DNA of 64,000 bases from Ramazzottius varieornatus (taxonomy: Eukaryota; Animalia; Tardigrada), in the NCBI GenBank assembly GCA_001949185.1, contig BDGG01000002.1, positions 5,136,448 through 5,200,447 of the forward strand, read 5' to 3'. Positions 1 through 64,000 of the stretch are shown here, in pieces. The stretch's first letter is position 1; each line of letters starts with the position of its first letter. The position numbers and the translations under genes were made by a program. Under the pieces are notes generated by a model. The model had not been told where the DNA came from and did not search any database. It saw only the letters and a list, made by a program, of their open reading frames with translations.

Positions 1-3000
1 ACGTTCGCCAAGCGCAGTGATGAACTGTAGAACCCGGAAGCCGAGGTCTCCGACAGACACCGTGGTCGGGTCCGGCCTTTTTCTTTCTCTATAGGTAATT
101 ACGGTTATGGCAGGTCCAACCCGATCGACGTATGATGTCCAGCTTTTGGGTACACGGCGGGACATGCCGCCAAAGGAAATCTGTCAGGAGCAGACGGCAG
201 ACAAGTTGTTAGTGAAGCATTGACATCTGTTGAAGTGGCCCGAAATGCCGTATGCGGGACAGCCAGGGAGTATTGTCCGATCCCGTTGAAGAGTGAAGAG
301 GGGATAAGCTGGCAAACCTGGCGATGCCAGCAAAGCTCAGCAATTAATATTTATCGGTACTTTCGCCTGGCGTTCGCGCTTGCTCTTCCTTCTCCGGCCA
401 GCTGTCCACGTCGTGTGCCGGTTGTACGTTCTGCCACAGTGTGCAAATACACATTTCTCGCTTGTCCGTGCTCGGCAGCCATTACTTTACCAGGGAAGGA
501 AGCCCATGAAGGTGATGCAGTGAATGAGCAGTTCAGCAGTTCGTAACCGCCCGATGAAGCAAAACATCGCCTGTCAATACTAAGCCTGATATCGTGACAA
601 CTAGCGCCATTATCAGAAATGGCAGTTGAGCTCCACCAAACAGTTTGGCTTGTCAGTGTTGTTCAATTGCTCATTTTAGCAACGGATCTAGACTAAATTC
701 ACAAGTGGACTACTTTTTCCACGTTCTTGGCCTCTTTTGGAAGCTTTCCTCCCATCTTTGCTTACATTGCATAATTTTGTTTCGTGCCTCGAGGAAATAC
801 TATCCGTCCAGACGCGCTCCGTGATATCTCGCTAGCGCGACGCTGCTGTATACCGCTAGCTATTTGGAAATATTAGATCGGCTTTATTGTGAAATTCTTG
901 AAGGTAAACTATACAGTAGCAACATTGGAAACTGATGACGGGATGATCAAACTGTTGGTTCGAATTCTGGCTATACTGGTTCTCATCTAATACGCCCATA
1001 TTTTTATCAAGTATTTTTTTCCTGAGTCCATTTCGTATGGTCGTGGTTTATTTGATGCTCATGAGCATTGGGATCTAATCTGCATGAAAATGTAGCGAGC
1101 GTCTGGTTACGCTTTGTGAACTTGGAACCATCAATTATGCTTGTCGCGTGCCGGGCTTTTATCGCGATACCGTTACCTCAGTCGGTTGACTGCCGATACG
1201 CTTTGTTCGCCAAGCTTCCATCTTTCGTTCGTGCATGAATGATTGTCCGATATAATGGCCCTGCGCATGCAGGTCGGCTTCGTTTGCCAGCGATGCTTCT
1301 TTTGGGAGATGGGAGGAACGCTTTGCAGTTCGAAACTGAGGAATTCTCTTGAAGTAGGATGGATTTGGCTTTTCCGCGAAACACATTAGAGGAAAAACGC
1401 CCTCAAAAAGCTTGAGCTGGCTTTAGAACTGTTTGTCTTTTCCAGCTTACGATGGGAGACATTTGCTTCGAAGAGACGTTCGTTCACTGCACTTTAGTTT
1501 TGTGAGCGGGATATCGAAAGGAGTTATTAGGGGAACATCCTGCAGATTCAATAACTCAGCCCTACAGAGAACCTGTCACATCGACCCGTATTCAGGATCG
1601 TCGATTTTCGTCAATAGACTCAGTACTGAGGCAGGATTTACAGTTCGCGAACGAGCAGCTGTATTTGCTTCAGAAGCAGAACTAATGACGGTATCCAGCA
1701 GTTACGTAAAAGCCGAAAGGTAAAGTTATACAAGGTAGCATAATGATGATTTAGCCTTATAGCGCACGCGTGATGCCATATTTTATTGCTTGGTCATCAA
1801 GGCATCAGTCAATGAAGTCAGGTTTCCAAGTGCAGACATCCTCCGCCTATCAAATATTTAAAATGCGAAGGAACGTTGTGCTGCATAGTAGTTTTGTGGT
1901 GAATGGTCCAGGGATTACTGTACTCACTACTTGCACATTCGAAAAACAGAAGTGGATCAATCAGAATGAAAACTGAGCAAATATTGGACGAACATGCTCG
2001 TCGCCGTCTCTGATATAGACTGACAGATTGTGCAAGAATGTTTGACTATGCGTCGTTGGCAATTTGTTCCGACAAAGCTATAAATGGCTGAAATATAGGA
2101 GTGGCAGGAGAAGCGATCTCGAGTATCTCCGAGTAGCAAAAAACGAGGACAGGCCACAGAAATTTGTTTCAGGAAACTTCGCTACAAGCATCGGAGCTCA
2201 AATGCGACGTAGAACAAATGACACAACCCATAGCAGAAATGAACACGGCGCTTAATGCCACCCTGCTCGTTTCCGCTATGCTTCAACCCGATCGTGATCT
2301 CGAGTGACGCACATATCCGTTGTAATTGGCTGAATGTGTGCGCCGCCTGGGAGAACGATCTGGTCCAATTCGTTTGCCCACGTTCCGAATGGTGTCTCCT
2401 TTTTCCCGCTGCGACTCTTGGTATTTTTGTAACTTGTACCTCAAAGACAGCTGGGGATTCTCTGCTCAGCCGAAGAAGAAGCCGAAGGGCCGCCATCTTG
2501 GCATATGGCGCTATGGATCCTGTTGAGTACCCACGCCGGAAAAGCCAACGTTGGCGAACCTTAGTGCAACAGTTGTCGAAGGCCGTTGTTATTTCCTTGT
2601 TGACTTTTTATCTGCAGACCAGCTGGGTTGCCATTGTGGCGATAAGAAGGCTTGCTCTCTTCCGTGATCAACATGTTTGATTGCAAAACATTTGCCTCTG
2701 CAGTTGTATCATCTGCATCGGATGAGTCTCGGTTCGTAGAGGGCGCCACCGAAGCGGAAGTGCGTGTTATGGAATGGATCAACGCGTTCGTCCCGGTCCG
2801 AGCACCTCTCTTACTCTTTGCGACTTGGGTATGTGAATGGTTTCGAAATAAGAAATGGCACATTCAACTTGGAGAGGACACTTGAATGACAGACGGCAGT
2901 TTAAGTGGATTTGCACTTTTTGAAGGCTTATGAGCTGCACAGTTCAGTGAGTGTATAAGTTGCCCCTATGATAGTATTATTCGCCTGAATTCGTTTTCTT

Positions 3001-5538
3001 CTGATATTGCCCTTCTTTGTTGTTGGTCCGGAAGTCGAAGTGTGTTCGTAGTCTCAAGGGGCTTGGTCAACGTTGTCGCTGTAGCTCTTGAGAAACTCTC
3101 TCGCTGCGAGCCACGTTTCTCCAAGACGCCTAATATTTGCACTTCCAGGGCATATGTGTGAGTTTGTCGGAGTAAAATCGTTTTACGACTGTCATATTAC
3201 TCGATAGTCCGTGAAGAATTGCCGGCGAGTTTGTAAATGCTCGCACGTCTTTTGCAAGACTGTGACGAGCGTTCTCCGAGTCGGATGTGCTCCACGAACG
3301 CTGTGGTACACGCTCGTGATGTGCTCGAACGAGCAAGTATACACTGTTGTGGATTAGCTTATAGGCTTATAGCCAAATGGTGCCTTCAGTCTCTTTACAG
3401 TCGTTGACTCCACCACGCTTTGTTCAAATGTCTTCTAGAGTACCCACGATCTACATTCTCCACAATGGCTGGACCGAAAAAGTTTCTCTGATGCATGGTT
3501 TTACAGTTTAGTTTTGTCAGTACAAATAAGTTAGCTAGCCAAATACGCAAATGATATGTCCATCTGTCCGCTACTTTGATTCCGGATAGTCGATGTGGGT
3601 TCCTGAGAGCGGGTCGCTGAGTTCTTCTTTCCAATAATTATGTGTAAGCAGGCATCTGACCATTTTCTGAAAACTTCTCGAGATTTATGCCTCGCTTGAT
3701 TTTATGCTATTGATCAAGATGGAGTCGATTTTTTATGTGGTTTACTCGCCCCATGTATCGAATCGGTAAGTATTATCACTGCTGATTGCGGGAATTACAT
3801 TTGCAATCTGCCGGACACGTGATGCAGAGTTCATAACTTGTGAAGTTAGCCGCATGCCCTAATTGATTAAGAAGGTTTGCTACGGTTGATAGATTTGTTC
3901 GAGGTTGACGTTACATGAATCGGAAATGCATGGGCGAACTTCATAATGGTTCTTGTTCGTTCGAGATATTCTGCTATCCGACATGCTGTTTTGCATGCAA
4001 AGTGTAGCTTGCAGAATCAGGGAAATTCAATGCTGAGAAAATGGCGACCTCGGTGCTGAAACCGCAGAAGTTAAACAAGGTTTACAGCAGTCAGGTTTCG
4101 CCCACACCACTTAATATTCACTCCATCGCTCTGAATTTGAATCGAATTTTTACCGTATTATTTGAAGGACTTAAACGATAGGCCTTCTTTCACTTCCGAA
4201 TGATGTATGGGTGCAGTTCTCTTGTCAGGTGTGTTGTGCTATATTTCAGAGTTGGAGAAGAATACCGGTGACGAACCGGTGTAATTTGCAGGTCGACGTC
4301 GAGAATACACTTTTAACACTTTCAGCACGATCGTTTTCATGTTTGCAGAATACTACCGTCCTCTTTGTGTATACAGGAATTTTATTGGCTGGTACTGTGT
4401 TGCGCAGGCTGGTCCAACCAATAGGCAATTTTCAAAATTTCAAAATTCGCATAATTGGCAGGCCATGAACGTCAAATCTCAAAAGGGAGAACTGGTCGTC
4501 TTGATTTTCTTCTGACCGCACTGATGACTACAAAATTCATCCCAGGCTCGGCTTCGATAGATAAGACTGTCCCCAGTGCTCTAGTTTTTTCTAAGCGAAT
4601 ACCGTGCACGTGTCTCGCGCAAAGCGACGAAACACCAAATTTCACCGAAACCACCCGAAACCGTAGAAAACATTTCCAGCTTGCTGGGGTTTCGCTGACC
4701 GCTGGTTATTAGCGTTGCTTTGGTGAGAAGACCGAGGTAAATGCAAACAAAAAGACCCAGACCCGAAAGACCAAAAGCTAAAACTGGGAGGTGAATAAAA
4801 CTGAGTGATTGTATACATAAAGAGGACGGTCGTACGCAGAGTGTTAATCGGATTTAACAGATGATGCGCTCGGTGTGATCAAACTCTAACCTCAAAAACT
4901 GTCATCGAGAAGTTCTGCCGGGGAGAAACTTCAGAAAAAGCAACAAAGTGTGAGAATGTTCACTGAGCAAACTCGTGTCAATTTTTCGGTTACTCAATCC
5001 AGGCTCGATCAAGGATAACCGAGTGATGATGAATCCATCATTCACGGATCTCTGATTAGACAGTCTGTTTTTTAGGGTTCGTCGTTATGTATGACCAGAA
5101 TCTCATCATCCATTTCTGATTAGTCATAAGAGAGATAAGCCGGCAGTTGATCCCGATAGGAATCTTCTGGAGCAAAGTTCTTTCGGTTATCACGATCTGG
5201 CACTTCCCTGTTGGTTCCATCACGTGGCGCACTCTATTTTCCATCAGTTTCACGTGGTCTGCTGAGACTTGCGTCAGTATTATCTGTGCCTTCCTGTTTA
5301 CCAGTGTGATTCATTCCACTCAGCTGGCAGAATGAATGCCACAGGAGATGCTTGTTGTAAAACTCGATGGCTGCTTTTCATTCTGCGAAATTATCGATCA
5401 AGTCTAGCTTGCGTAAAGCTGTAAACATGCTGCTTTTACACCTGCAAAGCTTTGGTGCGTGGTTAATAATTCACGCGCGTTGACTGCAAAACTGGAAACA
5501 GTGATATGGGATTATGAGGATATTTTTCTGTTTTGCAG

Positions 5539-8500
5539 CGCTGACGCCATTCCCCGCTCCAGCACTTTCGACGGAATATCCTCCTCAGACGTAAAGGTCC
5601 TTCGTCATCCCGTCAGTTCCTGCCGGCCTCAGTCCAACTATAATCCGTCTACGCTTGCTCATCCGCACTTCCATTCGTCCAAGCCCGGGGATAACCTCGC
5701 CAGTTCCGGAAATCAGCGAAGGATTTTGCGGAATGAGCGTTCTGCCGTGTACGAACTCAGCCAAGACTTGCTAGATAAGCAGCTGGAGTTGTTGGAAAGA
5801 AAGTACGGTGGTCGCTTTCGCGCTCGGCATGCGGCTTTGGTGATCCAACGAGCCTTCCGCCGGTATTCCATGCAGAAAAAGTTTGATCGGCTTTCGGTGG
5901 CGTGTCCCGTGCAGCCCATCGGTAAGAAATGGAAAAAACTGATAGCGATGGATAATTGTGACATTGCCAAGCTGAAAAATTCTTGGGTCGGGCAGGGCGA
6001 AAATTAATGACCAATATCCACAAGACGCATCCTTGCTAGCTCGGCCACACTACTGTATGAGCGTAAGTCAGTCCCCATATCGTAATGGCAAGTCCCATGC
6101 TTGACGGGCTGACCGACTATTCCGTACTCGTACCAAAAGCAGGGTGTCCGAATTAACTTGACCTTTGCAAATGATTTTCGCCTCTTTACAGATTCGGTTT
6201 ACCCTGGAGGCCGCGTGAAGAGCCACTACGATGCTGGTGTACCTTCCAACCACCACATGGAAACACGAGTGGGAATGACACGGTCGACAAGTGCTACCGC
6301 TCGGGTCCACGCCAGCCACCGTTACGTCGATGTGTCGCCTAGCACCGGTCTTTACGACAACCTCAGCACACCGCACCGGACTCCCGCCAGCCTCAACCAA
6401 TCAAGCGGAACCTACTCAGTGATCAGCAACGATGTGCTTCCTCCTAGTGCCTCCAAGCTTTCCTCGGCCGAGCGTTCCGCACACGATGCATACCACCGCT
6501 CTGCTGCTGCTGCTCGGCAGCATCGGTCGCGTTTCGCCGCCCAGTCCGAATCGCCCGTTCGCGTAGTTCCCAACAACAGCAACAGTTCCTCCTCAGTCCG
6601 GACCGTCAACATGTCAACTGCGGTCTCTATCTGTGATGTTCCTTCTGTCAGCAGTATCAATGCGGCTACGCAAGACCTCAATACATCGCCTGTATGGAAA
6701 CGACTGGACGGACTGGATGACCAGGACAGCGGAGTTGGTTCAAGTGGGGGACTACACAATACGCACAAAGCTTTTGTGGATTATGACAACGTACCCTTCT
6801 CTTCTTCGCAAATGGCCGCGTCTCGGCCTTTCGATTCCGGACTTCCCTTGCCGTTCTCTAGAGTGGATCGAACTAGTCCGAGGAGGAACTCTGATTCGTT
6901 TCGAGCTGCGTTGGCTGTCAGTGGTAAAATGCAACAGAGAAGAGCGGCTTCCGCGTCGAGAGTTCCTGCCCTTCAGCACAAATACTCGGAAACCAGACGG
7001 AAACGACAGTATCGAGTTGGACTTAACTTGTTTAACAAGTGAGTGTTACTTGGACAAAAATACCATCGAGAATTTAAATGGCGAGCTGTTACATTTAACG
7101 TGTTTTCTTCCTGCAGGAAGCCCGAGAAAGGCATTGCGTACTTGATCGAAAAGAGCTTCATCAGTGAGGTAACACCTTACGCAGTGGCCCGGTTCTTGAT
7201 CACGCGCAAAGGTCTCAGCAAACAAAAGATCGGAGAGTATCTCGGAGTGGCTTCCGACTTTTGCATAGCTACGCTGCAGTGTTTCGCACAGGAAGTGGAC
7301 TTATGCGGCCTAGAAATCGATCAGGCTCTACGGAAGTTTCAGACCTACTTCCGGTTACCCGGAGAAGCCCAGAAGATCGAGAGAGTCATTGAGGTAATCA
7401 AGTTTGGCTCTAGATTTTTATCGATGAAATTTTATCGGTGATTAATTTTGTATTCTATTGTTGTAGGCTTTCAGCGACCGTTATTTTGTCTGTAATCCCA
7501 AAGCAGAGAGGATATTTCAGAACAGCTTGACGGTCCTCCGAGTGGCTTACGGAATAATATTGCTCAACACAGATCTCCATAACCCCAGTATCAAGAAAGA
7601 GCGGAAGATGAAACCGGAAGACTTTTTGAAGAACATGAAAGGTGCACTCGGTGACAACAGCGGTGTGGACGATCAAATGTTACGTGATATTTATTCACGA
7701 GTCAAGTCCGAGGAGTTCAAGCCTGGCACGGACCATGTCAGTCAAGTTCAACGTGTGGATAAGCAAATCATCGGTGATAACAAACCCGTAAGTGTGCTGA
7801 AGGTGTCAATGCATTCATCGACCGTGAGATTGCTCCAGAATATTCAAATTCAGTATGAACAATTGAAATTCACTTTATCATATGTAGCTGCTCTTTTTGT
7901 TTTAGATTTTGCCATTACCACACCGAAGACTTGTCTGCTTCTGTCGTCTCTATGAGGTGTACGACGAGAATCGTAAAGAAAGAGCTCACCAGAGAGAGGT
8001 CTTCCTTTTCAACGACCTGATTGTGATAACGAAACAGAATGGAACCCGGAAGAAAAACTCGCCCATCATTTACCGATGCCGCATGTACTTCCCTCTGGTC
8101 GGCACTGACGTCCAGCTTTTCTCCACATCGCAACATCCTAATGGACTACGCCTAGTCAATCGAATGAGCCAAAGAAAGCTAGTGACACTCAATGCTCGAA
8201 ACGAACACGACCGAAGCAAGTTCGCCGAAGACCTTCAAGAATCGATCAAAGAAGTGCGTACATTGCCGTATTGTAACCGGAAGTGGACTGATATTCACTT
8301 TCTTATGTGGTTTCAGATGGACGAGATGGAAAGTATGCGGATCGAAGGGGAGCTTGAGAAGCAAAACTTGACGACGAATATCGTTCGGTTCGCCGACAAC
8401 CGCGATTCTGGTGTGGCCGACGTGGACGATGCCAAGTCCAGTTCCAGCGCTTCGAGTTCGTCACCGAATCACGATGTTGTCAAGCGTTCAGTTCTTCTGT

Positions 8501-8792
8501 CCAACTCGTTACTGGACATGTCCGAACAACAAGCGATGAAACGTGAGTATCTTGATATCTTGACCGGTGGTAATGATGAAGAGTGACGATGGTTCGTTTC
8601 ATTGCAGAATCGCAGATCAGTAGAAGACTGTCAACAGGCTCGTTGGACAGTGGAATGTGTGTTGCGGGCTCGTCGGTCGCCAGTACTCAGAGTACGCCCT
8701 CCTCCGAAGACCCCGTTCCTTCAGCCAAACTGACCAAATCCTCGCTCTTCGGGAGTTTCTTCTCTCGCAAGAGTGAGAAGTATAAAATGTGA
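5539..8792 (+). CDS. IQSEC: IQ motif and SEC7 domain ArfGEF (IQSEC/BRAG/schizo family), multi-exon; 5' exon(s) upstream not resolved
   Basis: Conserved [21 protein letters not shown] plus IQ motif [12 protein letters not shown] (~5750-5880). Sec7 domain [14 protein letters not shown]|KPEKG...[15 protein letters not shown] (glutamic finger intact)...[11 protein letters not shown], then PH domain [13 protein letters not shown]...[11 protein letters not shown]. Approximate exons 5539-5921, 6192-7038, 7117-7393, 7467-7787, 7906-8254, 8317-8542, 8608-8792, all GT-AG. Confidence 0.93.
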
Positions 8793-10455
8793 TTGCTGTA
8801 GATGTGTCCGAGTTTTATTCTGTGCTTTCTGTTATGCAAAGGAGCGGTGTGTGCTTCGCGTTGCGGTTGCATGCATCTGAAAGAAAGGTCTTTTTCTGTT
8901 GGAACCTGCGAGAATGTTTTTGTACGAGTCATGGTTCTCTGTTTGAAATTTGTCTTGTGATTCCTGACCTTTTTTATCAATTATCCCAATACTACGAAAG
9001 TTTCCGGAGTTTACCGTAGCAAAGATTCTTTGAATCACACGTTACATACTGTAATGTGTGGTTATGAACTTCTACAGATCCGCATGCGCAAGAAAACAAA
9101 AAGCAAGATATGGTACGCGTTTTGTTGCGCTGTTCGCTGGTAAACTCAGTCGCATCCCATGTGAAATCTCAGATTCCGGCCCAGTGTCCAGACCCAATGG
9201 TATAGTAGGACAGCGAGAAAATCCAACAAGACGGGAAGCACGCCTTGGTTTCCAAGGTCTGGTATGCTCTCAGTACATGAGCCTTCCGTTGGAATGAGGA
9301 AATCTTACAGTTCGTGGAAGATGGAAGCGTTTCTCTGCAGTTTTGTACTGTGAAATTCGTTTCCGCTCGGGATTAAGGTTAGCCAATCAACGCTGATGCC
9401 ATCTGCAGGGCTCCCTGCTCAGGTGGCGCCCCCTTGTCTGCATGGTGCACGTCAGTTTGCAAGCCAGTCGGTTGTCTCTTGAACGGTGAATGCCATTCAT
9501 CTAAATCCTGCTTTCGCAAAACGCAAGGTTGAAGGTCCGTGTTGTATCTTGCGATTTGGATAGGATTTTTCCAGCATGTGCAACCCTATTGAAACAGGTA
9601 TGTTAAAGAATATCAGGAGGACACTTTTGAACTGGTTGGAAGGTGTTATGAAGGCTTAGTGATTTCAAAATAGGCCTAGTCTGGAAGTAGGGTAACTTGG
9701 GTTTTGCCGATCCCTGGCTGGTACGAAGTCTCTAGGAACCACCTATCCGTATTTGACAGTGTTTCAGGTACTTCATTTAATCGTTTGTGGCTTTTGGGAC
9801 AGGAAGCATTCATTTCGTCAGCGAGAATGATATGCAGAGGGATATTTTCGGCATTAAGGGTGGGATCATGGCAGCCATCGTTATGGGCCACGTGGTTTCT
9901 ATTGTTAACTAGCCGGCAACCACGTGGTATGACGTACCAAGGCTTGTAGCCGGGTTGCTGCTGGCACGATGTCATCTCATTCAAATGCGGCCACGGATTT
10001 CAGAATACCGATTACCGACTTCGGTTTCTTCGGGTATCCTCCTCCTCTTGATAAAGGATTTGCTCACAGTATAGAGTTTTCAGATCATCGGGAGGAAGTG
10101 GGAGACCAAGGAGCAGGTTGATAAAATTGTAAGATGGGAGTTTCCGGGGATTATGGTTATCACGATCAATATTGAACGGTGGCAAGTTCAAGTTTACTGG
10201 GTTCACACAACCCGAGTCAGTAACCCTGTGCTTTATCTTTTCTTATCTTTGCGGGAATTTCAATTTTGTAAGTTTGTATATTACGGGAATGTTGTTCTTC
10301 ATTGCAGATCGAACCTGAAGCTGTCGTGTTGATTTTGTTGGCGAAGTTTCGTGGCGTGCGAACTTACGTAAGGTGGTATTCGTTTCGTGTGACCAGTTAC
10401 CAGAGCTGCTCTGTACGTGGATGGTCTGAGTACCGATTAATTCCTCCCGATCGTC

Positions 10456-13400
10456 ATGGCGCGACTCGCACCAGATGTCGAGTTTGTCAGACCACCGGAT
10501 GTTCCGGTCTTCTATCCTACGGAAGAGGAGTTTGCCAGTCCTATGTCCTACATTCATAGCATTAAGGATCAAGCGGAAAAGTTTGGCATGTGCAAGATTA
10601 TTCCGCCCAAGGTACTATAACCATAACTTCCCTGCTGTAACCTTTCTTTCGAATGTCTCCTCCACGAATATGCTGACTCTGTAAGGTATAAGCTATTGTG
10701 CACTACCGGGGTGATTGCCAGGACCGTATATAGACTATTCTTCACAGAGCTTCAAGCCTCCCTTTGCTGTAAATAAGGAGACCTTCAAGTTCAAAGCTCG
10801 CTACCAAAGGCTAAGTGATCTCGATGTAAGTCTTTTGTACAGTACTTCCGGTTAGCAAAAACCATGATTTCGTCGTTGGTTACTTCAGGGCTTCAGCAGA
10901 TCCCGTCACAGCTTCGCGTGTATGCTCCGAAGATTCTGGACTGACCAGGTACAGCATTGCCGCGATCAACCTCTCCCTTCATATGGCAGTACAGTCGCTA
11001 CAGGGTTGGCTCAGACGGCCTCAAATAACGCTGACCAATGTGTCTTTCTCTTTTAGGGGTGGCCAGCAGAGCTGCCTGTGCAGTCCGTAGGTGGAAAGTT
11101 CGTCGATTGGTATGACTTGTACATTGCCGTCCTCCGCATGGGAGGTTGTCGCAACACGAATACCATGCCTGATGGCTGGACATTTGTCGCCAAGTTCCTG
11201 GGAGTGGATTACAGCACACACCCAAATGCTCCGAAAGAATTAAGGCTTCTCTACGAAAAGAACCTCTTACCATATGACGACTTCCGGGCGAACGTGGAAC
11301 TTCTCCTTGGCGTATGTTCGCACTCTTCCATCTCTGCAATGACTTCTATACCTAGTTTATACGTGTACCGAACATTACCTGTTACTTTCTTGCTGTAGAA
11401 AGACAAGGATTTCTGCAAAAGCGGTCCGATGAACAAGAGTGCGGGCTGCCGACGTCTGAAGAAGGAATGTGAGCGAGACACACCGACAGTTCCTGAACCG
11501 GAACCGGATGCGAAAGACGGTGAAACCAGTAAGGCGGGTACTGACGATCAGGTCGATGGGGTCCTCCAGGAGACGGACGTTTCTAACAAGGGTCTTAGTA
11601 CACCTGAGAAGAACGAAGCCAAACGACAGCGAGCGAGAAGATCGGCCTCCAATGTCTGCTATGTTAGTTCGCCTGACATGCTACTCTGCTTATTATAGCG
11701 CATCGCAACTACCCTTAAGTTTCACATTAGCGTTACCATCGGTTCTTCTTTACAGTCGGAAGTAGTTTGTGAAGTCTGCAAAGAGACCGACGAATTCGAT
11801 AACCTGAAATTTTGCGAGAAGTGTGAAACCACCTACCACCATCGATGCATTCCCGCTGGTATCCGCAGAGACAAAGCTAAGCTGTGGTTATGTCCGAAGT
11901 GCATGAAAGAGGTGAGAATTTACCTCTTTAGTTCATGAGTTAAGCCTTTTGTGTATTACGAACGTGGATCCTTTCCATAGACTTACGAAGGTTTACGAGC
12001 CTGTCACTTCTTCGGGTTCGAGCATACATCAACCACCTACACACTGGACGACTTCCAGCGAAAGGCCAACGAGTTCAAGAAGCACCACTTCGGTTCGTAC
12101 AATGTGGGGCTGAACGTGGTGGAAGCAGAGTTCTGGCGGTTACTAGCCGATGCCAACGATGAAACGGTCGTCGAGTACGGTGCGGACTTGCATCGTGGCG
12201 AGTTGGGTAGCAGCGGGTTTCCCACTGACAACGATCGACCGTTCCTTCGCGAGTCAGAGAAGGAGTACATCGATCATCCTTGGAACTTGAACAAACTTCC
12301 CGACGATAACCTTTCCATTCTTAAACATATCACTGTGCAGATTTCGGGCATGAAAGTGCCCTGGATGTATGTCGGCATGGTTTTCAGCGCTTTCTGTTGG
12401 GTAAGGAACGATGGGAGCTGAGTAAATAAGTCGACAGGACTTTTTCCCAAGTGGCGCACGTTCTCGGTGTTATTGGCTGCGTCACTTGGATAAACGATAT
12501 AGTCAAGTTTATTTACTAAGGGGATAAATATCCAGTCTGCTTATCTGTTATGTTTGATGTGGATCATTCTTGTGTCTGCAGCACACGGAGGATCACTGGA
12601 GTGCGTCGATCAACTATCTTCACCTAGGCGAGCCGAAAACCTGGTATGGTGTTCCAGGCAGCTCAGCAGAAGCCTTCGAGACTGCCTTCAAGCAGCAAGT
12701 GCCCGTCTTGGCCGAGTCAAATCCCGACCTTCTTCACCAGCTCGTCACCCACATGAACCCGATGGTCCTTCAACGATGCGGCATACCAGTCTACCGAGCT
12801 GACCAACGGGCTGGTGAATTTATCGTAACTTTTCCTCGAGCATACCATGCAGGCTTCAACCAAGGCTTCAACTTCGCTGAAGCAGTCAACTTCTGCCTTG
12901 CCGACTGGGTACGTTTTTTTCCCTCAACACTTTACTGTATTCCCTCGATGGTTTCGCGAATCACGTCATCATGCCAGTAAACTATACCCGCACTGACATC
13001 ACTGATCGTCTGATTGTCGGCCATCACGGAACCTTGATTGGCGAGTAAACGTTGATTGAAGATGGAGGCATTTTCCATCCCCGCCGGGTAATATTTACGT
13101 TGACCGTCACGTGATTCGCGAAACCAAGGGAATACAGTACTTGTTTCGAACCCATTTTTCAGTAGATGGACTTTTCACCCACCTGTATATTTGTCCATCA
13201 CACTAAATGTGTGGTCCGCCGTATGCAGGAGCGTGATAAAGTAGACTGACTTGAATCAATTACAAGTCTCTCAAGTACTTTGTGTACCTGCGTACACAGC
13301 GTCTGTGTTTCGCCGTATTGTTTGTGTATGCAGGTGATCTAAAGTAGGCAAGAACATCAGCGCTACCCATTCCTTGCTCTCAGTGCTATTGGGTCCTGAT

Positions 13401-16400
13401 GTGCGATTGTTTTGCAGATTCCTCATGGTCGGCTGAGTATTGGGCATTACTCCAACTGTAAGCGCGAGCTGGTCTTCAGTCACGACGAGCTGATTTGCTG
13501 CATGGCCGATCAGGCCGATGCGCTGCACCAGAGTGTGGCCAAGGCCTGCCATATGGACTTCGCAGCGATGATCCAGGATGAGAGGAACGTCAGGGATGGT
13601 CTGGTGAGCAGAGGGGTGACTCTGGATGACGAGCCGACACTCTTCGAGTTCATGGACGACCACGAAAGAACGTGCTCCACCTGCCACACGACCCTGTTTC
13701 TTAGTGCCGTGCAGTGTAGTTGCAGCGATGAACGACTGGGCTGTCTGAAACACGTGGTCGAGATCTGCCCGTGTGATGTCGCGCAGAAACGTCTACTGTA
13801 AGCATCCCCCGTATCTTGGATCATATAAATTGGAAAATCGCTGAAGAAGACCGTTTGTGTTCTCAGGTATCGATACACTATCGACGACTTGGGCTTCTTG
13901 CTGAGTAAACTTCTGAAACGGTCAGAGACTCTGGATCCTATTGAAGCGAAAGCGACGAACGATACTTACTATCAACCGAAACGAAACGGTAAGTCGGATA
14001 AATTGTGAATAGATTGAGTCCACTCAGTTTTGAAAACTGGAACGTCTCGTTGTTAGCGAAAGATGGGCACGATTTGAACGGGCGGTTCCTCCCAAAGAAG
14101 CCCAAGCTCTACTCGGAAGAGACGTTAGGACCCGTCCATTTCTTCACGGAAGATGGAATGATGGGTAACAGCGAGCTGAAGGCTGTCATGAAGATGGCCA
14201 GTGAGTTGGTCTCGCCGCAGACCATCACAAGGAACCGCGAGAACTACGACGGCCCTCCCACTGTCAAGAAGTGGAAGATTGCTGATGTTGAAGGCCTGGT
14301 TGGGTCTTTGCTGGCGTTCCCGGGCACCGGCAAGGAAGTCGCTCACGTTCGAGTATGTTTCTCGGTTCAAATTACTATCGTATGTGAACCGAGCTTAAGT
14401 CTTCTTTCTTAGGAATACTTGCGGAAGTACTACGCTTTGCAAGGTGACATTCGCGCTTGCCTTCTGGTGAAGGCCGAAGAACAACCGCTCGAGTCTGTGA
14501 AACGATTGTACGATCAGGCACGGTCTACTAACATTGAGATCGAAGACTCGCAGGAACTTCAGATGGTATGAATGTTCGTTTTGTTGGCTACTGATAATCT
14601 CCTTTCTCACTTTGTTCTAACTTGAGTTTTCTTCGCAGATCTTTCAGCAAACGGAGTTTCGTGAGCGAATCTTATCGGCCATCGCACATGGTAACTGTAC
14701 GATCCAGACGCTGGCCGAAGTCCTTCAGAGTGTCGATGAGGTCTACGTCCGGTCACCGTACATGGAAAGCTTGGCGGCACTGCTGACCAGCATGATCGAG
14801 GAAGGACGCAACATTGAGATCGCAGCTGAAAGCGTGGTTGCCAAAAAGTAAGCCACGTTATCCTCTCCTCCTTTCTTTTGGTTTCCGTACTTTTCTGATT
14901 GCCGGCCTTATCTTTTGCAGAAAGAAAATAACGTTCGCGGAAGCGAAGCGTCTGGTTGACCGAGCGGATGCCTATCCGGTCGATCTGAGGTACATTGACG
15001 GCATTCGAGATGGCATCGAAACTACCGGAAACTTACTGTCCAGTCTCGATGAAGCAAAGGTATTACTGTTTTTCGGAACACACCGTAGAAAAAAGTCGAA
15101 TTATCATTTTGGCGGCTGCTGTGACTAATCTTTTGCGTTTCCTTTGCGGAAATTGAATTCGAGTTACAGCCACAACAAAGACTAGAGTAATCAAGCCGTT
15201 CTGTGTCATTCCGACTAGAATGGTTCAAAACGTCTAGAACAAATCAATGTTTTTTTCTAATTAGAGTCTTCTAGTAACAACGTGAAACTGAATTACATTT
15301 CTGTTTTTTGATAGAATGGCGGGCGGAAAATTCATTACGATGAATTGAAGAATATCCTGAGTGACGAGGACCTTCTCATCTTTGAGTCTGATGATAGGCT
15401 CCAGCACGTCTGCAGGCTCTTCGATCGTGCCATAGAGTTCCTGACTCAGTTGAAGACTCTGTTCTTTGGAGTCTCCGACCACGGGACGAACAGTAACCCC
15501 AGTCAGAAACTGATTGACGTGCTGTGCCCACGGAAAACCAAGCGTCGCGAAGAGGCCATGAAGCCACCGCAACTCACGCTGGGTCGTGGCCGACCTAAAG
15601 ACTCTTCTCTGTCGGACTTGTCGAAACTGTCGCTGAAAGACGAGCCAAAGACGTTGAAGCTTCATCCATTGGACTTGGACTTTACGACCTATTATGACTT
15701 CAAGGAACTGGTACGTGGAAGATCAAACTAATGAATACTGGTTGTTGAGTTTGGGCTTCATCTTGCAGAAAAAGGTCTTTAAACGTTCGTGTCTGGACGA
15801 ACAGAGGTTCTTCGAGGACAAACGAACTGTCAACTTGCTAAAGTCAGCTATCGACACCGATGTCCGAGACGAATGTGGCGCGCTGCGTCGGGACCTACGC
15901 TGGTGTGTCTGCGGTGGTCAGCAACTGGGCATGATGATCCAGTGCGATAGCTGCTTCGACTGGTTCCATGGTAAGTCATTGGTCCAACTATGTCAGCGAA
16001 CTTTCGGTTAGGCTTTTGTTATTTGAACTTTTTGTCGAAGTCTGCGACCAGTCGTGAAAAGTTATTTTAGCTCATCCTGCCCTCTTTCTACGGAAAAGCT
16101 TATCAAGACTGTGTCTAGCACGGCCTTGACAGGCATCTCGTAGAAAAAGGGCCGTGATGAATGGATCTTCACCACTTGCGGCGACACAAACTGAAATTCT
16201 TTGTTATATTGATTGGATAAACTGTGAGTGTTTGCTTTGGAGAAAAGCTGAGATGGAGGTTAGGAGTTTTCTGGCTTGTAGTTTCGTGCACGAGGATAGC
16301 CGAGCTCATCTACGTGGAAGGTGTAGCCGAGTTTGGGTTGGTTCGTCAACTGGTGGAGAACATTCAGTTCATGTGCGATGGCTGTCAGCGTGGTGTCCGA

Positions 16401-17976
16401 CCTTCCCTCGAACTCTTGGCCAAGTTCCTGTTCGAGTACTCAGACGTCCAGACGTACATTACAGTCCCAGAGATGGACCTGCTGTCTCTGGTCCTCGCCC
16501 GCGCCGACAGGTGGCGACGAAACGCGTCTAACGTCGCACTGGAACTACCGTCAATTGTCCAGAAGATGAACGCGGTCTTCAGCAAGCAGCTAACAGGTAA
16601 GCAGACAGTGGATCTTTCGGTGGTTGATGAGTACTCTGATGGTTTGTCTTTCTGTCAACAGGTGAGCTGACCGACAAGGACTACATCATCAGTAGGGACT
16701 TGCGTCAGTACACTCGGGATGCCGTGGTGGCGCTCTTACTGGAAGGCAACCTGCTGGAAGTGAAGGTGCCGGAATGGATGTTCCTGTACGATTTCGTCCA
16801 TGAAAACTTTCGAAAGGAGATAAAGAATACCGAAGGAGAACTACAAGATAAACGGTAGTTCCGTCTAACGACTATTAGTAATTGTAATGAATTGAAATGA
16901 AATTGAAATGAATCAGATTGTCATCTTAAGTGACGCACACTGTCATGATTGTTGGATGAAAGTGTGCGCCACTTGAGAATCCGATCTTTACAATCATTTA
17001 CCGCCGTCCCAACTGATTAGAAGAATAAATTGAAAAGATGATCAACTAAATGGATTATTTCAGGTTGCGTCTGATGATACTGCCAATTCGCAGTACGCGA
17101 GTGCCGATCGCGATCGACATGATCTCACCGCTATTCAAAGAACTGAGCAAGACTTTCAAGATTGGCAGTCTGCTGCATCCTGAAGAGCGCATGGACGTCT
17201 CGTCATCGGAAGTGGGAAGAAGCTTCGCCAACTCGCTACCCAAGCGGGGCAGACCGAGGAATTCGGACCGAAAACATTGGAGGGAAACTCCAATCAGTGA
17301 CAACTTGTCACCTACACCCGAACCCGAAAAAGTCATTAAAGGTAGACCAGGAAGAAAGAAGGGTGGAAAGAACAAGAAGCGATGGCCGTCTTTGACGCCT
17401 CCGAAATACAACGGCGGTAAGCTACTTTCGTGCTGCCCCATTGTCATTCTCTTGACCCTGAACTGGTGATTCTCTTTCAGGAGCTTCACTGGAAAGGCAG
17501 AAGCAGGCAAGGATCGAAGAGACCGGACTTCAGAAAACGCCGGCCATGTCGACCAAGCGCCGTGGTCGGCCGCCTCGTTCTGAAAGATTGGTCAGCGCTG
17601 CACAGTCATCACGTAAGCTTTTCAGCATGAATAACCGTTGAAACTGTGTTGAACGTTCTTATTCTTGATGGGGTTTCAGCAGAAGCAATGGAGACGTGCT
17701 CAGGTTGCAAGGTCGACTTCCCTGCTGATGATCTTCCATCTGTCATTATGAATGGCCGGCTGGTCCCCATGTGCGAAGACTGCAAGGTAAGAATAACTTC
17801 CACACATATCGCATTGCGGAGATGAAGTTTTGAAGCAGCATTGTCTTTAGAGCGATAGGGATCGGTCCAGTCGGAATAGGGTGTCCGAATCGGCGTTCTC
17901 ATCAGATAGCAACTCATCGCGGTCCATTACGACAACCACAAGGACACGCATACGCCGCAAACGGATCTTCGACTAA
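10456..17976 (+). CDS. KDM5: Lysine-specific demethylase 5 (KDM5/JARID1/lid), multi-exon
   Basis: ATG at 10456. JmjN ([17 protein letters not shown]...FGMCKIIPP), ARID ([12 protein letters not shown]...[13 protein letters not shown]), PHD1 (CEVC...CEKC..YHHRC...WLCPKC), JmjC with intact Fe ligands (FCW|HTEDHW...[21 protein letters not shown]), C5HC2 finger ([17 protein letters not shown]...CLKH), PLU-1-like helical region, PHD2 (CVCG...[12 protein letters not shown]...FMCDGC). Last exon 17851-17976 ends RKRIFD*. Confidence 0.95.
12411..12522. mobile_element. Foldback/MITE-like element, family A copy 1 (KDM5 intron)
   Basis: AAGTGGCGCAC (12449-12459) is inverted against TGCGTCACTT (12478-12487), with flanking AGTAAATAA/TTATTTACT. 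The same core occurs at 16928, 20558, 33054 and 41975. Confidence 0.65.
12933..13139. mobile_element. MITE with ~32-bp TIRs and TA target-site duplication (KDM5 intron)
   Basis: ta|CTGTATTCCCTcgaTGGTTTCGCGAATCACGT (12935-12966) ... ACGTGATTCGCGAAACCAAGGGAATACAG|ta (13109-13137). TA flanks on both sides are typical of Tc1/mariner/pogo-superfamily elements. Confidence 0.8.
16072..16160. repeat. Imperfect inverted repeat/hairpin in KDM5 intron
   Basis: TCATCCTGCCCTCTTTCTACG (16072-16092) pairs with CGTAGAAAAAGGGCCGTGATGA (16139-16160); inner TCAAG/CTTGA also pair. Confidence 0.55.
16905..17010. mobile_element. Foldback/MITE-like element, family A copy 2 (KDM5 intron)
   Basis: AAGTGACGCACAC (16928-16940) / GTGTGCGCCACTT (16962-16974); ends in TTTACCGCCGTCCC (to 17010), like copies 3 and 5. 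Confidence 0.7.
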
Positions 17977-18823
17977 CAAACTTGCATTGTAGAGTAACGC
18001 TCTGAATTTCGTAAGATTGCATGACGGTCGTTTTGCTTGGTGGTAACTTTTACTGCTTACATTCATTGGTTCGACGAATTTCTCATCTCAGGACATTTTA
18101 CACGCTTGTTGAGCCTTGTACAGTACAAGACATGTAGCTGTCCCCATAGCACTTTGTGATATCTTTTGCCGTTTAACCTTACACCCACACAACACACTCG
18201 CGCTAGATACCTTGACGTCGAGCACTTTGATAATTAATTTATTATTGTGCGATTAAATTTCAGGAAACTGTTGCATCAGATTAATTTACCTTCTGCGTGG
18301 GACACTTTTACCAGCTTTTTCTTCGTTTTCTCGCTCGTGTTTTCGTTCTACAGTCGTTCAAATGGAGAAAAAAGACGAAAGCTTTAAGTTTCCTGCGTGA
18401 TTGTGTAGTACGTATAGGAGAGAACAACGTGGAGAGCGGCTTGACCATTCAAAACGAACAAGATGGCACAAGAACGATAACTACAAAAAATAACTAAAAC
18501 CTGCTTAAAAAGACGACGTTGAGAATAAAATCAATCAAAAGATGATTCTACGTAAAAATGTCAGCGTGGACCGTGCGGTATTGATTCTTAATTATGCAAG
18601 CAATAACTGCGAGAAGAAGTTAATAAGTCTAAGAACAGGCGAGTCTAACAAAAACTTTGTCTCTGAAATTAGAAGAGAAATTTGGAAACTATTTGTTCCG
18701 AGTAAAAACCATTCCCTTCGCTGCTTCTTTATTCAGTCTCCGGACGTGACATAACCACCTAAAGGAACAAAAATGAAATTCAGAACAAGTGAAAAGACGC
18801 GCAAAAGCACCGCATACTTACGA

Positions 18824-21800
18824 TTACGAAGTAGACGCTTCGGCGTTCGGCGCAGCTGTTCCTTCCGTACTATTCGCTTCCGTCACTGGCGGTTCAGCTC
18901 CAGGCATCGGTATCTCTGACAGCACAATGGCGGACGCAGGTTGCGGACTAACTCTGTTCTCTTGGGACTCGTCAACGATGCGTAGACGAGGGTTGTCTTC
19001 TTCTTCGTCCGAGCTGGCATACGACACCAGCGGGACATGAGAACCATTTGTCGGTTTCGTCGCAAAATCTTCTTTCGGGTTCTCCACACCCACCGTCACT
19101 TCCGCAGGTTCTACAACTGGCTCACCAACAAACTCTGTCACTGCTTCTTCACTCGACTGCTTCCCTGCTTCCCCTTCCGGCTCGCTAACGATGGGACCAG
19201 AAGCGGGTAACTCTTCTCGAGGGCCGTCTGTTTCCGTCTGACTAGACATTGTCGTCGACGACGACTCTTCGGTTATCACGACTTCTGTCACCTGACCAAC
19301 TTCCACAGCAAGAGGCGAATTCACATCATTCTTCACGTAAGACTCTGTACTGGGATCCACCGTCACTTTCGGAATTGTGGTTGCGTTATCTGAATCTACT
19401 ACGGTGGTGTCTGGAGTTTTGTTCCCTGTTGCAGCTTCTGTTACATGTTGTACTGAGTCAGTTTTGGTTTCTGGCTCCTCATCTGAACGAACTGGTTTAG
19501 GTGTCTCTTCAGTGGGAGAAGGTGCCACCATCGGAGGTGGGATTGAGCGTGGCATTATGACCGTCTCGGGCCTCTCAACCAGGGGTGGCTTTGGGGCTTC
19601 AGGGTGGACTGCCTCGGTGGGTGGTGTATTCAAGCGGTTCACACTGCCAGAGACGGCTGACTTGATGGCCTGGGTGGTAAGACCTCGTGGGTCGTGGAAG
19701 GTAGCGATGGTGGACAACATGGTCAGTGGACAAGGCTCACCTAGAGTCGCCGATGGAAGACTGGATTCTTTCACTGGAGGCATTGGCGGAACCTGAAAAG
19801 GTAAAAACTAAATTACTATCCGATCTTATGTTCTTGATAACAGATGCTTACTGGCATTTGCATTTGAGGCTGCATGTGTAGCTGGTTCACCACATCGCTG
19901 ACTGGCAGCTCCACCGCTGGCGTGGCTTTCTTCCGGCTCTTTCTCTTGGGTGATTCTTTAACAGGCACGTTCGCCGTTTCAGCTGGAACTGCTTTCTCCT
20001 TGGGCTGAGCCTGTCTACCCCGCTTTGGGGTCTCCGCCTTTGGCGCAGCAGCTGAAGAAGACTGTCCACGCCCCTTACTCCCTTCCGGAACATGTGGGAC
20101 AGGTGGTATGGGAGGCTGACTGGGCATAAAGTGCTGCGGGGACGCTCGTGCTTGGAAGGTGCCTTGCAGACCTTGAAGGCCGAGGTCTGGTGTACGGTTG
20201 GTCCGTCGTCCACCGGAAGAACTGCTATGGGTACTGTGAGTACTGGAAGCTCGCGGACCTTCTTTGGGCGACTCTTTACTGTGGATTGTGTGAGGTGAAG
20301 GCGTGTTTGATGGCTGACCGTGAAGGCCCGAAGAAGCTTGCTTGGCTCCAGCTGCCATCAAGTACGGCGAATACGCAGCGACACCTGCAACAATCAGCAC
20401 TAATTAGTCAACAAACGGGAAACGTCCTACCCTGTGAAAGTCCAATGGAATTTACCATCATAAATTCTAAAAATATCTTGTGGAGTGTTGAAAAAGTTCG
20501 AATCTTTCCGAAATTTTAGATGAGGTCGGCAAATGAATCGAACTAGCTCGTTTTCGAAAGTGACGCACGTTCTCATTGATATTGGTTGAAAGTGTGCGCC
20601 ACTTCGGAGAACGATCATATCATTTTACCGACGTCCCAAATTCATTTTTCTACGGACGGAAGAACTTCAGGTTTTGGACAGACTATTTCGTTATGGTCGA
20701 GAATGAGCTTGGAGCTATACCTAGAGGAGGAGAAGGAATCGAGAAATTGTTCAAAGCCTGCATAGCTCCGCTAATCACGCCAGTCAGCGGGTTACCACCA
20801 CCAGCAGCTCCTGGTCGTGCATCAGGCGAAGTCACCGACGACCTCATTGTCGCTGCACCTCGATTATTACCTCCAGCGGCTGCTGTCATCTGCTGCTGTT
20901 GCTGTTGCTGCTGCTGTTGCATGGCCATGCCGGCCATCATGGGGTTCTGGATCATCATCATGTTCCACTGTTCGGGGGTAGCTTGCGCAGGTAGACCCAT
21001 GGCGTTCGCGTACATGGCACTGCCGTACATGACGGGCGTGGTACTAGCGAAACCAGCGGGACTGCCAATGTGGCCTGGATAGAAGAAGGCCGGGTTGGCG
21101 TATGGAGAAAAGTAAGCAGCAGCGGCATTCTGTTGCTGGCCTTGAGAAGTGTAGGTGTTGGCGGAAGGCTGCTGGCGATAGGCGGTCGGTTGGGAAGTGG
21201 ACTGTTGTCCAAACTGCTGCTGCTGCTGCGGATTGCTCACCTGAAAGAAAAAACATCGAAACACATTAGATGAGATAATCTGAACCATACAGCCATACAG
21301 CAAATCCACGTGAGCGATCAGCACGCCAAAGAACGCCCACTTCATCCGCCTACGAACAACCAGCCTTATACTGCTAATGGTACCAGACTATACAGGTGCA
21401 TGACAGAACAAGATTGCTGCATCTACCGACTAAAAGCGTGTTGCACTTGCATACACTAGGTTATGTGTCAAGAATGGGATGGCAGTACGTAGGTACGTAG
21501 GAGCAAAGTTCGTTCTAGAGCTGTTCGTGCTCACCGGTGCGTTGCGAGGAACGAAAGGCGAAGGCGTCGTTGCGCGGAAGGGTGATGGCGTCATCGAAAA
21601 GGCTGCTGCTTGCTGATGGTATGCTTGCGCAGAGCTCCTCTGATGATCAGCCGAAGATACGGTTCTCCCTGCCACCGCTGAATCAGCGTGTTGAGGAAGA
21701 AATGATGCCTCGCTTGTATGAGGTCTTGTGTCGTACATCGGGCTTGCTGATGGGTGAACGTTGTGGGACGAGGAAGCGTTATGTTGCCGATGTGGTTGAT

Positions 21801-24800
21801 GACTGGGAGTTGGAGGGAATGTAGGTTGTTGTTGCGAAGGCGGTTGTGCTTGGTTAGGAAGAGTGGGTTCGCTATGCGAGGAAGGTCCACGTCGGTGGGG
21901 AACTGGCGCTGGCTGGGTATCTGGGGCATCTCGGGTCGTTTGTTCCTGCGGTTGAGCAGCCACTCGGGCCACTCTCTTGGCTGGACTTTCGTATGACCTA
22001 TTTGGATGTGCATGGGGGGAGGGAGGACTTGCAGGTGGCATCTGCGGCTTCACCAATGTCGGACTCCTCGCCTCATGTTCGTTCGAGTTCGCTGAGGTTC
22101 CTTCTCTGTCAGATACCTGTGCCGGCATACCTATTGAGAAGAAAGGAAACGTAACTCGACCTAAAGCGCACCCAGCAGTATCATCTGCGCAACATGCTTG
22201 AGACGTACGAGTAACAAGTAGAAAAAAGAAGACTTTCACGCACACACATACGGTAAGAATAACGAGGAAGCGGTTAAGATGTATGCAAGTTCGTGAAATA
22301 TTTCCCAAAACGTTATGTACCTGGCGATCTCTTGTCTGTGGTATCGTTTGCAGGTAGAGTAGCGGTCACATCGTTACTGGAAGCTGGAAAGGTCGTTTTT
22401 TTCTTTTCCGCAGGCTTGCGAGGTCGAACCTTGCGGATGTTCAGGGGGTTGAACGGTGGCGCGGCCTTCTCCTCCTTCTTGGCGACAGGAGGAGCTGCTG
22501 GTACGGGAACAGGCTCTGCATTTGCTGCTGGTTTCGGTGGTTCAGATCCTTCGGGTTCCGTGAGAGATTCGTCTTCACTTTCTTCCTTGTACGACAGAGG
22601 CTGCTTCTTGCCTCGACTGGGAGTATTGCGACTCGGGCTTTCGCTGCTGGACTTTGCACGCTTGGCTGGTTTACCTAAGAGAACGAAGCTGTACAAGAAA
22701 GGAAAGACATGCTGTTGTTAGAAAGGAAGAAAATACCGGCAGCTTTAGTCTTTGCAGAAGGAGCCCGCCCATTGGTCTTTCCGTTCTTCTTCGCGGGGAT
22801 TTTTTCGTCGTCGTCGGATGCTGATGAGCGGTCCTCTTGTTTAACTTCTGGTTTCTCGGCCGGCTTTTTCTTCGGCCTTCCTTTTGTCTTTACAGGTGGA
22901 GAAGCTGGCGGAGCTGGTTCAGAAACCATAATGACTACAGGTGGGGCAGCGGCGGCGGAAGACTTTCCGGAAGCGCGACCGCGAGTTATGGACTTTATGC
23001 GTTTGTTCGATAGTTTACTCAACGACCAACTCGGCTCATCGTCGTCGTCTGATTCGACACTCGGAGACTCCGTCGCACGCTTATTCTACCAAAGAGAACG
23101 TTCCAATACAAATTACGACATGGGAGAGAGCTATTGAAAACAGACCAGCTTTTTAGCCACCTGCATACATAACACCGTACTTTTAGCGAAGCGCTTGTGT
23201 GCAGGTGCTGTTGAACTGGCTTACTAGTCACCACGTCGGCCTACCTTGTTGGACTGCGCTCCGTTTTCCTCTTGGATACTTTCCTCGTCCTCTTCGTCGT
23301 TATCCTTTTCGACATCGTCGTCGCTTTCCTGAGTATCATCATCTTCATCCTCACTCACACTCATATCGTCATCGTCGTCTGAGGAGTAGCCTAGTTTCTT
23401 CGCGCTGGAACTCTTCCCGGCTGCCTTACCGCGTTTCACAGGAGTGCTTTTCTTGTTCTTGGCCGATGGCGGTCGGCCTCTCGGTCGTTTCTGTCCAGGT
23501 TCCGCTTTCGCCAGTCGCTTGTTCTTACTCTTCACTGTCGGACTCGTCGTAGCGGTTTTCCGCCCAGGCTTCTTGGCGCTCCGTTTCGGCGATGTCGTCG
23601 CTTTCCTCTTCTTCGTCGAAGTAGTGCTTTTCTCTGAAACCTCTGACTTGCTTATTTGCCGACTGGGCCTTCGCGCACGTGAGTTCATCTCTGAAACACG
23701 ATGTTATATTGAATATTCCAATTAGAAAAACAGTTCTCTCTGCCTCAACTACTGTAAAGTATAGTCGACGTGAAATTCCTGAAATATTTTGCAGTGCTTT
23801 TTCGGCTACTGTACTTTCTTGTGAAATAAGTTTGCAACTTCCAAATGGCCTTACCGATGCCCGGCGTGGGCGACGAAGACGTGGTGGTCAGTGCTGATCG
23901 GCCTGTGTCCCTCACGATACGGATTTCCTCCAGACGGGGATCGACTTTACGATCCTGGATGACATTGTAGTCCATGACGGTGACTGTTTGGTCTTTGTTA
24001 TTGTAGCTCTTCAAACACGCGGCGTACCATCGCTGGCTGGCGCCGTCTTTCCAGTAGACTTGGACACTTTGTCCAATCAGTTGTTTGTCTTTGTCGAAGA
24101 TAAGACGCTGCTGGTTTCTTCGTGCCTCGAACCAGTGGTTGATGGCAATCTGGTGGTCTTTGAGGACTGGCACGCTGGTCCCTTTGATATTTAGGGAAGT
24201 CTGAAATCAAATAAGATGCGTACAGAATGTATGGGAAGTCGGCGAACAGCTGCACGAACCTGCATGCATGAGCCCGCGCATTTACCGTACGACATGAATA
24301 TGCAGGTTTATGGAAATAATCTATACACTGTATCTGGTTGCAACGACCTGCATACGTACATCTGCCCATGTATCGTACAACAACGTAAACATGCAGGTGC
24401 ATGCGATCAGTCGCTATTATTCGCCAACTTCCCAAACGATTACCAAAATTTCCTAAAATTTTCAGGTTAGCTTACCTGTCGATCCTGGACTGGAAAGACG
24501 TACAGTTGATCCTTATCAACGAAATCAAGGCAGCTCTCCGCGAGTAAATGCACGGGTACACGGTTACGGGCGTGATAGTCGATATGATCCACCAAGGCCA
24601 AGTAGGTCTACAAACAGAAGCCTCACGTTATAATCAGACTGCGTTGAAAGCGGAATCGTGGATAACAAGTGTCATATAACGTACCGATGCAGGACGAAAC
24701 TGCTTTGGTGAATTCGCAGGAGCCTTGGAGCCTTTGGAAGCGCTGTGTCCAGAGGAAGATCCTGAAGAATCCTGTGTCTCCAACCACATCAACTTATCCT

Positions 24801-25260
24801 CGATCAAGAAGCAGCTGTAGTTGCCACCGTTCACGTTTTCGAAACTGTAATAAACGCAGAGCAACTCACTTCATGAATCAAACTGACACGTCAGTTTCAT
24901 AATATTATCATCTTATAGGCGAAAACTGACCGATCTTCTTCCGGAGTTTCGTGAAGGTAAATCCATTCATATTCCCGCAACGGATCTTTTCCGTCCCATT
25001 CAACACAAAACTGGAACAGATTTGAACATCAGTAAAGTACCCTCACCCGATTCTATTTAGATCGTAAATCTGACCTGTTGTTCTTCGTTGTTTGAATCTG
25101 TTTCCGTTGCGGCTCTGACGGTTCCAGTTATCCACTTGATGCTCTGCAGGTCATCACGCGCACTCGAATTGACACAACAAGCAAATCGCCGGCCAACAGC
25201 CACAAAATTCGCCTCCAGTTCCACGCTTCGATTAGCGGAAGCTTGCTGCGCGGAAGGCAT
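18824..25260 (-). CDS. KDM3B/JMJD1C-like N-terminal (Tudor/PWWP-like) module protein with AT-hooks and a long low-complexity tail; no JmjC domain
   Basis: Spliced N-terminus VGRRFACCV...KWITGTVRAATETD|FCVEWDG...EWI|FLIEDKLMW...FRPAS|TYLALVD...LDFV|PVLKD...LIGQSVQVYWKDGASQRWYAACL...TVTVMDYNVIQDRKVDP is colinear with the recalled JMJD1C N-terminus (LVGKRFLCV, WRAGVIRAVSH, VYVEFD, FLVEYHLIW, WPALTFKPLV, LNGYRVRVYRQDSATQWFTGII, TMIVMNDQVLEPQNVDP). Approximate exons 25260-25075, 25011-24930, 24816-24681, 24606-24477, 24199-23853, 23689-23244, 23086-22737, 22675-22321, 22130-21535, 21240-20721, 20384-19852, 19792-18824. Confidence 0.8.
20521..20637. mobile_element. Foldback/MITE-like element, family A copy 3 (intron of the KDM3-like gene)
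   Basis: GAGGTCGGCAAATGA...AAGTGACGCAC (20558) / GTGCGCCACTT (20594-20604)...TTTACCGACGTCCC (to 20637). Confidence 0.72.
20890..20920 (-). repeat. CAG/CAA trinucleotide tract encoding poly-Gln (10 Q)
   Basis: Plus strand ctgctgctgttgctgttgctgctgctgttgc, in frame as MQQQQQQQQQQM in the minus-strand gene. Confidence 0.85.
24232..24434. mobile_element. ~200-bp foldback element sharing family A termini (intron of the KDM3-like gene)
   Basis: TGGGAAGTCGGCGAA (24232-24246) / TTCGCCAACTTCCCA (24420-24434), with nested ACCTGCATG/CATGCAGGT pairs inside. Confidence 0.7.
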
Positions 25261-26355
25261 CTTGATCCGAATGAAATACTCGATCCGGACGTCGAAATGA
25301 ACCCCGATACCAACTCCAACAAATTCTGCCCAGAATCTGCGACGAAAACTCCACTTGATGCCTTTCAGTCACCGATAATCAGATAACCTTGTCATACAGT
25401 AACGATCCACTTTACGCAAACGCCTGAAAAACAAACAAAAATATTTCCATAAAACAATCCATTTATTCGACCACTGTGCCATTGATCAATCAATCAAACT
25501 TTCCACCAAAGCCATAAACAAACTAATCAGCCGATTAATCCAAAAGTTCGAAATAAACTCGACAACGGAGTTATCAGGGAGATTTCATTTTACAAAACTC
25601 ACCATTAGGGTTCAAGCGCTGTACATACCATCTTAGGCGAGCGATTGCTGGTGGCTGTCCATGAATGAATTCATAATGGATCCCGTCAGTTGACGCTGAT
25701 ATCAAAACGGCATTCACTGAATGATCAATGATCCAACCATGCAGATGTCTCCGAGATAACGCTGGCTTGTTTTCACTACAGCATCGCACAACTCTTTGCT
25801 AATGACTCCATCACCCAATATGACAATGTCCACTGGTACCGAGGAGGATAAAGGCCTATATAAAGGTGAAAGCAAAAGAGCAAGTTGTGACCATGATTAA
25901 ATCAAACAAATAATTTTGCAAATTAAAACCGCAAAGGAAAAGCGAGCTGGCTGTTTGCCCAAGACAGCTACGTTGCACTGCGTACGTACGACATGCGCCT
26001 CGGGTGAGCGCCCTTTGGTGATGGCGAAAGGTCTACCAGATGGCACCATCAGTCTCATGACGTCAAACAAACCATGACATAACACCGACATTTCTCCCTT
26101 TTGTGGGGCATTTCTTCGTTTTGTTATGTTATGGTCATGTCAATCAGCACGTGCGTAGGATAAACGGAGTTGATCGAATAAGATGACTTGATCAATTATT
26201 ACCACTCAACGCTCAACACGCAAAACTTCCACAATTTGCCATCGAAGGCTTTCAGCTTCCAGTCATTCCTTCCTTCGACCTATTCTAAGTTTACGCCTTT
26301 ACGGAGAGCAGCATACGATCAGGACTGGACAAGTGTGGCATCGACAAAACTCAGA
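25261..26355. promoter_or_regulatory. Divergent (head-to-head) promoter/5'UTR region shared by the KDM3-like gene and Tip60
   Basis: Start codons at 25260 (-) and 26356 (+); TATA-like TATATAAA at ~25857-25864. Assignment is from gene geometry only. Confidence 0.45.
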
Positions 26356-28608
<2,253 letters not shown>

Positions 28609-29400
28609 AGAGCTGGCAAGATCCTTTGTGGAGCTCGCTAATGTGAATCCCAGGTTGTATACCTTCTGTTTTTACACATTTTGCGTGGTCACTTTTACTA
28701 ATCGGTCGACTTATTCCACGGGCCGGTCATGTGTACGTATACCCCACTCTTTCTTACAGTCTTTTATCTTTCGTTGAAAATTCCTAAAATTACCCCATTC
28801 CTATTAATACTTGGGTACTATCTGCTGAAGCAAATGCACTAAACGCGCTTGATCAGGGTGAGGTAGCCAGTCTGCTTACGACTCGTGTCTTTCAGAGAAG
28901 CGTTTTCTACCTCTGTGGTTCATTTTTTCGCTGACACGCTGACCATTAATTTTGGGAGTTGCTCGGCAGACCCTGCATCAGTTTTGGGTAGTAAGCATCA
29001 GAGCCTACTAGCTCTTATCGGTAAGTTGGGCGTCGGTCGTTGATCGCGCACTGCGCTTCATAATTCGCGCTTGCTGATATTTTCAGGGGATGGTAGCGCT
29101 GCAGGAAAGCGTAACACCGTGATGCAGCGAACTAGAACTTCCTGTGTTTACCGCAACCTAATTTTTACAAGTTTGCACGCGGTGAGTTTACAAAGACCTT
29201 CTTGATCTGAGAATATATACCGTAATGATATATTATTTACAATGGTACAGGAAAATAGCTGCTTTATTACAGAAAACCACATGAGGAAATTCTACTATGA
29301 GATCGGTAAGACTACATGAGAGATTAGAACAGTAAGAATGAGATGACTAGAAAGAGATCACCGTCATTTCGCTCCTGCAACGTTTTGTACTGTTCCAGGC

Positions 29401-31760
29401 CTAGTTTGTGTAGTATGGGGATAGATGATGAGGGCCTTGGGGATGGTGCGAAGAAGCATATTGGCTACTGTGACTCTGTCCGGAGCCGGTACCCGCCACC
29501 ATCGCTGCCATTCCAGCAGCACTCTGGTAAAAGTTTGCCGCGCTCTGAAGCTGCGCAGCAGCGTTGTGCCCGATGGCCGACCAGTAAGCCTGGGGCGCCA
29601 CTGCGCCGCTCTGGAATGAATGGGGTGTATGGGCCGGGGAGGAAAAGGTCGATCCTGTGGAGGACATCAGGCCGAGTTTCGAGTTGGAGTACGCTGCGGC
29701 AGCGATGAAGAGATCGGGTCGATAGGCGGCGCTGAAGTCACTGGGATGACCCAACCCTGATCCAGAGCCTAAACAAGAATTTCAGAAGAAAATTTAACCG
29801 AATTTCTACGGAACGAAATTCAGATTATTCTTCGGCGAAGAATTTTCGCCAAAGTCAAATAATCTTATAATCAAACAGAACAGAATAAATCTAACCTGGT
29901 CCTCCATATTGCGAACTTCCAAAAGGGTTGTGCGATCCGGCATAAACGGCAACCGGGTTGGGAGTCGGTTGGACAGCTTGTTGAAGTCCATGGAAATCGA
30001 ATTTGTAAGCGTAACGTTTACCATGAACCTTGGTCATGATATTTTTGTCGTAGTAATAACGGAGTGCTCGCGAGAGCTTGTCATAGTTCATGTTGGGCTT
30101 GGACTTGCGCTCGCCCCAGCGTCGCGCCACTTCATCCGGGTCGGTAAGTTTGAATTCCCCGCTCTGCATACTGTTCTCCCATGTGATGCAGTTTCCGTTC
30201 GCAGGGTCCCCGAGAAGTTCCAACAAGAACTGCCACAGCTGGATCTGACCACTGCCCACCCCACCTGCGTTCGCGTAAGGGTTTCCAAGAGAGGAAGTGG
30301 ACAGTGAAGTGCTGTGTTGCATCGAGGTTGCATTGCCTGTCGGGGTCGATGTAGTGGAGGCACAAGCGCCGGCTTGAAGCAGCGACGAACCCGAGGCTGA
30401 CGATGATGGAGACGAGGTACCGTTATTGTTAGTGGCAGAAGTAACAGTAGTAGTAGATGTGGTCTGGGAGTTGCTAGTGTTATAATTATCGGTCTTGATG
30501 GAGGTTAAAGGGGAGGGATTAGTGGCGTGGGGATGATGGAGGCGGGCAGCACCGGCCGAATTGGGAGTAAACATTTGATAAGGGTACTCGACTGCAAAGA
30601 CGCCTAATTAGTGAGATGGAAACGGGAATTTGGTTTGCAGAATAGGGACTGTGAATATGCTAACTGGAGAATCGTTCAGTCGTTAATTGAATTCTAGTCC
30701 AGGCTTTTCTATGCATCATTAGGCAATGTTGAGGCAATATAAGACGACACTTTTCTGCTCAATTTAACCCAGATCATTACTCATTCGCTACAAGTCTCAA
30801 CGGTCTTCTCTCGCGTGTACTCGACAACCAGGAATACGAAGTTGTAAAGTTGTTTTGAAACGGAGGGTCTTTTCCATAACGATTAGACAGAGTCAAAGGT
30901 TATGCATAACGTTTACCATAAGTGATTGCTGGTGGTCCATCACATAGCGGCTGCTTACACTTGGTAAAATGTTTGCCAAAGTTTTCTATGTGTTTGAAAT
31001 TTGGCTGGGCAGATGTCTATTTCGAATGTATGGTACAGGCGATGGTAGCGGTTCGATTTCGCAGGAAACAGTTTCTTGCAGCAGACCAAATTTCGAATGA
31101 AGTATGATAGGTGACAGGTGAAATGCAATGTGGATACGATAATTCGGTCAAGTCATGCAAAGTCATATTTGCGGGTTCATTATTGTTTGCATCCCTTATG
31201 TAATGTCAAGAAATATTGAGGCGATGGAGTTGGCAGGTGCAGTGATGCTTCTGGAGGAAAGTCAAATCAAATATCTTTTCGTGACTTTGCTTTTCACTTC
31301 TCCTTCATTATCCTATTGATGAGTGACGTTAATGGCTGTGACAAACGTTTAATGGAAAAGTTAATGTGACGATGTCCCGTTTATCCCCTTTTCCTTTCCT
31401 TTCCTGTCCTGTCTGATCGATGATCGCGCTTGCACGATCTTTCCGTAACCTTTAATGCCGTCCCAGCCTAGTTAACTTCTGAGGTAACTATCCTCCTAAG
31501 TCTCTCGACTTCCACTGGGTCCCTGCGCTTCTCATTCATACTGATCATGAGAGAGGCTTGACGGTCTCTCTACACAAATTTTACCTTGTTCCGGTCAGAA
31601 AAAAAGGTTCCTAAAAGGGGAACTTACTTGGACCGGAAGGCGGCCAACTCGCTACAGCAGCCGATGCAGCTAGTGCGGCTGCTGCTGCCGCTCCAGATAA
31701 TCCAGTGTTTGAGACAGAAGCTTTTCTGAATGGTGTATCCGACAAGATCCCGTTGTTCTC
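29401..31760 (-). CDS. ETS transcription factor, ERG/FLI1/FEV (Ets65A/ast-1) subfamily; 5' end further upstream not resolved
   Basis: [15 protein letters not shown]...[42 protein letters not shown]. Exons ~31760-31627, 30590-29895 and 29768-29401 (ends [10 protein letters not shown], like ERG/FLI HLGSYY). No PNT domain seen. Confidence 0.93.
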
Positions 31761-33039
31761 TGCAAAGCAATCAAAACCGGTGAAATTTGGAATTTCTCCA
31801 GTTTGTAGTAGTTTAATGAAGGAGTAATAATGGATGAAAAATTGGTCAACGCTGGCTGTACCATGAGCAGCTCTAAAGATCATCTTGGAACGATCTTTGA
31901 GACGTTTGGTTGTCTCTGTGTGCGCCAGGTTTAGGAAGGGAATAGGTATTGGTACTAATAATAGTTATGAAAGTGAGGGGATGGTGTTGGGGAAGATTGG
32001 GAAGGAGGTGACGAGGATTAAGACAACAGAACTACTTCCTGGTTGTAACAAGACTAAGTGGAGGGGCCTATCGATGGTTTTGTAGAAAATGTCGAGTCAG
32101 CATTGTGGATGGAAAGAAAACATAACAGGGATAGATGGCGGGAAATCTCAGTTTGCAAAAAAAGCAGGAAGGAAGGAAGCGGGAAAGGACATTTGTTATA
32201 AAATGAGAAGGATTTCCGGGACACAGTTCCGATTGCGAATAAATGGCCAGTTAGACCGTTGTGTGTGGAGAAGTTGAGATCACGCGGCGGAAATTACTCT
32301 TTTAAGCACTCAACGTGGAGCCGCGTTTTGGGTCGTCGCTGAAGCTAGGGAGAGACTAAAGGCATCCCCGATCCTTGTCCGGATGGAGGGACGGAAGGAA
32401 GGAAGGATGTGCTAGGGCAAAGAAAGGAAAATGATTTTGATTACTTGCTGACGATCAAGAAGATCCGGAACGGAACAGGAAACGACCAAGTTGACAATAT
32501 AACTAATATGGCCAACAAGACACCCCGACATGCTCCAGCAACCTTCCCATAGAAGCTAGGCTCTCCACAAGCAACACATCCGCTGGCATCAGCCAATCCC
32601 CATCCCTTTTCCTTCCTGTCCGCACAGGCCTTCCTCGCTTCGTCACACTGCAGGCAGTAGGCACCCATCATCCCTTTACCCATTTGTCCTCTACCTCTCT
32701 TCCGATTCTTCCTTCTTCCTCTAGGTTTGCCCGGACGTGGAGGGAGATTCGGATTTAGCTTGCAATCGATATTTTTTCCATGAAATTCCCAGCACGCATC
32801 AGCATACGCCAACACCCACAATCTACAGCCACATCACGTCGACCAAGGGTAACGTCGACCCCAAGAGTTCCTTCTATATATGGAGGCGGTGAAGCTCGTA
32901 GCAGCCGTTCGGAACGAATGCGGAGGTTTGAGGCTATACCGCTAACCGCTTCCAGTCCATCAATTTCCAAAATGGTTTTGTCTGGTTTGTTCGGGAAATT
33001 TTTTCCTTCAGCTTTTTCGGTCTTTACGAGAGCAGAATG

Positions 33040-33100
33040 AAATTGTCTCAGGCGGCGCACGTTCTTATTGTTGTTGGCTCAAATAGTGCGCCACTTAGCA
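33040..33100. mobile_element. Foldback family A, degenerate copy 4
   Basis: GGCGCACGTTCT (33054) ... GTGCGCCACTT (33086-33096); the spacer resembles copies 1 and 3. Confidence 0.55.
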
Positions 33101-35679
33101 AAGCCATTCTGGTTTGAGCAACAATTTGTCAAAAGGCGGAAGAATATTCGGTTTCCGTGTTCAACCTTGAATTTCGTGAGTGGTGGAATTTAACGTGTTT
33201 CTGTAATTTGATTAGGTAGGAAAGCGTTTCCGCTTGTCGTCCAGGAAAGATCACGTTCGACAAGAGCAAAGAGTCTTCCGATGTCCATATTTGGGGGTTT
33301 CCTGTTCTTGTTGAGTGCACTGGCTTTGCATTGAGCTCCTCGTCCTGTTTCCTTCCTTTCTAACGTGCTTGAGTCTGCGGGTACTCTTTACATACGTCAA
33401 TGGGTACGCTGGTTATTAAGCCGAGCGGCAAAGCAATTTCCTGTCGTGGCATTCTTGTTCTTTACGCCCGGACAAAGGCTGCAGCGTAGCAATCACAGAT
33501 CGCTTCCGCCCATCGTGTAGCCCAGTAAATGCTCGAATGTTGTTCTTTCCCCTCAACTAGCTCGATGCAGCTTCCATACAAAGTGCCCGAGCAACCTCGT
33601 GGCCTTTAATTACCAAGTTCATTTTGCGGTGTGGCCAGAGTGGAGAGTGCTCGATTTGTGAACAAGGATGTTGCTGGCTGGCCGCTCTCGTTTTAGTCAT
33701 CCCTCCCAACTACGCTTGAGCATCACAAAAGGACTCCGGCACGTGTGGCGGGTGTTAATGCCTACTGGCGAGAGCATTGTCAAGACGAATATCGTATAAA
33801 ATACAAAAGCAGCTTAATTTCTATGCATGCGCTCGGTTATTTGAGATGGATGAGGCCGTCATAACAAACGTCCATGCGTCACACTAACTATAGATGAAAC
33901 TCCCTGGTGTTCCATTATTTATACACAGTAGCCGACCAGAGTAGGTTCCCACACTCCCGAATTTCAACCCAACAACATATTTTGCTTCTGGAACCCACCC
34001 TTGAATTATTCTAAACTATTGAAGAATTTTTCCGCTGCTAAAGGAATCTAACTTGACTAACAGGAAAATTCTTTGTACGCTTGAATTTCGAATTTTTGCG
34101 CAGAGTGTGCGGAAATTTTTTGACTGAAGAGAGTGCAATTTTTTGAGTGAGGAAGCGCGGCTCAAATATGTTTTTCGAGCCTGTGTGGTAAAGGGGCATC
34201 AAGCAGGGAAGTCTTTCATGGGAAGGAGGAGGAAGAGCCGCGGCCGCTTGGCAGCCTGAAAGGCGTGTGGCGCGTGTCACTACCGCATAAATTGATAATG
34301 AATCCCTTTCTGTGATTACGCTTATCCTTGTGTAAATATGAATTTTAGATGTGTGTGCGAAACCGTTCTCACGTGTGAAACAATAGACCTAGGATTGCTG
34401 CATTGTGTCTTCCAGCCTGCCTTCCCGCTCCTTATAGTATTATAGTCCATTCAGTCAGAGAAATTCGCTAGATACATTCTAAATACCTGCCCGCGTTTTA
34501 TAGAACGTCCTAACCATTTTATTAGCTTATTTTCTGAGCGTTTTTTGGATTATAACATTAAGCGGTTCCGAGCATGAGAAGCAAGGCAGTATCAAAGTCC
34601 ATTAGCTGAGCCCCGTTTAATATTTAACTATGGCAGTACGGAACAGAGATGAGCTCCTTGTTTCGGTATGCGTGACCGCTATATGAACACGATCCTGTAA
34701 TTCCGCCCTATATGCATGGTGTAATTTAACCGGCCTCGATGGATGTTGACTGGAATTTGATTACGTCCATTTATTGAGAAAATCCATGAAGTTGCTGTGA
34801 GCACCTCCTGACCTGCAATTAACTTCTCACGCAATCGCTCAGTAAACAGAAGTTATCCTCTAATACCTATTTAGAGTGACACGTGCCTTCCCCAATCATG
34901 GTCAGCTCACCTTGTTTCAAAATTCTTTGATTTTGTACTAGCTGATTTTCTGAAACTCTGTCTGAATTTGGAACCAAATTTGAATGGAATGGTCGTTGCA
35001 CCGTTAATTAGAGGCCTAAGATTGTTGTTGTTGTCAGTGTGGCTGGAGAAATGAGGAACCCATTTGTATGCAGGGCACGGAAGCTGAAAGAGTTTGCGGA
35101 TGGAGCTACACAGGACAGACTGTACGGTTAAAATGAGCTAACGGAAATCGGGATCGAGTGCGGTAGTGCATTCCCGCCGGCCGGAAATGCCGCTGATCAG
35201 CAGCTCGAGTAACTCCGACCTCCCTCTCGGCCTGTCTTCAACTTCTCATCGTGAGTTTTACTCTGTGCATTCTAACAAGCATAAGTTGCCGACTGAATAC
35301 TCATGCAGGTTTCTCAGTCTAACGTCTCACGAGGACTATCACGAAGGCTTGAAGGGACTTCAAGGCTGAATATCGAGATGGAGAGCTGAAGTTCTCCGTT
35401 TTCTGTTGGCGTTTTGTCTATCCGGCACTGAGGTTCGCTGTTCAACGAATACGACATGGATATAATTACTCGAGTAATGACATAATGTCCCTCTAAACCG
35501 CGTAATCAGATACAATGAATGAATTTCAGACAGTATGCCTAAATGCGGTCGCATTAGTCATGGAAATCTTATTAATTAGTTTATCCCCATGCATAACCTT
35601 TCCTTTGTCACATTACGCCTACTACAAACGATATGGCGGACACTGCGCGTGGTGTTTCACCGCTACTTGTTCCAGGTTA

Positions 35680-37654
35680 CAGTGACTTCCGGGTTGTCAC
35701 GGCCTATATCATGAACCAACAAAAATTCATCTGGAAAAATTACTGTGGAAATAAGTTGACCTTACGAAATGATTCTCAAATTTCATATTGTTGGCTTCAG
35801 TGAAAGGGGACAAGGGCTGATCGAAGCTTGCTAGAGCACACACTTGAATACAGGGACGGCCTGGGAAGAAGGAGACGGTCTGGATGGCAAATGCGTTTTT
35901 AATAAAGCGACGAGAGCCGGCAATGGATCAAAGAGTGAATGATGACAATATGTTTGCATTTATCGCCCTGGAATATCATTCAGTTCATATGGCCATTCAG
36001 TAAACATGGGCTTGATCGAATTTCCATCAGAGATTGCAGCCCTGTCCTGTAAGAGCCTATCGACTTGTCCCTTGCCGACAAACATATCGCGGCCAACACT
36101 GATCAGATCAACCTCACAGTTAAGACAGTTATCTCCCAACTCCCTTAAACGCTTTGCTTGCTCTGGACAAGCTGTGGGTGAGAATAAAATCGGCCATTCC
36201 AGATCGGCGTTTCATTCCTGCATTCTAGAGCACTTTTCCGTGACCACCCAACCGCCCTGGATGCGTCGAAGTATCGATTGGTAAACTTTTCTTCCCTCAC
36301 TTATGATGCAAATCATGGCGTAAAGATCGAAGTTCAGTTGAGGCTTTGATCGACGTCGGTAGCCTGAAACCTTTCAGTATATGTTTAACCCGTACGGAAG
36401 GCTGGCTATTGATCTGTTGGTCAGTTAGGCACGCACTAGAGTTGACTCTTTTCAAGTGCAAAGTCTGCCGTAACGTTTACCGAACATGGCGCGGAATGGC
36501 TCAAACGTTTATGGGATATGCACTTGTTGTCGCTCTTTCCCGTCTTTTGACTCCTTGCCTTTTCATCGGGTTGTATGTGGATGAGCTCACTAAACCCATC
36601 GATCATACAGACTTCAAGCATGGATGCCGGTAAGGCTTGAACATGTCAACGCTCTTTGATGCGAAAGTGTTTACCAGCAGAACGAACACGCCGTTTAGTA
36701 GGCCTCTCGTGGGGAAAACCTAGCAACCGGGTCTGGAAGCAAATGATGATGTTGTGGGGTCTGTACGATGTGTCGCTGCACACTAGAGGACCGACCAAGT
36801 CCTGGCTTACACAGGCGCCCTCTAGCAGCAAACTCTGTCTCCGCGTTGACTATTCTCCGTCTACTTGACCCCACAAAAACGCTGTATCTGGACTTTCTAG
36901 TGCGTCACAACTTACTTTCAGCCTCAAAGATGTCGTTGCAGGAATAGAAGGACGTCTTTCCATGTTGCCTGTAGTCCTGTGATGGGAGTGAACGCACCGG
37001 AAACTGACTTTCGGAAGCCACGTAGGAACCTCCTGAGGTTTCTCTACCTGCAATAAACAAATGCTCATCATCAACACTGCACTTATGTTAGCGAAAAACA
37101 CGTTGTAGCCTCACCTTCATTCCGTGAGGTGTGACCATCGAACATTTGTGTTTCTGTTTTGATGGGTCTTCGGCCTTCTGCGGATACACAACAGAAAAAG
37201 TCAGACCAAGATCGATCCAGAGAGCCTCGCAGCCATCCCGAACAGATGGCGCTGTGGTAGGATGGATAGTATCCTGATGCTTACCGTCGACCTCCGCGTG
37301 TCGGCTGTGAAACTGGTCGTTGCAGGACCTCTGATCGACATCTGGAGTACACGGCACAGTAAAGGACTTTACTGTATCACCCTATCGTGGTCATCGTTGC
37401 AGGTCGTGTTCACATTCTTACCGTAAAACTGCCGTTTGCTGGACTGTCCACCAGGCCCGCTTCCGGTGCGAACTTGCGTGGGTAGGTGTGACTGGGCCGA
37501 CGATGGGTAAAACGACACAGCTGCCCGTATCGGCTGACTTTCTCGTGTGGAACCCTCGGTGTAATTAGGCATAGTCTTCTTTCGTTTGGACCTAAAAAGT
37601 TGTCGATTATAGTAAGAGTAACTTCGCATCTAAGCTGCGACTACCAGGCCACTG
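35680..37654 (-). pseudogene. Possible decayed DNA-transposon relic
   Basis: Broken minus-strand coding-like fragments with splice-like sites and a C...CK...HHHLLPDP segment (~36730-36835) weakly like a FLYWCH finger. Bounded by ta|CAGTG (35680) and CACTG|ta (37654) with weak inverted similarity. Confidence 0.25.
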
Positions 37655-40600
37655 TATGAAAAAACACGCCATCTGTCGACGACCTTAACATATACCCAAT
37701 CAGGGCGGGCGGTATTAAATGGTACTCGTATGATATCGTACCAGCACTGAAAGTAAAACCCGCCTTGAAAACTCATGCAATTTTATCTGGTCTTAGTGAA
37801 CTTGAGTATTTCGACCATGCCGTGAAACATTTAGTAGACGAAACCCATTCAAAAAGAAGGTCTGAAACGAAGTTTTCGTCTCCCGCATTTCACTTCGGTT
37901 GCTCGCGGTAACTAACCTGTGAACTTCACCTGCCAGGTATGCTGCTTGGCATGCTTCCATTGCTCATCCTAGCCACTTCAAAGGAAACTCAAGTCACCTG
38001 TCGCAGTGTAATGCGAAATTTTCATTCGATAATTGTGCTGTAAGTTGAAACGCATTGTGTAGAGGGTATTTTGGGTGATTTGTCAGCAGATTATAGGTTC
38101 ATCACGGCATAACGCATGAGCTGGTGAAGCTGGAAAAATGGCTGGATCTATATGGAATATTGTGGTCATTGATATCGAACTGGCAGAAAAGATTGTCCCT
38201 TGGGTTGTTTTGAGGAATAGAATGGTGTAGTCACGGAAGGTTCATCACCGATACTGAATAGCTACAATTATTTCATTATTCGTCCATAGCTAGGACCTCG
38301 TAATATGTGCCTGGCAATTAATAGATCAAGTTGCGTGTTATGGGCAATTTGTTTGCGTGCCATCTGACCTCTTCCTCTGTCGTACACAGCACAGCCAGCT
38401 AGCTTCGATGGTTTTTCTTCCTTCTGCATTACTTGACCTCTGAAGTTTCCCCTTTAGTGTCGAAATTCTCTAATGAAGTCCGAAGAACCGATGGTTTTTT
38501 CTATTTAGTAAATCATAAAGTTTGATTTCTTCCCACATACACATATTTTGCATAGCGCACAGTCATTTTAGAATACCTCGAACAAGTGTTTAAGGCGCCT
38601 GCTTGAGAGAGTTTTCAATTCTCAAAATCTTCGTACTTGGGACGAAAAATTTGTCCTTCGTTGCATTTTGTGCAAGAAAGGGAACCTTCTTCAGTTGTCC
38701 CGACCATCAGATTGTCAAAAGCTCGCAAATTAAATTGTGAGTTGTTAGGTTTGCTTAACAAAATCAGTTGGTAAAAGAACTTTTGTCAATCGGAAGGTTC
38801 CAAGTAAATCGACATTTGATGAAACGGGTTTTGTCTGAAGTTCTTAGCTTCAGTCATTCGTACAGCTTTCTTTAGATAAAAATCACCAAACTCGATATGG
38901 TGACCTTTCCCCACACTAGTTACTGATGCATTTCTTGCCCTGTAGACCGTATTAGTATGACTTTTAGGTCCATATGGTTAAAGTTGACGTTTCACCGTTT
39001 GAATACCTGATTCTGATGGAGACCAGACAGTTTTTCTTTGTGTAGAGCTTCGTGCAGAGGTTTCGTACTACGCTTCACGTAGTGTGCAGTGGAGCGGCGC
39101 AGTGGTATGTGTTGGAAACGAACGGAAGAGGATATGGTTGGGAAGCGCGTATTGACCACACAGGTTACCGGTCCCTCGTAACGGTAATGACCTGCACAAT
39201 GGAAAGTCTGGCCGACGACGGAAACGCCGTAGAGTCGTTGGCTGGTACCGGATACGGTAAAAGTGCGTTGAGAATGTCGACGGGATGTGCGATGGGGCCA
39301 ATTGGACAGCAAAAAGGCTTTACTGTCGGCGGCAACCTGAAAAGGAGGAAGAATCTTCCTGTGAGGAAGGAACAATAAAGGAAACAGGAATTGCGCTACA
39401 TAACATGACGACTTCTGGAGGGCATATGGAGGGATGTATCTAACCTAGTAATGGCTCGACAACGGAAGGTCGGTCCGCGGAGTTCGCCACTTCCTTTTCC
39501 TGTAGAGGCTGTGGTTGGCGGATAAGACTAGGATATGCCAACGGAAGAGGTGCACAGTCAGAATAAATAAGATATTGAAAAAGAAGGGGAAACGCTAGCA
39601 CTAGGCCGCTTCCTTCCTTTCCAGTCCAGCCTGCAAAACGGCAGCTTCTCAACTGGATGCGAACCGGCCGGACGGATGTCAGCCAGGAAAATGTAACGAT
39701 AAATCCAATCCTCAAAGGTCGTTTAATACCACCACACTGTGCTTCCGGTTATGGCTGCTGTACACCAGGGCGTATATCGAATGGAGAATATCATCTTGGC
39801 CATATTGCCGTAGGCGTGCACCCAGCTTCCAACAAATGAGCAAGAACGTCAATCGAGCGTGTCAGTCCTTTCGTCTTCCAGAAGCCCCTCGTAACGGAAG
39901 CTGTCCTTTCTGGCTCAAGCAAGGCTTTCTGGCTGAGTGCAAAGGGCAGATAATATTGTTGTTGTACAGAATTAGTAGCCCGTGTACTGCAAAGATGCCT
40001 TCCTTCATTTTGATGTTGCGGCTGTTCCCGTATTGCGACAACTGCATGCGCCGTCCCATCGCAGGAAATCGATGGCGATCTGTAGAGCCTATCATATTCT
40101 TTCTCTTCGGTAGCAAGGTTGAGGATCAGCTCCTACAGCATTCCTGGAGCATGAATTGGGATGGCATCGCGATGTGACAAAGCTGTGTGCAATGATTCTA
40201 TTGTTCTGACAGATGCCTCTTTCATCGCTCATTGACTATATCGTTGGTTGCGGTTTCTCATCAGATGTAGTGTAATCGTTCATAGCGGCAACAGAAAACA
40301 TGTCGATTTCATCAACCTTGATTTTTTCTTAGGTGGAACGTTGATTTTTGGAAAACTGATTAATTCGAAAAGGTCGGACCAACATTAGTTTCCGTGTTTG
40401 AGCGGTTGATTTAGGGTTTTTTGTGGTGGGCGTAGCAGATTTTTCCCTCGTGGCCGGCATAATTATAACGATAATGTACAGTGGCTGAAAGTTGAAACAA
40501 GGGTTTTGGGAAAGAGCTTTTGTGACCTCTGTAAGTTATATCCACTTTGTAGATCGTGATTTACAAAGAGCTTTTATAGTGAAGCCTGTTTTCCATTAGA

Positions 40601-41575
40601 CCAGCGCTTCCGTTGTTCGTATGGCCACCCGCTGCGCAGACGACGTTTGGAGCGCACGACGCAACAGGAATCTACTCACGGTATGTTTCTCACGTTCACC
40701 GATTTCCCATTTGGGACCAAGCACTGAGAGACACCATCCAACGGGAATAGAGTCGTCAACTAAATTGATACACATTATAATTTAGTGAAAGGGATTTGAT
40801 GAAGTTGCTTATTCTACAGAACAAAGGCGACGCAGACAGTTGATTCATTAGGCATCGCAGCCATCCCAGAAAGCAACGGAAGCGACAAGATGAGCAGGAA
40901 ATGTCGCAAGTCAATTCCCTTCCAAGTGTAACGACCAAAAGCTATCTATCAACTCTTCCCATTCTTGCAACCAGTGCCTTCTCCCTCTGTGCAATGTCGT
41001 GTGCTCGAGGACAGCCAAACAACTGGTACGCGAGGGCAGCTGACATTCAAAGACTGGCGAGTAAAGTAGCTTCCATCGTGATGGCGACCTCCGACGTCGA
41101 CTGATTGCGTGCAAATGCCTTTGATCAATAATTAGCCACGGTATTCCTGTGCTAATTATTACTGCGATTTCCACGCAGCCAAGTGTTCGTTAAATCCTCA
41201 ACCATTACCGGCAGATCTAATATTTTCACGATTTGCAATCAGTTGTATAAGTCACAGTTCGTCAAAAATCCTTGCCAAAAAACATCCAGATTAAAACGGA
41301 GAAATTAAAAAGCTAATTATGTTTCTTATCGGACGACAATAAAGGTCAACGAGTAATAAAGAAGCTATGCCATAACTGTACATGAGGCGAATGGGGCACC
41401 TTCCAGAACGATTCGTCTACAAGGTCGACAAAATATGATCGAAGATCCGACATGACTCGCGACTGAATCAAACATGTACAGCGAATGGAATAATTATTGA
41501 ATATTGTGGCTTCGAAAATCACACAGCTGATAAAAGACAATGTTTCCAAGCTTCGAACCTTTCTTTGAAACCACT

Positions 41576-44500
41576 CTACTGATCTTCCAGTCCGTCGAAG
41601 TACTCAATGACGAACTTATTGAAGGCATGGCGGTCCAGAGCACCGTTGTTCTGCTCCCACAAGTGGTTTCCGAAGTGGTCCAGGCCGTACTCTGCCAGAT
41701 ACCAATCCAGCTCCTCTCGGCTCATCATCGGGCCGTCCGCCTTCGGAGGCTCACGGCGGCCTCGTCCACGTTGTTCCGAGGCCTCAGCTACTTGAACTTC
41801 CTCCCGAGCTTCCTCCTGAGCTACCTCCCCAGCTGGATTTCCGTTATTCTGCAAACCAACCTAATTTTCACACTTTCTCGAAATGAAGCGGACTATCTCT
41901 TGAAAAAAATGCCGTGGAAAGTCGTGTGGAGATAATTATGGGACGTCAAGTGAGCTGATAAAGGTCGCTATATCAAGTGGCGCACATTCATATTATTATC
42001 TGATGCAAATGTGCGTCACTTGGGAAAACGATCATGTTCAAGTCATTCGCCGACGTCCCATATGGGTATCTCCATATAAGAATGCGTCCGAATAATGTCT
42101 GACCAAACTATTCAGGAGATCGAAGTTTCTGCACCCTCAGGCCAAACTCACACGCGACTTCTACCTACACCAAGCAAGCGCTGATGAACTTAAGATCCAA
42201 AGCCAGGTTCCACTTCCGACCACAGTTTAGAGTTACAAAGGAAAACAGCAGAAAGCTGAAAACCTATGCGGTGCAAGGATGAAGGATCAATACGTACAAC
42301 GGTCTTGTACGCTGTGCGCGCTGATGTTTACTCCATTAACCAGATGCATCAAAGTGGTACGACTACGTGGACAGGAAGTGGACGCTGGTCCGCGTCTCCT
42401 GCTGAAGCGCGTTGCAAATAGGAAAGACTAGCCCTTAGCGCCCTGCATCTTTTGAGTTCAATTCAAAAGTGTCAAAAGTTTCAGCCAATCGTTGTGGTCT
42501 GACCACCGCGGCAAATCGAACCTTGAGGTGCTGCCTGATATTCCGCAAAACTTGATACCATAAACGACAGATTCGAAGCCAAAACACTTGGGATGCATTC
42601 TCATATGGAGTACACGATTCCCCTTCTTCTACGGAAATCATAGCCAAGGCGGTGCCAAGCACGGCCTCTTCGTATGATTTCGTGCAAAACGGACAAATTA
42701 AGCGGAAGATGTGAAACGGCCAAAACAGCTTGATATGTTTTACTAAATATCGAAAGGTACTCGTACCTTTGCAGTGGCGGCAGAAGAACTTCCAGGGTCG
42801 GTGGGTGCAGTCGGCTGCACTTGTTCCATCTCAATCGGCTCCTGGTTAGTTTGGCTGTTGCGCTTCTCTACTGAAGCGCGAGTCTTGGCCTCAACCTCAC
42901 CCAAAGTCTTTGACAAAGTCTCCATGGACTGTATAAATGCATTCGCGATGGTACTTGCCGCTGACAGGAACTTCGTCCCAATGTCCGAGTTGGGGCTATT
43001 ATCACCAAACATATCCGTCAAGTTTGTCCTCCTGTCGAACAATGCCGGCCGCAGCACATTACATTAATCGGCGATACATACCTGAAGATTTCCTGGCTTT
43101 CGACCGATCGCATAGCGTTCAAGTCCACAGGCAACTGGCTATTTCCGTTGATCGACACTGCTCGCTCAGGCGTTGCAGGAGGTCGAGAAGCGCCACCTTG
43201 ATCATTCTGCACTTCCTCGACTTTCACCTCCTCCTGTGGAAATGCCTCCGGTAGAGCGTTTCCCTGGATGCTAGCCGTGGGAATCGGAGCATCGGCAACG
43301 ATCGCTTCTTGCAGGCTCAATCCAGAGCCCACCGAATGGAACGAAGCTTGGAGCGACGGAGGGCTGTTGGGCAAGCTGAAGGATTGCACCAACGAGCTTC
43401 CGACCGAAACAGTCGAGGCGTTCATGGGAGTAGCCACCTGTGAGCCCGACATCGAGCGACTGGACGCCCACGACTTTAAGAGGGTGAAGTCATGCCCATC
43501 TTCTTCTTCGTCATCCGTTTCCACATACACCACCGAACCAGTCTCGTCCACCTCGTCAGTAGCGATGAACTGGTCCGTGCTGACCAAACTGGCACTGCTA
43601 CCGTTTCCAACTGAAACCAAACCACCAAATTTAGTCCATTATCACCCTGATCGTGATACGACGAAGATCAAACTCGACCAGACTGTTCGGCCTCAGTGGT
43701 AAGTAGTACTTACCAGTCTTGGCATCGTCAAGTTCCACGAAGGACGATCCAGGCGATGAAACTACGACCACACTGCTACCGGCGCTACCAGTGGGCTTCT
43801 TGCTCGGGGAAGCGGTGTGACCAGCTTCCATCTCAGCCAGCTCACGCTTCACCGCGTCAATCTTCGAGTTCACGCTCTCCAAGTTCTCGTCGTTCTGAGC
43901 TCGCAGAACTGCCAGAGCAGCTTGCAACTCCTGATCGGCAGTATCAACTCTTGATCGTGTCATTTCTTCGTGACTGAAAAGCCACATCTCATCAATACAA
44001 ACGTATCGCCCAGAAAAGCACCATCAAAACTCCACCACTTGTGTCACATTGTAAACTTATGATAATAATTTTTTTTTACTCGTCAGGTTGCTTGTAGCGA
44101 TCTTGCTCGCTCATCCGTGGGACCACGTGGAGACCTTTGAACCTTCCAAAGCCGGAAAAGCGAGAACCAGCCGACAGAACCTCCAAAGACTTCATCGAGC
44201 TCATACTTTCTGCGTAAGACGTGTTCTGCGACATCTGAGACAGTTTTTCATCAATCTGGCTTGCCAGCGTGGTGAATTTATCCTCGATGACACACAGGAG
44301 CTCCTTCTTGATCTACAGAAACACACAACACAAAACGAGAACTATGATCAACTGTCTACTGCTTGGCGGTCAGCGATCGTACCTGCGCAGCCCATTTTGG
44401 ACATTCCTCAAACGCCTACCAAACAGAACTGCACTTTACGAACTCCCTCATAAACCAATAGATATGTAAGGCAGCAAACGTTTTAGTACAGGCTAACCTG

Positions 44501-45305
44501 ACAATTTTCAGACGATTTCGGCATCACTGCTCCTTTCTGCACGGCCAACAACAGCGACTTTGGTTGTGACCCTTCCTTGTTAGTATCGATCTTCTCCAAA
44601 GCAGCGCTAGTTTTCGAGGGATACAGCACCACTTTCAAGACATCTTTGGTCTGACGGGCTTCTTCGACGGCCTGCAAAATACGAGAAAGTGATGTGAGTT
44701 CTTAGTTCTATTTGCACACTGGATAATAATAATCTTTCGATGGAATAACCAACTGGGTGATTAAAAGCTTACCGCCAGCACTTTGGCGAAGCTATGGGCA
44801 TCCTTGATCTCTACTCCCTGAAAGAAAACACAGGGTAAGCACTGGAGCTGCACCTCGATCGCATATTTCGGACTCCGAACACCCGATGACGATGCAAAAA
44901 AACAGCCAGAGGATGTTTTCCCATCGGCCATCACCGTCAATCAACAATCATAAAACTCTTTCTAACAAGGCTTTACCGTATCGCTGATGGAGTGCCCTTT
45001 CGGTATCAGATGAACTTCCACTGGAACAGCAGTGAGATCCGACAACTGAAACAAACAAAACGGATCAGAGCACTCCTAACTTAAGTGCCAACAGTACGAG
45101 ACGCTATTTTGCACATTATCACACTGATTCCTCTCTCAAAAGGATCGTTTTATCAGCTCTGCCTTCGCCAGTGCTTTCCCAAACACAAACTCACTTGTTT
45201 GATCCAGGTTTCATAGCTCGAGGTATCCAAGCTCGCGAGGAGTGTTCGTTCCTCGAACTTAACGATGGCCAGAACGTCCTTCAGATTTTCCGTCTTCCCC
45301 GACAT
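41576..45305 (-). CDS. Multi-exon protein, divergent NBR1/p62-like selective autophagy receptor candidate (PB1-like, coiled coil, LIR-like, UBA-like)
   Basis: ATG at 45305 (MSGKTENLKDVLAIVKFEERTLLASLD...GVEIKDAHSFAKVLAAVEEARQTKDVLKVVLYP, PB1-like). CPKWAAQ|IKKELLCVIEDKFTTLASQIDEKL coiled coil; acidic DDEEEDGHDFTLL; amphipathic DIGTKFLSAASTIANAF; C-terminal LAEYGLDHFGNHLWEQNNGAL. About 10 GT-AG exons. The gene model is well supported; the family call is inference. Confidence 0.6.
41926..42074. mobile_element. Foldback/MITE-like element, family A copy 5 (best preserved)
   Basis: TATGGGACGTC (41937-41947) / GACGTCCCATA (42052-42062); inner CAAGTGGCGCACATT / AATGTGCGTCACTTG; outer TGGAGATA/TATCTCCA. 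Confidence 0.78.
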
Positions 45306-45533
45306 CCTCCAGCTTGCCAGCTATCAGTACAACTTGTTCAACACTTCCTACGGACGAAATACTTCAGTTCCTTCGAATCAAAAGAAAACCCACTAGACTC
45401 CAAGAATTGCACGTAGCCACATCGCTAATCAAAATTAATCATACGCGTATTGCGGCGGTGAACGTCGCAAAAACAGATATGACCTCATGATCACAGTGGG
45501 ATTCGAGTCATTCCTCCCGAATATGAGTCATAA

Positions 45534-45569
45534 CTCAGGCCCAGGGGTAGGCCTACCCCTGGGCCTGAG
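45534..45569. repeat. Perfect 36-bp palindrome (no spacer)
   Basis: CTCAGGCCCAGGGGTAGG|CCTACCCCTGGGCCTGAG; imperfect extension to ~45509-45591. Confidence 0.95.
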
Positions 45570-46034
45570 GGTCTGACTTGGCCTGGGAATGTAATTCTGT
45601 ATTCCAAAATCTATTGATTATTTAAAATACTTTTTTGAATCAGTCTTTTCAAATTGCCGTGCACGAGAACTACATTAAAATACAGGCTGAAAATTCCACA
45701 GGATCATTCGATAGCTACATTCGGCCTAAACAAGATTTCATGAAAGGATAGGTGTGGATTGTTTCCGAATCTGCCGACTTCTGAAACAAAAGAAGGAGCA
45801 CTTCCAGCATCGAAACTCAAATTGCAAATATTGAAAGGATGCCGGCCGGCGGCCAGCGAGATTTTCCAAATTCTGCTTCGAAGGACATTCAAGACTTACT
45901 GTCGGGAACACGGAAAAAGCACGACAAAACCAAGCGAATCAGTTGACTGATCGTCTGATTGAGCAGCATTTCCCGTTTTAATTTCAAATACACCTTGAGT
46001 GCATAGAACAGCTGCACTCCTGTATTTGAACCTG

Positions 46035-46135
46035 ATTCATGCGTACGATTCCGTTCAGAAAAATAGATTACGAGGATCAGAGATCTTGTTAGCTGATTTC
46101 TCCCGGTAGCGGAATGATCGAGAGGTAAGATCAGC
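46035..46135 (+). repeat. Dispersed ~90-bp repeat, copy 1 (copy 2 at 51101-51196)
   Basis: ATTCA(T/C)GCGTACGA...GAGGATCAGAGATC...TGAT...GTAGCGG(A/G)ATGATCGA is shared by both copies in direct orientation. Confidence 0.7.
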
Positions 46136-47480
46136 TTTCTGGAAGGGCCCTTTGATAGTCCTTCCAGCTGTTTAAACATTCAAAGCCAATGTCGGCTCAA
46201 GTTGTTCTGCAGGAGGTTCACCATTTGGAAAGTCTTGGTGTCTATCGTTGGTGAAACAGAGCTTAGACTACGTTCAGCAAATAGTGAAATTCTGGAATAA
46301 TCCTGTTTTTCCAACTCCCATCCAACTCATCATGCCTATCACTCCTGTTCGAATCTTTTTGGTCAGTGGTTTTGCCTTGAAAGTTTTGCGATGTTCCCGG
46401 TGCTTGCTAACTGTTCCGTGATGAATGATACACGCACGATGGTTAATTAGGGGACAGTAAAAAAATTGGGACAGGCCTTTTCGCTACGGTAGCGGTGGTA
46501 CGGAAGCATGTACGTACACGACCGATTCACACTGTTTTACTTTCCAATATTTTTCTACGGTTAAAGTTCCATTTTACCGTCCTTTCCGGCTGTCTCACAA
46601 CTTTACTGTCCTTTAATTTCCCATCGAGCGTGTACAGAACAATGAAGTTATTAGAGGAAGCGTATAAATGTATACACGACCTGAAGGGTAAAACGTGGTT
46701 AGAGCGTGGTAACTGACGTGAGATATTTGCGGAAAAATTGAGCCGTGGTATCTGTACGATGTCGTACGATGTCTCAAGCACGGTCGGAGTGTGTAGTTAG
46801 AATCAACAAGCAAGGTAGACGTACGCAATTATGGACCGAGGCAGTGAAGTGCCACGCGGCACAACCTGAATCAGTACGAAAACGGAAAACTGTAGTCACG
46901 CCAGCAACCGCTACTGCCGCACCAGAAAGGCATTCTCGAGACCTGGAAGTCGGTGGATCGACTCATGTTCGCCTTATATTTTTATATTTATTACTAGTAT
47001 TAATTGCAATTCCAACCCCAATTATCGTTCCCGGTCTTCCCAGGCAGCCGTTGCCGGTCCTCGTGTTTGGGCGGGATTTTCCCGATGCTGTAATTCTGAA
47101 CTCGCTAGGGTGGGAATATTCCCGGCCTTAGTCCAGGTGCGCGAGTCAGCTGGAAAACGCCGCGGCAAGGTTCAGTAGAGCACGGAACCTGGCCGCGTGC
47201 ACCGTACCGGACTGCAGCTGTGCTGTGCTGCAGCACAGCTCCAGTGCGGAAATCGACGAGATTTGTGCAGCACAGCAAAGCATGAAGCCGAAGACTGCCG
47301 CACAGATCCACGGACCAAAATTTAACAAAATTGGTACTTTTGGGTATTCGAGTTTCACGAGGGGATTTAGCCAATGCTTCAGTGTTATTTCACAAACTGA
47401 AACCACAGAGAGTTAGAGGAGAGTTTCCTCTATTGACTGGGATGAACCAGGCCGGCAGAAAAAATCCTGGGAGGCACAAC

Positions 47481-47512
47481 AGGAAGCGGAAGTGACGTCA
47501 GAATCTGGGCGG
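47481..47512 (+). promoter_or_regulatory. ETS-ETS-CRE composite plus GC box within the transposon inverted repeat (mirror copy at 49578-49610)
   Basis: AGGAAGCGGAAGTGACGTCAgaatctGGGCGG; identical reverse complement in the right arm. Function not shown. Confidence 0.45.
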
Positions 47513-47696
47513 AACTTGGGCATCAGCAAAGTTGACATCGGCATTACTCAAGTGCTTTGATTGTCTGCTGGCTGATTCGCTATTTGATTGGTCTGTAGCA
47601 CTATATGGGTGGAAGAGCAGCTGATCACCAAAGTTTTGATTGTTGTGTCAAACTTCGTTCTCTTTTCTCGTTTTCTCTCCTCCAGTTATCGCTGGC

Positions 47697-49556
47697 ATGG
47701 ATTCTATTAACCCCTTGAACATCTCAAAGCTTCTGGAGATGGACTATGAACATGATTTTCAACCCAACGACTCTCCAAGTGACCATGACAAGTTGCTCAA
47801 GGTATGGTATCAAAGGTATGGTAGGCTTGTTGATAAGGTATACGCTTGAAGCCCATCCGAATCCATCATTCGCTTGCAGACTTTCTGGATATTCACATCA
47901 ACCAAGCTGGAAGTCCGATCTTGGCCATCGAGGACAATCTTCAGTACGAACTACAGATCAGTTTGCCGACGTTCGAAGAGTTCGAAAAGTCTGTCGCAAA
48001 AAACAACCTGTTGACTGGACATCGCGAAGCTGATTTTGAGCCAACCCCAAACGATCGCCTTGGAGAACTTGACTCAAGCGCAACTGAACCTTCTTCGCAT
48101 GAGCTGTTTGTGCCTACAATTCCCGATCCAAAAGTGCCGTCGAGGCAAGCAGCTGATCTGGATTACAAGAAACGTGCCGTACGATTCTGGAGTAATGCCA
48201 TCACAAAGAAGCGACGTAGTCTGTCAAGTGTTCAAGTCTTATTCAAGAAAGTTACCAGTGTGCGTCAGCTCAATGAATAGGAGCGGCAGGTAGAAGACGG
48301 TGGTTCGCGTATCGATAAGCTGACAGCGTTACGACTGGAGACTGGAAGACAGTTCTTTCTTGCCAAGCAGAAGCCTCACGTAGTGAAGGACATAGACATT
48401 CGGCGATGGGCTGTCACCGCGAATCGCGAGATCGACCTTCCTGGTTTTGTAGCGTCGTCATATTGGGTTAGCAGATCTAAGCGGTAAGTGCCATATCGTG
48501 TTCTTATTTTATTTGGTGGCAGGAACGCCTGAGTGAACCTTCTGTTGTCAATATTCCTCAACGGATTAATTTGCGGTTTAGGTACCACGGTATCTGCGAC
48601 CGCAAAATCACCAAGTTCGTGACAGAAAAGTATCTGCAGGAAGAACCAGATAGAAAGAAGAGTGCCGCCGAATGCGTTGCTCTCGTCGGATCAAGGATTC
48701 AAGCATATGGACTGGACTGCCTCTGGAACGCTGATCAGTCTGGATTCGAATACGAGATGAGGCCAGGTCGGACTTTGGATTTGGTGGGCGCAAAGCACGT
48801 TCTTGCTCTCACTCGGTCTGAGAGTTCCATGACTCACAGTTGCACTGTGATGATATGTGTCTCACCAGGTGCTCGAAAGTATCTTGCCGTTCTTTTCATT
48901 ACACTGCAGGAAGATAAAGGTGTCTTCGAGCCGATCGTGAAAAGAACGATGTTTAGAGCGAGCAACCTTCACGTTACCGCATCAACATCCGGCAAAATGA
49001 CAAAGGAGCTTTCGTCGGATGGTGCGAAAAGGTCTTCTTCCCACAAATGGACGGACATTGCTTGTTCCTGGCAGATTCTTGGCCGACGTTTGCCGATCAA
49101 GAAGCTGTAGAGGAACTCACGCCAGAGGAACTGGAGTACGAGATGATCGCGATTCCTCCTAAACTCACCGGCCAGATCCTGCCTCTAGATGTGCTGTGTT
49201 TTCAGATGTACAAAGGATACTTTCGAAAGGTGTCAAATTAGATATTTCTGAACGATCAGCCTGTACAGGTTCACCATCGGAACGTTATTCTCAAGCTGCA
49301 TTCGCTGAGCTATCAGCAGTTCAGTTCTTGTAGGTTTGAGAATCTCATCGCACAAGCCTGGCATTTGTCTGGATATATTGACAGGTCTTACAAGTACGTA
49401 AATCCTGCGGAAATTTGTGTTGATGGACTAGTTGGTCCTCGTGACCGTGTTGACTGTAACCGCTCGTTGCTGTTGAAGTGTGGCTGGTGTAAGGCTGCAT
49501 TGTGCTTCAATCATTTTTACGAGAGATATCATTTCTGTAAAACTTATGTTCCTTGA
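47697..49556 (+). pseudogene. Disrupted pogo-family transposase (CENP-B-type HTH, DDE_1 catalytic core, C-terminal Cys/His finger)
   Basis: DIDIRRWA...FVASSYWV (HTH); WNADQSGF, LFLADSW, IPPKLTGQILPLDV (DDD-type triad); CGWCKAALCFNHF...HFC. In-frame stops at 48278-48280 and 49239-49241, a frameshift near 49010, and a GT-AG intron at ~48484-48581. Confidence 0.85.
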
Positions 49557-51050
49557 TGGTCTCTATCTTTACCATGTTCCGCCCAGATTCTGACGTCACT
49601 TCCGCTTCCTGTTGTGTCTTCCAGGATTTTTTTCTGCCGGCCTCGTTCATCCCAGTCGATAGAGAAAACTCTCCTCTACCTCTCTGTCGTTTCAGTTTGT
49701 GAAATAAGACTGGAGCATTAGCTAAATCCCTTCGTCAGGTATCTGAGTTTTGCCGTACCGTATGGCCACGTTTTCCCGGTGGACTACCCATTTTGCCGAC
49801 AATACTATAAGATAAGTCAGTACATCAGCGTACAGCGCAGTTGCAATAGGTCCATGTGCATCTGCAGCGCTGCTGCCTAGCCACTGAGCATGAAAGTTGT
49901 GCAGCACAGCGCAGCGTACAGCGACCTGGTAGCGTGCGCAGCAGTGTTGCCGCGTAATTTTGAACTAGTTTAGAACTTGGCGCTCCGGTCCTGCGATTGT
50001 TCGGTTCACTGTTCGTCCAACCAGTCTTCGAACAACGTCGGTCCAGGTCCGGACCTACGAGCAACCACTCTGGCATCCAAATTGACCCAAAGCAGCCTTC
50101 AGGGAAGAGTTGCTGGAAATTCTCCATCTCCTAAATAAATCTGCGGTTGCCTCAAGTCGACTACTTCCTCTTTACCACGCAGTGCAAATTTTCGTCAACC
50201 AAGCAGTCTTGTAGTTGTGCAGCGTTCGAGTGCATCTAATCAAGTCAAATGGTGACGGAACCGCTGTTTTTACGTGCGTGTCGTCATGTTCTGATGCTCA
50301 CTGCACACCTGCGTTCGACACCTATCCGTCATTAGCCCAATTCGCGAAAAACTGAAATTTTCGAGCAAGTCTACTTCAGGGTCCACCGAGACCACCCAGG
50401 GGCGTCCTCCCAAAGTGTTTTGTTATTTTTTTCCCAAACAGTGATGAGCTGCTGAATGTTGCCTTTCTGGAGCGTGAAACACGGGATCAAGCGGTTGATT
50501 GATTGCGTTCCCCTGAGAAGTAGGCAGGGCGATAATTATGGCCTTGGGCGTCATATTGAATGCCACACAGTACGTAATGTTATGTCATTCATATATAGCT
50601 AAACTCAAAACAAGTGTTTTAGTCAATCAAGGAACGAAAACAACGGAAGAACACTTGTCGACTTACTCTCACATGTATGATGTACCACACGAACAACGGC
50701 GGTAAAAGCAGCATCAGATGCCTTGAAACGAGTTGCTCCGCAGTGGGAGTCTGCGCCGCGTACGCAGCACTAACGTATATGGTGGAGTTTGTAATGACTC
50801 AAAAACAGCATTTCACGCTTTGAGCGTTTTGGCAAGCCATGTCAAAGTGGAGGCCATATCTAGCAGCTCGTCAGCAGTGTTATTTTAATGATTGTAATGG
50901 ATAATTTAAAATGTTCGAAAATCGGCCGTTTTGAATTGTACTATGACAATTAAAATTGGCAAACTCAGCCAACGGATTTTACTGTATAGTAAAACTATAG
51001 TAAAATTGGCTGGATGGTGGGATAGTAAAACAGATACGTCATACGCGTGA

Positions 51051-51100
51051 NNNNNNNNNNNNNNNNNNNNNNNNNNNNNNNNNNNNNNNNNNNNNNNNNN
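51051..51100. other. Assembly gap (50 N)
   Basis: Run of n bases. Confidence 1.
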
Positions 51101-51196
51101 ATTCACGCGTACGACTGTGTGGAGGATCGTACATACTGAGGATCAGAGATCCTATCAGTTGATCTTCGCCCGTAGCGGGATGATCGAAAGCTGATT
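51101..51196 (+). repeat. Dispersed ~90-bp repeat, copy 2
   Basis: Similar to 46035-46135; begins at the gap edge. Confidence 0.7.
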
Positions 51197-51316
51197 TCAA
51201 CTTTGTAAAACGGCTAATTTGACCCGCCTCGCGAACTAAGAGCTATGGCCGTAAAAGAATCCATAAAAAATGTCGGATGGGTTGGCCAGGAGGCTAAAAG
51301 TACCACACATCGGTAG

Positions 51317-52411
51317 ATGAAACAGAGCTTAGTAAGTTCCAAATTTCCAATACTGTTTCCAAAAACAATCAAATCTGAAATTCATGAATTCGAATCTCTT
51401 GGAGAAATTAGCCTCCCATGGTTTCTGCCTGCATTAGGTCCGACATTCCTCTTGGAAGACTGCGCTCCGAAGGCGTCATCGATCATTGTCGAAACTCCGA
51501 ACTCCGGAGAAGTAACGACACTACCGGAAGCTCCGAGGACGTTGACGCCAGTGTGCGATGCTGCTGATATCCCTCTTATCAGGCATCTGTATACCGGAAT
51601 TGTTAGGATGGCTCGCGTGATGGACACGAACGACGGAAACGGAGACTTCAGCATGCTAAAGGACAATGGAAAGAAGAAGCGAGTTTTTCTGTGCAATCGA
51701 ATGGACGAAGCCGAGCTTGGACAAGTCTACAAAGTGATCAATCGCCAGTCAACCATCGGTCTGGCTCTCACCTTCGATCTGAAGAATCTGGAAGCGGGAC
51801 TGCAGAATCTCACCTACATCATCGTTTCTACGCTAGACCCGTCTCACATGACGTACGTTTTTGACTGCGTCAGTCTGGATCCGATCGAAATCCTCGCGGA
51901 CCTGAAAACCGTCTTGACCAATCCACACATAACGAAGGTGGTGAATGACTTGTACAACTCCATGTACTACCTGTACCACCGGCATTACCTAGAAGTGCAG
52001 GATGTGATGGACATCCAGATCAGCCACCGTAGTCTGGTCCAAAAGCGAGAAAAGGGAACCGAATCTACGCAAGCTCAACCTTCGCTGGATGACATGATCC
52101 GTCTTTACGTTGACTGGAAGTTTGCCTGGCCGATTAAGTCTAAAAAGAAATTGAATCCCGTGGACTTATGGAGCAATCCAGATCCTCTTTGTGAAGTACA
52201 GATAGCTGATGCAGCGCTTCAGGGAATGTACTTGCTAGATATCTTTCAGGCACAACAGCAGATGATTCTGGCTAACACGGTTCAGCGCCTCGGACCAGAA
52301 GCCCGCGGAAAACTAAAGGTTCTAAGCGCTGGTCGGTTTTCTCAGCACCAGATGATTAACTGTTATCTAACCAAAAGTTTGCATGTAGGATCTGTCGAAC
52401 AAACTAGCTGA
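51317..52411 (+). CDS. DnaQ-like 3'-5' exonuclease domain protein, EXD1/Egalitarian-like, probably catalytically inactive; true termini uncertain
   Basis: 364-aa ORF with IGLAL...TYVFDC...LKTVLTNPHITKVVND...LYHRHYLEVQDVMDIQI...LWSNPDPL...AALQGMYLL, matching the EXD1/WRN-exo pattern (YLFD, LKxILEDxxIxKVxHD, NVFDTQ, WxxRP, YLL). Confidence 0.7.
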   Translation: MKQSLVSSKFPILFPKTIKSEIHEFESLGEISLPWFLPALGPTFLLEDCAPKASSIIVETPNSGEVTTLPEAPRTLTPVCDAADIPLIRHLYTGIVRMARVMDTNDGNGDFSMLKDNGKKKRVFLCNRMDEAELGQVYKVINRQSTIGLALTFDLKNLEAGLQNLTYIIVSTLDPSHMTYVFDCVSLDPIEILADLKTVLTNPHITKVVNDLYNSMYYLYHRHYLEVQDVMDIQISHRSLVQKREKGTESTQAQPSLDDMIRLYVDWKFAWPIKSKKKLNPVDLWSNPDPLCEVQIADAALQGMYLLDIFQAQQQMILANTVQRLGPEARGKLKVLSAGRFSQHQMINCYLTKSLHVGSVEQTS

Positions 52412-52871
52412 TGTTTCCACGTCCGCCAAGGTTCCTGGTTAGACGGTCAAGTTCTTGAAACAACTTCTCCGCCGATCGAAGAGGAAAATGGATTTGCCAT
52501 GTGCTGCTACAGAAAACATGCCTTTTTTAGAGTAGAGGACCGATGCTTTCTTCCAAGCAAAGATTTCGAATTTTTCTCCGCCGTGCGATAGAAAATTTCG
52601 AATTTTCAGTCTGTTTCTGTTACGAGTTGCTCGTTTTGTTTTCCTGTACGTAGGCAGAATTCCACTGCCCAGTGCCGTTTGTCCTCACACATCGAGTGAA
52701 CACCCTCAACATTGCAGAGCGATGTTGATATCTTTCACACTAGAAAAATCTCAACCACAGTACAGAAATTCCACGGCAGTCTATCATGTTTATGTACATT
52801 AGTCTAGACCCCGAATTCGGTAGGCACAACTTCCAAGTACCGAAACCATTCCCGCACTTCGCTCCCGGTTG

Positions 52872-53668
52872 TCATCGTTTTGCATCAGTCCCCGCCGTCA
52901 CAGCAGCTACACCTTCGGCAGACACGCCGATGCCTTGCGTCGATGCGGATTCCCGAGGTAATTTCTCAGCTTCCGTCACGATGTTCCTGATGCCTTGCGC
53001 ACGAGCCATCTCGAGGACGATTTCCGTTGCTGTCTTCTCGAACTTTATCGGTTGCAGTCCTTCGGCATGAGGAAAGTTCAAAAGGTTCCACTCTGTAGGT
53101 TGGTGAGTAAAGGGCGTCCATGGTCCTTGGATGGAAGGATGCTCCGTCCGAATATACTTACGAAAGTTTATTATTTCGTTGCCACTTCGAGCTCGCAAGT
53201 GCTCCACAAATTTAATAATGTACTCGCGATGCCATCCAGCAGTTTCCATATGTTCTTCCCTCCCGTTCACTACGAGGAGAAAAAACATCGCTTCTTGATT
53301 GGAGAGCCATATCCTCGTGTTCCTGACATCAGTGAAGCCAAAACTTACAATATTCCGCAAACAGTGTTGGTGTATCCCGCCTCACCGGAAGTAGGTAAAC
53401 AACTACACCAGGATTCGTCCGAGCGAAATCCATGAGGTCGTGTTCGATGAAATCCCTGCAACAAGATGCGGTCGGACGCTTCGTGCGAACCTTTGTACTG
53501 TAAGATATGGAGCGAGATGCAAAAACCAAACGTAGCATACCGTACTCCGCAACTACTACCAGACTCCTTGCAGAATTTGAACGTCAGCCTCTGTAGCTGA
53601 CAGACATATCGGCCGACTCCGCTGTGCAGTACAGCACTTATGAATCCGCTGGGATCGGCACCTGGCAT
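52872..53668 (-). CDS. MRPL43: Mitochondrial ribosomal protein L43 (mL43), 3 exons
   Basis: [27 protein letters not shown]|[21 protein letters not shown]...PTLFAEY|..NGRE...[13 protein letters not shown]. Confidence 0.93.
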
Positions 53669-54324
53669 GTTGCACTAGTAACTACTATGAAAGAACACGG
53701 CGCCGATGTAACGAAATCTGGAAGACTACAGGAACAGAAAGAGCAAACGACGGGAAAAGTGAAAAACTACTTAATTGTGGCTTAACGGAAACGCAGAAAT
53801 TACGATTACAATATAGAGAATGCGAGCGAAAGCGCACTGGCACAATTCGATACACATAGGAGCATCGTGACATCATAGGAACAAGTTCGTCTCGTAGGCT
53901 CTGTGACTGTGTTAAAAGAGTCGCGCAATCATGCAATGTCACGGTGTTCCTATGCGCGTTGAATTGTGCTTGTGCGCTTTCGCTCGCAATCTGTATAATG
54001 TGAACTTTTAATCACACTGATGTCACAATTCGGTAATCTCGTTCAGAATTCACAGCAGTAGATCCGGTGTGGGAGTAGCGCTGACGTCACGGTGATACCA
54101 TCAGCAAAGTGAGCAAACTACCGGCCGATTATTGCGCAAGTCCGGCGAATTAACGATTTTCATTCCGTTTTGTAACTCTAGATCTTGTTGTCTTCTTACC
54201 CTTCTGCCAGGTTTCCTTGTCGTTCTGATTTTCTTTGTCTTGGAGAAGAAGTGTTTTAGAGAGGTGTAAGCTCAGAAGCCCGGACAGCTACGGTCGTTGA
54301 CCGTGAAAGCATTCCGCTGCAAAA
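53669..54324. promoter_or_regulatory. Bidirectional promoter region MRPL43/GNL3 with a CRE palindrome
   Basis: Head-to-head starts at 53668 and 54325; TGACGTCA at 54082-54089. Confidence 0.45.
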
Positions 54325-57045
54325 ATGGTTACGAAAGGATTCAAGAGTAAGGAATTGTAACTGGTGTTAATAATAACTATCGTTACTACTGTAGCAGCCT
54401 TGTTCTGGCTTCTTCAATGAACTGTTTCCAACGTGGACTGTTTCAGAAAAGAAGAGCAAGCGGATTAGTAGCAAGCAAATCCGCAAGGTGGAAAAGAAGG
54501 TAAGAACAGCCTCGTTTGATATACTGATTAAGGCTATGGTACAACCGGAAGTCCTGAGTTCTGATCGTATGTACTGGTAAGTCACTATCGACGTCTCTTT
54601 GAGCAGGTTCGAGCATACAACAAGAAACAGAAGAGAGAATCAGGAAAGAAGGGCGGGAAAGGTAGGATATAGGGGTACACGTTCGGTTTGCGCAGTATTT
54701 TACCAGTGAATTGTATTCTCATAACGCCGCTGCCCATGATTATTTCGTATTCACCACCTTTTGCTTCTACAGCTTCGAAGAAAGATCCTGGTATACCTAA
54801 TAGCCTCCCCTTCAAAGATGAAGTGCTCGCGGAGTTGGCCGAACGAAAACGAAAGGTTTGGTATAGTTATGATTAACTCAAGTCTGCTGTCGACTGCTCG
54901 AACTTCTTAGTTTTAATACCCCTCGATCTGTTACACAGGATTTTGAACAGAAGAAAGCCAAAAAGCAGCAACGGAACGACAACAAGGAAAAACACGGCAA
55001 GGTGAAGACTTTGGAAGGCATGGTGAGTGATGCGGATCGCCGAAATACCAAGTTCGACGCTCAAGAAGTGTCCGTCGATAACAGCGCGTTAGGTGGACTG
55101 TATGACAACTCCCTCAAGGCTTACTATCGAGAAGTCAAGAAGGTATTCGCTCCATTCCGTGAAACGCTATTCGCTTTAATAGTGCTGGTTGTTGTTCGTA
55201 GGTTATTGTGGCCGCAGATGTTGTTTTGGAAGTGCTAGATGCTAGAGACCCAATGGGCACACGTTGCTTTCAACTAGAGACCAGCGTCCTGGAATCTGGG
55301 CCCAACAAGCGACTCGTCCTGGTGCTCAATAAATGTGGTAGGTTAAAACCGTTAAATTTTTAGTGACTTCAGCCGAGTCGTGACCGTCTAACTGAGCAGA
55401 TTCGGAGAACAAGGCCTTTTCCAGATTTGATACCGAAGGAGAATTTACTGGCTTGGTTGAAGTACCTGCGACTGGAGTTTCCAACGATTGCCTTCAAGGC
55501 ATCTACACAGAACCAGAAGTCACACCTCGTACGATCTGTGCTTTGCTCTGGATAGTGAAGGCCTTGAATAGCTCCACCCCAAATGCTTCTTGCTCATTGT
55601 TTTTGCAGAGCCACAGTAAAGTTCCGGTTCATCTAGCCAGACCAGATTTGATTAAGACCTCGAAATGTTTCGGCAGCAACATGCTGATGAAGATTCTGGG
55701 CAACTATTGCCGTAGCAAGAACATCTCATCCTCTATCCGAGTGGGCGTTGTCGGTAAGTTCAGAATGTTCCACCATAAAGCTTTTATTTCGTGATACGAT
55801 AATTTTTCGGAATATCGGCCTAAAGTTTGTTTCCTGGTTGATCTTGGTAAGTCCGAATACGTGTTTTACAGGCTTGCCTAATGTGGGAAAGAGCAGTCTT
55901 ATCAACAGTCTGAAACGGAAGCAGACGTGCAATGTTGGTTCCACACCCGGAGTGACAAAGCAAGCAGAACTCCTTTTGTCTAACTTCATTAGTATTCTAC
56001 AGCTCTGACAATCATTTTGGACGTCATTATCATCGTAGGACCATGCAGGAAATACATCTCGACAAGCACGTCACATTACTGGACAGTCCTGGAGTGTTGT
56101 TCACAAAAGGGAGCGATGACGTCCTCTCCGCTTTGCGGAACTCCATAAAGGTAACGGAAGCAAAGACGCGTACATTTTTGGCGTATCCGCTGTGGCATTC
56201 TTTTCCGGTTTAGGTTGACACCATCGAGGATCCAGTCAAACCTGTTGACACAATCTTACGCACCTGTTCGAAGGACCAACTGATGATCCACTACAAACTT
56301 GCCGACTTTGGTGATACGACGAACTTCCTCGCCAAGGTCGCCGTCAAGCGCGGGTACCTGAAGAAAGGAGGCCTACCGGATCTGGTGAAAGCCGCACGCG
56401 TCATCCTACAAGACTGGACCGGGTAAGCATATAACATTATCAATCATTTTTCGTTTTATTAACGGAATATTTTTCTGTTTTTCGTCGTCTTTCTCTGTAA
56501 TCACTGTTCTGTTCCAGTGGTAAGATTTCTTACTATACTGTCCCACCAAGTACCAAGCCGGGAAACGCGCACATCAGTGCGGAACTGGTGAGTACCATGA
56601 GCAAAGAGTTCGATATCGACGCGCTGGAGGACGATGAGCAGATGATGATCGACGAGCTGCCTCACACCGATTCAGACAGGTCCAGCGTAATGGACACGAG
56701 TGTTCAGTCTAACGACGTAGACATGGCCGAAAGTGAGACTCCAGAAGTGTCGAACGTCGTGGTCAACCTGGAGCCGCTAGATCCGAAAGGAAAGCAGGAC
56801 GATGACGAGTGGGAGTCTGACGATTCCACACAAGCTGTAGAGGGGAACCAGCAATGGAGTAAAGTGACGAAGAAAGTCCAGAAGCGCCGTCGCAAGACTA
56901 AGACAAAATCAAGTTTGTGAATAAGAGCTCAAACTTCATTGTTGCTCAACGTAGGACTGAAGAAGACTAATACAGATGTTTTCTTCTTGCAGATAAGATT
57001 GCTAACAGTATGGCAGAAAAACTCGATTCCGTTATGTCCATTTAA
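54325..57045 (+). CDS. GNL3: Guanine nucleotide-binding protein-like 3 / nucleostemin (circularly permuted GTPase), multi-exon
   Basis: GN3L_Grn1-type N-terminus (KKKSKRIS...[22 protein letters not shown]); AYYREVKK|[19 protein letters not shown]; G4 LVLNKCDL; G1 GLPNVGKSS; G2 TPGVT; G3 LLDSPG; LKKGGLPD; stop at 57043-57045. Confidence 0.93.
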
Positions 57046-57195
57046 ACTCTTCGTGATCAAGAACCATGGTTTTCTAATCCAATGCTAACACGGAATGGAT
57101 TTCTCTGGTTCTTGCGTGATAGTCTTACGAGATAATGAAACTGTCCCGAGTCACAGCTATTGTTATGTGCTGAGACGTAAGAAGATCGGCATTCA

Positions 57196-58272
57196 TTACG
57201 CTTTTTTCTTATTATTCTTGAATTTCTTTAGTTTACGATAAGTGTCCACGGCTCTGCTACGGGCTTCTTCTCGGCGAAGAGCGCGGACTGTCGCAGTGTC
57301 CAATGTCGGTAATTCATCGAATAAAGATCGAGGCTTTTCGGCTTCCGGTTCGGGTGCTGGTTTGAGTGCTTCAATCAGTAACAACCTTTTGTCGCCAGCC
57401 TACGAAGAATGAGCGGTTCAGCTGCAGGTTCGGGACCGCGCGAAACAGACATACCTTTTTCACTTCGGGAGCTTTCCGCGGAGCAGCGTTGATTTGGGGA
57501 GGTGCTTCCACTACTTCGCCGAATTTGATATCGTCGTGGAACTCATCGAACTCGTCGCGCTCAAAGGCAGTCCTCTCCTCCATCTTCTGCATGAGCTTTT
57601 CTTTCCTTCTCTTGGTCTTCCTGTCAAGTAACACAGTATGCACAGAGCGAAAACTAAGTTAGCGATCTTGTATTTTGCGCAAGCTTTACGTACGTGGATT
57701 TGACCACTTCCGCTTTTTCGCCATCTTCGGTTTCGAGAACAGGGTCCTTCTGGTTTGTGAGTGTCAGCTTATTCTTCCCTGTTCGCTCGAACTTGACGTC
57801 AAACTGCGACTCAAGTTCGGCTTTCGTTATAGATTCCTGAGCAGCTTTATCCATTCGACGGTAAAAATGTGAAATACCTTCATATTTCCCCTTTTTGAAC
57901 ACTGGTACTTGGGCAGCGGTCGTGTCTTGGGTCCATATTTGAGAGCCTTCTCTGCGAGCCGAGGAACGAGACTTCTGTGCTGGAGTCTTATTCTTGAGCT
58001 GTTCCTTAGCCTTCATCATTTCACGCACTTTTCTTGGTATTTCCTGTCCAGTCAAATCAGAAGGAGGTTTATTGGAGTACTTCCGGTCTCTGGTAAGAAA
58101 GCCAGTTTGATCATACTGGTACATACTACGCATGAGCGAACAACGAAGCTAATTGATGATTCTGGATGACTTACTTGAACAAAATATCTCGCCGTGGTCC
58201 GGAGTAGAAGGGATCGATGGCCTTGATCTTCTTGTGCTTGGAAGTCTTCTGTAACTTGTGGTGCCTGGCCAT
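57196..58272 (-). CDS. CCDC137: Coiled-coil domain-containing protein 137-like nucleolar protein, multi-exon
   Basis: KHKKIKAIDPFY..., NKPP...QEIPRKVREMM, DDIKFGEVVEAPPQI, RSRAVDTYRKLK, all motifs typical of CCDC137. Confidence 0.75.
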
Positions 58273-58762
58273 GATGAGGAAAGAAAAGGCGTTGTATCCG
58301 GATTCCGCACCAGTGGACGATCCTGCTGGATTCGAACAACCCCTTGTTAAAATAAGCCAGTGGTAGTGCTGCAGTACTCCAGTCAGGTATGTGGAGGAAT
58401 GGTGTGGTAGCCGAGAAAGGACAAAGAATGGAGTTACCTCCGCCTTAGTGCCTACTTCATTACCAGCAACAGCCTGAACGAGTATCAAACCTAAGTTAGA
58501 ACGGCCTGCTAATTCAGGTGGTAGTCTTTAACAGCGCTAACTTAAGTTAATAAGACAGATGAGGATTCCCCATTTCTCATCTGTCAGCTGTGTGGTGGCA
58601 GGTCGCCTGATGTCTTCAGAAACGCCAGTGTTATGGCTGTTATCTATATAATTACTACCTCACTTCCCGACTTCGAAGGTCGGTCTTTCAAGCTGCTCCT
58701 AACCTCCCAAAATATCTTACACGGGCCTGCTACAGGACCCGCTGACCGATGTCCTACATCGA

Positions 58763-59250
58763 ATGTCACCGCATCAACGGATAGTTCTACTGAGTGTGCA
58801 AAACAGCATCAGACGTCTTCAATTATTCCGTCGCGCTAGAAGTGGCACCGGAAATGATAGCTCAGGCAGCGACAAGGACGATCACTCACATCCCGATATC
58901 TTGAGCCTGACTGGACACTCTGATGTGATAACATCTGTTGATCTAGTGAAGACAGAAGATGTTGTTCCAGGTAAGTTTATGCCCAGTCTCGTAATTTACC
59001 AAGATCTTCGCAAGAAAGTTTTGGATGTTCGTCCTTTTAATTAACAGGCAAGGGACCACCGCCAGTTGCTCCGATAACCTGCTGCATGAGTGGATGTGCC
59101 AACTGTGTATACCTCGACTTCGCCGACGAGCTCTTAAAGTATTACCACCTCGACGGCGGAGAGAAAGCTATCGAAGCCATCAATGAGAACGTTACGGATG
59201 AAAATCTGAAGGCATATCTTCTGTTGGAGTTAAGGTTTAAACTGAAGTGA
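58763..59250 (+). CDS. OXLD1: Oxidoreductase-like domain-containing protein 1, 2 exons
   Basis: Arg-rich mitochondrial-presequence-like N-terminus; intron 58971-59047; [26 protein letters not shown]...[17 protein letters not shown]. Confidence 0.88.
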
Positions 59251-59298
59251 CTTCCGGTTCGTGTTACCTATCTTTTTGCTCCACCCGAAGCCACCAGA

Positions 59299-60795
59299 AT
59301 GATTCGCGGAATGGGTATCAGACTCCAGGACGCTATCCAAGGTCCGTTCCGCAAGAAAAAAGTCCCGAAGAATGCAGCGAAGACGGCCAAGGCGCGGGAA
59401 GTGGAGAACTTGGAAAGTGACGTTCAAGTCAGGTACCTGTCCAGTCGACAACTCGAAGAAGCTGCGCTAGCTGAAAGATACCTGCTGGAGAACCTGGACC
59501 ATGGTAGCGATTTCAAGAAGCTGTTTTACCTGAAGCACCAGTTCCTGATTGCGGAACTGCAACTGCCTTCATTTTGTGATCTGTGTGGACTGTTGATTTG
59601 GGGAATCTATCGACTGTCCTTGAGATGTCGCAGTACGTTCCGCCGTTGAAGCAGTGCCTGCTGTTGATGTGGAAATGGCTTTTATTCATTTTGTTTCCAG
59701 ACTGTGATTTAACCTGCCATCCACAGTGCAAGCAGTTTTTGCGGCTTGTATGTCCGAAGCCTCGGCCGGAGAAAAACCAGCTTCCTCTTCCGGCACCGGA
59801 AACCGACAGTGGTTCATCGACGACCTCGACCATAGAAGCCGAATTGTGGCAACTGCAGAACACAGAAAATGGGAAGGCTGAGGTCCTCACGAGGCAGATC
59901 GACGAGTTCAATAAGGCATTTCCTTTTTCTTTGCTGCAACAAGTAAGTTCCGGCCGTCAGGCGTTTCTTCTGTCATGAGCATAAACTTCGTTGTCTTCTT
60001 GAACAGGAAGGCGACGGAAGTCTCACTGGTTTCGTGAAAATACTGCTGCGTCTGAAACGACCTGTTACTGTTTCAAATGGACCCTTTCCTCGCGCTAGGT
60101 GAGTGTTGTCTTCAGTATCGATCTCATATTCTAGGTTCACAGTTTACACAGAGTTTTAATCACTGATGCACTCTTCGCTTAGGGTAACATCGTTTTACCT
60201 TCCCCGGAACTCAGAGAAGCTCATACATATGAGCAGTCAGGATGATACTTCGGAGGTAACAGAGACCGCTATCAATCTTACGGAATCTGTGATAAGCGGT
60301 TCTTTTACCATTTGTAGGCTATTGAGGCTATACTCACCAAGTTCCGGATGCGGGACGACCCGAGGAAGTTCTGCTTGTATCTGGAAGGTAGAGCAAAGAC
60401 TCGATCATGCGTACAGCAAACCAGGAACTTTCTTCTCGTAGATCATAATGGCACGAGAGTACTCGAGAAGGATGAGCATCCCTTGCTGACAATACTTAAA
60501 CTGCACGAAACCTCGTCAGAGTGCGGTCGCCTGATACTGGAAGAAAGCGATCCAAAGAACGTCCTGGTGAGCGGCACTAGTTCAGCCAGTAGTAACTCTT
60601 ATTAGGACGCTCACGTAAACTCACATCCCGCAATTGACTTTACAGTGGGACGCCTTTTCCCTACCTGAGCTAGAAAACTTCAAACTTATCCTGGATAGGG
60701 AAGAAGAGGAGATGGAAAAGCTCATCAGGCAAAATTACGAGGCGTACCGCACCAAGCTTATGGAAGCCTTCGACTTTGCATGTGCAAATAGCTAA
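59299..60795 (+). CDS. RASSF: Ras association domain family protein (RASSF1/5-like: C1, RA, SARAH), multi-exon
   Basis: C1 finger HQF...FCDLCGLLIWG...LRCR|.CDLTCHPQC...C; RA region TGFVKI.LRLKRPV, TSFYLP, KFRMRDDPRKFCLY; SARAH WDAFSLPELENFKLILDREEEE; stop at 60793-60795. Confidence 0.9.
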
Positions 60796-61074
60796 AGTAT
60801 TCTAGTAGGCAGAATTTCTGTCACGTATTTTCAAGCTCTCGGTTCAGGGATGAGAAGTGCTTTCGTCTGTTTTTTGGTTTCATCAATATATGTTTCGTCC
60901 GGCTATCGGTTTTTTGTCTTGGAACGGTCAGCAGAACAGGTTTTGAATTTTTATTATATTCTACGTAAATTATTGTCCCAATGTTTTCGCATGTCACAAC
61001 TTTTAGCTGTACTGTAGGAGTACTGTAGGAGTGCGCTAAACCACTTCAACGCAGTAATCGTCCAGATTTTTTCA

Positions 61075-63659
61075 CTACAGGTTAGTCGATTTCTTTGGGC
61101 TCTGTAGCTGGATTTCTAGTCCTTTGGTCTCTTCTCTGTGGTTCAGGAGCTCCACTATGCAGAAACTTGCCGCACCAAGAATACCTGTTGCGGTGACGAT
61201 GACTAGCTGTCCCGGCAGAGTCATTGTGGCGTAGAAGAAAGCTATGGCTGCCGTTACCGACTGCAAACGAGTTGTCAGTGGGTGATTTACAGAAGGCACT
61301 GACAGAAGTCCGTATAACCTTAAAGTAGGAAGTTGACCTTACCTGAACAAATTTGAACAGAGCGAAGGCCGGTGCGCTGTCTGCCGAGTAGGTGTTGCCC
61401 AGTAGTGCATAAATCTGGAATACCCACCAATAAAAATGTTGTTTTAGCTTCAAGACAGTGATAAACGCTTTCGGCTGAGAGACTAGTACGAACTTGGACG
61501 TTGATGGCGGCGTCACCGAAGCCCAGCAAGAAGGAACAGATGAGCGCAACATCTTTACTGAAACGAAAAGCACAAGCGGTTAGATTTCACGGTTAATCTG
61601 GTTTGGATAAACAGAAAGAAGATACTTTGGAGCAACGTAGGTCGCGAGATCTGTTTCGTGTGATGGGGAATCGAAAGGAAAAAAGAGAAATATAAGCAGG
61701 TAGCTAATCAGTTGTAGAACAACTCCGAGCACTGCAATCGAAGATCGTCCCCGTCTTTTGATCGTCGATCCCAGAAATCCAAAAAGAGCGCCACCTACAA
61801 ACGTTACCCATATGCATATATCGTGAGGAAGAATATACTTCTAAAACCCAGCACGGACACCGCGGCAACAAGTTTTGATACTTGTGATTTCGCCTAGTCC
61901 AATAACCACGCCCGAAAGTCCGAGAAGATAGTTGCGTTCATCTCCGAGCACCTTCGTAAAGTGAATGCTGGTTCCAAACACGCCGCTCCAGAATGTCAGC
62001 ATGAAACCTATAGTGGGCGGCATCCTGTGTCGGAATTATACTCGCTTAAAAGTCTCGAGCTAGACGCTACAGTACCTGTGTACGCAAAGGTTATGGCCAG
62101 CAGTAACATCTTCAGTGTCATTAACAAGCGAAATGACTGCCTTATTTCCCTCAGCCATACCCACTCCCTCCATTTTGTGGTACAGTGGAGGCATCTGACT
62201 TTGGTGCTGGTCGATCGAGACGTTGCTGTTCGTCCCCGATCCCTTTTCCCAGGGTATCTGCAAACGAAGAAGTTCAGAAACCATCGTTAGGAGACATCGA
62301 AAAAGGACGCGTATAGCTCACCGTAACACCAGGAAGAGCAGGACACCCAAGATGGCTGCACAGAGCAGTCCGACGAAGAGGCGGGTTCTTAGTGCGGAGT
62401 CAATTGACTTTTGACCGGATAGTTCCACAGTAGCAAAAATATTGCCCCACAGGTTACTGAGGATAGTCATATTATATACAGATACATTGAAGGTTCAAAC
62501 AGTGATGACCTTCGAAATACCTTAATTGCAGAATAGCCCAGAACATTCCCGCGTTCCTTGCAATTGGGAAACAAGATCCTCGGTATGTATCACCCTCCAA
62601 ATATTGCCAGTTGAAAACTACTAACCTTGACATCGTCTGGTCTGATGAATTGATAGTCAGAAAGACTCCTTGAGAAGTCCACAGCACAGCAGCACCGATT
62701 CCCAACAGGATCGAGCTGGCGTACAAAGTCCCCAAGTATGGCCGGAAGAAGACCGCCATAAAGAGGCAGTAAGGTACTACGAACCAAGAACAATCAGTCA
62801 GAATGGTCCTCGAGCGCTAGCCTTACCACATTGTAGTCCTTACTTCCTCCTAACACCATGCCAAATTTCGGACCAGTATAAGCTATCTGAAAGAAGAGAA
62901 GCCATATTACGCAACGGTGCGTTTCCCACAGCGGAGTGCGGGAAAAATATGCAGTGTAGAAAATGCATCCCTACCCGTGCAAAATTTTGATTGGTTTGTT
63001 AGTTTGTAAGCTATGCACGGCCATGGTAGTCAGAACTTTGCACGGGTAGGGATGCATTTTTACACCGTATGACTATTATTACTGTACCACAGAAGGAGCT
63101 ATCCAGTTGGAGATCGCCATCACAGCTAGGAAAGAAATATCTCTGTTGACGATTCTTGTGGAGGCGTTTCACAGCGTTTTTGTGAGAAATAAGGGCGTAC
63201 TGTATATGGCAGCAGAGCTATAGTAACCTTCTTTCCCGGTGCCATTGAAGTGCTCATCGTGGACCTCGCTAAGCACCGAAGCCTGCGAGCAGAGCCAAAT
63301 TTGGGCTAGAAGCCTTTGGATTAAAATTATGTCCAGATTTCTCGTTCGTAAATTGAACGTTGTTCATGAAGACTACTAATGAAGTGGTTCGAAAACCGAG
63401 AAGCTGTGGAAATCACCTGGAGCATACCGCAAGTATGGAACGAGCTGAAGAGAATCATGAAGGCCACACTGACACCAATCACGTTCCATAGTTGATAGTC
63501 CTGGAAGAAAGGCACGAATCCGCGAGACGTCCGTTTGGCCGACTTGGCTGGTTCCGGCTCTTCCTGTTGAGGTGTCAGATACGCCGAAGATCCCGAGGAA
63601 ATTGCCCACCCGGAAGTGGTACGTTGCGACAAAGGGGGAACCATTTCGACGGGCTCCAT
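61075..63659 (-). CDS. MFSD11: UNC93-like MFS membrane protein MFSD11, multi-exon
   Basis: NVIGVSVAFMILFSSFHTCG, GYYSSAAIY, SNWIAPSV, LGIGAAVLWTSQG, RNAGMFWA, TFWSGVFGTSI, LLGLSGVVIGLGEI, SAPAFALFKFVQS. Confidence 0.9.
62952..63069. mobile_element. Short Tc1/mariner-like MITE in an MFSD11 intron
   Basis: Perfect 24-bp inverted repeat AAAATGCATCCCTACCCGTGCAAA (62960-62983) / TTTGCACGGGTAGGGATGCATTTT (63037-63060); degenerate outer ends CAGTGTA.../...TACACCG|TA. Confidence 0.75.
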
Positions 63660-64000
63660 TCAGTAAAAAAGACTAATAGCGTACAGGTGCTTTTCATGAG
63701 CAGATAGGATTCTGATACAGTTAAATTGGAACCGGACCAACAGTGCGTAGTTACCGTTAGAAGCTGCGAAAGCTATCAATTACTGCCAAGTTTAGATGAT
63801 AAATCGCCCTGAGCCACACCTTGACACTACTTTCTGCGCCACACGCAGTCTTCACTGCGGCCTTGTAATCACAATGGACGATCGTTAGTACCTTAAAAAG
63901 ACATACCAGGTTGATCAAATTGTGTCACAAATTGCGTTTGACATAGGACAAAAACCAGAATACAAACGATCAGAAATTGTCAAAGTTCACTTATGGCATA

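Follow-up and report, generated by a model that had tools for sequence, protein, structure and literature searches.

KDM3/JMJD1 proteins are H3K9me1/2 demethylases, represented in humans by KDM3A, KDM3B and JMJD1C. The question raised by the locus described here is why a gene of the tardigrade Ramazzottius varieornatus, RvY_05142, opens like a KDM3 demethylase and carries no demethylase domain, and whether the missing enzyme is encoded elsewhere. We analysed the gene within a window of 64,000 nucleotides of scaffold BDGG01000002, by which we mean the whole stretch of DNA considered. RvY_05142 is a real spliced gene for the N-terminal half (N-half) of KDM3, probably derived from an old fission in eutardigrades and predicted to serve as a chromatin scaffold, with the separate enzyme likely encoded by RvY_12665.

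The RvY_05142 coding sequence runs on the minus strand from an ATG at 25260 to a TAA ending at 18824, as a single open frame in 12 coding exons with GT-AG introns, and its spliced translation is letter-identical to the database protein P0002 (Ramazzottius varieornatus RvY_05142). The gene has the following parts:

18824..25260, minus strand: RvY_05142 (KDM3 N-half gene) from start to stop codon, 1,556 aa
25260-25075, 25010-24931, 24844-24685, 24607-24476, minus strand: coding exons 1-4
24200-23855, 23690-23245, 23085-22737, 22674-22321, minus strand: coding exons 5-8
22130-21535, 21240-20721, 20384-19852, 19792-18824, minus strand: coding exons 9-12
18759..18821, minus strand: 3' UTR intron of 63 nt, starting 2 nt past the stop codon, from RNA contigs

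Sequence contigs from four runs were taken as spliced RNA on the basis of their GT-AG joints, no run being on record as RNA. Among the joints listed, at least 10 of the 11 coding introns were found; these ten were all present in three of the four runs and seven of them in the remaining run, and intron 1 was not among the joints listed. The contigs keep the stop codon, splice out the 63-nt intron and run on as UTR (three of four runs; X1 and X12 pieces), and show no loose ends at exon ends leading elsewhere. Such contigs drop rare isoforms, and rare read-through or trans-splicing of the gene could escape them. The first-pass annotation had placed the end of the gene at 18824, with KDM5 beyond it on the other strand, and had asked whether transcripts might splice onward to a JmjC exon. 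Gene model and RNA contigs agree on that end, and the contigs finish in 3' UTR instead. RvY_05142 is thus an independent and complete transcription unit, with KDM5 (ARID, JmjC and C5HC2 domains) on the plus strand beyond its stop and KAT5 upstream. The annotation labels of the N-half are hypothetical or NAC-alpha-like.

It had also been proposed that the N-terminus aligns with KDM3B and JMJD1C, and this was borne out by Pfam. All three KDM3B N-terminal families passed their cut-off of 27 bits within aa 21-290, in the same order as in KDM3:

24984..25200, minus strand: DUF7030 (PF22989), aa 21-71, exons 1-2, first beta-barrel, 42.1 bits
24168..24810, minus strand: PWWP_KDM3B (PF22988), aa 101-197, exons 3-5, 28.9 bits
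23889..24083, minus strand: Tudor_KDM3B (PF22987), aa 226-290, exon 5, 36.3 bits

DUF7030 was found with exon 1 alone (E 2e-7), and the scan gave no further family below E 0.1. In the predicted model of the module (pLDDT 76.9, pTM 0.67), range 103-218 matched the BRPF1 PWWP domain (Z 6.7, rmsd 4.0, 91 aligned) and the Tudor_KDM3B region matched the Tudor domains of RDM15 (Z 8.2, rmsd 1.7, 58 aligned) and PHF19 (Z 7.8, rmsd 1.9, 56 aligned), so that this region is a Tudor fold as modelled. The triple-Tudor readers SETDB1 and Spindlin1 were the top Foldseek matches (E 3e-5 to 1e-3), likewise with three barrels in series; however, TM-scores of 0.15-0.18 and rmsd of 16-22 Å indicate that the packing differs and that only the fold is shared. 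Leads from the ESM Atlas were all of Tudor type and under 0.85, and the copy of the PDB searched gave no solved structure of the KDM3 N-terminal module (KDM3B, JMJD1C). To our knowledge, no ligand of this module is known for either protein.

Strand 1 of the Tudor domain carries Trp236 in RvY_05142, at a position occupied by Arg in 34 of the 35 other KDM3-type rows. Based on the RDM15 residues that we take to form the aromatic cage, the cage appears partial in a weak alignment (E 0.49), with Trp236 and Tyr245 filling two positions and Met263 the third. The branch leading to the module is long (3.97 changes per column), which also fits a relaxed or changed function. In a 50% library it gave 46 matches, the long ones being KDM3 proteins with JmjC. 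Among the 28 matches scanned, JmjC was present in all six of at least 2,200 aa, and the module is therefore normally fused to the enzyme. P0018, P0028, P0037 and P0047 are also without JmjC; they may be fragments and were not taken as further splits.

Like the full-length animal KDM3 proteins compared (P0008, P0024, P0025, P0033, P0044 and P0045), RvY_05142 follows DUF7030, PWWP_KDM3B and Tudor_KDM3B with a long low-complexity region. Unlike them, it has no zinc finger (C2HC4/C6-type), JmjC domain or LKKAWL motif, and at 1,556 aa it ends about where they reach the zinc finger (aa 1,493-1,772). The earlier reading that both the Cys-rich finger and JmjC are missing agrees with three lines of evidence. 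Pfam found no JmjC in the protein; past residue 290 the protein has a single Cys and lacks CxxC; and a profile of the KDM3 C-terminal half (C-half), which recovers its own seven source proteins, found nothing in RvY_05142 or in a six-frame translation of the window (lowest E 0.92). The C-half is absent from the window. A 23-residue frame past the stop, picked by eye as a possible start of a JmjC region, was rejected because random peptides from the window score equally (39% of 600 with 9-residue windows, 21% with 12-residue windows).

The remaining tail of about 1,270 residues is of low complexity and contains the following features:

22321..23690, minus strand: tracts of basic (up to 34% K/R) and of acidic residues (up to 32% D/E), exons 6-8, from composition
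within 22321..23690, minus strand: two AT-hook-like GRP cores at aa 372 and aa 519, putative DNA binding, from sequence
18824..22130, minus strand: low-complexity tail rich in Pro, Gln, Ser, Thr and Ala, including a poly-Q run, encoded by exons 9-12, without a Pfam family
19700..19732, minus strand: aa 1255-1265, marginal resemblance to the PLxWLA motif of KDM3, which may be a relic or a look-alike

The last of these concerns PLTMLSTIAT, which the first-pass annotation had likened to the KDM3 motif PLHWLADLA. The PLxWLA motif (LxxL-type) follows the zinc finger and precedes JmjC in all six full-length proteins. It was tested directly because an all-column scan, which found no C-half remnant in the tail (47-49% of shuffles did equally well), picked other columns at that site. 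PLTMLSTIAT is indeed the best PLxWLA match in the tail, but the likeness is marginal: its score of 17, against 32-43 in true members, was reached by 2.75% of 2,000 local shuffles (uncorrected p about 0.03) and is not significant across the four motifs tried.

A second KDM3 locus was found in the best BLASTP matches published by Anoud et al. 2024 (PMC11233135, supplementary file 5; e < 0.05, some weak matches included). The Hypsibius gene BV898_14161 has human JMJD1C, RvY_05142 and Paramacrobiotus LOC129599018 as best matches and none in fly or worm, and the consecutive locus BV898_14162 carries a Pfam JmjC domain and has KDM3A, fly Kdm3, LOC129599023 and RvY_12665. The two Paramacrobiotus loci share a scaffold and are the only two there among the rows available from the table. 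RvY_12665 (GAV02052.1) lies on scaffold BDGG01000007, apart from RvY_05142 on BDGG01000002, and is annotated merely as hypothetical (PMC11233135). Worms have no KDM3 and the C. elegans cell for BV898_14162 is empty, so the cut-off of the table need not give a match where KDM3 is absent. Among the available rows, other JmjC genes point to other RvY genes and, in files 5 and 6, no other Hypsibius gene points to RvY_12665 (PMC11233135). The earlier proposal of fission with a separate catalytic gene is thus well supported by this table for three tardigrades (by annotation in Hypsibius and Paramacrobiotus, by best match in Ramazzottius), and RvY_12665 is likely the catalytic half in Ramazzottius, a candidate known as a best BLASTP match.

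Synteny gives this orthology no support, since the neighbours of RvY_12665 have Hypsibius matches on other scaffolds. IQSEC1, KDM5, KAT5 and Ets are consecutive in Hypsibius (BV898_02177-02180) and correspond in Ramazzottius to RvY_05140, 05141, 05143 and 05144, with RvY_05142 lying between KDM5 and KAT5. Word-based protein searches for full-length tardigrade orthologues (the second over the 7,991 best-sharing candidates) returned only RvY_05142, and the 50% library only short close relatives; these blanks carry little weight because the published table lists such tardigrade proteins. A metagenome contig scan for a related locus gave 595 pattern matches and 0 confirmed, and no row for RvY_12665 or KDM3 was present in Anoud file 14 or in the part of the PMC12941274 supplement that was available. 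An apparent mention of RvY_12665 as g12665 (PMC9145152) was rejected, since the numbering differs (g241 = RvY_00334). The row listed for KDM3 in Acutuncus fuses it with a cytochrome P450 in one cluster and says nothing about the split.

Fission of a reader from its enzyme is known in flies (PMC4249797, PMC10570056), and the suggestion that the locus represents an undescribed kind of system therefore falls. Drosophila Cmi (Lpt) and Trr are likewise a large chromatin enzyme split in one lineage into genes for a reader N-half and a catalytic C-half; they carry PHD clusters and a SET methyltransferase with histone binding shown (PMC10570056), whereas the tardigrade pair has Tudor barrels and JmjC and a putative histone-reading role. 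Drosophila dADD1 and dAtrx, from a split ATRX, similarly became a reader gene and an enzyme gene; their halves also have independent roles, and direct binding of dADD1 to dAtrxL was shown (PMC4249797), whereas binding between the tardigrade halves is hypothetical. The best fly match of the tardigrade C-half is Kdm3 (CG8165), and the fly proteome has no match to the N-half at e < 0.05, a weak test. Flies therefore seem to have lost the portion that persists as a separate gene in tardigrades. Drosophila Kdm3 is short.

These precedents raise the possibility that the tardigrade halves obligately rebuild a KDM3 holoenzyme in trans with the N-half as targeting subunit, in the manner of Cmi with Trr, split from MLL3/4, and of dADD1 with dAtrx (PMC10570056 and PMC4249797). 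Three tardigrade annotations keep both halves, and after irradiation both Hypsibius halves fall (log2 -0.84 and -0.57; PMC11233135). However, untreated counts, which are not length-corrected, are 3,572 for the N-half BV898_14161 and 692 for the C-half BV898_14162, a gap of about 5-fold (PMC11233135), and the N-half is among 5,627 proteomics rows of Hypsibius where the C-half accession is absent. Furthermore, no conserved docking motif could be shown, and the fly enzyme can evidently do without an N-half, so that we consider an obligate holoenzyme possible but rather doubtful. Somewhat less likely still is a tandem duplication of whole KDM3 followed by complementary decay, in which RvY_05142 lost its zinc finger and JmjC separately and kept the PLxWLA relic. 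The adjacent Hypsibius halves fit a tandem origin, the same route has been proposed for cmi/trr, and the constant place of the motif in full-length KDM3 would suit a relic, but the weak match and the blank all-column scan speak against it. The outcome would be functionally the same as fission.

The same table bears on two further readings. Ramazzottius might have lost or disabled its catalytic half, leaving the N-half as an orphan scaffold and RvY_12665 as a weak, unrelated or dead match. The hypothetical label and lack of synteny of RvY_12665 would accord with this, but the empty C. elegans cell and, among the rows available, the absence of any other Hypsibius gene pointing to RvY_12665 make it improbable. 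We regard it as very improbable that the split arose recently and in Ramazzottius alone, with the locus pairs of Hypsibius and Paramacrobiotus each being one gene cut by annotation. Although these loci are neighbours or near-neighbours, two independent annotations each give two loci, the Hypsibius N-half alone has three isoform accessions among the proteomics rows, and the counts of the halves differ.

Under the preferred reading of an old fission, KDM3 would have broken in situ in a common ancestor of Hypsibioidea and Macrobiotoidea, and in the lineage of Ramazzottius the N-half would later have been relocated between KDM5 and KAT5. Its barrels and basic GRP tracts may hold it on chromatin, and its disordered tail may gather transcription factors and cofactors like the N-terminal region of human JMJD1C, which, independently of catalysis, forms condensates, binds RUNX1 and is required for the survival of leukaemia cells (PMC12120245). 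Demethylation by the C-half would be largely autonomous, as in N-terminally truncated KDM3A, which retains activity (PMC3623819). Given the apparent several-fold excess of the N-half in Hypsibius, the halves would reunite only in part, if at all, and a stable complex is conceivable rather than expected. More speculatively, and on balance unlikely, eutardigrades may have had a two-gene KDM3 for >250 million years, in which an abundant free-standing triple-barrel chromatin reader with a very large disordered tail, its Tudor cage Trp gained after the split, recruits a scarce catalytic subunit in trans, now fully unlinked in Ramazzottius.

In conclusion, our literature search found no report of a split KDM3 in tardigrades, where annotation has half-missed the protein, and with the present case KDM3 joins the few chromatin enzymes that are divided within a single lineage of animals. 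That the N-half is kept as its own, apparently abundant gene points to a selectable function without the enzyme, and the split would allow separate knockdown of the reader/scaffold role and the demethylase role. If the two-gene KDM3 is true, it would be the first natural case in which the unexplained N-terminal module of KDM3 stands apart from the enzyme, and a ready system for finding the ligand of that module.

RvY_05142 of Ramazzottius varieornatus is a real gene encoding the N-terminal half of KDM3 (N-half) and is not a KDM3 enzyme; the zinc finger and the JmjC domain were tested for and are absent. The model built from splice signals has 12 exons on the minus strand, from an ATG at 25260 to a TAA at 18824, with a single open frame of 4,671 nt and 1,556 aa, and a search with exon 5 recovered RvY_05142 as an identical 1,556-aa protein. 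As the first-pass annotation had proposed, the protein begins with a KDM3 N-terminal module (N-module), in which three KDM3-type Pfam families score above their curated cut-offs:

aa 21-71, DUF7030
aa 101-197, PWWP_KDM3B
aa 226-290, Tudor_KDM3B

The Pfam scan gave no further family below E 0.1. Past residue 290 come a basic stretch, an acidic one and then sequence rich in Pro, Gln, Ser, Thr and Ala; this part has two GRP cores and one Cys. The annotation's claim that both zinc finger and JmjC are missing was also borne out: a profile of the JmjC-bearing C-terminal half (C-half), made from the last 900 aa of six full-length homologues and one zinc-finger fragment, matched neither RvY_05142 nor any of the window's six reading frames (best E 0.92), and the Pfam scan contained no JmjC. 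Convincing tblastn matches of six full-length KDM3 proteins to the window were confined to the N-module exons. When 1.84 billion representatives were searched with residues 1-290, 46 matches came back, and 28 of these were scanned for domains. All six of at least 2,200 aa have the N-module plus JmjC, three are unrelated Tudor-repeat proteins, and the remainder are shorter and may be fragments. Two unnamed proteins, P0018 (1,043 aa) and P0047 (898 aa), carry the N-module without JmjC and could be either incomplete sequences or additional splits in other animals.

Among the joints listed for contigs from four public runs (four studies), 10 of the 11 coding introns, all but intron 1, appear as GT-AG joints; three runs have every one of the ten, and the fourth, which is fragmentary, has seven. 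The runs, whose type was guessed, were treated as RNA because such joints show splicing. In three of four further runs, and in pieces from runs X1 and X12, the stop is kept, an intron is removed and the rest of the transcript is UTR that extends in the direction of KDM5, the convergent gene:

18821-18759, minus strand, 3' UTR intron of 63 nt beginning 2 nt past the stop (contig joints)

No loose ends left exon boundaries for foreign sequence in the runs examined. Onward splicing to a JmjC exon was therefore not seen in these assemblies, which lose rare forms, and the proposed end at 18824 stands. Several contigs fuse with KDM5 through the 3' overlap, which is no proof of one transcript. The stop lies within a short tandem repeat (18816-18830) that offers two GT donors spaced by 6 nt; the upstream donor, if used, would bypass the stop and add ~22 residues. 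Since every contig crossing this site skips 63 nt, the downstream donor fits. The UTRs of the two genes (17950-18760) converge and probably overlap, with RNA contigs running through both and AATAAA at 18524 on the plus strand and ending at 18733 and 18243 on the minus strand. Runs X10, X12 and X13 contain a second strain or close form (16500-26000, ~1% letter differences). Its poly-Q tract (behind 21213) and acidic tract (behind 23371) have in-frame insertions, and the stop shows no listed change.

We searched supplementary files 5, 6, 7, 9, 12, 13 and 14 of Anoud et al. 2024 (PMC11233135), which include a table of best BLASTP matches (e < 0.05). Hypsibius BV898_14161 best matches human JMJD1C, RvY_05142 and Paramacrobiotus LOC129599018, and the table gives it no fly or worm match. 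The locus that follows it, BV898_14162 (eggNOG name KDM3A, Pfam JmjC), best matches human KDM3A, fly Kdm3, LOC129599023 and RvY_12665. Both Paramacrobiotus loci are on a single scaffold, which has no other row among those listed; RvY_05142 and RvY_12665 lie on scaffolds 2 and 7. The suggestion that the catalytic half may exist as a separate gene agrees with the two KDM3 loci tabulated for Hypsibius and Paramacrobiotus; for Ramazzottius the candidate is the best match RvY_12665.

RvY_12665 could be only a best hit and not the C-half, and its neighbours match Hypsibius scaffolds other than that of BV898_14162, so that synteny is silent. Against this, the C. elegans cell of the BV898_14162 row is empty, and C. 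elegans is reported to be without KDM3 (PMC3623819); the other JmjC rows shown match different RvY genes, and among the rows listed no second one points to RvY_12665 (PMC11233135). By these comparisons RvY_12665 is likely the Ramazzottius C-half. It adjoins a cytoplasmic IDH1 locus (rows RvY_12665 and RvY_12666, file 5); IDH1 makes the 2-oxoglutarate used by JmjC enzymes, and the adjacency is probably chance. In Acutuncus, Aant_geneID_rb_1661 merges the KDM3 transcript cluster with the match of BV898_14163 (files 12 and 13), the cytochrome P450 locus that comes next after BV898_14162 in Hypsibius, hinting at the same neighbourhood.

Within the window RvY_05142 is flanked by KDM5, KAT5 and an Ets factor, and KDM5 (+) is its convergent neighbour, as first annotated. 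Three chromatin regulators thus stand in a row (10900-28600): KDM5 (+), the KDM3 N-half (-) and KAT5/Tip60 (+), the last two head to head, with KAT5 contigs beginning near 26221 and RvY_05142 coverage reaching ~25976. In the same tables (PMC11233135), IQSEC1, KDM5, KAT5 and Ets form an unbroken series in Hypsibius (02177-02180) and lie on one Paramacrobiotus scaffold; in Ramazzottius the N-half sits between KDM5 and KAT5, already adjacent in Hypsibius. The simplest history would be that KDM3 broke apart where it stood, before the divergence of Hypsibioidea and Macrobiotoidea more than 250 My ago (PMC11233135), and that the N-half later relocated in the Ramazzottius line. Duplication of a whole KDM3 with complementary decay would be favoured if PLTMLSTIAT in the tail were a real relic, because in full-length proteins the PLxWLA motif lies C-terminal to the zinc finger. 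The faint likeness noted earlier is indeed the tail's best match to this motif, but it scores 17 against 32-43 for members, is equalled in 2.75% of 2,000 local shuffles, and was one of four motifs tried (the others, 24%, 5% and 60%).

The predicted N-module (pLDDT 76.9, pTM 0.67) consists mainly of beta structure plus a single long helix. The top Foldseek hits were the triple Tudors of SETDB1 and Spindlin, yet with TM-scores of 0.15-0.18, and the last barrel matched single Tudor domains at Z 7-8. The residue following the strand-1 Tyr of the Tudor is Trp in RvY_05142 and in two close relatives (86-91% identical), where 35 other KDM3-type rows have Arg (34) or Tyr (1). Of the 48 proteins compared, 40 fitted the pattern, two additional Trp rows being unrelated Tudor repeats. 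This Trp aligns weakly with the second Trp of the RDM15 Tudor, which we take to be a cage residue, and the third cage position is Met. That the Tudor gained a methyl-lysine pocket is a lead rather than a finding. In a tree of 21 rows the N-module sits on a long branch, which makes its position there uncertain.

Fission of reader from enzyme is already known as a kind. We found no split KDM3 in the literature searched (open-access full text, not supplements or subscription journals), and the portions consulted of PMC2579438, PMC4594552 and PMC10081847 describe fly KDM3 as one gene, without mention of a split. Truncated KDM3A demethylates H3K9me1/2 (PMC3623819), and the JMJD1C N-terminal disordered region binds RUNX1 and forms condensates independently of catalysis (PMC12120245); fission may have been tolerated because each half has a known stand-alone ability. 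The N-half would act as a scaffold in the nucleus, anchored to chromatin through its barrels and basic tracts and probably in excess over the enzyme half. In untreated Hypsibius, read counts, not length-corrected, are 3,572 (N-half) and 692 (C-half). The proteomics table includes the N-half (8 and 161.04, unlabelled columns read as peptides and kDa), and the C-half accession is absent from its 5,627 rows (PMC11233135). In flies, dADD1 binds dAtrxL (PMC4249797) and Cmi/Trr is a split MLL3/4 (PMC10570056). These fly pairs are a precedent for split halves reuniting in trans, and the tardigrade KDM3 halves might do likewise.
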